A stretch of DNA of 64,000 nucleotides from Vampirovibrionaceae bacterium NZW_1234 (GTDB lineage Bacteria; Cyanobacteriota; Vampirovibrionia; Vampirovibrionales; JAGQHJ01): positions 32,001 to 96,000 of the forward strand of contig JBGUGD010000025.1 in the NCBI GenBank assembly GCA_041697335.1. Reading direction: 5' to 3'. Shown piece after piece: positions 1 through 64,000 of the stretch (position 1 is the first letter of the stretch; each line of letters starts with the position of its first letter). Under the pieces are notes generated by a model, which searched no databases, was not told the DNA's origin, and saw only the letters and a list, made by a program, of their open reading frames with translations. A program made the position numbers and the translations under genes.

Positions 1-282
1 TGATTTGAAGGACGTACTGTAGGCTAAGTAGGAGTAAAGGAAAAGGAAAATGGAATTAGAAAGAAGAAGGGAAAAGGAAATCTGTAAAAAGAAGGGAGGG
101 GGGAAGGATGATGCTGGGTGAGGTGGACATTGTAGGCGATATGTCTGTCTTCTCTGGTTTCTTTTGGATCTCCTGACATTCAATGCCTCTTCGTAATGAA
201 TCCGCTTTGGTTCTCTCTCCCGAGAAGCTCTCTCCAATGTGACTTTGTGGTGTTGGTGTGGGGTGTGTCCCTCACATAATGG

Positions 283-309
283 GTTTCGGCAGCTGGGGTA
301 GAAACTTTA
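283..309 (-). promoter_or_regulatory. sigma-28 (FliA)-type promoter firing leftwards out of the window
   Basis: Minus strand reads TAAAGTTT-N11-GCCGAAAC; consensus is TAAAGTTT-N11-GCCGATAA. Confidence 0.65.
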
Positions 310-471
310 CAGGATATACTTGAAAAAGTCGCATATTTTTTGAGGGTAAATCCAAAAATGCAGTAATGGTAATGGTTTTCAGGGCTATAAAATGTAACAT
401 CCCTGTTACATAAGGATCTTGAGGGGAGTGCGAGATATAACCAAGATATCCGGATAAGCCGTTCTCACGAC

Positions 472-501
472 AAAAGCCACGGCCGTGAGGACGTGGCTTT
501 T
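472..501 (-). terminator. intrinsic terminator after 525..2129
   Basis: AAAAGCCACG...CGTGGCTTTT inverted repeat with A/T tails. Confidence 0.75.
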
Positions 502-524
502 AACGTAAATGAATGAAGGAAAAA

Positions 525-2129
525 CTAGGCTGAAGCTTGAGGCTGGGGCTCAAGAGCCTTTTTAAATGCCGAAATCTCAGTATCATCGGCATTGGTTCCA
601 AAGTTCAGCTCAGCAGCAGGCAGGGCTTTGGCAATCGCTTCCATCGTCGCCACCTTCAGGCGGGTCGGTTGAAGGCCGGGCTCCGGCAGATCCTTCCGGG
701 TGAGCACATGATCGATTGGTTTGCCCTGTTCAAAGTCATCAATGTCGGCTTGTGTGGCCAGCTTCAAGAATTGCTGGATGCGCAGGGCCACTGCATAGTC
801 GACGCAATCCTGAAGATCAGTTGCATTTTTGCCTTTCAGGGCTTGCCCTTTTTCTTCCAGATAGGTTTGAAGTTCCTCGGCCTGTAAAATGCCATCATTT
901 CTGCCGGTTTTATCGGTGGCTTTGGCCACGTTGCCATAGAGTTCCGGAGTGGCCCGCAGGCTAACCCGCTTTGTGGTAGCCGGTAAATCCTGGGGCAGCT
1001 GAATCTGGGCAAACGATTTGGTCGGACCGGGGGCTTCCGATGCTGCGGAATTCAGCGTGACGTCGGAGGAATTAATGGAAAAAACCTGGCTGGCATCGCC
1101 GGAGGTGGGTAAGCCAATCAACACCGGTTCTGTGGGGCCGGTGGCACTGGTGCTTTCAATAATAATGGTATTGCCATTTTGCTGGATTACAGGGGCTTGT
1201 GCGAAAGCGGCAAGAAGGGATTGGCCATCATTATGGAGCGAAGGCGCATCGGTTTGGATCGTGGATGCCGTTCCGCCGCCAATCTGACTGGTAATGTGGA
1301 AGGTGCCATTGGGGCCTGTTACGCTGGGTGCGCCAACGAAGACCACATTGTTGCCGCCTTGCTCCGCAGCCGGTCCCGACGCTCCGGATACTCCGCTATT
1401 GCCATTATTGCCGGCGTCGTCCTTCGGGCCGGTAGTACCTGTGGCTTTACCTTTGCCCTGTTGTTTTTCACAATGCGGTAATTCGTGATTCAGAATCAAA
1501 TCCAGGAATACACTGCCCAATTCGTCGTCATAGGAGCCGTCCTGGGCCAGATTGATAATCAATTCCTCCAAATCGGGTTTCTTAAACTCCTGGCCCGGAT
1601 ACTTCAACACGAAGTTATCGTTCTTTTTCGACTCTTCGTCGATATGAATAATCAATTCCAGGGCCGCAGCGGCGGCTTTTTTCAACGTCGCACTATCGAG
1701 TTTTTTGTCTTTGTCAAACTGTTTCAGCTTTTGCTCCAGCTTGACTTGGGTAAAATCATACTCGTCACCTTCCGGCGAGGTGAACCGATAGCTTCGCTCT
1801 GCTTCAGCGCTGGGCTTGCCCTTGGCCTTCTCTGTGCCTTTGGCGCCTTTGGCATTGGCTTTCTTGTCGTCTTCTCCGCTGCCACCAAACAGGCTCATAA
1901 TCCAACGGAAGGGTGCGGTAATCATGGACCATAATTTTGTCAGAAACGTTTCTTCTTCTTTTTTCTTGCCTTTGCCTTTGGATGCCGGGGTTTCGGTTTC
2001 CGAACCAAAGCGTGGCGCTATGACATCGCGGGCCTGGGCCATCCGGAGACCACCCGGTACGGATGATGCGGTGCGCTTAAAATTTCCGGAAACGATGTTG
2101 GTATTGGCAAAACCAGTTCTCAGGTCCAT
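525..2129 (-). CDS. hypothetical protein; N-terminal part paralogous to 2284..3024
   Basis: 534-aa ORF, AAAGGA RBS; shares MDLRTGF, RFGSE, (A/T)PFRW and LIINLA with its neighbour. Confidence 0.85.
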   Translation of the reverse strand: MDLRTGFANTNIVSGNFKRTASSVPGGLRMAQARDVIAPRFGSETETPASKGKGKKKEEETFLTKLWSMITAPFRWIMSLFGGSGEDDKKANAKGAKGTEKAKGKPSAEAERSYRFTSPEGDEYDFTQVKLEQKLKQFDKDKKLDSATLKKAAAAALELIIHIDEESKKNDNFVLKYPGQEFKKPDLEELIINLAQDGSYDDELGSVFLDLILNHELPHCEKQQGKGKATGTTGPKDDAGNNGNSGVSGASGPAAEQGGNNVVFVGAPSVTGPNGTFHITSQIGGGTASTIQTDAPSLHNDGQSLLAAFAQAPVIQQNGNTIIIESTSATGPTEPVLIGLPTSGDASQVFSINSSDVTLNSAASEAPGPTKSFAQIQLPQDLPATTKRVSLRATPELYGNVAKATDKTGRNDGILQAEELQTYLEEKGQALKGKNATDLQDCVDYAVALRIQQFLKLATQADIDDFEQGKPIDHVLTRKDLPEPGLQPTRLKVATMEAIAKALPAAELNFGTNADDTEISAFKKALEPQPQASA

Positions 2130-2283
2130 GACGTAATCCTTTTCTATCTCTCACGTGTTGGGTCGGTAGTGCTAAAAAATCCCTCAAGATTAAAAGTTGC
2201 TAGGTTTTGGAACAATTGCGAAGAATTTTACGAATCTCCCTTCAGCCAGAGGCTTCTGAGCTTTCGAAAACGAAAAACGCCGA

Positions 2284-3024
2284 CTATTCGTCAGCGCTTT
2301 TCGAGTCATCAACGTCCAGTTCCAGCGATTTCTGGTATGGAATTTCGTCTTTGATGAGGATGTCCAGAAATTCCAGGACTTTCGCCTTATCGCGTTTTGC
2401 CTCAGGTCGTGCCAAATTAATAATGAGCCCATTCAGCAGTTTGGTGGGCTTGGTCTTTTCAGCGCCGAAATTCACCACCTCTTTGCCCTGTTTAAGGGCA
2501 TCACTTGTCCCTTGTATCAGGCCCAGCGCATAATTGGCTGCTTCGGTAAAGACCTTTTTGCCGTTGGCTTCCCGGAATTTCTCTCGCTCGGCCCGATTGC
2601 CGACAGCCTGCATGAAGATTTTCCGGACCTGATCAAAATGAAACACCAGCGAGCGCTTTTTCCGGGTAATATACGTGGCTGGCGGATTTTCTTCTTCAAC
2701 GGTGATGTCCGTTTTCTTGGCTTTTTTGGCGCCTGCAGCCCCCTCGGCTTTTCCGAAGAAGGCGTCTTTTAGCTTGGCAAGCCAACGGAAGGGGGTGGCC
2801 AGGTAGTACAGAAGCGTTGCAAAAAAGCCCCGGGGCTTATCTTCGGCAGGCGTCGCGTCCTTCGATGTCTTTTTGGAGGGGGCGGCCTTGTCGGTTTTTT
2901 TCTCCGAGCCAAAGCGAATGTCACTCACATCTTGGGCATTGGCCGTTCTCAGAACCGGCCCGGCTTTCTGTTGTGGGGCAACACCACCGGAAAATGCAGG
3001 GTTAAATCCAGTTCTCAAATCCAT
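2284..3024 (-). CDS. hypothetical protein, paralog of 525..2129
   Basis: 246-aa ORF, AAGGAAG RBS, shared motifs. Confidence 0.85.
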   Translation of the reverse strand: MDLRTGFNPAFSGGVAPQQKAGPVLRTANAQDVSDIRFGSEKKTDKAAPSKKTSKDATPAEDKPRGFFATLLYYLATPFRWLAKLKDAFFGKAEGAAGAKKAKKTDITVEEENPPATYITRKKRSLVFHFDQVRKIFMQAVGNRAEREKFREANGKKVFTEAANYALGLIQGTSDALKQGKEVVNFGAEKTKPTKLLNGLIINLARPEAKRDKAKVLEFLDILIKDEIPYQKSLELDVDDSKSADE

Positions 3025-3408
3025 AGGTCTTCCTTCGGTTGAGGTCTTTTGGGGGTGAAGTACTTGTAAAACACCCCTGAACCCAATTAATTGATAGTCA
3101 TGTAATGTTTTGTAAAGTTCAATCCATGCCGACGTGGTGATCCAGGGGCATGGCTCTTTATGTTTTCTGCCAGGCCCGGGCCTGTGGGCAACCCAATAGG
3201 CCGCATGCTGTCTTGGCGTCCGAGGATAACAACCTCACCCAAAACGCAATGGGGGTATCAATGCCTGTCAGATAGCGCTTTTATGCCAAATTCTAGCGGC
3301 TCGCGCAATTTTTCAGAGGGTGCTGTTTTCATTGAGCTACCTCGTTATAGGACTTGAGATGCCACTGACCGCACGTCGGGCATGGCCATGAATTAAGGAG
3401 CTTGGTGT

Positions 3409-3879
3409 ATGAGTTTGGATCCGGTACGCTTTGGAAGCCGAATTTTGTATGTCCCCGTGACGGATGGTTCTGGGGGAAAAGAAAAAGGGGGCGGCTCCGC
3501 AGCCGGTATTCCCAGAGCCGTATTGAACGATGTCTTGAGTAGTGCCAGCAACCATAACCGGGTGGCGGTTCAAGCCCAATGGCTCAAACATGCCGGTCAT
3601 GTGCAGGGCCACACTGCTTACATGTCGCCGTCTGCCAAGCCAGAGGGAGCGCCTCATGGCATTCGCCAGGATTATGTTCAACTCACCCTCACCTCCAAGA
3701 ACAAGTTGACAGGAGGCCAGCATCCCCACACCTTGCCCTCCACCCCGGACGAGGAAGCCCTGGAAGAGCATTTGTTAAAACTATTCCGCCGCTTCGGGCT
3801 CAACACGTCACCGGCCCCCAGTACCACCCTGGTGGCTGCAGCCCTGCTCCCCGGGACCAAGGTGAATGTGAAAGCCTAG
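3409..3879 (+). CDS. hypothetical protein (N-terminal VRFGS)
   Basis: AAGGAG RBS; 156-aa ORF. Confidence 0.7.
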   Translation: MSLDPVRFGSRILYVPVTDGSGGKEKGGGSAAGIPRAVLNDVLSSASNHNRVAVQAQWLKHAGHVQGHTAYMSPSAKPEGAPHGIRQDYVQLTLTSKNKLTGGQHPHTLPSTPDEEALEEHLLKLFRRFGLNTSPAPSTTLVAAALLPGTKVNVKA

Positions 3880-3978
3880 ACAAATTCCCGTTTTGTTTTT
3901 CTCCCAACCAAAACAAACCAGACATCGTGTTGCAGGCTCGGCGACACGGTGTTTTGGTTTTTGGGCAAACTGGGTCGT

Positions 3979-5232
3979 CTAGACGTTCACGGTCCCCCTG
4001 TTCCGAGATTGAAACGGGTTGTCCTGACCCGAGGCGGGGTTCTTGGCGATGAAACTTCCCCCGAAACAGGTATCCAGGATCATCAGGGTCCGATTGTCGA
4101 AATTCTTGAAATGCGTGCCAATCAAGTCTTTCAGGCTGTGCTCATGAAGCATCTGATCCTTTGTTTTATCGGTCGGATGCGCCAACTGCAATGTGCCGCG
4201 ATGCATGCCTTCCGGGTCATCCCGATCCACGGCGTTATAGGATTTTGATCGTGAGACGGCATCCGTGGCATTGGGATTCTTCAGAGTCTCGTTCTTGGGA
4301 TCCAGAAACCCATGCCCGGAATAATAAATCATGGCCGCCGGGTTCTGGGCTGCATTGGTCTTGCCGAATTGTTCCATCTTGGCCATGGCCGCTTTCACTT
4401 CATCCGGGTTGGTTGCCACATGGATGTCGCTTTCCTTGAGGCCGTAATCTTTTATAAGTCGTTCTTTCATGGCGGCCAGATCCGTATCGGCGGCTTTATG
4501 CCCACTGCCTTTGATGAGTAAGGCGGTTTTCGGATTCTTATCGCTTTTTTTCCAGCCGTCGATTCCTTGATACTCCGAACTCACGGGCAGGGGTTTACGA
4601 GAGCCACCCTCGCCGCCGACTTTACTGCTGGCCTCGTCCAGACGCTTTTGGGCCGGTGCCGTGATGGCATCGCGTTTTTTCGACCAGTTGTCCCGCAGGT
4701 CCTGTTCCGGTTTGATGTCCAGCGCCTGCATCTCTTTCACCTGGGCAATCTGCCGATCCAGCTCGGCAACATCCTTAAGCCGCTTATCCTTTTCGGCTTC
4801 GGCCCGCCGTTGTTGCAACGATTTCAGCGACGGGGCATATTTTTCGGAGGTTTTGTCAATCTTCCTTTCAGCCTCATGAACCCCGGCATCGGCCTCTTTG
4901 TAGGCAGGTGTCCGCTTTACATTGTTGAGGGCTCTGCTGGCTTCGCGCTCTTGGTGGTTGTTATTCCAGGTTTCCTGCTCAAACCGATCATGGGCTTGTT
5001 GAAAGGAATCGCTCTCATTCAAGCCTTTTAAGAGTTGCTCCGTATAAAACCCGCCTTTATAGGGTGCTTTGGAGTTTAAATACCGGCTGTCGTAAGTTTC
5101 CTGTCCCTGGCGACCTGCGGAAAGAACAGCCATCCGAATGGGATAGGGTTTGTCCGGATCAGTGGTCGCACGCGTGTATCCCGAAGGTGCTTTCGCACGT
5201 TTCACATCTGACATAGCCTTGTCTCTCATCAT
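3979..5232 (-). CDS. caspase-family (C14-like) protease, apparently circularly permuted
   Basis: IYYSGHG and ILDTCFGG His-Cys dyad motifs; coiled-coil middle. Confidence 0.8.
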   Translation of the reverse strand: MMRDKAMSDVKRAKAPSGYTRATTDPDKPYPIRMAVLSAGRQGQETYDSRYLNSKAPYKGGFYTEQLLKGLNESDSFQQAHDRFEQETWNNNHQEREASRALNNVKRTPAYKEADAGVHEAERKIDKTSEKYAPSLKSLQQRRAEAEKDKRLKDVAELDRQIAQVKEMQALDIKPEQDLRDNWSKKRDAITAPAQKRLDEASSKVGGEGGSRKPLPVSSEYQGIDGWKKSDKNPKTALLIKGSGHKAADTDLAAMKERLIKDYGLKESDIHVATNPDEVKAAMAKMEQFGKTNAAQNPAAMIYYSGHGFLDPKNETLKNPNATDAVSRSKSYNAVDRDDPEGMHRGTLQLAHPTDKTKDQMLHEHSLKDLIGTHFKNFDNRTLMILDTCFGGSFIAKNPASGQDNPFQSRNRGTVNV

Positions 5233-5378
5233 TAATAAATGATGTCTATATTAAAACGGGCTTTGAGATAGTGATGCCGAAAGAAATTCTTAGGAATGGG
5301 GCCGGCCCGTGACGGGTACAATGTTGGCTCCCTGCACCTGCCCTCTCGGCCTGTGACAGGTGAATTGGGCTGTTGTCC

Positions 5379-6074
5379 CTAGTATTTCAGCCAAAGCGGA
5401 TCCCATTCCGGACGAGGGGTCCATACCGGACCATTGTACTGGTGAATGTATTGTCCCCCCCAGAAACCGTCGGTATCGGTGCGGGCATTGCGTTGGCTGG
5501 TGACTTGGCCGTTATGATACAGGTGAATCTGGACCCCCTTGCTTCGGCCATTCGCCCGAGCGGCATCCTTGGCCTTGCCGTCGGGATCGAGGACAACGAA
5601 CACCATATTCTTCGGCTTGGTGCCCCCGAACTTGTTGTCGACCCAATAAAACAAGACACCGCCATTGTAGAGCTTAACGCATTTGCCAGGGACCCCATTA
5701 AAGGTGGTTGAGCCATTGCACGAGAGCGTTTTGTATTGCGGCTGGACATCCGCCCCGGCCCGATTATCGATGACCGAGGTGGTATCCGGCCCCAAGGTGT
5801 TCATGTACTTGAGAATATCGTCCATGGTGGTATCGGCCGTGGGCTTGTGATGATTGCAATACTCCTCATAGGTCTGGCTCAGACTGGTGATGAACTCCCG
5901 GTAAACCGCCAGGCTACGGCCGCTCTGGCTGGATTCCATGACCTTGGGGATGGCAAACATGGCAACGATGCCGAGAATTCCAACGGCCATCAGCAGTTCC
6001 GTGAGAGTAAATCCGGGTCGGGAGGTCCTTTTACGGCGAGAAACAGAGCGAGAAAAAGAGAAAAGGGGTGTCAT
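5379..6074 (-). CDS. type IV pilin / type II secretion pseudopilin-like protein
   Basis: Basic leader then G|FTLTELLMAVGILGIVAMFAIP prepilin motif; GGAG RBS before ATG 6074. Confidence 0.9.
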   Translation of the reverse strand: MTPLFSFSRSVSRRKRTSRPGFTLTELLMAVGILGIVAMFAIPKVMESSQSGRSLAVYREFITSLSQTYEEYCNHHKPTADTTMDDILKYMNTLGPDTTSVIDNRAGADVQPQYKTLSCNGSTTFNGVPGKCVKLYNGGVLFYWVDNKFGGTKPKNMVFVVLDPDGKAKDAARANGRSKGVQIHLYHNGQVTSQRNARTDTDGFWGGQYIHQYNGPVWTPRPEWDPLWLKY

Positions 6075-6516
6075 GACCAAAGGTGTCTCCAAGGCGGGTT
6101 TCGTCCTGTCGTCATGCTTTCGGTTGGTGTTTCCGGAATCTTGATAATCTGCGAAGAACCTCCTCCAGATGCCTTGGATGACACCAAGGCAAAAAAAAAC
6201 CGTACCTTTTGGGATACGGCTACTACTTTCATTGGAAAACAAGAAAGGAGGAAGGAAAGAAGAAGAAGATTTGTATAACCACCTTCTTATACTTTAACTA
6301 TTCCCACCCCCAATATCCTCTAAACGGATTGTTTCAATAACGTTACAATCGGATCCGAAATTCCCGTGGGGGCGCATTTTGGTCTGGAGTTACTCCTTGA
6401 ATGTCACCCCGGCCTATGGGATACTTTTGCCGGGATCGGTTTCTGCAAGGCGACCCTGCCCCCGGAAATCCGATTCATCCCTGTTTAGGCTTTAAACACA
6501 TGAAGGAAGGGCGAGA

Positions 6517-7791
6517 ATGGCCGTGGAACAAGCAACAAAGAACGACATTAAAGCGCTGTATTCCGAAAGCATTCGGGATATGGAAACCTATATTATGTTT
6601 CGGATTGCCAAGCGGGTTGCCGAGCTGACCCCGGAATTGACCGCCAAAGGCCGTGCGCCCATCCGACTGAGCATGGGTGCCCCGGTGGTCGATCCGCCAA
6701 AGGTTCTCATCGACTACCTGAAGTCCGCCTTGGACGAACCCGGCATGTCCACCTACTCCACCCCCAAGGGTGAAATGTTCTACCTCAACGCCGTAGCTGA
6801 GCGGATGAAGCGTCGCTTCGGGGTCGAGATCGATCCCAAGACCGAAGCCTGCTCGTTGATTGGTTCTAAAGAAGGTCTGGCCAACATCTTTCGGGCCATC
6901 ATCTCCTACCGCACCAATCCGGCGGAACAGGATGTGGTGATGGTGCCGGATCCCGGCTATGCCTCCTACGTGGACGCCATCAAGATCTGTGGCGGCTACC
7001 CGTACGCCATGCGTCTGGCTCCCGAAAACCAATACAAACCCGACTTTGAAACCTTGTTAGAGGACATGAAAGCCCAGGGCATCACCCCGGATCGCATCAA
7101 GGGCCTCATCCTCAACTACCCCAGCAACCCCATCGGGGCACTGGCCGGCATGGACTATTACCAAAAGGCCGTGGATTTCTGCCGCAAGTACAATATCCTG
7201 CTCATTAACGACATTGCCTACGCCGATGTCTATTTCCCCGGAGAAGAACCGCCCCACAGCATTCTGGAAATCCCGGGAGCCAAGGACATTACCATCGAGT
7301 TTCACAGCTTGAGCAAACCTTATGCCACCACCGGCTGGCGCCTGGGCTTTGCCGTCGGTCACCGCGATGCCATTGACGCCCTGGAACGGGTTAAAGGCAC
7401 CCTGGACAGCGGCTTGTTCAAGGCCATGCAAAAGGCCGGGGCCTTTATGATGAACAGCCCCGAGTGCGAGGTCTTCGTTCATGAGCAAAACCGTCAATAC
7501 CAGCGCAACCAGGAAGAAATGCTGGCCGGGCTGAAAACCCTGGGCTGGCCCGTCGAGGAAATGGCGCCCCCGAAAGCTACGTTCTACCTGTGGATGCCCA
7601 TTCCGCCCCGGTACAAAACCGCCACCGAGTTCTGCAACGAACTGATGGAAAAATCCGGTGTCGTGGCAGTTCCCGGAACCGCCTTCGGGCAATACGGCGA
7701 AGGGTTCTTCCGGATGTCCCTGGTGGACACCCCGGACAACCTCAAGCAGGTCATCAGCCGGATGAAAGAAGACGGGTTCACCTTTAACTAG
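6517..7791 (+). CDS. PLP-dependent class I/II aminotransferase, LL-diaminopimelate aminotransferase-like
   Basis: LIGSKEG, DPGY, NYPSNP, DIAY, EFHSLSKPYATTGWRLG motifs. Confidence 0.9.
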   Translation: MAVEQATKNDIKALYSESIRDMETYIMFRIAKRVAELTPELTAKGRAPIRLSMGAPVVDPPKVLIDYLKSALDEPGMSTYSTPKGEMFYLNAVAERMKRRFGVEIDPKTEACSLIGSKEGLANIFRAIISYRTNPAEQDVVMVPDPGYASYVDAIKICGGYPYAMRLAPENQYKPDFETLLEDMKAQGITPDRIKGLILNYPSNPIGALAGMDYYQKAVDFCRKYNILLINDIAYADVYFPGEEPPHSILEIPGAKDITIEFHSLSKPYATTGWRLGFAVGHRDAIDALERVKGTLDSGLFKAMQKAGAFMMNSPECEVFVHEQNRQYQRNQEEMLAGLKTLGWPVEEMAPPKATFYLWMPIPPRYKTATEFCNELMEKSGVVAVPGTAFGQYGEGFFRMSLVDTPDNLKQVISRMKEDGFTFN

Positions 7792-7811
7792 TCTCGAAAC
7801 CTTTTTAATGA

Positions 7812-7844
7812 CGAACCCCCCTTGGCAGTGTCGAGGGGGGTTCG
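7812..7844. terminator. hairpin between convergent genes
   Basis: CGAACCCCCCT...AGGGGGGTTCG followed by CTTT. Confidence 0.75.
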
Positions 7845-7863
7845 CTTTATAAGAATAATTGCG

Positions 7864-8487
7864 CTACGCCTGCGGGGGATTTCCAAAGAGTTTGTCCAGC
7901 AGGGCCCCAATGGTGGATCCGGCCTTTTGGGCTTGAGCCACTAAATTAACCAGGGTTTGCGGTTTAACGACAATGCCGTCCAGCTTAACGGCTTCCTGGA
8001 TGCCGGAGGTTGCGGAGGCAGGTATTTTGGCGGCGGTCACCCGGCCCAGTTGTTCAGATAAGGCATCAATGTCGGCTTGGGTGGGAAGGCGTAAGACGTC
8101 ATTTCCTTGCAAACTGCCCAGATTGTCGTCATCGATCTTTACAATCCCCAAGGCTCCCAGATACCGGGCGGACTCGTAAAGGTCACTGAATTCCAGCGGC
8201 TTCCGGATCTTCCATTCTTGAGGGCGTAATTCGCTGAAGCTGGGGAGCCGAAAACCAGTTCCCCACCCATTTTCCATCATGCTTTCGGCGAGCCAGATGG
8301 CTGTAATCAGAAGCTTTGCTTTGGTTGTGTTTCGGCTGCCGGATTCCTTTAACAGATACACCGGTTTCAAATCCGGCTGTGTGTCCAGAAGCTCATGAAC
8401 GGGAATCGGTTTTGACGTCGAGCGGGCCGAGCCGAATCGGGCGGGCGCCGGAGGGCTCATTCTCGGGTGGAAGGCAAGTTTCATCAT
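7864..8487 (-). CDS. hypothetical protein with GntR-like winged-HTH segment and N-terminal ARFGS
   Basis: GxRLPSxSEL...LxxLGIV pattern; start re-set to MMKLAF. Confidence 0.6.
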   Translation of the reverse strand: MMKLAFHPRMSPPAPARFGSARSTSKPIPVHELLDTQPDLKPVYLLKESGSRNTTKAKLLITAIWLAESMMENGWGTGFRLPSFSELRPQEWKIRKPLEFSDLYESARYLGALGIVKIDDDNLGSLQGNDVLRLPTQADIDALSEQLGRVTAAKIPASATSGIQEAVKLDGIVVKPQTLVNLVAQAQKAGSTIGALLDKLFGNPPQA

Positions 8488-8572
8488 GGGGTAAGTCCGA
8501 TCCTCATCATCACAATCTAAAGCAGGGGGTCGCGTTGCGACTGTCGTTACGGTATCAAAAAAGGTGGGCCTG

Positions 8573-8603
8573 ATAAATCGCAAGAGTAATAAATCGCAAG
8601 AGT
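8573..8603. repeat. 15-bp tandem direct repeat ATAAATCGCAAGAGT x2
   Basis: Exact copies at 8573-8587 and 8589-8603. Confidence 0.9.
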
Positions 8604-8935
8604 CAACGAGTGTGGAAATGTCCCCCCCAGCTTTGTCAGCAGAAATTGACGGTGATACCCATTTCCTTCGATGGGTAAAACGCCATGAGAGTAGGTAAAA
8701 TTAGCGAAGATCTCCTAAGAAAAAGCTCTAATAGAATAAAATATCTATGTTTATGGCTGAAAATAGTTATAAATAGATGAAAATGTTGCTTTAAACACGT
8801 TTAAGAACGAATAGACATGGGAATAATACCCATAAAGAAGGTCTTTTAAAAAGGTTCCATATGCTTCTCCACTCTCCTCAACCTACATCACTATCAATCC
8901 AGTCCGTCAATATCTGTATTGATTGTATGGATACC

Positions 8936-9162
8936 CACCGTGTGGCCAATTTGGCCACACGGTGCTTTTGGTTGTCGTGTCCGCGGGTGACCGTGGTTCA
9001 AGGATTAGGTAAAACCGAAGATTTATCGGCATGGGACCGTGCGGACAAATTGTCCGCACGGTGGAACCGCCCTCGAATGCTCCCTTCAAGGGCCTTATTG
9101 GATGTGTGTGTGGTGTGAACGTTGCCATCAACGCGCCGTGTGGACACGATGTTCACACGGTG
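8936..9162 (+). repeat. three 29-nt palindromic repeats at 99-bp period
   Basis: Copies 8936-8964, 9035-9063, 9134-9162; centres 8950, 9049, 9148. Confidence 0.9.
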
Positions 9163-9323
9163 ACCACCCCATCGGGGCCAATCTGAATTAGTTAACAAAT
9201 AAATGAATATTTAAACCCAGGCTGATCCCGGCCTCCGGGAGAAGTGTCGCTCGGAAAACAAGCGAAGGAGGATAAACCAGTCATGATAAAGATGAGAAAT
9301 TGGAAAGCATAAGGAAGACCTTG

Positions 9324-10319
9324 ATGTGGCCTAGGCTTGTGAGGGATCATGAAGGTATTGTGAACCCAGGAACGCGAATCAATCCCCACCATTTTCGAGC
9401 ACGAGGCTCAGCCTTCCTTGTGCTGATGCTGGCCTTCGTTTTGGTCCTCTCCATTTGGCGGTGGTTTTTGCCCCATATGGGCTACCCGCTCTCGGTGACG
9501 CCGGAGCCTCAGCTCTCAAACCCTCAGGTCACCTGTAATGCCTTCGCCGCCATTGGTGATAACGGCTCCGGCTACCCGGCCCAGTATCGCCTGGCGGATG
9601 AAATGGCCCGGGAATACCAACGACAACCTTATTGTCTGGTGATGATGTTGGGGGACAGCATCTACCCCGATGGCAACGTCAAGAAATACGGGGAGCAGCG
9701 ATTTACCAAACCGTATCGTTATTTATTGGATCGCCATGTGGCCTTCTGGCCGGTCTTGGGCAACCACGACGTTCTGGGAGGCTATGCCGATGATGTGATG
9801 GCGTTTTTCAAGATGCCGGGCACCTATTACCAGGCCCGTGTCGGCTTGGCCCATATCATCGCCCTGGACACCAACCGTTTCGATGCCACCCAACGGCAGT
9901 GGCTGGAAAAGACCCTGAAAGGGTCGACATCCCCATGGAAAATAGTATACGGCCATCATCCCGTGGTGGCCTCGGGCTTTCACCATGTCCCCCGGCATAT
10001 GGTCACCGAGATAAAGCCGTTGTTGGAGCAGTACAACGTGGATCTGTATCTGTGCGGGCACAATCATCATTACGAGCGAAGTCGCTCCGTAAACGGGGTA
10101 ACTTATGTGGTATCCGGCGGCGGCGGGGCTCGAACCCATTTCTTTCGGCGAACCCACCCCGATTCATTGGTTCGTATCCGAAGCCATGAGTTTCTTCGCA
10201 TCGATGTCGACCCACAAACATTGACCTTAAAGGCCATTAATCCGCAAGGCGAGGTTATCGACCGTCTGACGCTGGAAAAACCCCAAACCTCCGATTTCAA
10301 TCCCCTGACCAGCCAATAG
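9324..10319 (+). CDS. metallophosphoesterase (purple acid phosphatase-like), N-terminal TM anchor
   Basis: IGD, GDSIY, GNHD, GHHP, GHNH motifs; start uncertain. Confidence 0.9.
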   Translation: MWPRLVRDHEGIVNPGTRINPHHFRARGSAFLVLMLAFVLVLSIWRWFLPHMGYPLSVTPEPQLSNPQVTCNAFAAIGDNGSGYPAQYRLADEMAREYQRQPYCLVMMLGDSIYPDGNVKKYGEQRFTKPYRYLLDRHVAFWPVLGNHDVLGGYADDVMAFFKMPGTYYQARVGLAHIIALDTNRFDATQRQWLEKTLKGSTSPWKIVYGHHPVVASGFHHVPRHMVTEIKPLLEQYNVDLYLCGHNHHYERSRSVNGVTYVVSGGGGARTHFFRRTHPDSLVRIRSHEFLRIDVDPQTLTLKAINPQGEVIDRLTLEKPQTSDFNPLTSQ

Positions 10320-10634
10320 TGCTTTGCCATTGGCCTGAGCATAATTTGGGTGACCAAAACAATAAACGAGGGGCCTGCTTACCCGGGGAATACCCGGCCG
10401 ATGTCGACTCAGACGTGAATGGGTGCGGCATTTTATGACCAAATGACAAGTCCGTGGCCGATGCTCACAGGTATCCTCGGGGGTATCCGCCCTGAATCCC
10501 CGTTAGCGGCCTGGGGGGCGCATCTGTATCTGATTCTTTTACTCTTTGAACGGATTTTTGCTTGTGGTATAGTTACGACGTCTAAGAATTGAAGTTCAGT
10601 AAACGTACGATTAAACTGAGGAGGAGGTTCGTTA

Positions 10635-11576
10635 GTGGTAGTAACAGCAGAAAGAACGACTATGAAAGGCACTATGACACCTGTTCGTCGCGTAACCCTT
10701 AATGAAATGGACCACTTGTCCATTGGTAAAAAAGCTCGGTTGCACCGGCTCTTGTACCAACATGGCCCGGGTAACGGCACCATGTTGTTGTTGCCCATCG
10801 ACCAAGGCTTAGAGCACGGTCCGATTGACTTCTTTGATAATCCGGAATCGGCCGATCCCGATTTTCAATGCCGTTTGGCTCTGGAAGCCGGTTACTCCGG
10901 TATCGTGTTCCACTTCGGCCTCGCTGAAAAGTATATGAAACCCTACGCCGGCAAGGTTCCCCTGGTGGTGAAGCTCAATGGCAAAACCGCCATTCCTTCC
11001 GACACCGATGCATTTTCGACCCTGACCGGGACCGTTGAGGATGCCGTTCGCCTGGGCGCCGATGCCATTGGCTACACCCTCTACGTCGGTTCTCCGTCCC
11101 AGGATCGGGATATCGAACAGTTCACCGCCGTTCGCAACGAAGCCGATCGCTTTGGCATCCCCACCATCGTCTGGGCCTACCCCCGTGGTGAGTTCGTCGA
11201 GAAAAAAGGCGGCAAGGACAGCTTGTATGCCATCGACTACGCTGCCCGTGTGGCGTGCGAAGTGGGCGCCGATGTCGTGAAAATCAACATTCCTGTTGAA
11301 AATAACCCCAAGAAAAACGACGAACCCGGCGAATACAAATCCTTGAACCTGTCTCTGGAAGAAGGGATGCAAAAAGTGGTCCGCTCTGCAGGCAAGACCA
11401 TGGTGCTCTTCTCCGGCGGCAGCAAAGTCAACGACCAGGATTTGATGGATAAAGCTCGCTTGTCGATGGAAGCTGGCGCAACCGGCCTGATCTTCGGCCG
11501 CAACATGTGGCAGCGCCCCATGGAGCAAGCTCTGGAGGTTAGTCTCCAGGTTAAAAAGATGATGCAAACGTTTTAA
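10635..11576 (+). CDS. fbaB: class I fructose-bisphosphate aldolase (DhnA/FbaB family)
   Basis: LPIDQGLEHGP, WAYPRG, GADVVK, GLIFGRN; GAGGAGG RBS before GTG. Confidence 0.92.
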   Translation: MVVTAERTTMKGTMTPVRRVTLNEMDHLSIGKKARLHRLLYQHGPGNGTMLLLPIDQGLEHGPIDFFDNPESADPDFQCRLALEAGYSGIVFHFGLAEKYMKPYAGKVPLVVKLNGKTAIPSDTDAFSTLTGTVEDAVRLGADAIGYTLYVGSPSQDRDIEQFTAVRNEADRFGIPTIVWAYPRGEFVEKKGGKDSLYAIDYAARVACEVGADVVKINIPVENNPKKNDEPGEYKSLNLSLEEGMQKVVRSAGKTMVLFSGGSKVNDQDLMDKARLSMEAGATGLIFGRNMWQRPMEQALEVSLQVKKMMQTF

Positions 11577-11608
11577 TCCGGTACCCTGCCTTGGAGGAAC
11601 AAACAACG

Positions 11609-12634
11609 ATGTCGAAACCCAGAGTTGCCATCAACGGCTTCGGCCGGATTGGTAGAAACACACTGCGTGCCTTGTATGACAACCCCCACGTCGACGTGGA
11701 TGTGGTTGCCATCAATGACTTGGTTGAACCCAAGCAACTGGCATTCCTGTTCAAGCACGATTCCGTTCACGGGCATTTCAAAGGCGATGTGTCCTACACC
11801 GAGTCGTCCTTGATCGTCAATGGCCACGAAATCCGGGTCACTCGGGAGAAAGATCCCGCCAGCCTGCCCTGGAAAGAACTCAAAGTGGATGTTGTCATCG
11901 AGTCCACCGGCTTCTTCACCGATGCCGAGAAAGCTCGCAAGCACATCGAAGCCGGCGCCAAGAAAGTCATCATCAGTGCGCCTGCCAAGAACGAAGACAT
12001 CACCATGGCCATGGGCATCAACGAAAATCTCTACGATCCCGAAAAACACCACATCATCTCCAACGCCAGCTGCACGACCAACTGCTTGGCGCCGATGGCG
12101 AAAGTCATCCACGAGAAATTCGGGATCAAAGAAGGCTTCATGACCACGGTCCACAGCTACACCATGGACCAAAAGCTGTTGGATTCGCCTCACGAAGACT
12201 TCCGCCGCTCTCGCGCCGGGGCCATGAACATGGTTCCCACCTCGACCGGTGCCGCCAAGGCCATTGGCCTGGTGTTGCCTGAGTTGAAAGGCAAGCTCCA
12301 CGGCTTTGCCATCCGGGTTCCTACCCCCGATGTCAGCATCGTGGACCTGACCGTCACCACCGACAAGCCGGTGACCCAGGATGCCGTGAACCAGGCTCTG
12401 AAAGAAGCGGCCGGTTCGTCGCTGAACAAAATCATGCGTTACTCCGAAGAGCCGCTGGTCAGCAGCGACTACATCGGCGATCCCCACAGCTGCTCGATTG
12501 ACGCCGAGTTGACCATGGTGTTGGGCACCAACACCTTGAAAGTGGTTGGCTGGTACGACAACGAGTGGGGCTACAGCAACCGCCTGGCCGAAATGACCCA
12601 GATGGTTGCCAGCCGCTTGCCGGTTACCGCATAG
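11609..12634 (+). CDS. gap: type I glyceraldehyde-3-phosphate dehydrogenase
   Basis: VAINGFGRIGR, ASCTTNCL, WYDNEWGY. Confidence 0.98.
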   Translation: MSKPRVAINGFGRIGRNTLRALYDNPHVDVDVVAINDLVEPKQLAFLFKHDSVHGHFKGDVSYTESSLIVNGHEIRVTREKDPASLPWKELKVDVVIESTGFFTDAEKARKHIEAGAKKVIISAPAKNEDITMAMGINENLYDPEKHHIISNASCTTNCLAPMAKVIHEKFGIKEGFMTTVHSYTMDQKLLDSPHEDFRRSRAGAMNMVPTSTGAAKAIGLVLPELKGKLHGFAIRVPTPDVSIVDLTVTTDKPVTQDAVNQALKEAAGSSLNKIMRYSEEPLVSSDYIGDPHSCSIDAELTMVLGTNTLKVVGWYDNEWGYSNRLAEMTQMVASRLPVTA

Positions 12635-12755
12635 TCGGGTAGCGTCTACGGATCTGAAAAGGGGGCTGTATTGGCCCCCTTTTCTCAGACCAATTCAGGC
12701 TTTAAGCCCCCGAGAGAGACAGAATTTTCAACAATCAAGAAGGAGGATGTTCCCC

Positions 12756-13532
12756 ATGCACCCGAGTCGTAAGCCTGTGATGGCTGCCAATTGGAAGATG
12801 TTTAAAACCACGGCCGAGGCGGCCCAATTTATCGAGACCCTCCATGGGCTTCTCGATGGCGTTTCCAAAGACGATATGCCTACGGCTGTGATTTGCCCGC
12901 CCTACACGGCCTTATCCACCGTGTCCCAGTCGCTGGGTCAACTGAATTTGAGCAACACCGTCTTTTTGGGCGCTCAGAACATGGAATCCAAGGCCGATGG
13001 CGCCTTTACCGGTGAGATTTCCCCCCGCATGCTGCGAGACTTGAATGTGTCTTACGTCGTTCTGGGTCACAGCGAGCGTCGGGAATACTATAACGAAACC
13101 GACGCCGGGGTGAATGCCAAGGCCAAGGCGGCGTTGGAGAACAATCTGATTCCCATTGTCTGTGTGGGTGAATCCCTGGCCCAGCGTGAGGCCGGTCAAA
13201 CCGACGCATGGGTCACCCGCCAGGTGGAAGCGGCCTTGGACGGGATCACCCCCGAGCAGCGCAAGAAATTGATTCTGGCCTATGAGCCCATTTGGGCCAT
13301 TGGGACCGGGAAAGTCTGTGATGCAGCGGAAGCCAACCGGGTCATTGGCCTCATTCGCCAGACTGTTGGGGTGGCCGAAACCCGTATTTTATACGGCGGC
13401 AGCATGAAGCCCGATAACGTGGAAGGCCTGATGGCCCAGCCCGAGATTGACGGCGGCTTGGTGGGTGGCGCCAGCCTGGAGCCCGCCAGCTATGTGCAAC
13501 TGATTAAGGCGGCCATGCCCCTGAACGTGTAA
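12756..13532 (+). CDS. tpiA: triosephosphate isomerase
   Basis: ANWKM, GHSERR, AYEPIWAIGTG, LVGGASL; AGGAGG RBS. Confidence 0.98.
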   Translation: MHPSRKPVMAANWKMFKTTAEAAQFIETLHGLLDGVSKDDMPTAVICPPYTALSTVSQSLGQLNLSNTVFLGAQNMESKADGAFTGEISPRMLRDLNVSYVVLGHSERREYYNETDAGVNAKAKAALENNLIPIVCVGESLAQREAGQTDAWVTRQVEAALDGITPEQRKKLILAYEPIWAIGTGKVCDAAEANRVIGLIRQTVGVAETRILYGGSMKPDNVEGLMAQPEIDGGLVGGASLEPASYVQLIKAAMPLNV

Positions 13533-13622
13533 ATCTTCTTCCGGGCAGGCAGAGCAAGAAACGCTTGCCTGCCTGGGCAAGTCATAGTTGAAGCAATAAT
13601 TCAGAACGAGAGAGAAATCACG

Positions 13623-14093
13623 ATGATGACGACGGATTTTCCGGCCACCATTGAAGTGGCCATTCAGCGTTTGCCCCATGCCCCTGAAGACGTGCCGACC
13701 TACCAAACCGAAGGTGCGGTGGGGATGGATTTACAGGCGGCCATCGACACGCCCCTGACGTTGAATCCCCTGGAACGGGCCCTGGTTCCCACCGGCTGGG
13801 TCATTGCCCTGCCCGAAGGGTATGAGGCCCAGGTTCGGGCCCGAAGTGGTCTGTCGATTAAACATGGCATTTCGTTGATCAATGCCGTGGGGACCATTGA
13901 TTGGGACTATCGCCATGAGGTCAAAGTGGGTCTGGTGAATTTGTCGAACGATCCCTATACCATTCAGCCCGGCGATCGGATTGCCCAGCTCGTGGTGGCC
14001 CCGGTGACCCGGGCCCGGTGGCGGGAAGTGCCGGAAGTTTCCCTGGCGGTCGCTTCATCTCGGGCCGGAGGCTTTGGATCGACGGGCCGATGA
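13623..14093 (+). CDS. dut: dUTP diphosphatase
   Basis: GMDL, RSGL, GTIDxDYR, RIAQL, RxGGFGSTG. Confidence 0.97.
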   Translation: MMTTDFPATIEVAIQRLPHAPEDVPTYQTEGAVGMDLQAAIDTPLTLNPLERALVPTGWVIALPEGYEAQVRARSGLSIKHGISLINAVGTIDWDYRHEVKVGLVNLSNDPYTIQPGDRIAQLVVAPVTRARWREVPEVSLAVASSRAGGFGSTGR

Positions 14094-14530
14094 AGTCCTT
14101 GTTGCAGCGGGTCAAAGAGGCCTCGGTTACGGTTGATGGCCAAATCGTGGGCCGGATCGGGCCGGGCATTCTGGTGCTGCTGGGCCTTGAAAAAGAAGAT
14201 ACGGAGGCCGACATTGAGTTTCACATTAAAAAACTCTTGAGCCTTCGGATCTTCCCAGATGAGGCCGACAAGATGAATCTGTCGGTGACGGACATTCAGG
14301 GTGAGCTGTTGATTGTGTCGCAGTTTACGCTGGCCGCATCCTGTAAAAAAGGCACGCGCCCAAGTTTTGATTCCGCCATGCCGCCGGACAAGGCGATTCG
14401 GTTTTATGAGCTTTATCTGGCCCGTTTGCGGGACGCCACGCCGCTCAAGGTTGAAACCGGGCAGTTTGGCGCGATGATGATGGTGTCTCTCGTCAACGAC
14501 GGTCCCGTGACCTTTATGATTGAGCGCTAA
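14090..14530 (+). CDS. dtd: D-aminoacyl-tRNA deacylase
   Basis: LQRV, VSQFTL, NDGPVT; ATGA overlap with dut. Confidence 0.96.
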   Translation: MKSLLQRVKEASVTVDGQIVGRIGPGILVLLGLEKEDTEADIEFHIKKLLSLRIFPDEADKMNLSVTDIQGELLIVSQFTLAASCKKGTRPSFDSAMPPDKAIRFYELYLARLRDATPLKVETGQFGAMMMVSLVNDGPVTFMIER

Positions 14531-14552
14531 AAAACCGCAGGCATTGATGTAT

Positions 14553-14588
14553 GAACCCCGCACCCGATTCGGATCGGGCGCGGGGTTC
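14553..14588. terminator. GC-rich hairpin between convergent genes
   Basis: GAACCCCGCACCCGAT-TCGG-ATCGGGCGCGGGGTTC. Confidence 0.7.
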
Positions 14589-14626
14589 TGACTTATCCAT
14601 TCCAGTAAATGGATGAATGGTGCGGT

Positions 14627-15163
14627 TTATTTCTTGCCTTCCAGGAAGGTTTTGTAGCGGGCTTTCAGAGGGCTCTCTGAAATGGCGCTGTCAAAGAACT
14701 GTCCGGCATCGGCAGGGTTTTTGAAGAACTTGTCAATGGCGGTTTTCATCTCGTCGTGGGTGATATCGCCATCGCCGTATTCGCCCTTGGCCTGATCCAT
14801 GTACATGAACAGGGCCCCGAGTTCCACGGTATCAATGGTGTTATCACCATTGCGATCGAGAATATCAAACATCAGGTCCGATTTCAGTTTTTCATCGACA
14901 CCAAAGATGTTGGTTAATCCGGCAAATTCCGATTTGTTCAACCCGGTTTTCCCGTCTTTGTCGAAGCTTTCGCGGGCGGCATCGGCGAACTTCACCATGT
15001 CCATGGTCAGGACCTGGCCGTTGTCGTTGCGATTGGCCATCTGTAACACAGGTTTGTCCTTGTTCAGATCGTCCAGCTTGCCGGTGTATTTCTTAGCAAA
15101 CGCCTGCCAGGATTCCGCCGGTTTAATATTGCTGCGTGCGCTGAGTGATGTTGTATCAGGCAT
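14627..15163 (-). CDS. EF-hand protein, paralog of 16758..17330
   Basis: DKDGKTGLNKSE, DRNGDNTIDTVE, DGDITHDE loops. Confidence 0.8.
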   Translation of the reverse strand: MPDTTSLSARSNIKPAESWQAFAKKYTGKLDDLNKDKPVLQMANRNDNGQVLTMDMVKFADAARESFDKDGKTGLNKSEFAGLTNIFGVDEKLKSDLMFDILDRNGDNTIDTVELGALFMYMDQAKGEYGDGDITHDEMKTAIDKFFKNPADAGQFFDSAISESPLKARYKTFLEGKK

Positions 15164-15436
15164 AAAATTTACCCCCAAAAATTATTCTGTCCACGAAAAT
15201 AACCACCTTCATTGGTGTCCGATTGTCTATTTGTCCATCTGTCCAATAAATAAGTAGTAACTGTATAAAAACAAGAGTATTTTTCTTTTGAATGAATCGT
15301 AAAGTTTTAAGTCGAAGTTAAAAATAAAACGCTCTCAAACGCAGGAAAATTTTCTTTTAATAATATGGAATAGCGATTGATTTACGCTCACGTTCATAAA
15401 TAGTGGAGAATAAAGCCTTGCTTTTGGCCAAAACTG

Positions 15437-15892
15437 CTATTTCAGGCCTTCATATAAGGATGGATAGTTCTGGCGAAGCCAGACCAATACGTCCAGCCGA
15501 AATTGTTTCACCTCTTGAAGCAGTTCCTCGACGTCACTTTCTTCGGTGACATTCACACGGTCGTAATCCGTCTGGTTACGGGTTTGGCGGCATAGATTCA
15601 GGTATTTCATGCGGGGCTTGGCCGCTGGACCCATCGTATATTGAAGCGAGGTAAGTGTATGGTAATGATGGCCAGTTTTTGCTGTGATGCGATAGCCTGA
15701 AGCTAACGCGGCAATGGTGGCCAACTGCAAGGCTGCGTTATAGGCCGTCGCAAAACGACGATCCGGTGAAACGGCTTTTACCATCGCATCGGCAATGTCT
15801 CGATCAATCACCCTCAACAGACTTTGGATCTCTGCGGCAGTGGTCTGATGTCGCGTTGCTTTATCCGCATTCAGCCAGTCTTCTAAACTCAT
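15437..15892 (-). CDS. HEPN-like toxin of an MNT-HEPN pair
   Basis: AYNAA...H...RxxRNxxDY pattern; overlaps the nucleotidyltransferase gene. Confidence 0.75.
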   Translation of the reverse strand: MSLEDWLNADKATRHQTTAAEIQSLLRVIDRDIADAMVKAVSPDRRFATAYNAALQLATIAALASGYRITAKTGHHYHTLTSLQYTMGPAAKPRMKYLNLCRQTRNQTDYDRVNVTEESDVEELLQEVKQFRLDVLVWLRQNYPSLYEGLK

Positions 15893-16460
15893 CGTCGTTT
15901 CCTATCAGCCAGATTTTGGGGCTTGCAAGCAGTTCTTGGGCAAAACGATTGTTTGTCTTGATTCGCTCAACAAAGCTGGCCTGGGTATAATTCACCGGAT
16001 TGACTTCTCGTCCCAGCTTTTCGTCTATATCTCCCATCGCATTAGCGATGTCCTTTAAACTGATGTCGCCGAGCAGGAAGAGATCGATGTCACTGTCTGC
16101 CCGGTCTTCCCCACTGGCAATGGAACCAAAAACAAAGGCAAAGTGGATTTTATCCATTAAAGGTTTCAACCCCTCTTTTAACACGTCTCCCAAGGCCACC
16201 GTTTTGAGAAATGCCCGCTTTAAATCATCAAATGCCGGATGGCTCCGTTGTGCTTTATAGTAGAGCCGGTTTCCGCTTTTTTTCTTGGTAACGAGTCCCG
16301 ATTCCTCAATGCGTTCCAGGGCATATTGCACTTGTGCCAAGGAGTAGCCGGTTTTTTCGGCTAATGAACGCTGATAATATTCTTGATCCGGCTGCGTTAG
16401 GAAGAGGATCAGAATATCCACCACCACCGGGCTTGGAAAAAGGGCGGCAAAAGAGGACAT
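15861..16460 (-). CDS. HTH + minimal nucleotidyltransferase (MNT) antitoxin
   Basis: N-terminal wHTH; FGSIASGEDRADSDIDL (GSx10DxD). Confidence 0.9.
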   Translation of the reverse strand: MSSFAALFPSPVVVDILILFLTQPDQEYYQRSLAEKTGYSLAQVQYALERIEESGLVTKKKSGNRLYYKAQRSHPAFDDLKRAFLKTVALGDVLKEGLKPLMDKIHFAFVFGSIASGEDRADSDIDLFLLGDISLKDIANAMGDIDEKLGREVNPVNYTQASFVERIKTNNRFAQELLASPKIWLIGNDDEFRRLAECG

Positions 16461-16462
16461 AA

Positions 16463-16510
16463 ATAATGACCTTGAATTACTGTCAATCGACCTTACTTTA
16501 AGGTCATTAT
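16463..16510. promoter_or_regulatory. inverted-repeat operator candidate of the TA operon
   Basis: ATAATGACCTT (16463-16473) / AAGGTCATTAT (16500-16510) next to the start codon. Confidence 0.6.
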
Positions 16511-16701
16511 CGGGGGTTATGGAAAATAAGGCAAGATTGAAGTGAATGGGTTTTCAAAATTCCTGTGTCATCGTCTTTGGAAAAGCCCAGAATATCGCCC
16601 ATCGCTTCAGTAAATTTATAACGTTTACGGATGGAAAGGTACACTTGACTTCTGGATTCAGACCCAACGTTTTTTGAGTAGGCATATTCTGTGCATACGA
16701 G

Positions 16702-16738
16702 AAAGGCTCTTGAGGTATGACCGTCAAGAGCCTTTTTT
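16702..16738. terminator. intrinsic terminator
   Basis: AAAGGCTCTTGA...TCAAGAGCCTTTTTT. Confidence 0.75.
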
Positions 16739-16757
16739 ATGTGGAATAGCGGGTAAA

Positions 16758-17330
16758 TTATCGTTCGGATTGCGGACGTTCGCGGTTGAGTTCCCGCAAG
16801 CGTTCACGAATGGGACTTTGTTGTAATGCGGCGTCTAAAAATTCTCCAGCCGATTGGGGATTGGTTAAAATCCGCAATGCGGCCAAGACTTTTTTCTTCA
16901 TGGTTAACGTGCCGTTATTAGGGCAATCCTCCGGTGTGAGGCCTTGCCCAACGGGTTGCTGTTGATCCTGCAGCATGTGAAAGGCGGCAATTTCATCGGC
17001 TTCCAGCTGGTTATTATTGTTTCTGTCCAGGACCCGAAACATCTGTGCTGCTTGATCGCCGGTGAAGCCGTTGATCATGGCAAACCATCGCAGGTTGCGA
17101 TCGTTGGGCGCTAAAAAGGTGTTATTGCCGGTGCGGAACGTGTTGATTTCCGCTTGGGCAAAGCGGGCAATGTCCATAGTGACCACCCGGCCGTCGGCCG
17201 TGAGGTTTGCAAACTGAAGCGGATCGTTCACCGATCGTCCACGGGTGTCGTTGTAATTCTGATACCACCGTTGCCAGTTCTGTGCCGGATTAATCGGCGC
17301 CTGAGGCGCGTTCGCTCGAACAGGATCCAT
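16758..17330 (-). CDS. EF-hand protein, paralog of 14627..15163
   Basis: DRNNNNQLEADE loop; colinear LQxAN..GxVxTMD..FA and NP..AGxFxDxA..SP motifs. Confidence 0.8.
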   Translation of the reverse strand: MDPVRANAPQAPINPAQNWQRWYQNYNDTRGRSVNDPLQFANLTADGRVVTMDIARFAQAEINTFRTGNNTFLAPNDRNLRWFAMINGFTGDQAAQMFRVLDRNNNNQLEADEIAAFHMLQDQQQPVGQGLTPEDCPNNGTLTMKKKVLAALRILTNPQSAGEFLDAALQQSPIRERLRELNRERPQSER

Positions 17331-17515
17331 AATGCCCCTCCATCAAATGTCCAACCAATGTTCGCTTTACCGAAATGAAATACAGTATTTATATAAAAAC
17401 ACCATGATTCATTTTGATGCGCGTTTTTTTATCCGTTGAAATGATCAGGGCGGAAACCTCTATTGGGGGTGGAAATGTGGGATGACAAACCGATTTCAGG
17501 GTGAGATGACGCTCG

Positions 17516-18193
17516 TTAGGCACGCAATTTTTTTAACGTTCGGGCGAGTGCTTGCTGAAATGGAGAACTGTCGGCTTGGCTGGGGTCAAAGTTGGACGGC
17601 GGCACGTCATTATCGTCGGAGTAGGTAATCAACAGATTGTCGCTTTTGGCTTTGCCTGTGATTTTGTTACGACGCTCCGCCCAGAAGGTGTCGTCAAACT
17701 CGTCATAATCATGGTAGACCGAGGTCCCTTTGTTCGGATCCGTCACCAGGATCTCTTGATTGCCGTTTTCATCCACGCGGTAGCCATTAATCACAATCCA
17801 GTGACCTGCTCCTGACGGCATTGTACCCAGGGCCGCCATCACGTTGCCGTTATCAATTTCCTGCTGAATAGTCGAAAAATCGGATTCGTTCAACGCCGAG
17901 GTGTACAGGCCATAATCTTGGCCCGCTTGGGTCATATTCTTGGTGGGTGTGCCCAGGTTGGGACTTGGCCGATAGGTGGCGTCTAACTGCTGGGGGGTCA
18001 CATTCATGCCGAAAGCATTGAAGATCATCGTCATGCTCGTGGTCCCGCAAGCCATTTTTTCTTGTCTCAGAGGCGTGACGGGGATGGTGCCTTCTGCAAC
18101 ACTATTTCCCGAGGGGGTGTTGCCTTGGGAGGCTTTGGCGTTTTGAATGGCATTTTGAATCTGATTGAACAACACACGGCGAAGTTGGGTCAT
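17516..18193 (-). CDS. C39-like (papain-fold) cysteine peptidase
   Basis: Q...ACGTTS, GHWIVINGY, VTDP catalytic motifs; AGGAG RBS. Confidence 0.85.
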   Translation of the reverse strand: MTQLRRVLFNQIQNAIQNAKASQGNTPSGNSVAEGTIPVTPLRQEKMACGTTSMTMIFNAFGMNVTPQQLDATYRPSPNLGTPTKNMTQAGQDYGLYTSALNESDFSTIQQEIDNGNVMAALGTMPSGAGHWIVINGYRVDENGNQEILVTDPNKGTSVYHDYDEFDDTFWAERRNKITGKAKSDNLLITYSDDNDVPPSNFDPSQADSSPFQQALARTLKKLRA

Positions 18194-18520
18194 GAGACAC
18201 TCTCCTAACAACACAAAGGGTGAATGAACCTGGGTACGATTGAATTCGGATGGCGATCGTATTAATAAAATATTTATAATTATATAAAAACAACTTATGC
18301 GGATCTGTTGCTAGGTTTTGTGTAAATCAGATGAAACAATTTTTTGAAAATGTCGGCTTGCTGACAATGTGTCGTGATGAATTCGCTAAAATAAAAAATA
18401 CAACGTTAGATTAAATAAACAATCTGTGACTGGGCGGGGGATCCCGCAATTTCATGGTGATTACTAGGTGGTTGAGCAACGGCGGTAGCTTACCGCGAAT
18501 GATGAATGGAGGCTGGCGAT

Positions 18521-18964
18521 ATGGCACGTATAAAGAACAGTTTGCAAACACCGATTTATGGCATTATTAGCCGCAAGGACTTACCCAATGCGCCAAGTGG
18601 TACTTATGGGTATGAGATTATCAAAGTGAATCCGGGAGAGACGTCTCCCAAGGGCCTTGATGTGGATTGGGTAACCAACAAAGCACCCAAGAATGACAAT
18701 GGCACGTTGAGATACGATAAAAGTACAGAAGGCTTTAAAATCCGAGACACTTGGGGTGTTGATACAGGCCAAGAGTACGATTTGAAGAGTATACCCGGAG
18801 GCTTGTCTCTGTCCGGCCCCGCCGGCGGAGGGTCCGTAGGCGATACCGTCGGCAGTATGAATTTCGATAATGATATTGACGACGATAACGGGTTTGATGT
18901 CCGGACCTATCAATCCTGGTCCGAGAAGGCCTATGACGCATTCTGGGATTACTTCAATAAATAA
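18521..18964 (+). CDS. hypothetical protein, tandem paralog 1
   Basis: GGAGG RBS; highly similar to 19479..19904. Confidence 0.85.
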   Translation: MARIKNSLQTPIYGIISRKDLPNAPSGTYGYEIIKVNPGETSPKGLDVDWVTNKAPKNDNGTLRYDKSTEGFKIRDTWGVDTGQEYDLKSIPGGLSLSGPAGGGSVGDTVGSMNFDNDIDDDNGFDVRTYQSWSEKAYDAFWDYFNK

Positions 18965-19478
18965 TCCGGACGGGTTTTAGCGGCTGGTTGCTAAATGGTG
19001 CATCAATAACCCTTGTCACCACTGTTTCGGCAATACTGTCCATGCGTATGTCAGAACTTAAGAAAGACTGGGCGATGGTTATTACAGATAGGCCAACAGT
19101 GGTGATTCGGGTGATGCAGCTCGTTGGCTGGCGCCTGACTGGGGTGTGGAACTTTTCCGATGGCTGTTTTGAAGAGCGCGAGAACCCGGCTTCATACGCC
19201 AGTGAGCATTTTTCTGAATGAGGCCCGTCTCGGTTAATAAGGCGCTGTGCGGGAATACGTTTATAACGCTACCGGCAAATGAATCGTCGCTCTGAATAAA
19301 GCGGGCCGTTTTGTTCAGGGGATGACATTCGGGAATTTTAGAGCAAAAGTATATTATTAGAATATTCTTAAGGGTGTCAAAAAATGATGTTTATATAACG
19401 TTATTATGGTATAGGCTATTTTAAATGGTGAGGAAGTCCGTGGGCCATGGCCCACGAGAAACAGTGGAGGCTGGCGAT

Positions 19479-19904
19479 ATGGCACGAATTCAAAACAATA
19501 TGCAAACACCGATTTATGGTGCAATCAGTCGGAAGGATTTACCCAATGCACCCAGAGGAACTGGCGGGTATGAAATTATTAAAATCGATCCGGGTGAGAA
19601 ATCCCCGGAAGGGTTGGATGTGGATTGGGTGACCAATGAGGCTCCCAAAAATGAGAATGGAACCCTGAAGTACGACAAGGAAACCGGAGGGTTTAAAATC
19701 AGAGATACGTGGGGGGTTGATACCGGGCAAGTCTATGAATTCAACAAAGTCGAGGGAGGGATAGGAATTAGCGGCCCGAGCGGGGGTGGCTCCTGGGAAA
19801 AAGTGAAGGATATGAACAGCAATTTTGATATGGATGATGATAACGGCTTCGATGTCCGCACGTACCCCGGGCTGGTCGATAAAATTAAAAACTTTTTTAA
19901 TTAA
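19479..19904 (+). CDS. hypothetical protein, tandem paralog 2
   Basis: Same TGGAGGCTGGCGATATGGCACG start context; shared GLDVDWVTN, GFKIRDTWGVDTGQ, DDDNGFDVRTY. Confidence 0.85.
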   Translation: MARIQNNMQTPIYGAISRKDLPNAPRGTGGYEIIKIDPGEKSPEGLDVDWVTNEAPKNENGTLKYDKETGGFKIRDTWGVDTGQVYEFNKVEGGIGISGPSGGGSWEKVKDMNSNFDMDDDNGFDVRTYPGLVDKIKNFFN

Positions 19905-20101
19905 GTATCCCAGAGTCCTCTAACTCCTAATTCGAGAATAAGCTTTAAATAACCTGGTTACCACTGTCCTTGGCAGTCTGCTAATTTTTATTGCAGCGGA
20001 TGCCAACAGTGGTGACCAGGTTTTTAGATGTTGGATGGATCTATGAGGTTGTTATGAAATTTTACAGAAATGAAGGGTGTATGGAGGAAGAGCCCTAAAA
20101 A

Positions 20102-21001
20102 TCATTTGTTAGGAATGTTCTGATAGGTACAAATATGTTCTGTAACGATGTTGCCATCTGGGTCTCGGGTTTTAATTTCAATTCGATCCTCCATCCTCCC
20201 GATTAAAATGTTTCGTTTGAGGAGTTGTGCACTAACGAATTGATGCCCTTCTCGCATAGGCAGGGTGATGCTTTTATCACCCCAATTAATTGTCACTCTC
20301 GGGCTTGAGAGATGACGTTCTCTTGTCTGAGGATCTTCGGAAACATCCTGATAGGTGGTAACTGTAACTGGCCTGTTTTGGCTATCTTTCTTGTTCAGTC
20401 GCTCCCGATACTCGGTGTATTCTTTTCTTTCAGGTGGTTTTGGCGGGACCTCCTGTTTTTTCTTATTCTCAGGTGGGGCTGTGGGTGGTTGTGGTTTGGG
20501 TGGAGGCAATGTTGGCGGTTTTTCTGCATCCGGTAATTTATTTGCCTCATAGGTCCTTCCGGTGAGGTTGCCATCTTTGTCAAATTCCCGATAGACGATT
20601 CTCCCGTTGTTGCTGTCAGCCACCATGTATTTTTTTCCGTCTTTTTCAACGACACGGAAATTGGGATCGAAGCGATTGCGGGTGTACATTTTCTGAGGTT
20701 TGCCGTCAACATACACCGTGTATTCCCGATTTCCGTCCGAGGTCATGTCATAATAATTCGAGACATACACGGGCTTGCCATTCACGGTACCCACCTGGGT
20801 GAGCTGTTCTCCCGGTGCCAGTGACGGTTGCACGTTCGAGCCGGATGCCGGAATGGGTTTCATCGAAATTGAATCAGTCGAACTTGACCGAGCCAACGAC
20901 GGCGCCAGCCCCGCATTTGAAGCCGTCTGTTTTTCGATACTGTCCGTATTTTTCCACAGGCCAACCTGCCCCGGGGAAGGGGTATTCGTATTGATCATCA
21001 T
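20102..21001 (-). CDS. hypothetical protein with Pro/Lys-rich linker
   Basis: 299-aa ORF, GGAG RBS. Confidence 0.75.
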   Translation of the reverse strand: MMINTNTPSPGQVGLWKNTDSIEKQTASNAGLAPSLARSSSTDSISMKPIPASGSNVQPSLAPGEQLTQVGTVNGKPVYVSNYYDMTSDGNREYTVYVDGKPQKMYTRNRFDPNFRVVEKDGKKYMVADSNNGRIVYREFDKDGNLTGRTYEANKLPDAEKPPTLPPPKPQPPTAPPENKKKQEVPPKPPERKEYTEYRERLNKKDSQNRPVTVTTYQDVSEDPQTRERHLSSPRVTINWGDKSITLPMREGHQFVSAQLLKRNILIGRMEDRIEIKTRDPDGNIVTEHICTYQNIPNK

Positions 21002-21458
21002 AGTCAGTTACTCCAGCGTCTGTCAGTAAACACATTGCCGATAAAAAATATCAAGAAGAAACAATTTGACACTATAGGGATAAACGATTGGTTCATAAAA
21101 AAGATGACAGTATATTTTTTTTTGTAAAAAATACGCCAGATTGCAAAAAAATTATTAAACTGACATTCGATGGGCAGCGTCTAAGACCAGCTCAAATGGA
21201 CTTTTTATCAGAAAACGGTTTGATTTGGATCGAGAGAGCGGATGAAGAAAATTAAAAATTCATGACAGTGATCCCATTCACGCAGCATGTGGCAATAACG
21301 AATCATAATAGGGAATTTGACGTTTGGACTACTAGAAATATTATTTAAAGTTTAACGAGACAATTGAGGTACGGAGGTCTTTAGTCTTTATAGGGGAGTT
21401 TGTTTGATTTATAATGCCGAAATCTTCCAATTGTTGAGATCGCATGGAGGACTTGGGA

Positions 21459-21917
21459 ATGCGAATTATGGGTCTGCCTACGGCCACCAGGCCTCGTTTT
21501 AGCAGTAGTGTGGCGTCGGCGCCACAACCGGTGACGCCGCAACATGTGTATCACGAGGTGGTGGCGTTACTGAAACCGGATAACAAAACCTTGCTGGTGT
21601 CGCCCCCGTCTTACGAAACCCGAGATGGGCAACGTTTTGAAGTCATTCAGGTTATTGCCCATCACAGTGCCATGGCGCAAAAACCGATTGAACAGGCGTC
21701 CCAAACCTTGCAGGCGCATCCCAAGTATACGCCGGTGCAGCGCTTTAGCAAGACCATCTCTAAGGATCCAGCCACGGGCCAGCGTGTCTATGGTCCGCAA
21801 CAACCCATTGTGGAGCAGCATCCCTTGGTGTTTGCCCACGTGGATAACCCCCAGATTCACGTGAAGCTCGCTTACGGTGGGGATCTTCACTTTGACCCCA
21901 CGATAAAGTATGCATAG
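21459..21917 (+). CDS. hypothetical protein (N-terminal PRFSS)
   Basis: GGAGG RBS; 152 aa. Confidence 0.75.
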   Translation: MRIMGLPTATRPRFSSSVASAPQPVTPQHVYHEVVALLKPDNKTLLVSPPSYETRDGQRFEVIQVIAHHSAMAQKPIEQASQTLQAHPKYTPVQRFSKTISKDPATGQRVYGPQQPIVEQHPLVFAHVDNPQIHVKLAYGGDLHFDPTIKYA

Positions 21918-21999
21918 ACGCCTATTCTTTTCCGACGTGAATACCTATCCCATGATTCTCCCTGGCGAAATCATGAGAGGGTTCTAATGCGTATGCTGA

Positions 22000-24489
22000 C
22001 TAGTTGTTGGGATTAATAAAGCTGGATTTAAACTCACTGACAAAGCTGCTGAAGTCGGACGTCATGCCCAGTTTTTTGAAAATGCTGGCCCATTTGGATG
22101 ACGCATTGGCATCTTTCTCATCCATCCAGATTTCCCGACTGGTATCGGTAGAGAGCGCAATTGATCCGGGGAGCCCCAAGAAGCTCCCAATAGCCACAGT
22201 GCCGTAGGTTAACACGCTACGAGAACCTTCGGTGGTATCCATGTATTCCTTGATATACGGAACTGTTTCCCCGGCGATACGGATGCGATGAATTATTCCT
22301 TTACTGTCTTTAACCTCAAACTCCATATCTTTCAATTTAAGAGGATGATGGACGCTGTCGGAGTAAGTGCTGACCAGTTCTTCTTTGGTAAATGAGTTAT
22401 GAGGATAAGGGGTAACCACATGGCGCAGGTAGGATTTAATTCCAAGCTCAGCCATGGAACTGATATCGGACTCGTAGCTGCCTTCGCCGTTAAACTTCCA
22501 TTGGTCCTTGTGTTTATTGGCCTGAACATATTTTGTAAATGCCGACCAGATGCGGTATTTGTTGGGGTTGGATTCATCCATGCTATTGATGTTGTCTAAT
22601 AACGTTCCCAGGTCTTTGACGGATAATTCTTTCTCAGTCTTGGTATCTAGAATTTCGTTCACTTTTTGCAATGCAATCTCTTCTGCTTTCTCGGGAGTCA
22701 AGGGCGGTGTGGTATTTTCATTGCCCGTGGGTTTGGGCATGTTTTTATCGATCAGTTCTTCCAGCGGCGTGACCCACATATGCTGTACCACCTGTGCCGC
22801 CACTTGATCCCGGACGTCTTTCGGTAAATCCTTAAACCCGTTGAAATCCCGGTTCTCGATATCTCGTATTGGCGGGTTTCCAAAGTTTATAAGGGTGGGT
22901 GGGGTTTTTAGTTTATTCTCCAGGGCCTCAATTTGCTTTTGCAACTGTGCTTTTTCAAGGCCTCGCGCCCTGGTAATTTGCTCTTTGTCCATAATATTCT
23001 GGCGCTCTTGTGCTTCGAGATCGGTAAGCACTCGAGGCGCACGACTCAGAAACTGAATTTCATTTTGAATTTTGGTTTCCAGTCGGGCTAAGTCGGCTTT
23101 TTCGGTGTCGGAGAGCGTTAGCCCTCTGTTCTGCATGCCTTTAAGCCAATCATAATGAATTCTTTCTTCATCTGTTGGCATATTGAATACCTTTAGCATT
23201 CTGATGGCTTCTTCTTCATCAAGGGGATTGTCCGGATCCTCCCAGTTGATGTCATCAAGGGTTCTCTCCAGACGTGTCTGGACATCGCCGATGCGCTTGT
23301 CGAGCAACGCATTTCGCTTTTTCAACAGTTCTTCCTCGGTTTGGTGGTCAAACACGGCCAACTGTTTTTTCTTCGCATCAACATACGCTTTCATGGTGTT
23401 TTGGTATATTTCCAAAAACTTCTGAGGATCTGAAATTTGAAGCTTTCCTTGGCGTTGTTCTTCAATCTCTCTCTCGTATTGGCCTAAAAGGTTTTCCAAG
23501 CCTTTAATATCTTCTTCGGAGGGGACCTGGTTGTTCGCAATGGCGCTTTTTACGGATTCCAATCGTTGCGAATTTCGAAGCTTCTCAGATTGAGACTTGG
23601 TTCCCAGGTCTTGGAGTTCCGAGCGCCAAGCATCGAATACGCTTTGGCGGTCTTGGGTTGGTTGACCATGGACAGGCGCATTTACGTCGACCTCGTTTGC
23701 CGCGGCCATGGCCATACCTGCCTGCGAGATTTCTGAGGAGAATGCACCGCTATTTTCAGGAACCCCGGTCGGTGCGTTCATGTCATCAATATTTCCCGTT
23801 TGAGCGGATACAAAAGAAAACATGGATGCAGGGTTTGTTGGAATGTTGCTGTAGAAGCCAGGGCTTGGTCCCGTGCTTTCTCCAAAGGTGCCGCTTTCTC
23901 CGAAGATGCCTTGTGTGCTAAAGCTACCGCTTTCTCCGAAAGTGTTTTGTGGGCCAAAGCTACCGCTTTCTCCGAAGGTGTTTTGTGTGCTAAAGCTACC
24001 GCTTTCTCCGAAAGTGTTTTGTGGGCCAAAGCTACCGCTTTCTCCGAAGATGCCTTGTGCGCCAAAGCTACCGCTTTCTCCGAAGGTGCCTTGTGGGCCA
24101 AAGCTACCGCTTTCTCCGAAGATGCCTTGTGCGCCAAAAGTGCCGCTTTCTCCGAAGGTGGCTTGTGTGCCAGAGGGGCCTTGAAATCCTGAGGTGCTGG
24201 GATGGCCGGAGGGGCCTTGAATCGTATTCGTGTCACTTGTGGATGGATAGACCAGGGGGGTAGGCCAAACGGAATAGAGGAGTGCATTTGAAACACTGAT
24301 GAATTGATAGAACGTGTTAAAGTTGACAATATCGACTGTATACCCTGTATTACCGATGGGTGGGTTTGGGGGGAGATAGCTATTGGTTGATGAAGCCTCC
24401 CCAGTAACACCGTTGGGAGGGGTATGCGGTGTCACTGTATTATCGGTGCCATAGTAAAGATTAAATGCGTTGGGCTCTATCGTCGCCAT
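22000..24489 (-). CDS. large hypothetical protein with 12-aa FG repeats and coiled coil
   Basis: Long ORF; repeat block in frame. Confidence 0.85.
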   Translation of the reverse strand: MATIEPNAFNLYYGTDNTVTPHTPPNGVTGEASSTNSYLPPNPPIGNTGYTVDIVNFNTFYQFISVSNALLYSVWPTPLVYPSTSDTNTIQGPSGHPSTSGFQGPSGTQATFGESGTFGAQGIFGESGSFGPQGTFGESGSFGAQGIFGESGSFGPQNTFGESGSFSTQNTFGESGSFGPQNTFGESGSFSTQGIFGESGTFGESTGPSPGFYSNIPTNPASMFSFVSAQTGNIDDMNAPTGVPENSGAFSSEISQAGMAMAAANEVDVNAPVHGQPTQDRQSVFDAWRSELQDLGTKSQSEKLRNSQRLESVKSAIANNQVPSEEDIKGLENLLGQYEREIEEQRQGKLQISDPQKFLEIYQNTMKAYVDAKKKQLAVFDHQTEEELLKKRNALLDKRIGDVQTRLERTLDDINWEDPDNPLDEEEAIRMLKVFNMPTDEERIHYDWLKGMQNRGLTLSDTEKADLARLETKIQNEIQFLSRAPRVLTDLEAQERQNIMDKEQITRARGLEKAQLQKQIEALENKLKTPPTLINFGNPPIRDIENRDFNGFKDLPKDVRDQVAAQVVQHMWVTPLEELIDKNMPKPTGNENTTPPLTPEKAEEIALQKVNEILDTKTEKELSVKDLGTLLDNINSMDESNPNKYRIWSAFTKYVQANKHKDQWKFNGEGSYESDISSMAELGIKSYLRHVVTPYPHNSFTKEELVSTYSDSVHHPLKLKDMEFEVKDSKGIIHRIRIAGETVPYIKEYMDTTEGSRSVLTYGTVAIGSFLGLPGSIALSTDTSREIWMDEKDANASSKWASIFKKLGMTSDFSSFVSEFKSSFINPNN
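23893..24180 (-). repeat. 36-bp coding tandem repeat x8 (FGESG[ST]F[GS]xQ[GN][TI])
   Basis: GCTTTCTCCGAA recurs at 23893, 23929, 23965, 24001, 24037, 24073, 24109, 24145. Confidence 0.95.
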
Positions 24490-24728
24490 ACACAACTCTC
24501 TTTCCATTTGTGGGCAAGCATAATGTTGCAATTTCTTTCGGCAGGAAAAGAGACCTGCTACAGCATGGTTTATTGAAATGTTACTTTGTTACATGTGGCT
24601 TATGAGGCCATGGTCAAGTAAAAGCGAGCAATTCGATAACGTGGGCCATGTATGAACAAATATTAAATGGGTGACACAGTCGAATGGTTTTAAGCATACA
24701 ACGGACACGGTGAGGCCATGAAATGCCC

Positions 24729-25106
24729 TTAAGGCAGGGTGCGGGCGAGGAGGCGGTCGACCGGGTGGTTTTCGATCAGGTGGCTTTGGACGATTTCGGG
24801 GACATCTTCGGGTTGAACATGATAGTACCAGACGCCGTCGGGGTAGATCATCACGGCAGGGCCGGTCTGACACAGGCCAATAGAGCCGCAGGTGGTGACG
24901 ATGACGGATCCGTCCTTGGACCCGCGTTTGCCGTAAAGAAGCCCCTTTTCGGCCAGGACATTCCAAAAGGCTTCCAGAACGGCCTCGCTGCCGTTCGCAC
25001 TACAGGACTTACCGGTACACACAAACACGTGCCGGGTTAAGGGGGCCGTGACCACCGGGGATTTTTCAACAAGTGCTTCTCGGCTCAGCATCATTATCGA
25101 ATCCAA
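24729..25106 (-). CDS. thioredoxin-like (2Fe-2S) ferredoxin
   Basis: HVFVC..C..CGSIGLCQTGP..YPDGVWY. Confidence 0.92.
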   Translation of the reverse strand: MDSIMMLSREALVEKSPVVTAPLTRHVFVCTGKSCSANGSEAVLEAFWNVLAEKGLLYGKRGSKDGSVIVTTCGSIGLCQTGPAVMIYPDGVWYYHVQPEDVPEIVQSHLIENHPVDRLLARTLP

Positions 25107-25251
25107 TCAATCGCATCCATTCAATCGGTCAACTGTCGATACTTTACCGTGAGTGGCCGCGCGTTGCAAATGGCCTATAGGCAGCACGCTGTGCTTCATG
25201 TACACTCAATGCCAGAACACGGCACTTGAATTATAGGGAGACTATCGACAC

Positions 25252-25731
25252 ATGGAAGCTGTTTCATTGAAAGAGACCCTGGGAAAAGCCATTGGCAAAA
25301 TCGCCAGCGGGCTGTATGTGGTGACCACCGGATCGGGCGAGCAGAAACAGGGGTTTTTGGCCTCCTGGATTATGCAGGCCAGCTTTGAACCCCCGATGCT
25401 GACCGTCGCTGTCCAGAAAGACCGGGATATTCTGAAGCTTATCGAGGAAAACAAGCGCTTTGTGGTCAATGTCCTGAGCGACAGCAACTCCAACCTGATG
25501 GGCAAGTTTGCCAAGTACAGCCCGGAACAGTTCCAGGATGTGCCGGCCTATGAAAACGACCATGGCGTGGTATTGAAAGATACGGTGGCCTTTATGGCGT
25601 GCGATCTCGTTCGGGTCTGGTCCGAGGGCGGGGATCACGTCCTGCTGGTGGGGCAGATTGTGGATGGTGAAGTGATGAATGCCGATCTGCAACCTTGGAC
25701 GCACCTGCGGAAAAATGGGTTTTCTTACTAA
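25252..25731 (+). CDS. flavin reductase family protein
   Basis: SGLYVVT, ASWIMQASFEPP, GDH. Confidence 0.92.
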   Translation: MEAVSLKETLGKAIGKIASGLYVVTTGSGEQKQGFLASWIMQASFEPPMLTVAVQKDRDILKLIEENKRFVVNVLSDSNSNLMGKFAKYSPEQFQDVPAYENDHGVVLKDTVAFMACDLVRVWSEGGDHVLLVGQIVDGEVMNADLQPWTHLRKNGFSY

Positions 25732-25749
25732 CAAAGCCATGTTGGACGG

Positions 25750-26094
25750 ATGCCCGTTCTGATTCGTCGCACCAAACAAGGAACCTGGCTGTTCCCGGTG
25801 GTTGTGACCCCCAAATCCCATGCGGATGAGGTGGTGCCCGTCGTGGCCAACGATGAGGCGATTGCCGTGAAAGTCCGCGCGCTGCCGGATAAGGGGGCTG
25901 CCAATCAGGCGGTTATCGCTGTTCTGGCCAAAGCCCTGAAGCTCCCGAAAACAAGCCTCAGTGTCGCTCATGGGGCCACCTCCCGCCAGAAGCAAATTGC
26001 CCTGGAGGGCATTGCCGATGCGGCGCAGTTGCTGAGCCACTTCAGTGCCATTGCGGCGGCGCCTCCCGAGACCGTGTTTTTGTTTCGAGAATAA
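25750..26094 (+). CDS. DUF167 (YggU-like) protein
   Basis: VxVTP, ALPDKGAAN, GATSRQK. Confidence 0.88.
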   Translation: MPVLIRRTKQGTWLFPVVVTPKSHADEVVPVVANDEAIAVKVRALPDKGAANQAVIAVLAKALKLPKTSLSVAHGATSRQKQIALEGIADAAQLLSHFSAIAAAPPETVFLFRE

Positions 26095-26209
26095 GGTTCG
26101 AGGGGCCGGTCTCCGGGTCATCGGCGTGGCTGACCTGAGGTTGCTCAGCCATGCCGGGTTCGGGTTTCTGGTATGATTGCCGATGTTGAAACGGCCTGTG
26201 TGCGACGCA

Positions 26210-26986
26210 ATGGACAAGCATTTTATCTGTGATATGGACGGCGTGGTATACCGGGGTAATCGGATGATTCCCGGGATTCAGGTTTTTCTGGAGCGGCTTC
26301 AGGCCCATGGGCGGCGGGTTTTATTTTTGACCAACAGCTCTTCCCGCACTGCCGAACAATGCAAGGCTAAGCTCGAGGACTTGGGGCTGTCGGGGATTGA
26401 AGCGCATCAGTTTTTTACCGCCGCCATGGCCACGGCGCGGTTTCTGGCCCATCAGACGCTCCCTAAAACCGCCTATGTCATTGGCGGCGAAGGCCTTCGG
26501 CAGGAGCTGCGCCAGGTCGGGTTTGAGTTAACCGACCGGGATCCGGCCTACGTCATTCTGGGGCATACGCAGGAGTTTAATTTTTCCATGCTGTCCACGG
26601 CCACCCGCTTAATTCGCGGAGGAAGCCGCTTTGTGGCCACCAACCCGGATCCGGTGGATCCGGTGGAAGATGGTGTGGAACCGGCATGCGGCAGTTTGAT
26701 TGCGGCCGTTCAGACGGCGACCAATAAAATGCCTTATATCATTGGGAAACCCAACGCACTGATGATGCGTATGGCCCGGGAGACCATGGGGCTGGAGGCT
26801 GAACGTCTGGTGATGGTCGGGGATCGGATGGATACGGATATCAAGGCCGGTCTGGAGGCAGGAATGACCACCGTGTTAGTATTGTCCGGCGTGACGGCAC
26901 GAGAAGATCTCAGCCAATATGCCTACCAACCCGATTATGTGTTTGACGATGCCGGTCAGATCGATTTGGCCCAGGTGGCGCTATGA
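26210..26986 (+). CDS. HAD-IIA phosphatase (NagD/AraL-like)
   Basis: DMDGV, FLTN, IGKP, VGDRMDTDI. Confidence 0.93.
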   Translation: MDKHFICDMDGVVYRGNRMIPGIQVFLERLQAHGRRVLFLTNSSSRTAEQCKAKLEDLGLSGIEAHQFFTAAMATARFLAHQTLPKTAYVIGGEGLRQELRQVGFELTDRDPAYVILGHTQEFNFSMLSTATRLIRGGSRFVATNPDPVDPVEDGVEPACGSLIAAVQTATNKMPYIIGKPNALMMRMARETMGLEAERLVMVGDRMDTDIKAGLEAGMTTVLVLSGVTAREDLSQYAYQPDYVFDDAGQIDLAQVAL

Positions 26987-28035
26987 AGATTACGGTTCCG
27001 GCCTTGCTCCGCATCAAGCCAAATGCCCTGGAAAAAGTCGGCAAGTATCTGTGCGCCTTGGACATCGACCATGTCGCTGTGCTGTATGCCGATGGCTTGT
27101 CCACCCAGCTGCATGAACAGGTTGAATCCTCGTGTCGTCAATGGAAGCGGACAATCACGGCCGTGCAGACGGTAACCTCCAACGAGACTCGTGTGTTGTT
27201 TGATTTGTCTCTTAACCTGCCCGAAAACACCGGAGGGCTGATGGTATTGGGGGGCGGACGAGCCATTGATGCCGGGAAGTACCTGTCGCACATGTTGCAA
27301 ATACCGCTGCTGGTGTGTCCGACCATTGTGTCCAATGACGGCGTGGCGTCGCCGTTCTCTTCTCTGCTGTTTGACGGGGTAAAACGTACCGTACGAACCC
27401 GCCTCCCCGCAGGTATCGTTGTGGATACCGCCATCGTGGCCCAAGCGCCGGTGCAATTTTATTACTCAGGGGTGGGCGATTTGGTGTCCAATCTGACGGC
27501 GATTGCCGACTGGAAGGCGGCCTATCACCATCATGGGCTTTATGTCGATGATTTTGCCGTGTCCGTGTCCCAAACGGCCGCCGAGAATTTTATACACTCT
27601 CCCGAGACGTCGCCCATCGATTATGCATGTTTGCGAACCTTGGCCAATGGCCTGATCTTGAGCGGTATTGCGATGGAGGTCGCCGGATCCAGCCGTCCGG
27701 CCAGTGGCAGCGAGCACCTGATTTCGCATGCCTATGACACGTTGCCCGAATCCCAAGCCAGCTTGCACGGGTTGCAGGTGGGTGTCGCCGCCTATGCCGT
27801 CAGTGCGATTCAGGAAAAAACACACAAGCAGGTCCGTCAGTGCCTTCTCGACAGTGGCTTTGTCGATTATATGAAGCATCATCCGCTGTCAAAGCAGGCG
27901 TTTCTCACCGCTGTCCAAAAAGCTCCCCGGATGAAAGAGAATTTTTACACGCTTCTTTCTGAATCGGACTCTATGGCCGCATTGTTGGATTTTGTCCATC
28001 GGGATGCGCTCCTTAACGAAATGCTCGCCGAGTAA
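26983..28035 (+). CDS. glycerol-1-phosphate dehydrogenase-like (EgsA/AraM family)
   Basis: GGGRAIDAGK, PTIVSNDG, SRPASGSEHLISHA, LHGLQVG; ATGA overlap with upstream gene. Confidence 0.85.
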   Translation: MKITVPALLRIKPNALEKVGKYLCALDIDHVAVLYADGLSTQLHEQVESSCRQWKRTITAVQTVTSNETRVLFDLSLNLPENTGGLMVLGGGRAIDAGKYLSHMLQIPLLVCPTIVSNDGVASPFSSLLFDGVKRTVRTRLPAGIVVDTAIVAQAPVQFYYSGVGDLVSNLTAIADWKAAYHHHGLYVDDFAVSVSQTAAENFIHSPETSPIDYACLRTLANGLILSGIAMEVAGSSRPASGSEHLISHAYDTLPESQASLHGLQVGVAAYAVSAIQEKTHKQVRQCLLDSGFVDYMKHHPLSKQAFLTAVQKAPRMKENFYTLLSESDSMAALLDFVHRDALLNEMLAE

Positions 28036-28146
28036 TGCTGGGCCGAGTTGTGCCGTGGGGCTTTACTCGATGATCATCCCTCGGGCATAATGATGGCGAT
28101 GGAAAGAGGCCCCTGGTTAACACACACGGCACATGGACCATAGACA

Positions 28147-29811
28147 ATGAACTTTTGGATGTTCCTGACGGCGTTGATGCCCATACTGGCAGTATTCGTT
28201 CTGTTGGTGGTGCTTCGACTCCCTGCCATGCGTGCCATGCCCATTGGGTTGGCTCTGACCGCATTGATGGCTTGGCGGTTTTGGCAGATGACTCCGGTCC
28301 ACCTTGCGGCGGCATGCGTGGAAGGTCTGTTTGCAGCGGCTTCCATTCTCTGGATTGTTTTCGGGGCTGTCTTTTTGCTGAAAGTGCTGACGTTGAGCGG
28401 TGCCATTGATACCATCCGCAATGCCTTCACCCACATTTCACCGGACCGGCGGGTTCAGGCCATCATCATTGCGTGGCTGTTTGGCGCCTTTATTGAGGGC
28501 GCTGCCGGTTTTGGGACCCCTGCAGCCCTGGGGGCGCCGCTTATGGTTGCGATTGGCTTTCCGTTATTGCCGGCTGTGGTATTGGCCTTGGTTGCCGACA
28601 GTTCCCCGGTCTCTTTTGGTGCCGTGGGAACCCCGATTCTCATTGGTATGAATCAGGGACTTCACGTGGGCGGGGATGTTGCTCCTGAAGTGGCCGGATA
28701 CTTGGATATGCAATCCCTGGACAGCTTTTTAAAACAGGTGACTGCCCAAACCGTGATGATGGATCTTTGCATCGGCACGTGGATCCCCCTGATGCTTGCC
28801 GTGATGCTGACTCGGTTTTTCGGTAAAAACCGAAGCTGGAAAGAGGGACTGGGCATCTGGAAGTTTGCTTTGTTTGCCGGGTTGGCCTTTGAAGTGCCTG
28901 CGTTAATCTCTGCCTTGTGGCTGGGGCCTGAGTTTCCGGCACTGATTGGCGGGTTAGTGGGTTTGGGCATTGTTGTACCAGCCGTTCAACGGGGCTTCCT
29001 CCAGTCTGATACACCATGGGATGATTTTTCGGAACCCCTGGACTCCGGGATGGCGTCATCGGAACGGCTACTCAATAGGCCGATACTCTCCATGAGCCTG
29101 CACATGGCCTGGCTGCCCTATATCCTCGTCGCCCTCGTATTGGTTCTGACCCGGATGGATGCGTTACCGTTGAAGGCTGCCTTACAGGGCATTGGGGTTG
29201 GGTGGTCGTCTATTCTGGGAACGTCCATGTCTGCTCGCCTGGAGCCCTTGTATCTGCCTGGGGCAACCTTTGTGGCGGTGGCCATGTCAACGACATGGCT
29301 TCATCGCTTGACCATCAAGGATATGGCCCTTCCTCTCCGGCAGACGGTGCACACGCTGATGCCCAGTGTGGTCGCTTTGGGGGCGGCGGTCCCGATGGTC
29401 CGTATCTTTACCAATTCGGACATCAACACGGCAGGCTTGCAGAGCATGCCGGTTGAACTGGCCACCCTGTTTTCCAATGCCCTGGGGACGCTATGGCCCC
29501 TTATTGCTCCTCTTGTTGGTTCTCTGGGGTCCTTTGTCTCGGGTTCGGCCACGTTCTCCAACATGATGTTCAGTCTGTTCCAGTTTTCCGCCGCGGTCCA
29601 GGTGAATATGGATCCCCATATCATTCTGGCGGCACAGATGCTGGGAGCCAATGCCGGAAATATGATATGTGTGCTGAATGTGGTGGCTGCGGCCAGTGTT
29701 GTTGGCCTTAGCGGCAAGGAAGGAGCCATTATCCGCTACACGATTGTACCGATGATCGGTATGATTTTGGTGGCCGGTTTGCTGGCCTTCTTATGGGCGA
29801 CAATGACTTGA
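28147..29811 (+). CDS. lctP: L-lactate permease
   Basis: [25 protein letters not shown]; many TM helices. Confidence 0.92.
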
Positions 29812-29959
29812 ACGCATCACGCTGCTTGTAAGACAGCCTACCTGCTGAATAGGCAAAGCCCATGGTTATCCGGGACACTGTTGAACACCACGATCGTCAA
29901 GCGGCTTGAGCAAGGCCAGCTGGTTTGAGTGTTGATTACCGGGAGGCTGCAGGAATCAG

Positions 29960-30424
29960 ATGAACGCCATTCATGTGCATTTGCTACTCAATCATATCCC
30001 GGTCCTAGGGGCCGTGTTCGGGTTGTTCATCCTGCTGCTGGGGATGGGGATTAAAAATAAAACCCTGATCTATACGGCCTGGGGGGTCTTTCTCCTGGTG
30101 GCGGTTGTTTCTCTGCCGGTTTATTTCAGTGGCGAACAAGCCGAAGAACTGGCAGAACAACTCCCGGAGGTGGTTTATGCACACTTGGAAGCCCATGAAC
30201 ATTGGGGAACCTATGCCTTGCTGAGTGCCGATCTGCTGGGAGGATTGGCTCTGGTCTCGCTCATTGTGGATTTGAAGTGCAAGACCTGTGGTTGGTTACG
30301 TGTCCTGGTGGTCTTGATGGCCTTGGTGACCGCAGCCCTGATGGCCCAGACGGCCTATTCCGGAGGATTGATTCGGCACCCTGAAATTCATCGGAGTATT
30401 GGGACCGATATGAATCAGCTTTAG
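29960..30424 (+). CDS. 4-TM membrane protein with conserved His (DUF2231-like)
   Basis: HLLLNHIP, AHEH, GGLIRHPEI. Confidence 0.8.
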   Translation: MNAIHVHLLLNHIPVLGAVFGLFILLLGMGIKNKTLIYTAWGVFLLVAVVSLPVYFSGEQAEELAEQLPEVVYAHLEAHEHWGTYALLSADLLGGLALVSLIVDLKCKTCGWLRVLVVLMALVTAALMAQTAYSGGLIRHPEIHRSIGTDMNQL

Positions 30425-30819
30425 GCCAGCTTGTCCAGTCTCGTGGCCGTTTGATCTGTAAAGCGCTTGTCGTCCGGCAGCTTGACCCAGATGACAGCAC
30501 CCTGAGGGTGATTATAGGGAACGGGGGTTTCTAAGGGCCTGGCATCTTCCAGGACCCAGGCGAAGGTTTTGGGGTAAGGCATTCCCTTCATCAGCTGGTC
30601 TTTGGGAATCCGATGCTTATCTATGTTTTTCAGCAGGTCATCCCGGGAGAGCGGGCCAAGGCAATTTGCTAGCCGGGCCATGCCGGAGACCTGGCCGGAT
30701 GTCGAGCGGATCAAGGCAATCGGACCGCGTTGACGGGTGTTTGAACCTCGGATTTCCCAGGTCTTTCGCCCTGCCAGAATTTCCTCGATCCACGGAGATT
30801 TTATCAATAAGCCATTCAT
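30421..30819 (-). CDS. ASCH domain protein
   Basis: LLIKSPW..ILAGRKTWEIR..RGPIAL..GAVIW. Confidence 0.9.
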   Translation of the reverse strand: MNGLLIKSPWIEEILAGRKTWEIRGSNTRQRGPIALIRSTSGQVSGMARLANCLGPLSRDDLLKNIDKHRIPKDQLMKGMPYPKTFAWVLEDARPLETPVPYNHPQGAVIWVKLPDDKRFTDQTATRLDKLA

Positions 30820-31057
30820 GAGGGTGCCTCTCTACTCTGGGATGGTTTTAGGGGTCTGCCACGGTGCGGTTGACCAGGCATACAATGTATCACCCTCCAA
30901 CCCCCGGAACAAGTGTGTATGGCCCGTATCAAATCGACAGGGACTGTTTTTTAAAGACTGAATTTAATCTGAATTAAAGTTTGAATCCGAAATGTTTCCG
31001 TGGTTATCTGGTGTCATTCAAAAATCATCACAGTGTGCATCAGAAGGAGAATGTGCC

Positions 31058-31864
31058 ATGCGTCCCATTGGCGTTGATTTGGTTTCCCCCCGTTTTTCAG
31101 GTCCCCGTCGGTCTTTGGTTCAGGCCAGTGTCCTTGGTTTAGGTATTGCGCTAAACAGCAGCCCTGCGCAAGTTCGGGCAGAAGCCCCTGCGAATGCTCC
31201 CGTAGCGGCTATTGAAAAACGCGAGGGCGAGGCTCCCAAAGTCATTTTGGCCAAGGAAACCGTCATTGCCGGAAAGTCTTTTGATGATACGCTGGAGCAG
31301 CCGCTGTTTACCGTGGTCCGCCGTTATGAACGTCCTGCCGATGCCAATGGCCACCGCGAAGGCTATAACGTGCAGGTCACACTGCAACTGAAACGGCTGG
31401 AACTGCACAACACCCAGAACGAGTTTGATAACGCCGATGATTTCCAGGCGGCGGCGAAACCGGCCCTGACCAAGATTGTGGAACAACGGGGCCTGGTTCA
31501 GGAATTGGATAACGCCGTGCTGGCCTTGAACCAAACCCCGCCGAATCCCAATCAGGGCCCAGTCAAGATTGATCTTCAGGCGTTGCAGAAGCAACTGGGC
31601 GCCATTCCGGCAGTGAAGCAAAAAGCCAACCTGGGCGTGGTCAATGTCGGTAATCAGCAGTATCAGGTGGAAGTCCAAGGCGTGAGTATTCTTCACAAGC
31701 CCACCATTACAACGCCTGCCACTCCGAATCTGCCCATTGAACAGCAAATCCTGAATGCCGCCAAAACCCCGGGTGGCCTGGTGGGGTTGGGTGCCCTGGG
31801 CGGCTCGGCCCTGACGCTTTTCCTGCGTCGTCTGTTTCGCCGCAAGCCGACGGCTAACGCATAA
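31058..31864 (+). CDS. hypothetical protein; PRFSG motif, RR/hydrophobic signal-like segment, C-terminal TM anchor with basic tail
   Basis: AAGGAG RBS; PRRSLVQASVLGLGIAL..VRA; GGSALTLFLRRLFRRK. Confidence 0.85.
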   Translation: MRPIGVDLVSPRFSGPRRSLVQASVLGLGIALNSSPAQVRAEAPANAPVAAIEKREGEAPKVILAKETVIAGKSFDDTLEQPLFTVVRRYERPADANGHREGYNVQVTLQLKRLELHNTQNEFDNADDFQAAAKPALTKIVEQRGLVQELDNAVLALNQTPPNPNQGPVKIDLQALQKQLGAIPAVKQKANLGVVNVGNQQYQVEVQGVSILHKPTITTPATPNLPIEQQILNAAKTPGGLVGLGALGGSALTLFLRRLFRRKPTANA

Positions 31865-31938
31865 CACTGACAGTCTTTGAATTAAAAGGCGGGCACACAC
31901 CATCTTGCGGATGGAAATGGGAGCCCGCATCCCCTAAT

Positions 31939-31972
31939 TTACACCCTCTCCCCTCATCAGGGAGAGGGTGTA
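31939..31972. terminator. perfect hairpin
   Basis: TTACACCCTCTCCCT-CATC-AGGGAGAGGGTGTAA. Confidence 0.7.
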
Positions 31973-32006
31973 AGCTTTTAAGGATGTCGCTTCGGTAAGA
32001 GAGTTC

Positions 32007-32065
32007 CTAGAAGCGAACGATTTGGATTGTATTACTGAAGGCCGAAGCCCCGCTGGCGTTGGTGG
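32007..32065 (-). pseudogene. 3' stub of a second subtilase allele
   Basis: Encodes TNASGASAFSNTIQIVRF*, same peptide as 34228-34286 with only silent changes. Confidence 0.9.
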
Positions 32066-32093
32066 TTGAGGTGACGCACGCCCCGCTGGGATC

Positions 32094-32263
32094 TCATGAG
32101 CACTGGGGGCTATGCCTCGCTGAGTGCCGATTTGCTCGGGGGATTGGCTTTGGCATCCCTGATTGTGGATTTAAAGTGTAAACCCTGCGGCTGGTTGCCA
32201 GTACTGGTCGTCTTAATGGCCGAGACCGCCTACTCCGGGGGACTGATCCGGCACCCGGAGATT
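32094..32263 (+). pseudogene. remnant copy of the 3' half of 29960..30424
   Basis: LSADLLGGLAL.SLIVDLKCK.CGWL.VLVVLMA..TAYSGGLIRHPEI with deletions. Confidence 0.9.
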
Positions 32264-32812
32264 TGCATGAACACGGCATATTGCTACGATGAAAAGAAAC
32301 GAGAGATGCATCAATCCGGGATTTACTGTGCGGTGTGAGACAAGGCCAAACGGAATCATCTGTTGAGCAGCACGCAAAAAAGGCGTCATTGAGAGAAGCG
32401 TCGGGTACGCTCAGGAGCCGAACATCCTTACGCCCACATGAAGCACCTGCAGAATTGCCGCAGAACCCGTTATTGTGTATTGGACAAGAACCGCTATCAT
32501 GCCACGTTCCAAGGAACGGCGTATAACTTCCGCGAGATGGTGTTTTTCCTAAAAAAGCAGGCCAAGCAAGTGTTAACCCGAATGACGAAAGTGATTGAAA
32601 TTGAAGCAAGAGCGAACTGTGCCAAAATGGTGTAAAATAAGCCAAGGAGTGCTTTGGATTTGGTTTTGAAAGTAAAAAATATGTAAAAAAACGGAAGGTT
32701 TAGCAGCGAATGATCTTGAGGCTCTATCATAAATGACAGCAAATTCAGAATTATTCAGTTAACCCTTCACTAAATCCAAGTAAACTTAGACTTTTGGAGT
32801 ACTTGATTCGTT

Positions 32813-33637
32813 ATGACGACTGTTGAAACACCCTTAATCGCACAACTTCAACTCAAAAATCTCTATTTGGATTTAATGAAGCGTTGTTTGATGAATTTGA
32901 TTTATGACAATGACGCCAATTTAGAGACAGGAGACTATGTCACCAATCCGGACACTGGGAAACTGATCCCTCAATCAGGTAAAGCCTACTCAGCGGAGGA
33001 AAAACTGACTGGCGTCATCTGGCCATCTGTAGCACACACGATGATTGGCTGGCATCGACTCACGAATTTACAAAATTGTGTGGAAGACATTCTTCAAAAC
33101 AATATTCCGGGCGATTTTATCGAAACCGGTGTCTGGCGTGGCGGGGCTTCTATTTTTGTTCGCTCCATTCTAAAAGCTTATGGTGTTACCGATCGTACTG
33201 TCTGGGTAGCCGACTCCTTTGAAGGGCTTCCGCCAACACAAGAATCCACCTATGAATCGGATCACAAATTTGATTGGCTCAGCAAAGTCGAAGTTCTGGC
33301 CGTTTCTCTTGACCAGGTGAAAGCCAACTTTTCCAAATACGGATTGCTGGATCATCAGGTGCAATTTTTAAAAGGATGGTTCTGCGATACATTGCCCACC
33401 GCACCCATTACCCGTTTAGCCCTTTTACGTCTGGATGGTGACTTGTACGAATCGACCATTGACGCACTAAATGCGCTCTACCCGAAACTCTCCGTCGGGG
33501 GATATGTTATTGTTGATGACTATCATGCCTTAGACGCATGCCGCATGGCTGTCCAAGATTATCGTCAAACCCATATTATTCATGATCCGATCCACGAAAT
33601 TGACGGCTCCGGTGTATTTTGGCAACGTACGCAATAA
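32813..33637 (+). CDS. TylF/MycF/NovP-type O-methyltransferase
   Basis: AHTMIG, GDFIETGVWRGG, ADSFEGLP, KGWF, RLDGDLYEST, IVDDY. Confidence 0.95.
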   Translation: MTTVETPLIAQLQLKNLYLDLMKRCLMNLIYDNDANLETGDYVTNPDTGKLIPQSGKAYSAEEKLTGVIWPSVAHTMIGWHRLTNLQNCVEDILQNNIPGDFIETGVWRGGASIFVRSILKAYGVTDRTVWVADSFEGLPPTQESTYESDHKFDWLSKVEVLAVSLDQVKANFSKYGLLDHQVQFLKGWFCDTLPTAPITRLALLRLDGDLYESTIDALNALYPKLSVGGYVIVDDYHALDACRMAVQDYRQTHIIHDPIHEIDGSGVFWQRTQ

Positions 33638-33640
33638 ACA

Positions 33641-33721
33641 ACCCCGGGTGGCATGGGTGGCTCGGCCCTGACGCTTTTCCTGCGTCGGCTGTTTCGCCGG
33701 AAGCCAGCGGCCAACGCTTAA
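33641..33721 (+). pseudogene. 3' stub copy of 31058..31864
   Basis: TPGG..GGSALTLFLRRLFRRKPAANA*, matches 31766-31864 with mostly silent changes and an internal deletion. Confidence 0.9.
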
Positions 33722-34185
33722 GCTTGCAGCGAAGGTGCCACCTGTCTAGTTGGCCACCATGTTACAGAAAATACAAATGATGTGTGTCTTTGGGCAATCC
33801 GGAAGCACACATTGTTTTATTTCCTTTAGATGAACTTGGCCTCATGGTGCCGAATCCCGAATCACAATTTGACGGCGTGAAGAACGAAGGAGAGAACGGA
33901 ACTTGTTGGAGGAGAGAGGAATATGGACTTATCAATTTCATTAACCGTGGGTACCGCGATCTTATCCGGTACGGTCACCAATACAACACCCCAACGCAGT
34001 CAGTTGCCCAGTCTGATAGGCCGAATGGACAAGATAGAGAAGCATCTGCAAGGCTTTTCGTTGCAAACTGGCCGTCTCCCAACCCCGTCGGGTTTTATGC
34101 TGAGTGTTTCAAACCCGGATAGTCAGAGTTGGTAATCCTGGGTTTCTAGTATCGATGTGAGCCCTACAGGCCATTCATCAGTTAG

Positions 34186-34219
34186 ACGCCAGCCGGAGCA
34201 TTACCGCTCCGGCTGGCGT
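34186..34219. terminator. hairpin after subtilase
   Basis: ACGCCAGCCGGAGC...GCTCCGGCTGGCGT. Confidence 0.7.
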
Positions 34220-34227
34220 TGCTGTTT

Positions 34228-35967
34228 TCAGAAGCGAACAATCTGAATGGTGTTGCTGAAGGCTGAAGCCCCGCTGGCGTTGGTGGCCCGGACCCGGTAG
34301 TAGTAGTCCCGGAACATGCCGGAGCCCAGCGAATCCGTCCAGGAGGTGACGTTAACCCCGAGCGACTTTACCATGGTGAAGCCGGTTGTCGGGCTCGTGC
34401 TTCGCCAGACTTCGTAGGTGGTCTCGTTGGTGGCGTTGTCCACCCAATTGAGCTGGACATAGCGATAGGCCAGCCAGCGATCCTGAACCAGGCGGGGGGT
34501 GCCGCTTAGATTACTGGGGGCCGCCGGAACAGTGGGAGCCGGTGTTGGCGAGGGAGTGGGGGCCGGGGTCGGTGCTGGTGCTGGGGCAGGTGCCGGACTG
34601 GGGGATGGACTTGGCGCCGGGGCCGGGGTGCTGGGATAGCCTGCCGCAGCTAAGGCGTTATTCAGGTTTAACGTGCCACCGGTGACGGTTTTCCCGCTCA
34701 GGTAGCCTACCTTGCGAGTCGTGTCCATCAGGATTTTCTTGACCTGGGCGTTGGTGAGCCCCGGGTTCTGTGCCCACATCAGGGCTGCAGCCCCGGCCAC
34801 ATGCGGTGTCGCCATAGACGTTCCGCTGTAGAGGGCATACCCCCCACCCGGAACGGTGCTCAATATTTTTTCGCCCGGAGCGGCCAGGTCGACGCTACTG
34901 CCGCCGAAGTTGGAGAAGGACGACAGGGCATCGGCCGCATTGATGGAGGCAACCGACATGACATTGGGCAAATCATAGCCTTGGGGATAATACGGGGTGG
35001 AATCGGTATTGGTGTTATTGTTTCCCGCCGCTGCAACGACCAGCCCCCCGCGTTGATTGTTGCGGTTAATGGCATCGTAGAGTGCCTGGGAAAACGACGT
35101 GCCGCCCCAGCTGTTGTTGCTGAGAAAGGCCCCGTTATTGGTGGCATAATCCAAGGCCTTGACGGCATTGCTGGTATATCCGCTGCCGTTGTTATCCAGG
35201 AATTTCAGGGGCATGACCCGGATGCCTGCCGGTCCCACCACCCCGGCGACACCGGTGCTGTTGTTGAACGCAGCCACCAGGGTGCCGGACACATGGGTCC
35301 CATGGCCTCGATCGTCGCTGGGATTGTTGGTATTTGCCACGAAGTTCCAGCCTCGGATGTCGTCGATGTAGCCGTTACCGTCATCATCGACACCGTTACC
35401 GACTACTTCCCTCGGGTTCGTCCAGATTCGTCCCGAGAGATCGGGGTGGGAAAAATCGATACCGCTGTCGAGAACGGCAATCGTCAGGCTGTTCCCGGCG
35501 GGTCTGAACCGATCCCAGGCTTCTGGAGCATCAATGTCATTTCCGGCGATGCCGCTGGTTTGGCCGGTGTTATGAAGCCCCCACAGATCTTTAAAGCTGG
35601 GGTCGTTGGGGATGGCCACTTCGGTGACACGGTAGTTGGGCTCGGCCCCAGCCAGCTCCGGTAATTGACGGGCATAGGCCAGGGCGTTCATGATGGCCGG
35701 GCTGTTCAGGCGAATCCGAAACCAGCCGTCCGCGCTGATTTGTTCCAAGGGGGTTGCCTGCAAGCGGGCATAGACCTGTTGCATGATGGCAGGTGGCACG
35801 TTGGGCCGGACTTTAATCAACAGCTCGCCCGGCGCATACTCCAGGGGAGCCACCTGTGCCGCTTGTTGGCCAAAGGCCAAGGGCATTCCGGCCAGGCTGT
35901 GGCTGGCAAGAATCACCAGGCAGGATAAAACCGCCGCCGGACGGCGAAAGGAATCTCGAATAGTCAT
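34228..35967 (-). CDS. secreted S8 subtilisin-like serine protease with Pro-rich linker and FN3 domain
   Basis: Signal peptide; AVLDSG, HGTHVSG, SGTSMATP; WVDNATNE..YYYRVRA. Confidence 0.96.
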   Translation of the reverse strand: MTIRDSFRRPAAVLSCLVILASHSLAGMPLAFGQQAAQVAPLEYAPGELLIKVRPNVPPAIMQQVYARLQATPLEQISADGWFRIRLNSPAIMNALAYARQLPELAGAEPNYRVTEVAIPNDPSFKDLWGLHNTGQTSGIAGNDIDAPEAWDRFRPAGNSLTIAVLDSGIDFSHPDLSGRIWTNPREVVGNGVDDDGNGYIDDIRGWNFVANTNNPSDDRGHGTHVSGTLVAAFNNSTGVAGVVGPAGIRVMPLKFLDNNGSGYTSNAVKALDYATNNGAFLSNNSWGGTSFSQALYDAINRNNQRGGLVVAAAGNNNTNTDSTPYYPQGYDLPNVMSVASINAADALSSFSNFGGSSVDLAAPGEKILSTVPGGGYALYSGTSMATPHVAGAAALMWAQNPGLTNAQVKKILMDTTRKVGYLSGKTVTGGTLNLNNALAAAGYPSTPAPAPSPSPSPAPAPAPAPTPAPTPSPTPAPTVPAAPSNLSGTPRLVQDRWLAYRYVQLNWVDNATNETTYEVWRSTSPTTGFTMVKSLGVNVTSWTDSLGSGMFRDYYYRVRATNASGASAFSNTIQIVRF

Positions 35968-36290
35968 AAGGCGTGTGCTTCTCTTCTTCTCGTTACATCT
36001 CGATTGAAATCGCTACAAAACAGCCTGTTTCTCAAAATCAAGGAACGGCGAAAGGAACAGGCTGTACTGTGTTATACCCTATGAAATCCGACTTGACCAC
36101 TGTTGAGGTGGGCTGTGGTGAAAAACTGTGTTAGTGAGTGTTTTGACGTGTCGCTTGGGAAGAACGCTCTCCTTGAGTGCGATTAGCAGGCTCGTCGTTT
36201 GTAGTGACACACCGAAGGCATCAGGTTTGCGTCACACGTGCGTTTATCGTATATGTGGAACATCACTGGTTTTAAAAGGGAATCGAGCAA

Positions 36291-37505
36291 ATGATGCATG
36301 TGACGGGAGTCAATCGGCTACAACGTCCGGTCAAGGCAACTATCGGGAAACGTTCGGAGGGTGTTGCTACTGTAAAAACGCCATTGTTTAAAGGGGGGCA
36401 ATCCGATAAGGTCACCGTCTCCCCTCAGGATATGCCGTTACTATCGACGCCCTTTGTGCCCAGTGCCAAGTGGGTCGAGCAATTGAGAAAGGCAATGGAA
36501 GGCCCGTATGTGGGTCGATACGGCTTTTATTACCCCCGAAATCGCTATAACATCTTAACCGCCCCTATCCATAAGGCGATTGAAAACGCCGGTGTCAAAA
36601 TGACGCGATTTTTCAATGTCGAGGCGAAAATCCCAGATAAAGTCGTGGGCAATGGCCCTGATTTTGTGCCCAAGATGCAGGAAGAAATTCAATACAAGCT
36701 CTATGGCCCCTTGTGGAACATCTACCATTTCCATGGTGCGGTGAATCCCGATGTGGGTGTCGTCGCGGTTTCCGATGGAAAGAGCTTTACGCCGGAAGTT
36801 ATTCGGCGCTTGTCCGAAGGTTTTCCGCCGGTAAAAAGTGCGGCTTTCCCCAAGCTGCTCAGCGATCTGCACGATGAGCTGGTGGCTCACGCCCGGCAAT
36901 TCCCAGGAGAGCTTTCTGTACAGGAGGATAAGCTGGTATTTGCCTCTATTCGACCCGAATTAGGGACACTGGAGCCCCTGGATCGGCCTAACCGTAAAAA
37001 AGTCGGAGGCCCCTTCAAGCTGGAACGGATGCGTGGCCAAGACTATCTTGCCTTGGGGCAGACTCGGCTGGTGACGGACCCCAAGACCCAGGAGGAACTG
37101 CTGGCCCATATTCAGGTGGGTTTCGTGATGACGCCACCCCCCGCGGAATCCGTGTTCAGAAACGGTAATGTCAGGACTTTGGAGCCGCAGTTCCAGGCGA
37201 TGATTCAAGACCACTTGGAGGGACCCATTCAAGAGGCGCTGCAAAAGGTCCTCGAAAAGGATATTCGTCAGGAGGTGCTCTTCAAGGAAGACGGCTATCG
37301 CTTTATTCCCCGCAAGTTTCTGGGCTGGCAGCCTCAGGGCAAAAGCACCCATTGGGCTGATGCGTTGCCGATACCGACCCAAAAAGAATTGGGAGCGATC
37401 CGGGTCACCAGCGAGTCTGGGGAAGAGGAACATTCGGTGACCTTGAAGCATGTGTCCCTTCATTTCATCGACTCGAAGGGGACGTTCTACGGCGCGGATT
37501 TATAA
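36291..37505 (+). CDS. hypothetical protein (N-terminal PLFKG)
   Basis: 404-aa ORF. Confidence 0.8.
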   Translation: MMHVTGVNRLQRPVKATIGKRSEGVATVKTPLFKGGQSDKVTVSPQDMPLLSTPFVPSAKWVEQLRKAMEGPYVGRYGFYYPRNRYNILTAPIHKAIENAGVKMTRFFNVEAKIPDKVVGNGPDFVPKMQEEIQYKLYGPLWNIYHFHGAVNPDVGVVAVSDGKSFTPEVIRRLSEGFPPVKSAAFPKLLSDLHDELVAHARQFPGELSVQEDKLVFASIRPELGTLEPLDRPNRKKVGGPFKLERMRGQDYLALGQTRLVTDPKTQEELLAHIQVGFVMTPPPAESVFRNGNVRTLEPQFQAMIQDHLEGPIQEALQKVLEKDIRQEVLFKEDGYRFIPRKFLGWQPQGKSTHWADALPIPTQKELGAIRVTSESGEEEHSVTLKHVSLHFIDSKGTFYGADL

Positions 37506-37611
37506 GCACCCGGGCGCCGAGGGTACGCTGTGACATTTCTTCATACTTTGTCATGCATGCCGCTTGAGGGCCTTTCAATCTAACGGATATGCAACAAAGG
37601 AGTTTTTAGAG

Positions 37612-38133
37612 ATGATCCCTACCCAGCTTCGCTCCGGGTTCACCCCACCTCAGTTCAATGCCGGTGCTCGTACCAAGGCCCCCAATCACGTTGCATTTCG
37701 GGGTGCCACCGAAACACCGTGGGAAACTGCCGCGGGCCTGTTGGCCGATAATGCCGCCAACTGGTGGGTAGGCCGGATGAAAGAGTCCAAATACTATAGT
37801 GGCCATCCCACGCCGGGAAAAGGTCGGCTGATCAATGACGAGGAGTTGGGGAGATTCGCCGATTCACTCAAAGAACTTCTGAAACAGCGGTTTTTAAATC
37901 CCCAGGCCCAGGACGGCACCTTTGGCGTGACCGTTGAGATGGAATACTCGCCTTTCGGTATCCTGAAACAGGCCCTTCAAAACACCCCCATCGATAACGC
38001 CGCCACATTAAAGCTGATGCTGCCCTATAAGACCGGCATGACCATTAAAGACGGCACCATTATTGCCCACAGGGCCTCCGGTAAGGACGAATCTGTCTAC
38101 ACCCTGCCCGATGGCTATAAAGAGCTGCTTTAG
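37612..38133 (+). CDS. hypothetical protein (N-terminal PQFNA / VAFRG)
   Basis: AAGGAG RBS; 173 aa. Confidence 0.78.
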   Translation: MIPTQLRSGFTPPQFNAGARTKAPNHVAFRGATETPWETAAGLLADNAANWWVGRMKESKYYSGHPTPGKGRLINDEELGRFADSLKELLKQRFLNPQAQDGTFGVTVEMEYSPFGILKQALQNTPIDNAATLKLMLPYKTGMTIKDGTIIAHRASGKDESVYTLPDGYKELL

Positions 38134-38153
38134 GTCGCTGATTAGATAAATAC

Positions 38154-40808
38154 CTACCGGACAAATTGCGCCAGCTGATCTTCAATGGTGGTCATCTGCT
38201 GCTTCAGCTCATCCAGGCGGGCCCGATCTTTTTCGACAACGGCCGCAGGCGCGCGTTCAACAAAGCTGGGATTATTTAGGCGCCCGGCCAGCTGATCGTA
38301 TTCTTTTTGCAGCGTTTCCAGCTTTTTCTTCTGGCGGCTGACTTCGGCATCCACGTCAATGGCTCCGGCCAGGGACACCACCACGCGGCAGGAGCCCACG
38401 ACATCGGCAGCGGAGTTGGCCGGTTTTTCGGTTAACGCCTCGGTCAAGGTCAGGGATTCCAGCTTGACGAAGTGGTGAATGACATCCTGGTTGGCCTCCA
38501 AGGCCGCCATTTCATCGGGATCGGTGACCTCCAGAATGACCGGCGTGGGATGCGGATGCGGCACACCCGAGGCCTGGCGGACGTTTCGGATGGCCCGGAT
38601 GACGTTAATGACCGTGAGAATCGATTCATGAACCGGCCGGTTTTTTTCGGGGTCATACGCCGTCAGCGTCGGATAAGCACTGATCATCAGAGACTTGCCC
38701 GTGCGATGGGGCAGCATTTGCCAGATCTCTTCGGTAATGTGAGGCATGATGGGGTGCATCAGGCGCAGGGTCTGATCCAGCACATAGAGCAGGACCCGCT
38801 GGGTGTTGGCCTTGGTGGTCTCATCCCGGAGCTGCTTCTTGGCATATTCCACATACCAGTCGCAAAACAGGTTCCAGATGAACTCATAGAGGTCATCGGC
38901 CAGCTCGCCGAAGCGAAACTCGCTGAGCGCCGTATTGGCCTGGTGCGTATAATGCTTGAGCGAGGCCAGAATCCAGCGATCCATATTGGACAGGGCCGAC
39001 TCGTCAATGGGTTGGTTGTCGACACCTTCCAGGTTCATCAGCACGAAGCGCGAGGCGTTCCACAGCTTGTTGGCAAAGAGCTTGCCCTGCTCAAAGCTGT
39101 CTTTGGACAACTTGATGTCCTGACCGCCATAGGTCACCAGGCGGGTCAGGGAGAATCGCATGGCATCACAGCCATAGCTGTCGATGATTTCCACCGGGTC
39201 GATGGTGTTGCCCTTGGACTTACTCATTTTCTGGCCTTTTTCGTCCCGAATCAGGCCGTGGATGTAGACCGTGTGGAAGGGACTTTTGTCTGTCAGCTCC
39301 AGGCCGTCCATCACCATCCGGGCGACCCAGAAAAAGATGATGTCAAAGCCGGTCACGAGAACCGAGGTCGGGTAGAACTTCTGAAAGTCGGGAGCCGAGG
39401 TATCGGGCCAGCCCATGGTGCTGAAGGGCCACAAGCCCGAGGAAAACCAGGTGTCGAGAACGTCGGTTTCCTGGGTTAGTTTTGAGGATTTGCATTTGTG
39501 GCACTGGGTCGGAGTCTCCACGGCCACCGTGATTTCCGAACAATCGTCACAGTACCAGGCCGGAATCTGATGGCCCCACCATAATTGGCGGCTGATACAC
39601 CAATCCCGGATGTTGTGCATCCAGTCGAGGTAAATCTTGGTCCAGCGTTCGGGGATGAACTTCAATTCGCCCTGATCATGGCTTTGAATGCATTTTTCCG
39701 CAAGCGGCTTGCACCGGACAAACCATTGCTTGGACAACAATGGCTCAATGCTGGTGCCGCAGCGCTGGCAGTGACCCACGTTGTGACTGTGCGGCTCTTT
39801 TTTCACCAGGAACCCATGTTGTTCGAGCAAGGCTTCGGTCTGCTTACGGGCTTCGAAGCGATCCAGCCCGTGAAGGCTTTCGGGGACCCGGGAAACGGTT
39901 TCCATGTTGCCTTTGGTGTCGATGACCCATTCGGCTTCCAGGTTGTGGCGAAGGGCCATCTCGAAGTCATTGGGGTCGTGGGCCGGGGTGATTTTAACGG
40001 CACCGGTCCCGAACTCGGCATCAACGTAGTCATCGGCAATAATGGGGATTTCCACATTGGCCAGGGGGAGAATCAGGGTCTTGCCGATGAGGTTCTTGTA
40101 GCGGCTGTCGTTGGGGTTCACGGCCACGGCCACGTCGCCGAACATGGTTTCCGGGCGGGTGGTGGCAACCACCAGGGCACCGGGGGCATCTTTCAGCGGG
40201 TAGCTGATTTCCCACAGAAAACTGTCTTCTTCGCTGTATTCGGTCTCAATGTCGGAAATGGCCGAGGTACAGCGGGGGCACCAGTTGACGATATAGGTAC
40301 CGCGATAGATCAGGCCCTTGTCATAGAGGCGAACAAAGGCTTCCCGGACGGCACGGGACAAGCCGTCATCCAGGGTAAAGCGCTGGCGGTTCCAGTCGGG
40401 GGAAATGCCCAGACGCTTGAACTGGTTGACGATATCGGTCTTACGGGCATTGGCCCACTCCCAGACGACCTCCAGAAACTTTTCACGGCCCAGATCGAAC
40501 TTGGTGACGCCTTTTTCACGCAGGTTACGTTCCACCACGTTCTGGGTGGCGATACCGGCGTGATCGGTTCCCGGCATCCACAGGGTTTCATGGCCCAGCA
40601 TCCGGTGCCAGCGGATGAGGATGTCCTGAAGAGTGTTGTCCAGGGCGTGACCCATGTGAAGTGTGCCGGTGACATTGGGTGGCGGAATGACAATGGAAAA
40701 TTGTTCGCTGGCATTGGCGTTGACTTCCGGCGCGAACAGGGTCTCCTGTTCCCAAAAGGCATAAATTTTGTCTTCAACGGTCCGGGGAGAGTATGTCTTT
40801 TCAAGCAT
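38154..40808 (-). CDS. valS: valine--tRNA ligase
   Basis: PPPNVTGTLHMGH, DWCISRQLWWGH, KMSKS, C-terminal coiled coil. Confidence 0.98.
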   Translation of the reverse strand: MLEKTYSPRTVEDKIYAFWEQETLFAPEVNANASEQFSIVIPPPNVTGTLHMGHALDNTLQDILIRWHRMLGHETLWMPGTDHAGIATQNVVERNLREKGVTKFDLGREKFLEVVWEWANARKTDIVNQFKRLGISPDWNRQRFTLDDGLSRAVREAFVRLYDKGLIYRGTYIVNWCPRCTSAISDIETEYSEEDSFLWEISYPLKDAPGALVVATTRPETMFGDVAVAVNPNDSRYKNLIGKTLILPLANVEIPIIADDYVDAEFGTGAVKITPAHDPNDFEMALRHNLEAEWVIDTKGNMETVSRVPESLHGLDRFEARKQTEALLEQHGFLVKKEPHSHNVGHCQRCGTSIEPLLSKQWFVRCKPLAEKCIQSHDQGELKFIPERWTKIYLDWMHNIRDWCISRQLWWGHQIPAWYCDDCSEITVAVETPTQCHKCKSSKLTQETDVLDTWFSSGLWPFSTMGWPDTSAPDFQKFYPTSVLVTGFDIIFFWVARMVMDGLELTDKSPFHTVYIHGLIRDEKGQKMSKSKGNTIDPVEIIDSYGCDAMRFSLTRLVTYGGQDIKLSKDSFEQGKLFANKLWNASRFVLMNLEGVDNQPIDESALSNMDRWILASLKHYTHQANTALSEFRFGELADDLYEFIWNLFCDWYVEYAKKQLRDETTKANTQRVLLYVLDQTLRLMHPIMPHITEEIWQMLPHRTGKSLMISAYPTLTAYDPEKNRPVHESILTVINVIRAIRNVRQASGVPHPHPTPVILEVTDPDEMAALEANQDVIHHFVKLESLTLTEALTEKPANSAADVVGSCRVVVSLAGAIDVDAEVSRQKKKLETLQKEYDQLAGRLNNPSFVERAPAAVVEKDRARLDELKQQMTTIEDQLAQFVR

Positions 40809-40951
40809 GAGATCGGGCCACTTCAACTATTGTTAACGCTTCGACACAAAATTGACCGGCGAGGATGCCGGAGGTTATAGTAGGATATCACATCAACCCC
40901 CGAACGAGTAGCCTTTGACAGGCTGCCCGGATTGGGATAAGGTGACATACC

Positions 40952-41593
40952 ATGGGCAATAGACATGACTCAAGCGGAGAAGAAGATATGACCCCATTGT
41001 CGCTGGAAGAGCAAGAACCGGGCGTTTATGTCCGTAGTGATCGTCCATCGAACGAACTGGATTTTTTGTGGGATCGGGAGCGGAAGAAGGGTGTTGATCA
41101 GGATCGATTCAATCTCGGCTTCTTTTTAGGTGGTTTTTTTGTAGGGTCCCTGGCCACCTTGGCAGGGTGCCTGTTGTATTTCTCCGGCATGAAGATGTTT
41201 ATTCCGGCCCAGGATGCTGAAAAGCCCCCGGTCATTGAAGAACGGACTCTCGATAAGACTGTTCAGTCTGAGGTGCCGGTGAAGGCCGACTCCTCCCAAA
41301 CTGTGACCGCTCCGGAGCCGGTAAAAACCGAAGCAAAGCCCAATAGCGGCTTTCAACTGCCGTTCTTCTCGTCCAAACCCAAACAGGATGAAGCGGCAAA
41401 AACCGAAGCGCCGGAACTGAAAGCCCGGACGTATGAAGTGCAATCCGGGGATACACTCGGCAGCATTGCCATCAAGTTTTACAATTCCAGCAGCCAGGAG
41501 TTGATGGAAAAGATCAAGCGGGCCAACAACATGCAGGATGCCGACAGTCTGCAAATCGGCCAAAAGCTGACCATCCCGCCCAAGTCATACTAA
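40952..41593 (+). CDS. membrane-anchored LysM domain protein
   Basis: Single TM; YEVQSGDTLGSIA..N..LQIGQKLTIP. Confidence 0.92.
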   Translation: MGNRHDSSGEEDMTPLSLEEQEPGVYVRSDRPSNELDFLWDRERKKGVDQDRFNLGFFLGGFFVGSLATLAGCLLYFSGMKMFIPAQDAEKPPVIEERTLDKTVQSEVPVKADSSQTVTAPEPVKTEAKPNSGFQLPFFSSKPKQDEAAKTEAPELKARTYEVQSGDTLGSIAIKFYNSSSQELMEKIKRANNMQDADSLQIGQKLTIPPKSY

Positions 41594-41719
41594 AAGAAAC
41601 CGTCTGCCTGTTGCAGGATTTTAAGGGCCTCCCCGTCTCAGGCAATTTCGACGCTTGAGGTGAGTTTATTGCGACACGTGTTTTCCCTTGCATAAACAAC
41701 CTATGAGGCCCTGTTCTCG

Positions 41720-42514
41720 ATGCCCCACGTCGCTTTACGTTTTTCTGCCCATTTTATTCAAACCACGGCCCGAGGCCTGAAACTGAAGCCGGAGGATGAA
41801 AAGCTTTGGCATGACACCGAGTTTTTCAGTCCGGGGTCATTTTACCGGCATCTTGGCGATCTGCGGGAGGACATGCCTGCCGGGACATCGATTTTCTCCA
41901 ATGCCTGCTCCACCGGGGAAGAGCCGCTGTCGGTGGCCATGATGCTGGTGGATCGCTTTGGCCCGGAAAAGGCAAAAGAAACGACCATTCATGCCATGGA
42001 CATTGGTGAGCAGGCCGTCCGCCAGGCTCAGAGTGACACGGTCTATGTCAACCACCAGGAGCGCCTGAATAGCCGAGACTGTTTATCCGGGGATATTGCA
42101 GACTTCCTGGATCCGATTGAACAGCAAGAGGATGCCTCTCGTCCCATATTACAGTCCAACAAACCGGCACAACCCCACCGCCTGAAGCCATGGTTTCGAG
42201 ATATACTGCGCAGTGGGCTGCTTCAGGTCAAACGCGGCGATGTGCGAACGGATTTGGCTCCCCCGTCGGATCAACCGGCCATTGTCCTGTTTCGCAATGC
42301 ATGGCACTACCTCAAGGACAAAGAGCGCACGGATCTGATTGGCAAGCTCTTTCAAACATTGAAATCCGGCAGCGTCATCGGGGTCGGCCATCTGGAACAG
42401 CAACGTTCCGGCGAATACGCCACCAAGACACGCCAAAGCACCGTGGAGTTGCTGGAGCGCGGTGGCTTTAAACCGATGACCAAAAAGAACCCGGTCTTCT
42501 TTGTAAAACCCTAG
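41720..42514 (+). CDS. CheR-like SAM-dependent methyltransferase
   Basis: SNACSTGEEPLSVAM, IHAMDI, LFRNAWHYL. Confidence 0.85.
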   Translation: MPHVALRFSAHFIQTTARGLKLKPEDEKLWHDTEFFSPGSFYRHLGDLREDMPAGTSIFSNACSTGEEPLSVAMMLVDRFGPEKAKETTIHAMDIGEQAVRQAQSDTVYVNHQERLNSRDCLSGDIADFLDPIEQQEDASRPILQSNKPAQPHRLKPWFRDILRSGLLQVKRGDVRTDLAPPSDQPAIVLFRNAWHYLKDKERTDLIGKLFQTLKSGSVIGVGHLEQQRSGEYATKTRQSTVELLERGGFKPMTKKNPVFFVKP

Positions 42515-42547
42515 AAGAGACGATTCACATCCGAGTTCTATTAGTTT

Positions 42548-42913
42548 TTATTTCTGTTGCGATGGCGCCGATTTGGACGGATCCTCGGGAGCCGTTATTG
42601 CCGGAGTGTTTTCCGGTTTGCCTGAGCACCCGGCCGACCGCAATGCCGCCCAAAGGGCGCCCCCAATGGCGGTCGAGGTAATGAGCCCTTTGACCGTAAA
42701 GAACAGAATGGCCCAGGGACCGTATTTCTTGAGTCGCTGCTTCCACCGTGAAGGTTGTTGGGTGGCTTCAGTTGGTGCTTGGGGTGAAGCTGCAGCAGGC
42801 GGCGTGGATTCCGGCTGAGGACCTTGTGGGGCCGGGTCATGCCCAAATCGGGTGGTTCGTGAACACCCATAGCCTATGCCAACGGAGGATGATAGTGTCG
42901 AAACATTTATCAT
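42548..42913 (-). CDS. small membrane-anchored hypothetical protein (TRFGH)
   Basis: GGAGG RBS at end of upstream gene; LKKYGPWAILFFTVKGL TM segment. Confidence 0.7.
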   Translation of the reverse strand: MINVSTLSSSVGIGYGCSRTTRFGHDPAPQGPQPESTPPAAASPQAPTEATQQPSRWKQRLKKYGPWAILFFTVKGLITSTAIGGALWAALRSAGCSGKPENTPAITAPEDPSKSAPSQQK

Positions 42914-42920
42914 GACGGGT

Positions 42921-43388
42921 TTAGCCTCCTTGGGTATGCTTCTTGGCCATTTCAACAATGACCACCCGAATGGAATCCAGGCGGTTTTTGGCCTCGTCCT
43001 GGGACATATTCTTATGCTCGGCATCCAGACGGTACGGACGCCCTTTGAAGGGAATCCACTGCACGAATTTGGGGATTTTACCCGCCGCTACCAGCAGTTG
43101 CCGGAGTTCTTTCACAAAGGTATCCAGCCCTTTGAACAGGGGTTGAAATTCGCCCTTGGTCAGAAAGATCGAAAGCTGATCGTGTAACGCCAGTCGCCGA
43201 TGCTTTTTATTGGGTTCCTTGCGCCGCAGTTGATCGATAAAGAAAAAGGCATCGGTATTCAGCTTGTCAACCAGGACGTGCTTCTCCAGAAATTGCGTAT
43301 AAAACGCCTTGTATTCCTCCGTTGCAATGCCAAACCGAGGGCGGACGTTCCGAACCGGAGCCGGATCCAGTGTTGCTCGCATCGCCAT
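42921..43388 (-). CDS. hypothetical protein (PRFGI)
   Basis: AGGAGAGG RBS; 155 aa. Confidence 0.8.
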   Translation of the reverse strand: MAMRATLDPAPVRNVRPRFGIATEEYKAFYTQFLEKHVLVDKLNTDAFFFIDQLRRKEPNKKHRRLALHDQLSIFLTKGEFQPLFKGLDTFVKELRQLLVAAGKIPKFVQWIPFKGRPYRLDAEHKNMSQDEAKNRLDSIRVVIVEMAKKHTQGG

Positions 43389-43627
43389 AAGTCACCTCTC
43401 CTAACCTACTTTTATTACCGAGAAAGACTCTAGATCAAACACACGTGGAAGTCGACCGAGGAGTTTTTATGATGCAATATCGGGCGATTTAATTATTTTT
43501 TCTGAGAGATCATGAAAAACATGGTCTATTTCTTAAGCTGACTTATTTAAATCTTAAGCGTATTTAAAAATCAAAAGCCCAGGTTTTTATCCTAGAAATG
43601 GCTGGACAGTACATTGGAGGGAAAGTT

Positions 43628-45481
43628 ATGGGCTGGTTTACGCATGGGTTCACAGGTTTGTCTGGAAATCAAGAACTGTGGGGCAACATAGCCACAAGCC
43701 GTGGGGAAGCCGACAAGAAAAAAAAGAAAGATAATACCTATTCGGCACGTCAGGACTATAAAAGCAATTCGGCCGTCAAATTATTGGAGTTGGATCACGA
43801 CATTGAAAAGTTGGCGCAGGCGTTGACGCAAAAAAAAGCATCCCAACAATCCATTGCCGAAGACTTTAATAAGACCGGTAAATTGCCGGAAGAAGTCAGA
43901 TGGGACGTTTTACGCGAGATTCTCAATGATCCGCAGGTCAAGGCGAAAACCGACGCGATGATGAAATTGGAATCGGAACTGGACACCAGTAATCAAGAAA
44001 AATTTACCGCCACATACCAAGCCGAGCTATGGGAAAAATTGGTGAAAGAAAAAAAGGATCAGCCCTTAGACCAGATTTTAAAGGGGTTTCTGGAAGAAAA
44101 ACGACAAATACAAGCGGAAGCGCCCAAGCGGCGAGAAGCCCTGGAGTTGGCTAACGTGAATTACGCCAAGGCACAGAAAGAATTTGAAGCCGCCCGAAAT
44201 GCCATCCCTGGAGACGAATGGTTCAATAACCCCGAGCGTGCGCGTGAAAAAATAAAGCCTCAGTCTGAGAAGTTAAGTGAGGCCACACGGGATCGGACTA
44301 TGGCGCAACGTGCAGTCATTGGTTCTGGGCTAAGAAAGACAGCCATTGAACGTGTGGAAAAAGAGTTTGCCGGTCGGGTTCTAAATGCTCCTGCCGACCA
44401 GAAACGTGAGCGTATTCAAGCTGTGCAAGACGGTTTTGCTTTAGAAATAGAACAAAAAGAGAAACAAACGCAGAAGATCTCTGACGCCCTTCAAGCCCAA
44501 TATAAAGCGTTTGACGAGTTCCAGGCTCAACGCATGAAAATTATTCGTAAATTGGATAAAAATGAAGCGCTGACACCGGAGGAACGAGCTTTTACAAAGC
44601 CATTTCTGGAATCGTATTTCCCCAAAAATATACAGGGGTTAGAAAAAGAAAAGCGATTTTTGACCGAGGCCAAGGGCTGGGTCAAAGACGGCAAAATCAA
44701 CGATTTACGCTTAAATGCCGATAAGCCCAAACAAGCCTGGCCGAAGAATTTTGCCGTGGCGACGGCCACCGGCCAGCGTCATATGGCTTGGGGAGGTTTA
44801 TATATGGATTCGGTTTTCAACCATTTGAAAACGGAAAAGAGTCTTCCGGCTGCCATTCGAAAAACAGAGCAGGCCAATAGTATCATCCATGATGTTGAAC
44901 GCAACGGCACGCCCCAGGGCAAAGCCTATCAGGTTCCCGTGTCCTCTACACGTCCAATAGAGGGGTGGAAGGTTTTTGGAGAAGAGAAAACACTGCCCCC
45001 GAGAAAGATACTCTATATTCAAGGGGGTACCAATCCCAATGAAGATCCGGCACGATTCAATCGGGAATATGCGGCCTTCGACAGAAATATCCGACATCAC
45101 TTCGGTCCTGCCGTGGAAATCCTTCGAGTCAAAGAACCCACGTTCAAGCAAGTGGATGAGGCAATAGAATTCCTGGCAAAAACCAGCGATGACAAAACCG
45201 AGGTCATGATTTTCATGTCCGGTCATGGCAGTGCTTCAGGCTTAGAGGAAGGGCTCACAGAAGAAGACAAGCTCAAAGAAGGCAGCCAAATCGGTTCATT
45301 TATGCTGAAAGGCCCAAGTAAGGACAACCCCAATGGCGAATTCCTGAGTGAGACTCACCTGAAGCAGCTGACCCAAAAACTGGCTCACTGTAAATCCGGG
45401 TTAATAATGATCGACAGCTGTCACTCCGGGGCCTGGATTGCAAAAGACACACCGAGAAAAACCACTGTACAGCCTACGTAA
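43628..45481 (+). CDS. caspase-family (C14-like) protease with N-terminal coiled coil, apparently permuted
   Basis: IFMSGHG and MIDSCHSG dyad motifs; GGAGGG RBS. Confidence 0.8.
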   Translation: MGWFTHGFTGLSGNQELWGNIATSRGEADKKKKKDNTYSARQDYKSNSAVKLLELDHDIEKLAQALTQKKASQQSIAEDFNKTGKLPEEVRWDVLREILNDPQVKAKTDAMMKLESELDTSNQEKFTATYQAELWEKLVKEKKDQPLDQILKGFLEEKRQIQAEAPKRREALELANVNYAKAQKEFEAARNAIPGDEWFNNPERAREKIKPQSEKLSEATRDRTMAQRAVIGSGLRKTAIERVEKEFAGRVLNAPADQKRERIQAVQDGFALEIEQKEKQTQKISDALQAQYKAFDEFQAQRMKIIRKLDKNEALTPEERAFTKPFLESYFPKNIQGLEKEKRFLTEAKGWVKDGKINDLRLNADKPKQAWPKNFAVATATGQRHMAWGGLYMDSVFNHLKTEKSLPAAIRKTEQANSIIHDVERNGTPQGKAYQVPVSSTRPIEGWKVFGEEKTLPPRKILYIQGGTNPNEDPARFNREYAAFDRNIRHHFGPAVEILRVKEPTFKQVDEAIEFLAKTSDDKTEVMIFMSGHGSASGLEEGLTEEDKLKEGSQIGSFMLKGPSKDNPNGEFLSETHLKQLTQKLAHCKSGLIMIDSCHSGAWIAKDTPRKTTVQPT

Positions 45482-45863
45482 CCACGTCACGAGGATGTTG
45501 GTTTAGGCCGACAATCGATATGCCATTGGAACAGGGCTGGTCCGATCGTATTGTTGTTGGGCTTGTTGTAAGTTGGCTGCAACGCTGTTCTGCTGCACGA
45601 GCAAGCCTTGCAAGATTTGATTGAAAGACTGAAGTCGACTATCAATGCCGAGATTCATCCGGCTATACGGATCGGTGCTTTGACTCAGGGCCAAGAGTCC
45701 GTTGAAGCCGGTACCAATATATTTGCTTGGTTTGCGACACTCCGTAAGTCTTCGAAACATCGAGTTGCATTCATAAAGAAATGTTTCAGCCCGACGTGTT
45801 GATGAGCACACATCCCGATTCAGGAGCATTAATCCGGATACCTAAAAATTGGAGAATACTGAG

Positions 45864-46433
45864 ATGACGATTCCTGCCTCCCCTCGATTTGGATACGGCT
45901 TGCTGCAGATCCATCCGTCACAACAGAACTATACATTATTGCAGGTTGTAAACGATCTCAAGACGACCACCGTGGATAATGACGGTTTGTATGTATACGG
46001 TTTTCATAATGATGTGCCTGCCTTGGCGGATGCCCTCAAGGTCAAACCGGATCAATTTAAACATCATCCCCATGGTAACTCCGATTATTATCTGCTCCAG
46101 GTCGATTCGCCTGAAATTCGTAAACAGGTCCAAAAACTAAACGCCGCGGTTGAATCCGGCCAAGAACCCTCGGCCCAGGATGTTCAGACCTTGCTGACGC
46201 TGGCCAAGAAAAAACTCGGCGTGAAGACATCCCTTTTGCCGAGATGGGCACAGCGCATTCTGTCGCCTATAAATGGCCATGGCGCTTCCGAGACTCCACA
46301 ATGGCTACAAAACGTATTTGATTATGCCTCCTGGAAGGCCAAGCCCGAGAAAATGGGACTCAACGATGGGTTTACTGACAAGAAAGGTTGGGAAACCAGC
46401 AATCTGCGCTGTCTCTATCCGGACATGAAATAG
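45864..46433 (+). CDS. hypothetical protein (PRFGY)
   Basis: GGAG RBS; 189 aa. Confidence 0.78.
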   Translation: MTIPASPRFGYGLLQIHPSQQNYTLLQVVNDLKTTTVDNDGLYVYGFHNDVPALADALKVKPDQFKHHPHGNSDYYLLQVDSPEIRKQVQKLNAAVESGQEPSAQDVQTLLTLAKKKLGVKTSLLPRWAQRILSPINGHGASETPQWLQNVFDYASWKAKPEKMGLNDGFTDKKGWETSNLRCLYPDMK

Positions 46434-46635
46434 TTCCAGCCAATCCGGACAGGGGCAATTGGATTCTCTTTGAAGTACTGCGTTTCTGGACGACCTGATA
46501 ATGTGAGGATCACCGGGTCGTTCATTGCAATATAGATCCCAAGGATCTGATGAGGGTACGTCATGGGATGGCGTCTCTGGTATACTGCTGTCGGCACCGG
46601 GTGTGTCGGTTGCGTCTGTTCGGAGTGTCGTCAAC

Positions 46636-47082
46636 GTGTGCGGTGGTTTTTCCTATCAGCCCAAAGAGGCCAAAACGGGCCACGAAACGCCCAAGAAAAT
46701 CTATTTCCCCATTCCCTATGCCCAGATCCCCATTCTGTCCGGGGACGGCGATATTCGTATGGTGCAATGGGGCAAACGCAAAGGTGAGGATGAGGAATTC
46801 GATGTCCCCCAAACCGGCTGGGCTCGCATCGAGAGCCTGGTCGCCCATAAATGGGACAAATATCATCCCAGTCGTGTTCGTATTCCTGCGTTAAGCTGGA
46901 TGGAGAAAGATCCCGCACGTGACTCCCACTGGTTTGATTTGCAGCCGGATCAGTATCTGCTGGGTGTTAAAATCGAAGTCCCGGAAAAAGCATTTGTGTA
47001 TGTGGTCACGAAACCGGCCACAGAATGGTTTAAGCCCATCCACGATCGGGAACCCATGGTGGTCGGTCCTGAACAATCCTGA
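46636..47082 (+). CDS. short SRAP (YedK/HMCES)-like protein
   Basis: GGAG RBS then GTG start giving M-C-G-G; WG, ARIES, WME, IHDREP motifs. Confidence 0.75.
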   Translation: MCGGFSYQPKEAKTGHETPKKIYFPIPYAQIPILSGDGDIRMVQWGKRKGEDEEFDVPQTGWARIESLVAHKWDKYHPSRVRIPALSWMEKDPARDSHWFDLQPDQYLLGVKIEVPEKAFVYVVTKPATEWFKPIHDREPMVVGPEQS

Positions 47083-47324
47083 CACTCCCATGGATTTCAG
47101 ATCAGTTTTTATCGATACACCCCTACTTTTGGGGCCACTTTATCTCGTAAAAAAGCCTGCTGCGCGTATATCGAGAATTAGCATCAAAAGCTCGCCAGCG
47201 AGTTGGGTTTTAGGATGTATATCTTAACCAAATATTAATAAATCTTTAGAAACTATCACAGATATGCTTAATGATTGTTTTTCTATCAATAAGAGAGAGT
47301 TAGAAGTGAAAGAATGTTTTTGTC

Positions 47325-48458
47325 ATGACCATGAATCCGTTATTTTCGTACGGCTCAATGTCTCCCGGTAGCTATGGCTACGGTGGCGGAGGCTATGGTG
47401 TCCCTACCACAGGTTTATTACCCCCCATTGTTTTACCCCCGTCGTTTGCACTAGGCAAACCTACTGGCGTGTCTTACTCTGGTGGCTTTGGCGATCCCTT
47501 CGGGGGAGCTTTCCTGGGTGGATTTACCGGTGGTCTGTTAGGCAGCGGTTTTCCCATCGCGCCCAAACCGGAGCCCTATTATTCCTATCCAACGAAGATG
47601 CCGGGTTACGGTCAACAGTCCCAGACGCAATTCATGCAATTATTCCTGGTACTTCTGTTAACCCAGCTCCTGGGCGGTAAGATTGGTGGGCCAAGACCAG
47701 TGCCCGTACCGACACCAACTCCGGTACCCGTACCCACACCGACCCCGGTTCCCGTACCAACGCCGACTCCGGTCCCGGTACCGACACCGACCCCGGTGCC
47801 TGTACCCACACCCACGCCGGTACCTGTACCTGTGCCGACACCAACTCCAGTGCCCGTACCGACTCCAACGCCGGTACCTGTGCCGGTGCCGACGCCTACT
47901 CCGGTGCCTGTTCCTACTCCCACGCCGGTACCTGTGCCCGTGCCGACCCCAACCCCGGTGCCGACTCCATCTCCAACACCGAGTCCGACACCAACGCCAG
48001 CTCCAACCCCGACACCCGTTCCTACGCCAAGTCCGGTTCCCGTGCCGACGCCCCCGCCACCACCGCCTTATCCAACGCCGGTCCCCGTACCGACACCTCC
48101 GCCGGTGCCGCCGATTCCATCGCCACCGCCATTACCGACGCCGGTCCCTGTGCCGACGCCACCACCGGTGCCGCCGATTCCGTCACCACCACCATTACCA
48201 TCGCCGGTTCCTGTGCCGACGCCTCCGCCGGTGCCCCCGATTCCATCGCCACCGCCGTTACCGACGCCGGTTCCTGTACCGACGCCTCCGCCGGTGCCCC
48301 CGATCCCATCGCCACCGCCATTACCGTCGCCGGTTCCTGTGCCGACGCCGCCACCCATTCCACCGATTCCGTCGCCGCCGCATCCGCACCCACATGTGCC
48401 GATTCCGACGCCGCCCCCGGTACCACCCATTCCATCCCCCCCTCCTTTCCATAAATAA
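47325..48458 (+). CDS. Pro/Thr/Val-rich repeat protein
   Basis: Gly-rich N-terminus, hydrophobic helix, then PVPVPTPT and [19 protein letters not shown] repeats with varied third codon positions. Confidence 0.85.
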
Positions 48459-48732
48459 AGACAGAATGACGCTGCCAATACCACTTCCGGTACTGGCAGC
48501 GTCTCTGTTTAAGGGCAAAGTAAGGATTTAATTCTTTGAGGCAGTACTTCTGACGGACAATATTTTAAGCACTTTCAAATAAAGAAGGTGTAAGCCCGCT
48601 CCGCAATTAAGAACGACCCTGCTCACTAGACTGTCAGTCGGAATACGCAATTTTGACTTTCGGTTCGTGTTTACACGATTACCGATGAAACACTTTTCTT
48701 CGTATTACCAGAACGGAATAAGGAACGCACCC

Positions 48733-49116
48733 ATGCAGCTTAGTCCGCACCATGATGGAACCCGCTTCAGAGGACAGTTTCAACATATTCCCCTTACGGG
48801 CTTTTTCCCGGAGGGCGGGGATCACCCTGGAGAAGTTACGCCACCCGAACGTTTTATCCTACCCAACGGGCAACGTCGCACCACGCGCCAGGAACTGGAC
48901 GACATTCGAGACAGCCTCATGGATGGGGTTAAAGATGGCATGGAATTTCGGATTGAAGTCGATGAGGACGAGAAGACCCGGGAAGTCTGGGCCCGTATAA
49001 CAACCAATCCAGGTAATCCCGCTCCACCCCCTGATTCGCGTGATGTAAATGCATTAGATACCCGACTTGAGCAAGAACTCAAGTCACGTCGGATACCGTT
49101 CAACTACCTTGCCTGA
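48733..49116 (+). CDS. hypothetical protein (TRFRG)
   Basis: AAGGA RBS; 127 aa. Confidence 0.7.
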   Translation: MQLSPHHDGTRFRGQFQHIPLTGFFPEGGDHPGEVTPPERFILPNGQRRTTRQELDDIRDSLMDGVKDGMEFRIEVDEDEKTREVWARITTNPGNPAPPPDSRDVNALDTRLEQELKSRRIPFNYLA

Positions 49117-49125
49117 GGTCCAGAT

Positions 49126-52100
49126 TTATTTCAACTCAACAATGGTGAGATTCAAGTCCATGTATGAGCGGTCGCCGAAGGTTGGCACGTCATTAATGTC
49201 CCAGCCTTTTAAGAAATAACCTTCACCAGCTTTGTGAGGGGCTTGTCCCGTCCCAAAGCCTTTATCCAGGCTAACCCAGCGAACTGCTTTTCCATTGGCA
49301 TCGCGAATGGCAACTGCCTTATGGCCTTTACCTACGCTACGGGTCATCGTTCTATCAATACTCCAGCCTCGAGAAATAAAATAGGGTTCTAAATCCTCGA
49401 GCTTCTTCGGCAAGTGATCTGCAAGTCTGCTTTCCATTTTTGCTTTGGCGGTTGCCAAGTCCGTTCCAGGCTCAAACTCCACAGGCTCATAGGCCGATGG
49501 ATGCTTGGCCTGTTCCATGGCTTTGGAGGCTTTGGCATTGAGATATACTTTATAAATGGGTGGCTTGCCGCCAGGTTGCGGGATTTCGATAAGAATACCG
49601 CCACCGTTACATGTATCCACTACTTTACCTCCTAAAGCCTCGGCCAGCTCTTCTTTTGTATAGTTTTCAGATAATTTGCCAGACTTTTGCAGGTTTTTGT
49701 AAAGCCCTTCAGGCTTTTTCAAAAATTCGATACGCTCCTTGTGCTTTTCGGTAAATTTCTCATACCGTTCATACGCTGTTTTAACCTGTTTGTTAGCCTG
49801 GATTACTTTGGTCTGGAGTGTTTTATCTCCAGGGGTTTTGTTCAGGTCTTCAAGAGCTTTTACTCGTTGCTGCTCGGCATCCTTGATGTCTTTCAGGATA
49901 CTGTTAGCATCCTTCGACAAATCAGCTAAGGCCGGGTCGGTAAGGACCTTCTCTACCGCTGCAGTGCGACCATTCTGAGCCTCTTTGATTTCGGGGATAA
50001 TTTCATCTCGAATCATTTCCAATTCATTTATTCTGTCTGTATTGGGTTTCGGCTTACTTTTTTCGGCTTCAATCAGCTCGTTTAATCGGGAGACGGTAGC
50101 CATTTTTTCCTGAACAATGGCCTCACTTTCCATATATGAATCCCGATAAGCTTTGGCGGCTTGGTCGTATTCCATGTGCGCCTTATCAACCTTACGTTGG
50201 GCTGCTTCAATGGCCTCAAAATCAGTTCCTTCCAAAGCCTTTTCCAAAGCGGCCTCCGCTTCTTGGAGCTCTTTTGCCTTGGATGCCACATCGTTTTGCA
50301 ACTTCGCCGATTCATTCACACGGGCTTGGGCCTTTTCATCCTTCAGCTTAAAGGCCCGATAATGATCGGGAACGTGGCCATTTTCATGAAAGCCGTCATG
50401 AATGCGTACCTTGCCGTTGGCTTCACGAGGCAATTTAATAACAGTTGTCGCTTTTCCAGTAGCATCCACCGTGGTTTCAATCGAGGGGTGCTGTAACCCA
50501 TCAACTGCCTCATATTTTACATTGTCCAAATAACTGTCCGGAATCCCTTCTTTGCGCAACTGGTCTTTGAGCTGGCTTTTTAGAGGTTCCAGCAAGGCCG
50601 GGTCTGTTATTTCGCCGGGCTTGACGTCATGCCACAATTCATCGGCAAGATCTGCCGCTTCCTCATTGGGACGGATTTTATTGGTCGACATCGTTTGAGG
50701 TTCTGAGACGGAAGGCTTGTATCCTTTGGCAGCCGGGTCAACCATGGATACTTGGCGGTTCAGGGCAGGATCCATAATGACCTTGCCATTGGGGGTGTCT
50801 ACTTCCAACCATGTGTGGGGTTTCATCTTACCATCCACCAGGGCTTTACCTTTCACCAGTGTCGACTTGATTCCAGCCTGGTCCAACATGGCTTTGGTCA
50901 ACATGGCTTTGTGATGAGGTGATCCGGATTTTGCGTCCATGAATTCACCCAAGCCTACTTTTTGTCCGGCTTTGGCCTTACCCATTGCATCGGCCTTGGT
51001 GGATTCCGGCATGTACTCGTTTACCTTGTCCATAATGGCTTTGGTCTTCTGAGCGTCCGTTAATGCCGGATTGTTTTTTACGTTTTCCGCATAATCCAGT
51101 GCTTCTTTCACCTTGGGATGATTTGGATCAAAGGTTGTGGTTTCCCGTTCTTTAAGTCGTACGGGAGCATCTTCAAAGCCTTTTTCCAAGGGTGCTTCCA
51201 TGCGTTGTTCCAGCTTGAACAGTTCCGCCTGGCTAGGCTTGGGTGCCCCGTTGGCAATAGCTTTTTGCCGCACCAACTTAGGCAGATGTGCGACCTGTTC
51301 GGGCGTCATCTTGGCAAAGTTCTCTTTGGGCATCTCCATCCAAACTTCCGTTGGAATTTTGGCGACGGCCTCCGGCTTCAGATTGGCAAAGGCTTCGGGT
51401 GAAATTTCCTTGGCCACTTCCGGCGTGAGCTTGCGGGCACTGCCTGGCGTCACGGTTTTGGCGGTTTCCGGTGTCAAGGCTTTGGCCGCCTCTGGTGTCA
51501 ATCGAGGATTTGCCTTGGCATCATACAGCTTGTATCCAAGCTTGCCAGCGCCTTTATAGGTTTTACCCATGCTCTTCGCCAGTCCGGCTCCCATTTTAAT
51601 GTCAATAATGCCGTCGGCCGCCTTGCTGAGAGAACGGTCAAATTTCTCCTGGTCCCCATCCCGGATGGCTTCCAACATGCCAATGATGCCTTCATAAGCT
51701 TCTTCAAGGCCGCTCGATACCAGGTGATGTGCAGTCTTGACACCATGTACCGGGTTTAAGAAGCATTTCAGAATTTCTTTCGCCGTGCCTTCCGGGTCCA
51801 GAATAAACGGCGCGATGACTTTGGTCACAAAGCTCACTGCAATATTCTGGGCGGCTCTCGGAATCTGCTGAAGCTCTTTGGGCATGGGTTGCTGGTTCAG
51901 CCACTCTGTAAAATCATTAGCGCCAAGCATTTCCATCAGTCTCTGAACTTCTGGACTGTTTGTAGCATCCTTTGCTAAATCGCTCAGCCCCAGATCGGCT
52001 GCCCATTTGTCCAGCTTGGCATACATCTCATCCAGGATTTTTTGTTTTTCCGGATCGATTTTTAGCGGCGGTAACATTTCTTCCGGCGGTTTCATGCCCG

Positions 52101-64000: not shown

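Follow-up and report, generated by a model that had tools for sequence, protein, structure and literature searches.

The window analysed here, a stretch of 64,000 nucleotides from the genome of Vampirovibrionaceae bacterium NZW_1234, contains on its reverse strand a gene, P0001, whose product retains an intact His-Cys dyad of the caspase type and has the order of the two caspase parts permuted, an arrangement that it has in common with a large family of proteins. The features of this gene, and of a second family member lying in the same window, are listed below; counts out of 151 refer to the family alignment described later.

3979..5232, reverse strand: P0001 gene, encoding a circularly permuted C14 (caspase-family) protein of 417 residues (open reading frame, Pfam and structure model)
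5155..5232, reverse strand: residues 1-26, polar N-terminus, predicted to be disordered (sequence; pLDDT < 50 for residues 1-24)
4957..5154, reverse strand: residues 27-92, p10 (small-subunit) block relocated to the N-terminus (profiles, model)
4618..4956, reverse strand: residues 93-205, long helical insertion within p10, predicted to be a coiled coil (model, family alignment)
4573..4617, reverse strand: residues 206-220, linker and last p10 element, KPLPVSS (family alignment with the Q-x-P motif)
4039..4572, reverse strand: residues 221-398, GW linker and p20 (large, catalytic) part (Pfam, PDB alignment, model)
4480..4482, reverse strand: Asp251, aligned with the 'ND' Asp of AtMC9 (alignment)
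4312..4314, reverse strand: catalytic His307 in YYSGHG (sequence; His in 144/151)
4072..4074, reverse strand: Asp387, putative S1 partner of Asp251 (sequence alignment)
4066..4068, reverse strand: catalytic Cys389 in ILDTCFGG, 28 residues before the end (sequence; Cys in 149/151)
3982..4038, reverse strand: residues 399-417, short tail, predicted to be disordered (model)
43598..45481, forward strand: second member of the permuted family, 627 residues (profile search)

The Pfam profile Peptidase_C14 recognizes only residues 246-390 of P0001, equivalent to positions 20-128 of its 233, with 23 bits against a cut-off of 21.4; because this match ends with the Cys region, the p10 half is absent after the Cys. 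The first-pass annotation of this DNA, which had pointed out that the short distance between Cys and stop leaves no room for a small subunit, was right in this respect, and all the motifs it quoted are present. Where Logan contigs from four runs of one sample, possibly the source sample, cover the gene, they agree with its sequence letter by letter and reveal neither indels nor joints, although no single piece covers it whole. The second member in the window has a long helical N-terminus of about 370 residues followed by a contiguous p10-p20 core, with 19 residues past the Cys. Directly upstream of P0001, on the same strand, lies a type IV pilin-like gene with an N-methylation motif (5379-6242), which does not recur as a neighbour across the loci that were compared. 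Elsewhere the window encodes a helical protein of 2037 residues with a distinct C-terminal tip (49126-55239, reverse strand) and a Pro-rich repeat protein of 377 residues (47325-48458, forward strand). A promoter scan remained at chance level, with one found and 1.1 expected. The data sets containing this DNA are hot-spring and microbial-mat metagenomes, possibly a single data set, and no RNA data sets are listed among them. The host is likely to be a non-photosynthetic relative of cyanobacteria, in the class Vampirovibrionia (Melainabacteria): its best 16S matches are to cyanobacteria, at 81%, and no photosystem II reaction-centre genes were found in this genome or in two members of the class, whereas a genome of the same phylum has seven.

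The p10 block of P0001 comprises a strand at residues 34-38, the conserved Gln42, a GGFYT helix at 62-71 and the beginning of the next helix; the Gln is present in 136 of the 151 members, and the column of Tyr63 holds Tyr or Phe in 121. An independent reference for p10 was taken from the post-Cys segments of 25 C14 domains that have the ordinary order and belong to relatives within the class. The HMM of these segments, run over the full P0001 reading frame, matches at residues 36-90, and on residues 1-100 it scores 11.7 bits, a value that none of 2000 shuffles reaches (maximum 8.1). When P0001 alone is compared with the ordinary p10 alignment by HHalign, the match is weak (E 0.0056, probability 6.5%), and for this reason the p10 identification rests on the family and on the model. 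At the family level, 31 N-terminal blocks align with 18 ordinary p10 segments with a HHalign probability of 93.9% and an E value of 1.6e-7, over 69 columns that take in the p10 strand, its two helices and the Q-x-P at its end. In the reverse test, the profile of the permuted p10 matched after the Cys in all 24 ordinary domains in which it matched, out of 25 tested, while in one paralog residues 40-89 match positions 155-210 of the Pfam C14 profile (E 0.0018). Other results speak against the identification: just 2 of the 31 permuted p10 segments match Pfam C14, the ordinary p10 HMM reaches 5 bits or more in only 18 of the 151 members (in 17 of these within the N-terminal block), and a search of PDB sequences with a p10-only profile brought up noise of the TolC type but not a single caspase.

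The PVSS region (residues 213-220) corresponds, in the family alignment, to the Q-x-P with which ordinary p10 ends, and its Pro216 column is kept in 132 of 151 members; it follows that the coiled coil, at about residues 93-205, sits inside p10. The initial reading of the protein as p10, coiled coil, PVSS and p20 thus holds for the order in the sequence, with the refinement that PVSS is the last p10 element and not a linker. The residues between profile columns 60 and 80 number 137 in P0001 against 58 at most in the other 150 members, so that a coiled coil of about 113 residues inside p10 is found in P0001 only among the 151 aligned sequences; a homologue of this insert was sought in this genome and in the family set, and none was found.

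Structure models, which are predictions from alignments built in this analysis, give a concordant picture. The AlphaFold2 model of P0001 has a pLDDT of 82 and a pTM of 0.78, and its best match among 48,161 chains is the engineered, circularly permuted caspase-2, cpCasp2 (8vp4_A; Z 15.9, rmsd 3.4, 196 residues, spanning 27-390 of the model), whereas Yca1, of native order, matches the p20 part only (232-398, Z 9.9). In the Foldseek ranking for this model, plant metacaspase 9 comes out on top (E 9e-4), and cpCasp2, in seventh place, aligns over a greater length. For a compact member lacking the insert, modelled with pLDDT 92 and pTM 0.92, cpCasp2 again leads (Z 17.4, rmsd 3.6, 198 aligned residues; the next chain has 10.5), and the first four Foldseek ranks are all cpCasp2 (E 1e-6 to 9e-6), at an identity between cpCasp2 and the permuted family of 6-13%. 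The N-terminal block is thus predicted to complete the caspase sheet, producing a full caspase domain inclusive of the p10 strands and helices. The first-pass annotation had called the N-terminal segment p10-like and had proposed to check it by split HMM alignment and structure prediction: the former aligns the block to p10 at the family level, and the latter predicts a fold that the segment completes.

How widespread is this arrangement? In a library search, 137 proteins reached E <= 1e-30 and 605 reached 1e-10; among the best 150 matches, which include at least 16 of our own seeds and come from library entries without taxonomy, 143 span the permuted profile from position 25 or earlier to position 240 or later, as counted by eye. 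These 150 sequences and P0001 constitute the family alignment of 151 members, in which 3-51 residues follow the Cys column; the closest relative of P0001 among these aligned best matches is 31% identical. This genome alone has 11 permuted members, P0001 included, and in each of them the Cys lies within 7-31 residues of the end. Among 301 genomes of the class, 30 matched at E <= 1e-6 and were then sorted by domain order (one match in family f2 being a partial reading frame, and one match being sorted by eye): this genome and 22 others have the permuted form, whereas seven, of family f5, have the ordinary order only. The permuted form is present in 4/4 genomes of class family f1, 2/19 of f2, 8/25 of f3, 2/30 of f6 and 6/12 of f9, while none of the 99 genomes of f7 matched at the same threshold. 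It was not found in f5, where 19 of 23 genomes (for example G115 and G133) show a strong expansion of ordinary-order C14 domains, reaching as many as 21 in one genome. In a sample of 401 genomes of the phylum, five matched at E <= 1e-12, namely this genome, three f9 genomes and one with an ordinary-order protein outside the class. At that threshold the phylum of a Haliangium-titled genome gave one match in 251 genomes and that of a Planctomyces-titled genome five in 251, all of ordinary order, with ten candidates scored per genome in both phyla, a depth at which divergent permuted families could escape.

Other searches added little. Phage and plasmid collections searched with the compact member gave no match; in a word-indexed protein search with P0001, none of 5803 candidates obtained a score, and the search with an alignment yielded two matches, both already known; the ESM Atlas returned generic C14 clusters only, and the sole name found by cluster look-up of ten relatives was 'hypothetical protein'. 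A scan of the genome collection for the catalytic motifs produced 13 loci, 11 of which were chance matches. The two family members (L094 and L098) both lie in a genome, G597, labelled 'uncultured Gammaproteobacteria', the ValRS of which is 61% identical to that of this genome, compared with 59-61% for class members and 51% for the oxygenic cyanobacterium tested; the label is probably a mislabel, judging from these sequences. The protein leaders of G597 resemble those of this class, and none of 40 relatives of G597 matched in the search.

Could P0001 be simply a p20-only protein with a chance likeness to p10, or else a truncated or misassembled gene? The weak match of P0001 alone and the failure of the p10 profile to find a caspase among PDB sequences would fit this possibility, but it is largely refuted by the shuffles and the position test (24/24), by the structural matches to cpCasp2 and by the identical order in 143 of the best 150 library matches, and we deem it highly improbable. 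P0001 is almost certainly a caspase-family protein with p10 preceding p20, and profile comparison, structure models and family breadth agree with the original proposal of a naturally permuted C14 family.

With regard to catalysis, the columns of the metacaspase calcium site were mapped onto the 151 members by sequence, from an alignment with Yca1 and not from an algal enzyme. On this mapping, the PxD position has Asp in at most 7% of members, the DD pair has Glu in 89% and then Asp in 17%, and the position Cys+7 has Asp in 1%; the p10 loop contains no conserved Asp. Metacaspases of types I-III have eight calcium-binding Asp residues in common (PMC9626678), most of which appear, from this alignment, to have been lost in the permuted family. 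Metacaspases cleave after Arg or Lys by means of an acidic S1 pocket (PMC10235996). P0001 has both Asp251 and Asp387. We take these to be the acidic S1 positions, and P0001 would then probably cut after Arg or Lys; across the family the two columns hold Asp in only 36% and 62% of members, respectively, and therefore specificity may vary within it. A paralog in this genome has Glu in place of the catalytic His, in YYVGEG (L042 4638-5816, reverse strand, equal to C34:31637-32815). Glu occurs at this column in 5 of the 151 members, which may represent a pseudo-protease branch.

Ordinary caspases are cut upon activation just after the catalytic Cys loop. The chain ends of P0001 would fall right after this loop, at the activation cut site, and the protein would therefore be made in a processed-like form, acting as a single-chain, calcium-independent cysteine protease. 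Several precedents bear on this idea: cpCasp2 is a constitutively active single chain (PMC7760212); in the orthocaspase MaOC1 the p20 must be cut from the chain, no other activator being needed, and orthocaspases activate without calcium (PMC5756287). P0001 is likely to be an active protease, and it probably needs neither a linker cut nor calcium.

This evidence needs to be weighed against the algal type III metacaspases, such as GtMC2 and PtMCA-IIIc, which are p10-first and autoprocessing, yet require calcium and N-terminal removal (PMC5756287, PMC8455989), and against the type I metacaspases, which never undergo a cut that separates p20 from p10 (PMC5756287), so that the order alone is no proof of constitutive activity. 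The constitutive activity suggested by the first-pass annotation is plausible. P0001 might likewise be a regulated zymogen, silent until it binds calcium or loses its N-terminus or coiled coil; a cell with eleven such proteases would need to control them if they were constitutively active, and the 27 Lys/Arg among the 124 residues of the insert region are potential sites of self-cleavage. Against such regulation stand the lack of most calcium aspartates, the existence of two paralogs with almost no N-terminal extension and the consideration that excising the insert would split p10. We judge the zymogen alternative unlikely, and favour as the best overall explanation, with reasonable though not strong confidence, a permuted, single-chain, calcium-independent protease of Arg/Lys specificity that requires no cut in the linker. 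A different question is where such enzymes act. They could be effectors delivered to prey or host cells, with the coiled coil aiding translocation or target binding, considering that there are 11 copies with unrelated N-termini, that no neighbour is conserved around the 36 loci compared, and that V. chlorellavorus, a relative in culture, is a predator of Chlorella for which delivery of hydrolases has been predicted (PMC4451040). RFG motifs are also enriched near protein starts (170 within the first 70 residues against 47 and 46, among 2797 reading frames of this genome) and are carried by two of the 11 members, and this genome has a second, divergent flagellum-like export cluster (L107 8614-19451, reverse strand, contig C32). 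The cluster encodes a FliI/SctN-type ATPase, FliH, FliF-like and FliE proteins, a FlhA-like protein below the cut-off, a lytic transglycosylase and FlgC/B/G/F-like proteins, while canonical FlhA is encoded separately on contig C2; it could be a divergent secretion system, but nothing links it to the permuted-caspase genes. Moreover, a search of this genome (94.75% complete) for the VirB4 family (PF03135) gave no match, and P0001 itself has neither a hydrophobic signal segment nor an RFG-type motif in residues 1-26. An effector role is consequently possible for the family, if rather doubtful, and the suggestion made for P0001 at the outset is unsupported, its gene having no conserved neighbours either.

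Two adjacent proteins of no known family in the window (525-2129 and 2284-3024, reverse strand) both start with MDLRTGF and carry an RFGSE motif. The notion that the permuted proteases process RFG leaders was set aside, as P0001 itself has no such leader and there is nothing to connect the two. Among the 133 family members with N-terminal extensions of 40 residues or more, 54 have a hydrophobic segment, a raw count without control that leaves out 18 shorter members. No neighbour is common to more than two of the 36 loci; this makes a fixed operon for defence or signalling less likely, and a role of this kind was discarded. The members may form an accessory set of proteases, many of them possibly anchored to the membrane or exported, with varied N-termini and inserts that might aim or restrain the enzyme; in P0001, the coiled coil would likely bind a partner or substrate.

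In evolutionary terms, the question becomes whether the family shares its permutation with the algal enzymes. A quick tree of p20 sequences, comprising 43 permuted and 29 ordinary bacterial rows (six near-duplicate ordinary loci being left out), places all 43 permuted rows on one side of a branch with SH-aLRT 92, unstarred; this 72-row tree is unrooted, has long branches and contains bacterial sequences only. The permuted-p10 profile scores 8-37 bits on 21 orthocaspase-type domains, while three bacterial domains that are type I-like receive -0.7, -1.2 and -3.7 bits, so by sequence profile the p10 of the family is orthocaspase-like. The ancestor of the family would have been an orthocaspase-type gene that was permuted independently, within Vampirovibrionia or close to it. 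How such a switch can occur is shown by two short permuted paralogs in tandem (L001 850-1767 and 1771-2637, reverse strand; C34:176098-177885 in this genome) which, read through the stop between them, give an ordinary p20-p10 match to Pfam (E 7e-11): their halves are complementary, and duplication followed by trimming can thus change the order, at a date that this junction does not tell. A single event common to the family and the algal type III metacaspases, of which the bacterial proteins would be the sister or the source, would account for the identical p10-first order, for the best matches of the p20 half among PDB sequences, which are plant and fungal metacaspases (E 2.6e-12 to AtMC4), and for the conserved [EQ]G that recalls the metacaspase DG; the host also belongs, presumably, to the phylum of the plastid ancestor. 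Yet type III enzymes are described as derived from type I and as keeping eight calcium Asp residues (PMC3734836, PMC9626678), which are mostly missing here, and the p10 of the family is of the orthocaspase kind. For these two reasons we consider a separate origin likely, on a comparison made without algal sequences, and a common event distinctly improbable. We would regard as unlikely, if taken as a whole, the wider proposition of an independent family that is active as made, needs no calcium or processing and has expanded as delivered proteases with swappable arms, including a coiled coil grafted into p10.

As of 2013, p10-first type III enzymes were 'not detected in bacteria' (PMC3734836), and a later survey of 11,208 prokaryotic sequences reported 'no type III metacaspases' (PMC6426788); subsequent papers, in their available text, still place type III in phytoplankton (PMC8455989, PMC9820594, PMC10235996). 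In the literature, mostly that outside subscription papers, we found no account of bacterial C14 proteins forming a family with p10 first, and there the phrase 'circularly permuted' in conjunction with 'caspase-like' refers, where found, to other proteases. What is new is therefore the bacterial occurrence, the order itself being known from algae, and the family is a clear counter-example to the absence stated by the two surveys, as far as their available text goes. It is easily missed because Pfam recognizes just one half of the domain, and this weakly if at all. Its existence suggests that natural permutation of the caspase fold took place on more than one occasion, at the very place chosen by engineers, and provides natural single-chain enzymes in which one can ask if activation depends on nothing more than the break between p20 and p10. 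The family also offers possible new proteases for tag removal and points to an unannotated set of proteases in a poorly known, partly predatory lineage.

Among known systems, P0001 fits the definition of Peptidase C14 (a p20 with SGHG and D-x-C dyad motifs) and the working definition of type III, in which p10 ends before p20 starts (PMC6426788). It has in common with GtMC2 (or GtMCA-III) of Guillardia theta and PtMCA-IIIc of Phaeodactylum the p10-before-p20 order and the C-terminal His-Cys dyad (PMC3734836, PMC5756287, PMC8455989), and probably also the Arg/Lys pocket. Type III enzymes are nonetheless eukaryotic, from algae with secondary plastids, and dependent upon calcium through conserved Asp residues, whereas the family is bacterial and departs from the calcium-site definition (PMC9626678) on the Yca1-based mapping; they are described as type I-derived, while the p10 profile of the family scores below zero on the three type I-like domains and matches no PDB metacaspase; and the available text on them does not mention a coiled coil inside p10. 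The layout is thus that of a reverse caspase, or type III, while the sequence departs from type III in its calcium sites and in its kind of p10. With regard to the orthocaspases, exemplified by MaOC1 of Microcystis and the TPR-fused C14 proteins of loci L037 and L050, and to the type I-like GSU0716, both the p20 and the post-Cys segment are homologous, with the orthocaspase-type p10 being the closest to the permuted block by profile scores; in the ordinary-order relatives examined, the chain continues past the Cys for about 106 to 517 residues, in contrast to 3-51 in the permuted family. The family agrees with the definition of orthocaspases as prokaryotic p20 proteins without a metacaspase-type p10 but not with the catalytic part coming first and the rest being C-terminal. 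The engineered cpCasp2 (PDB 8vp4, 9c2y; PMC7760212) has equal topology and is the best structural match of both models, though man-made from animal caspases that are dimeric and Asp-specific, while the permuted family is natural and has a predicted acidic S1 pocket. The first-pass annotation invoked only engineered reversed caspases as precedent, whereas the p10-first type III metacaspases of algae are natural (PMC3734836, PMC8455989).
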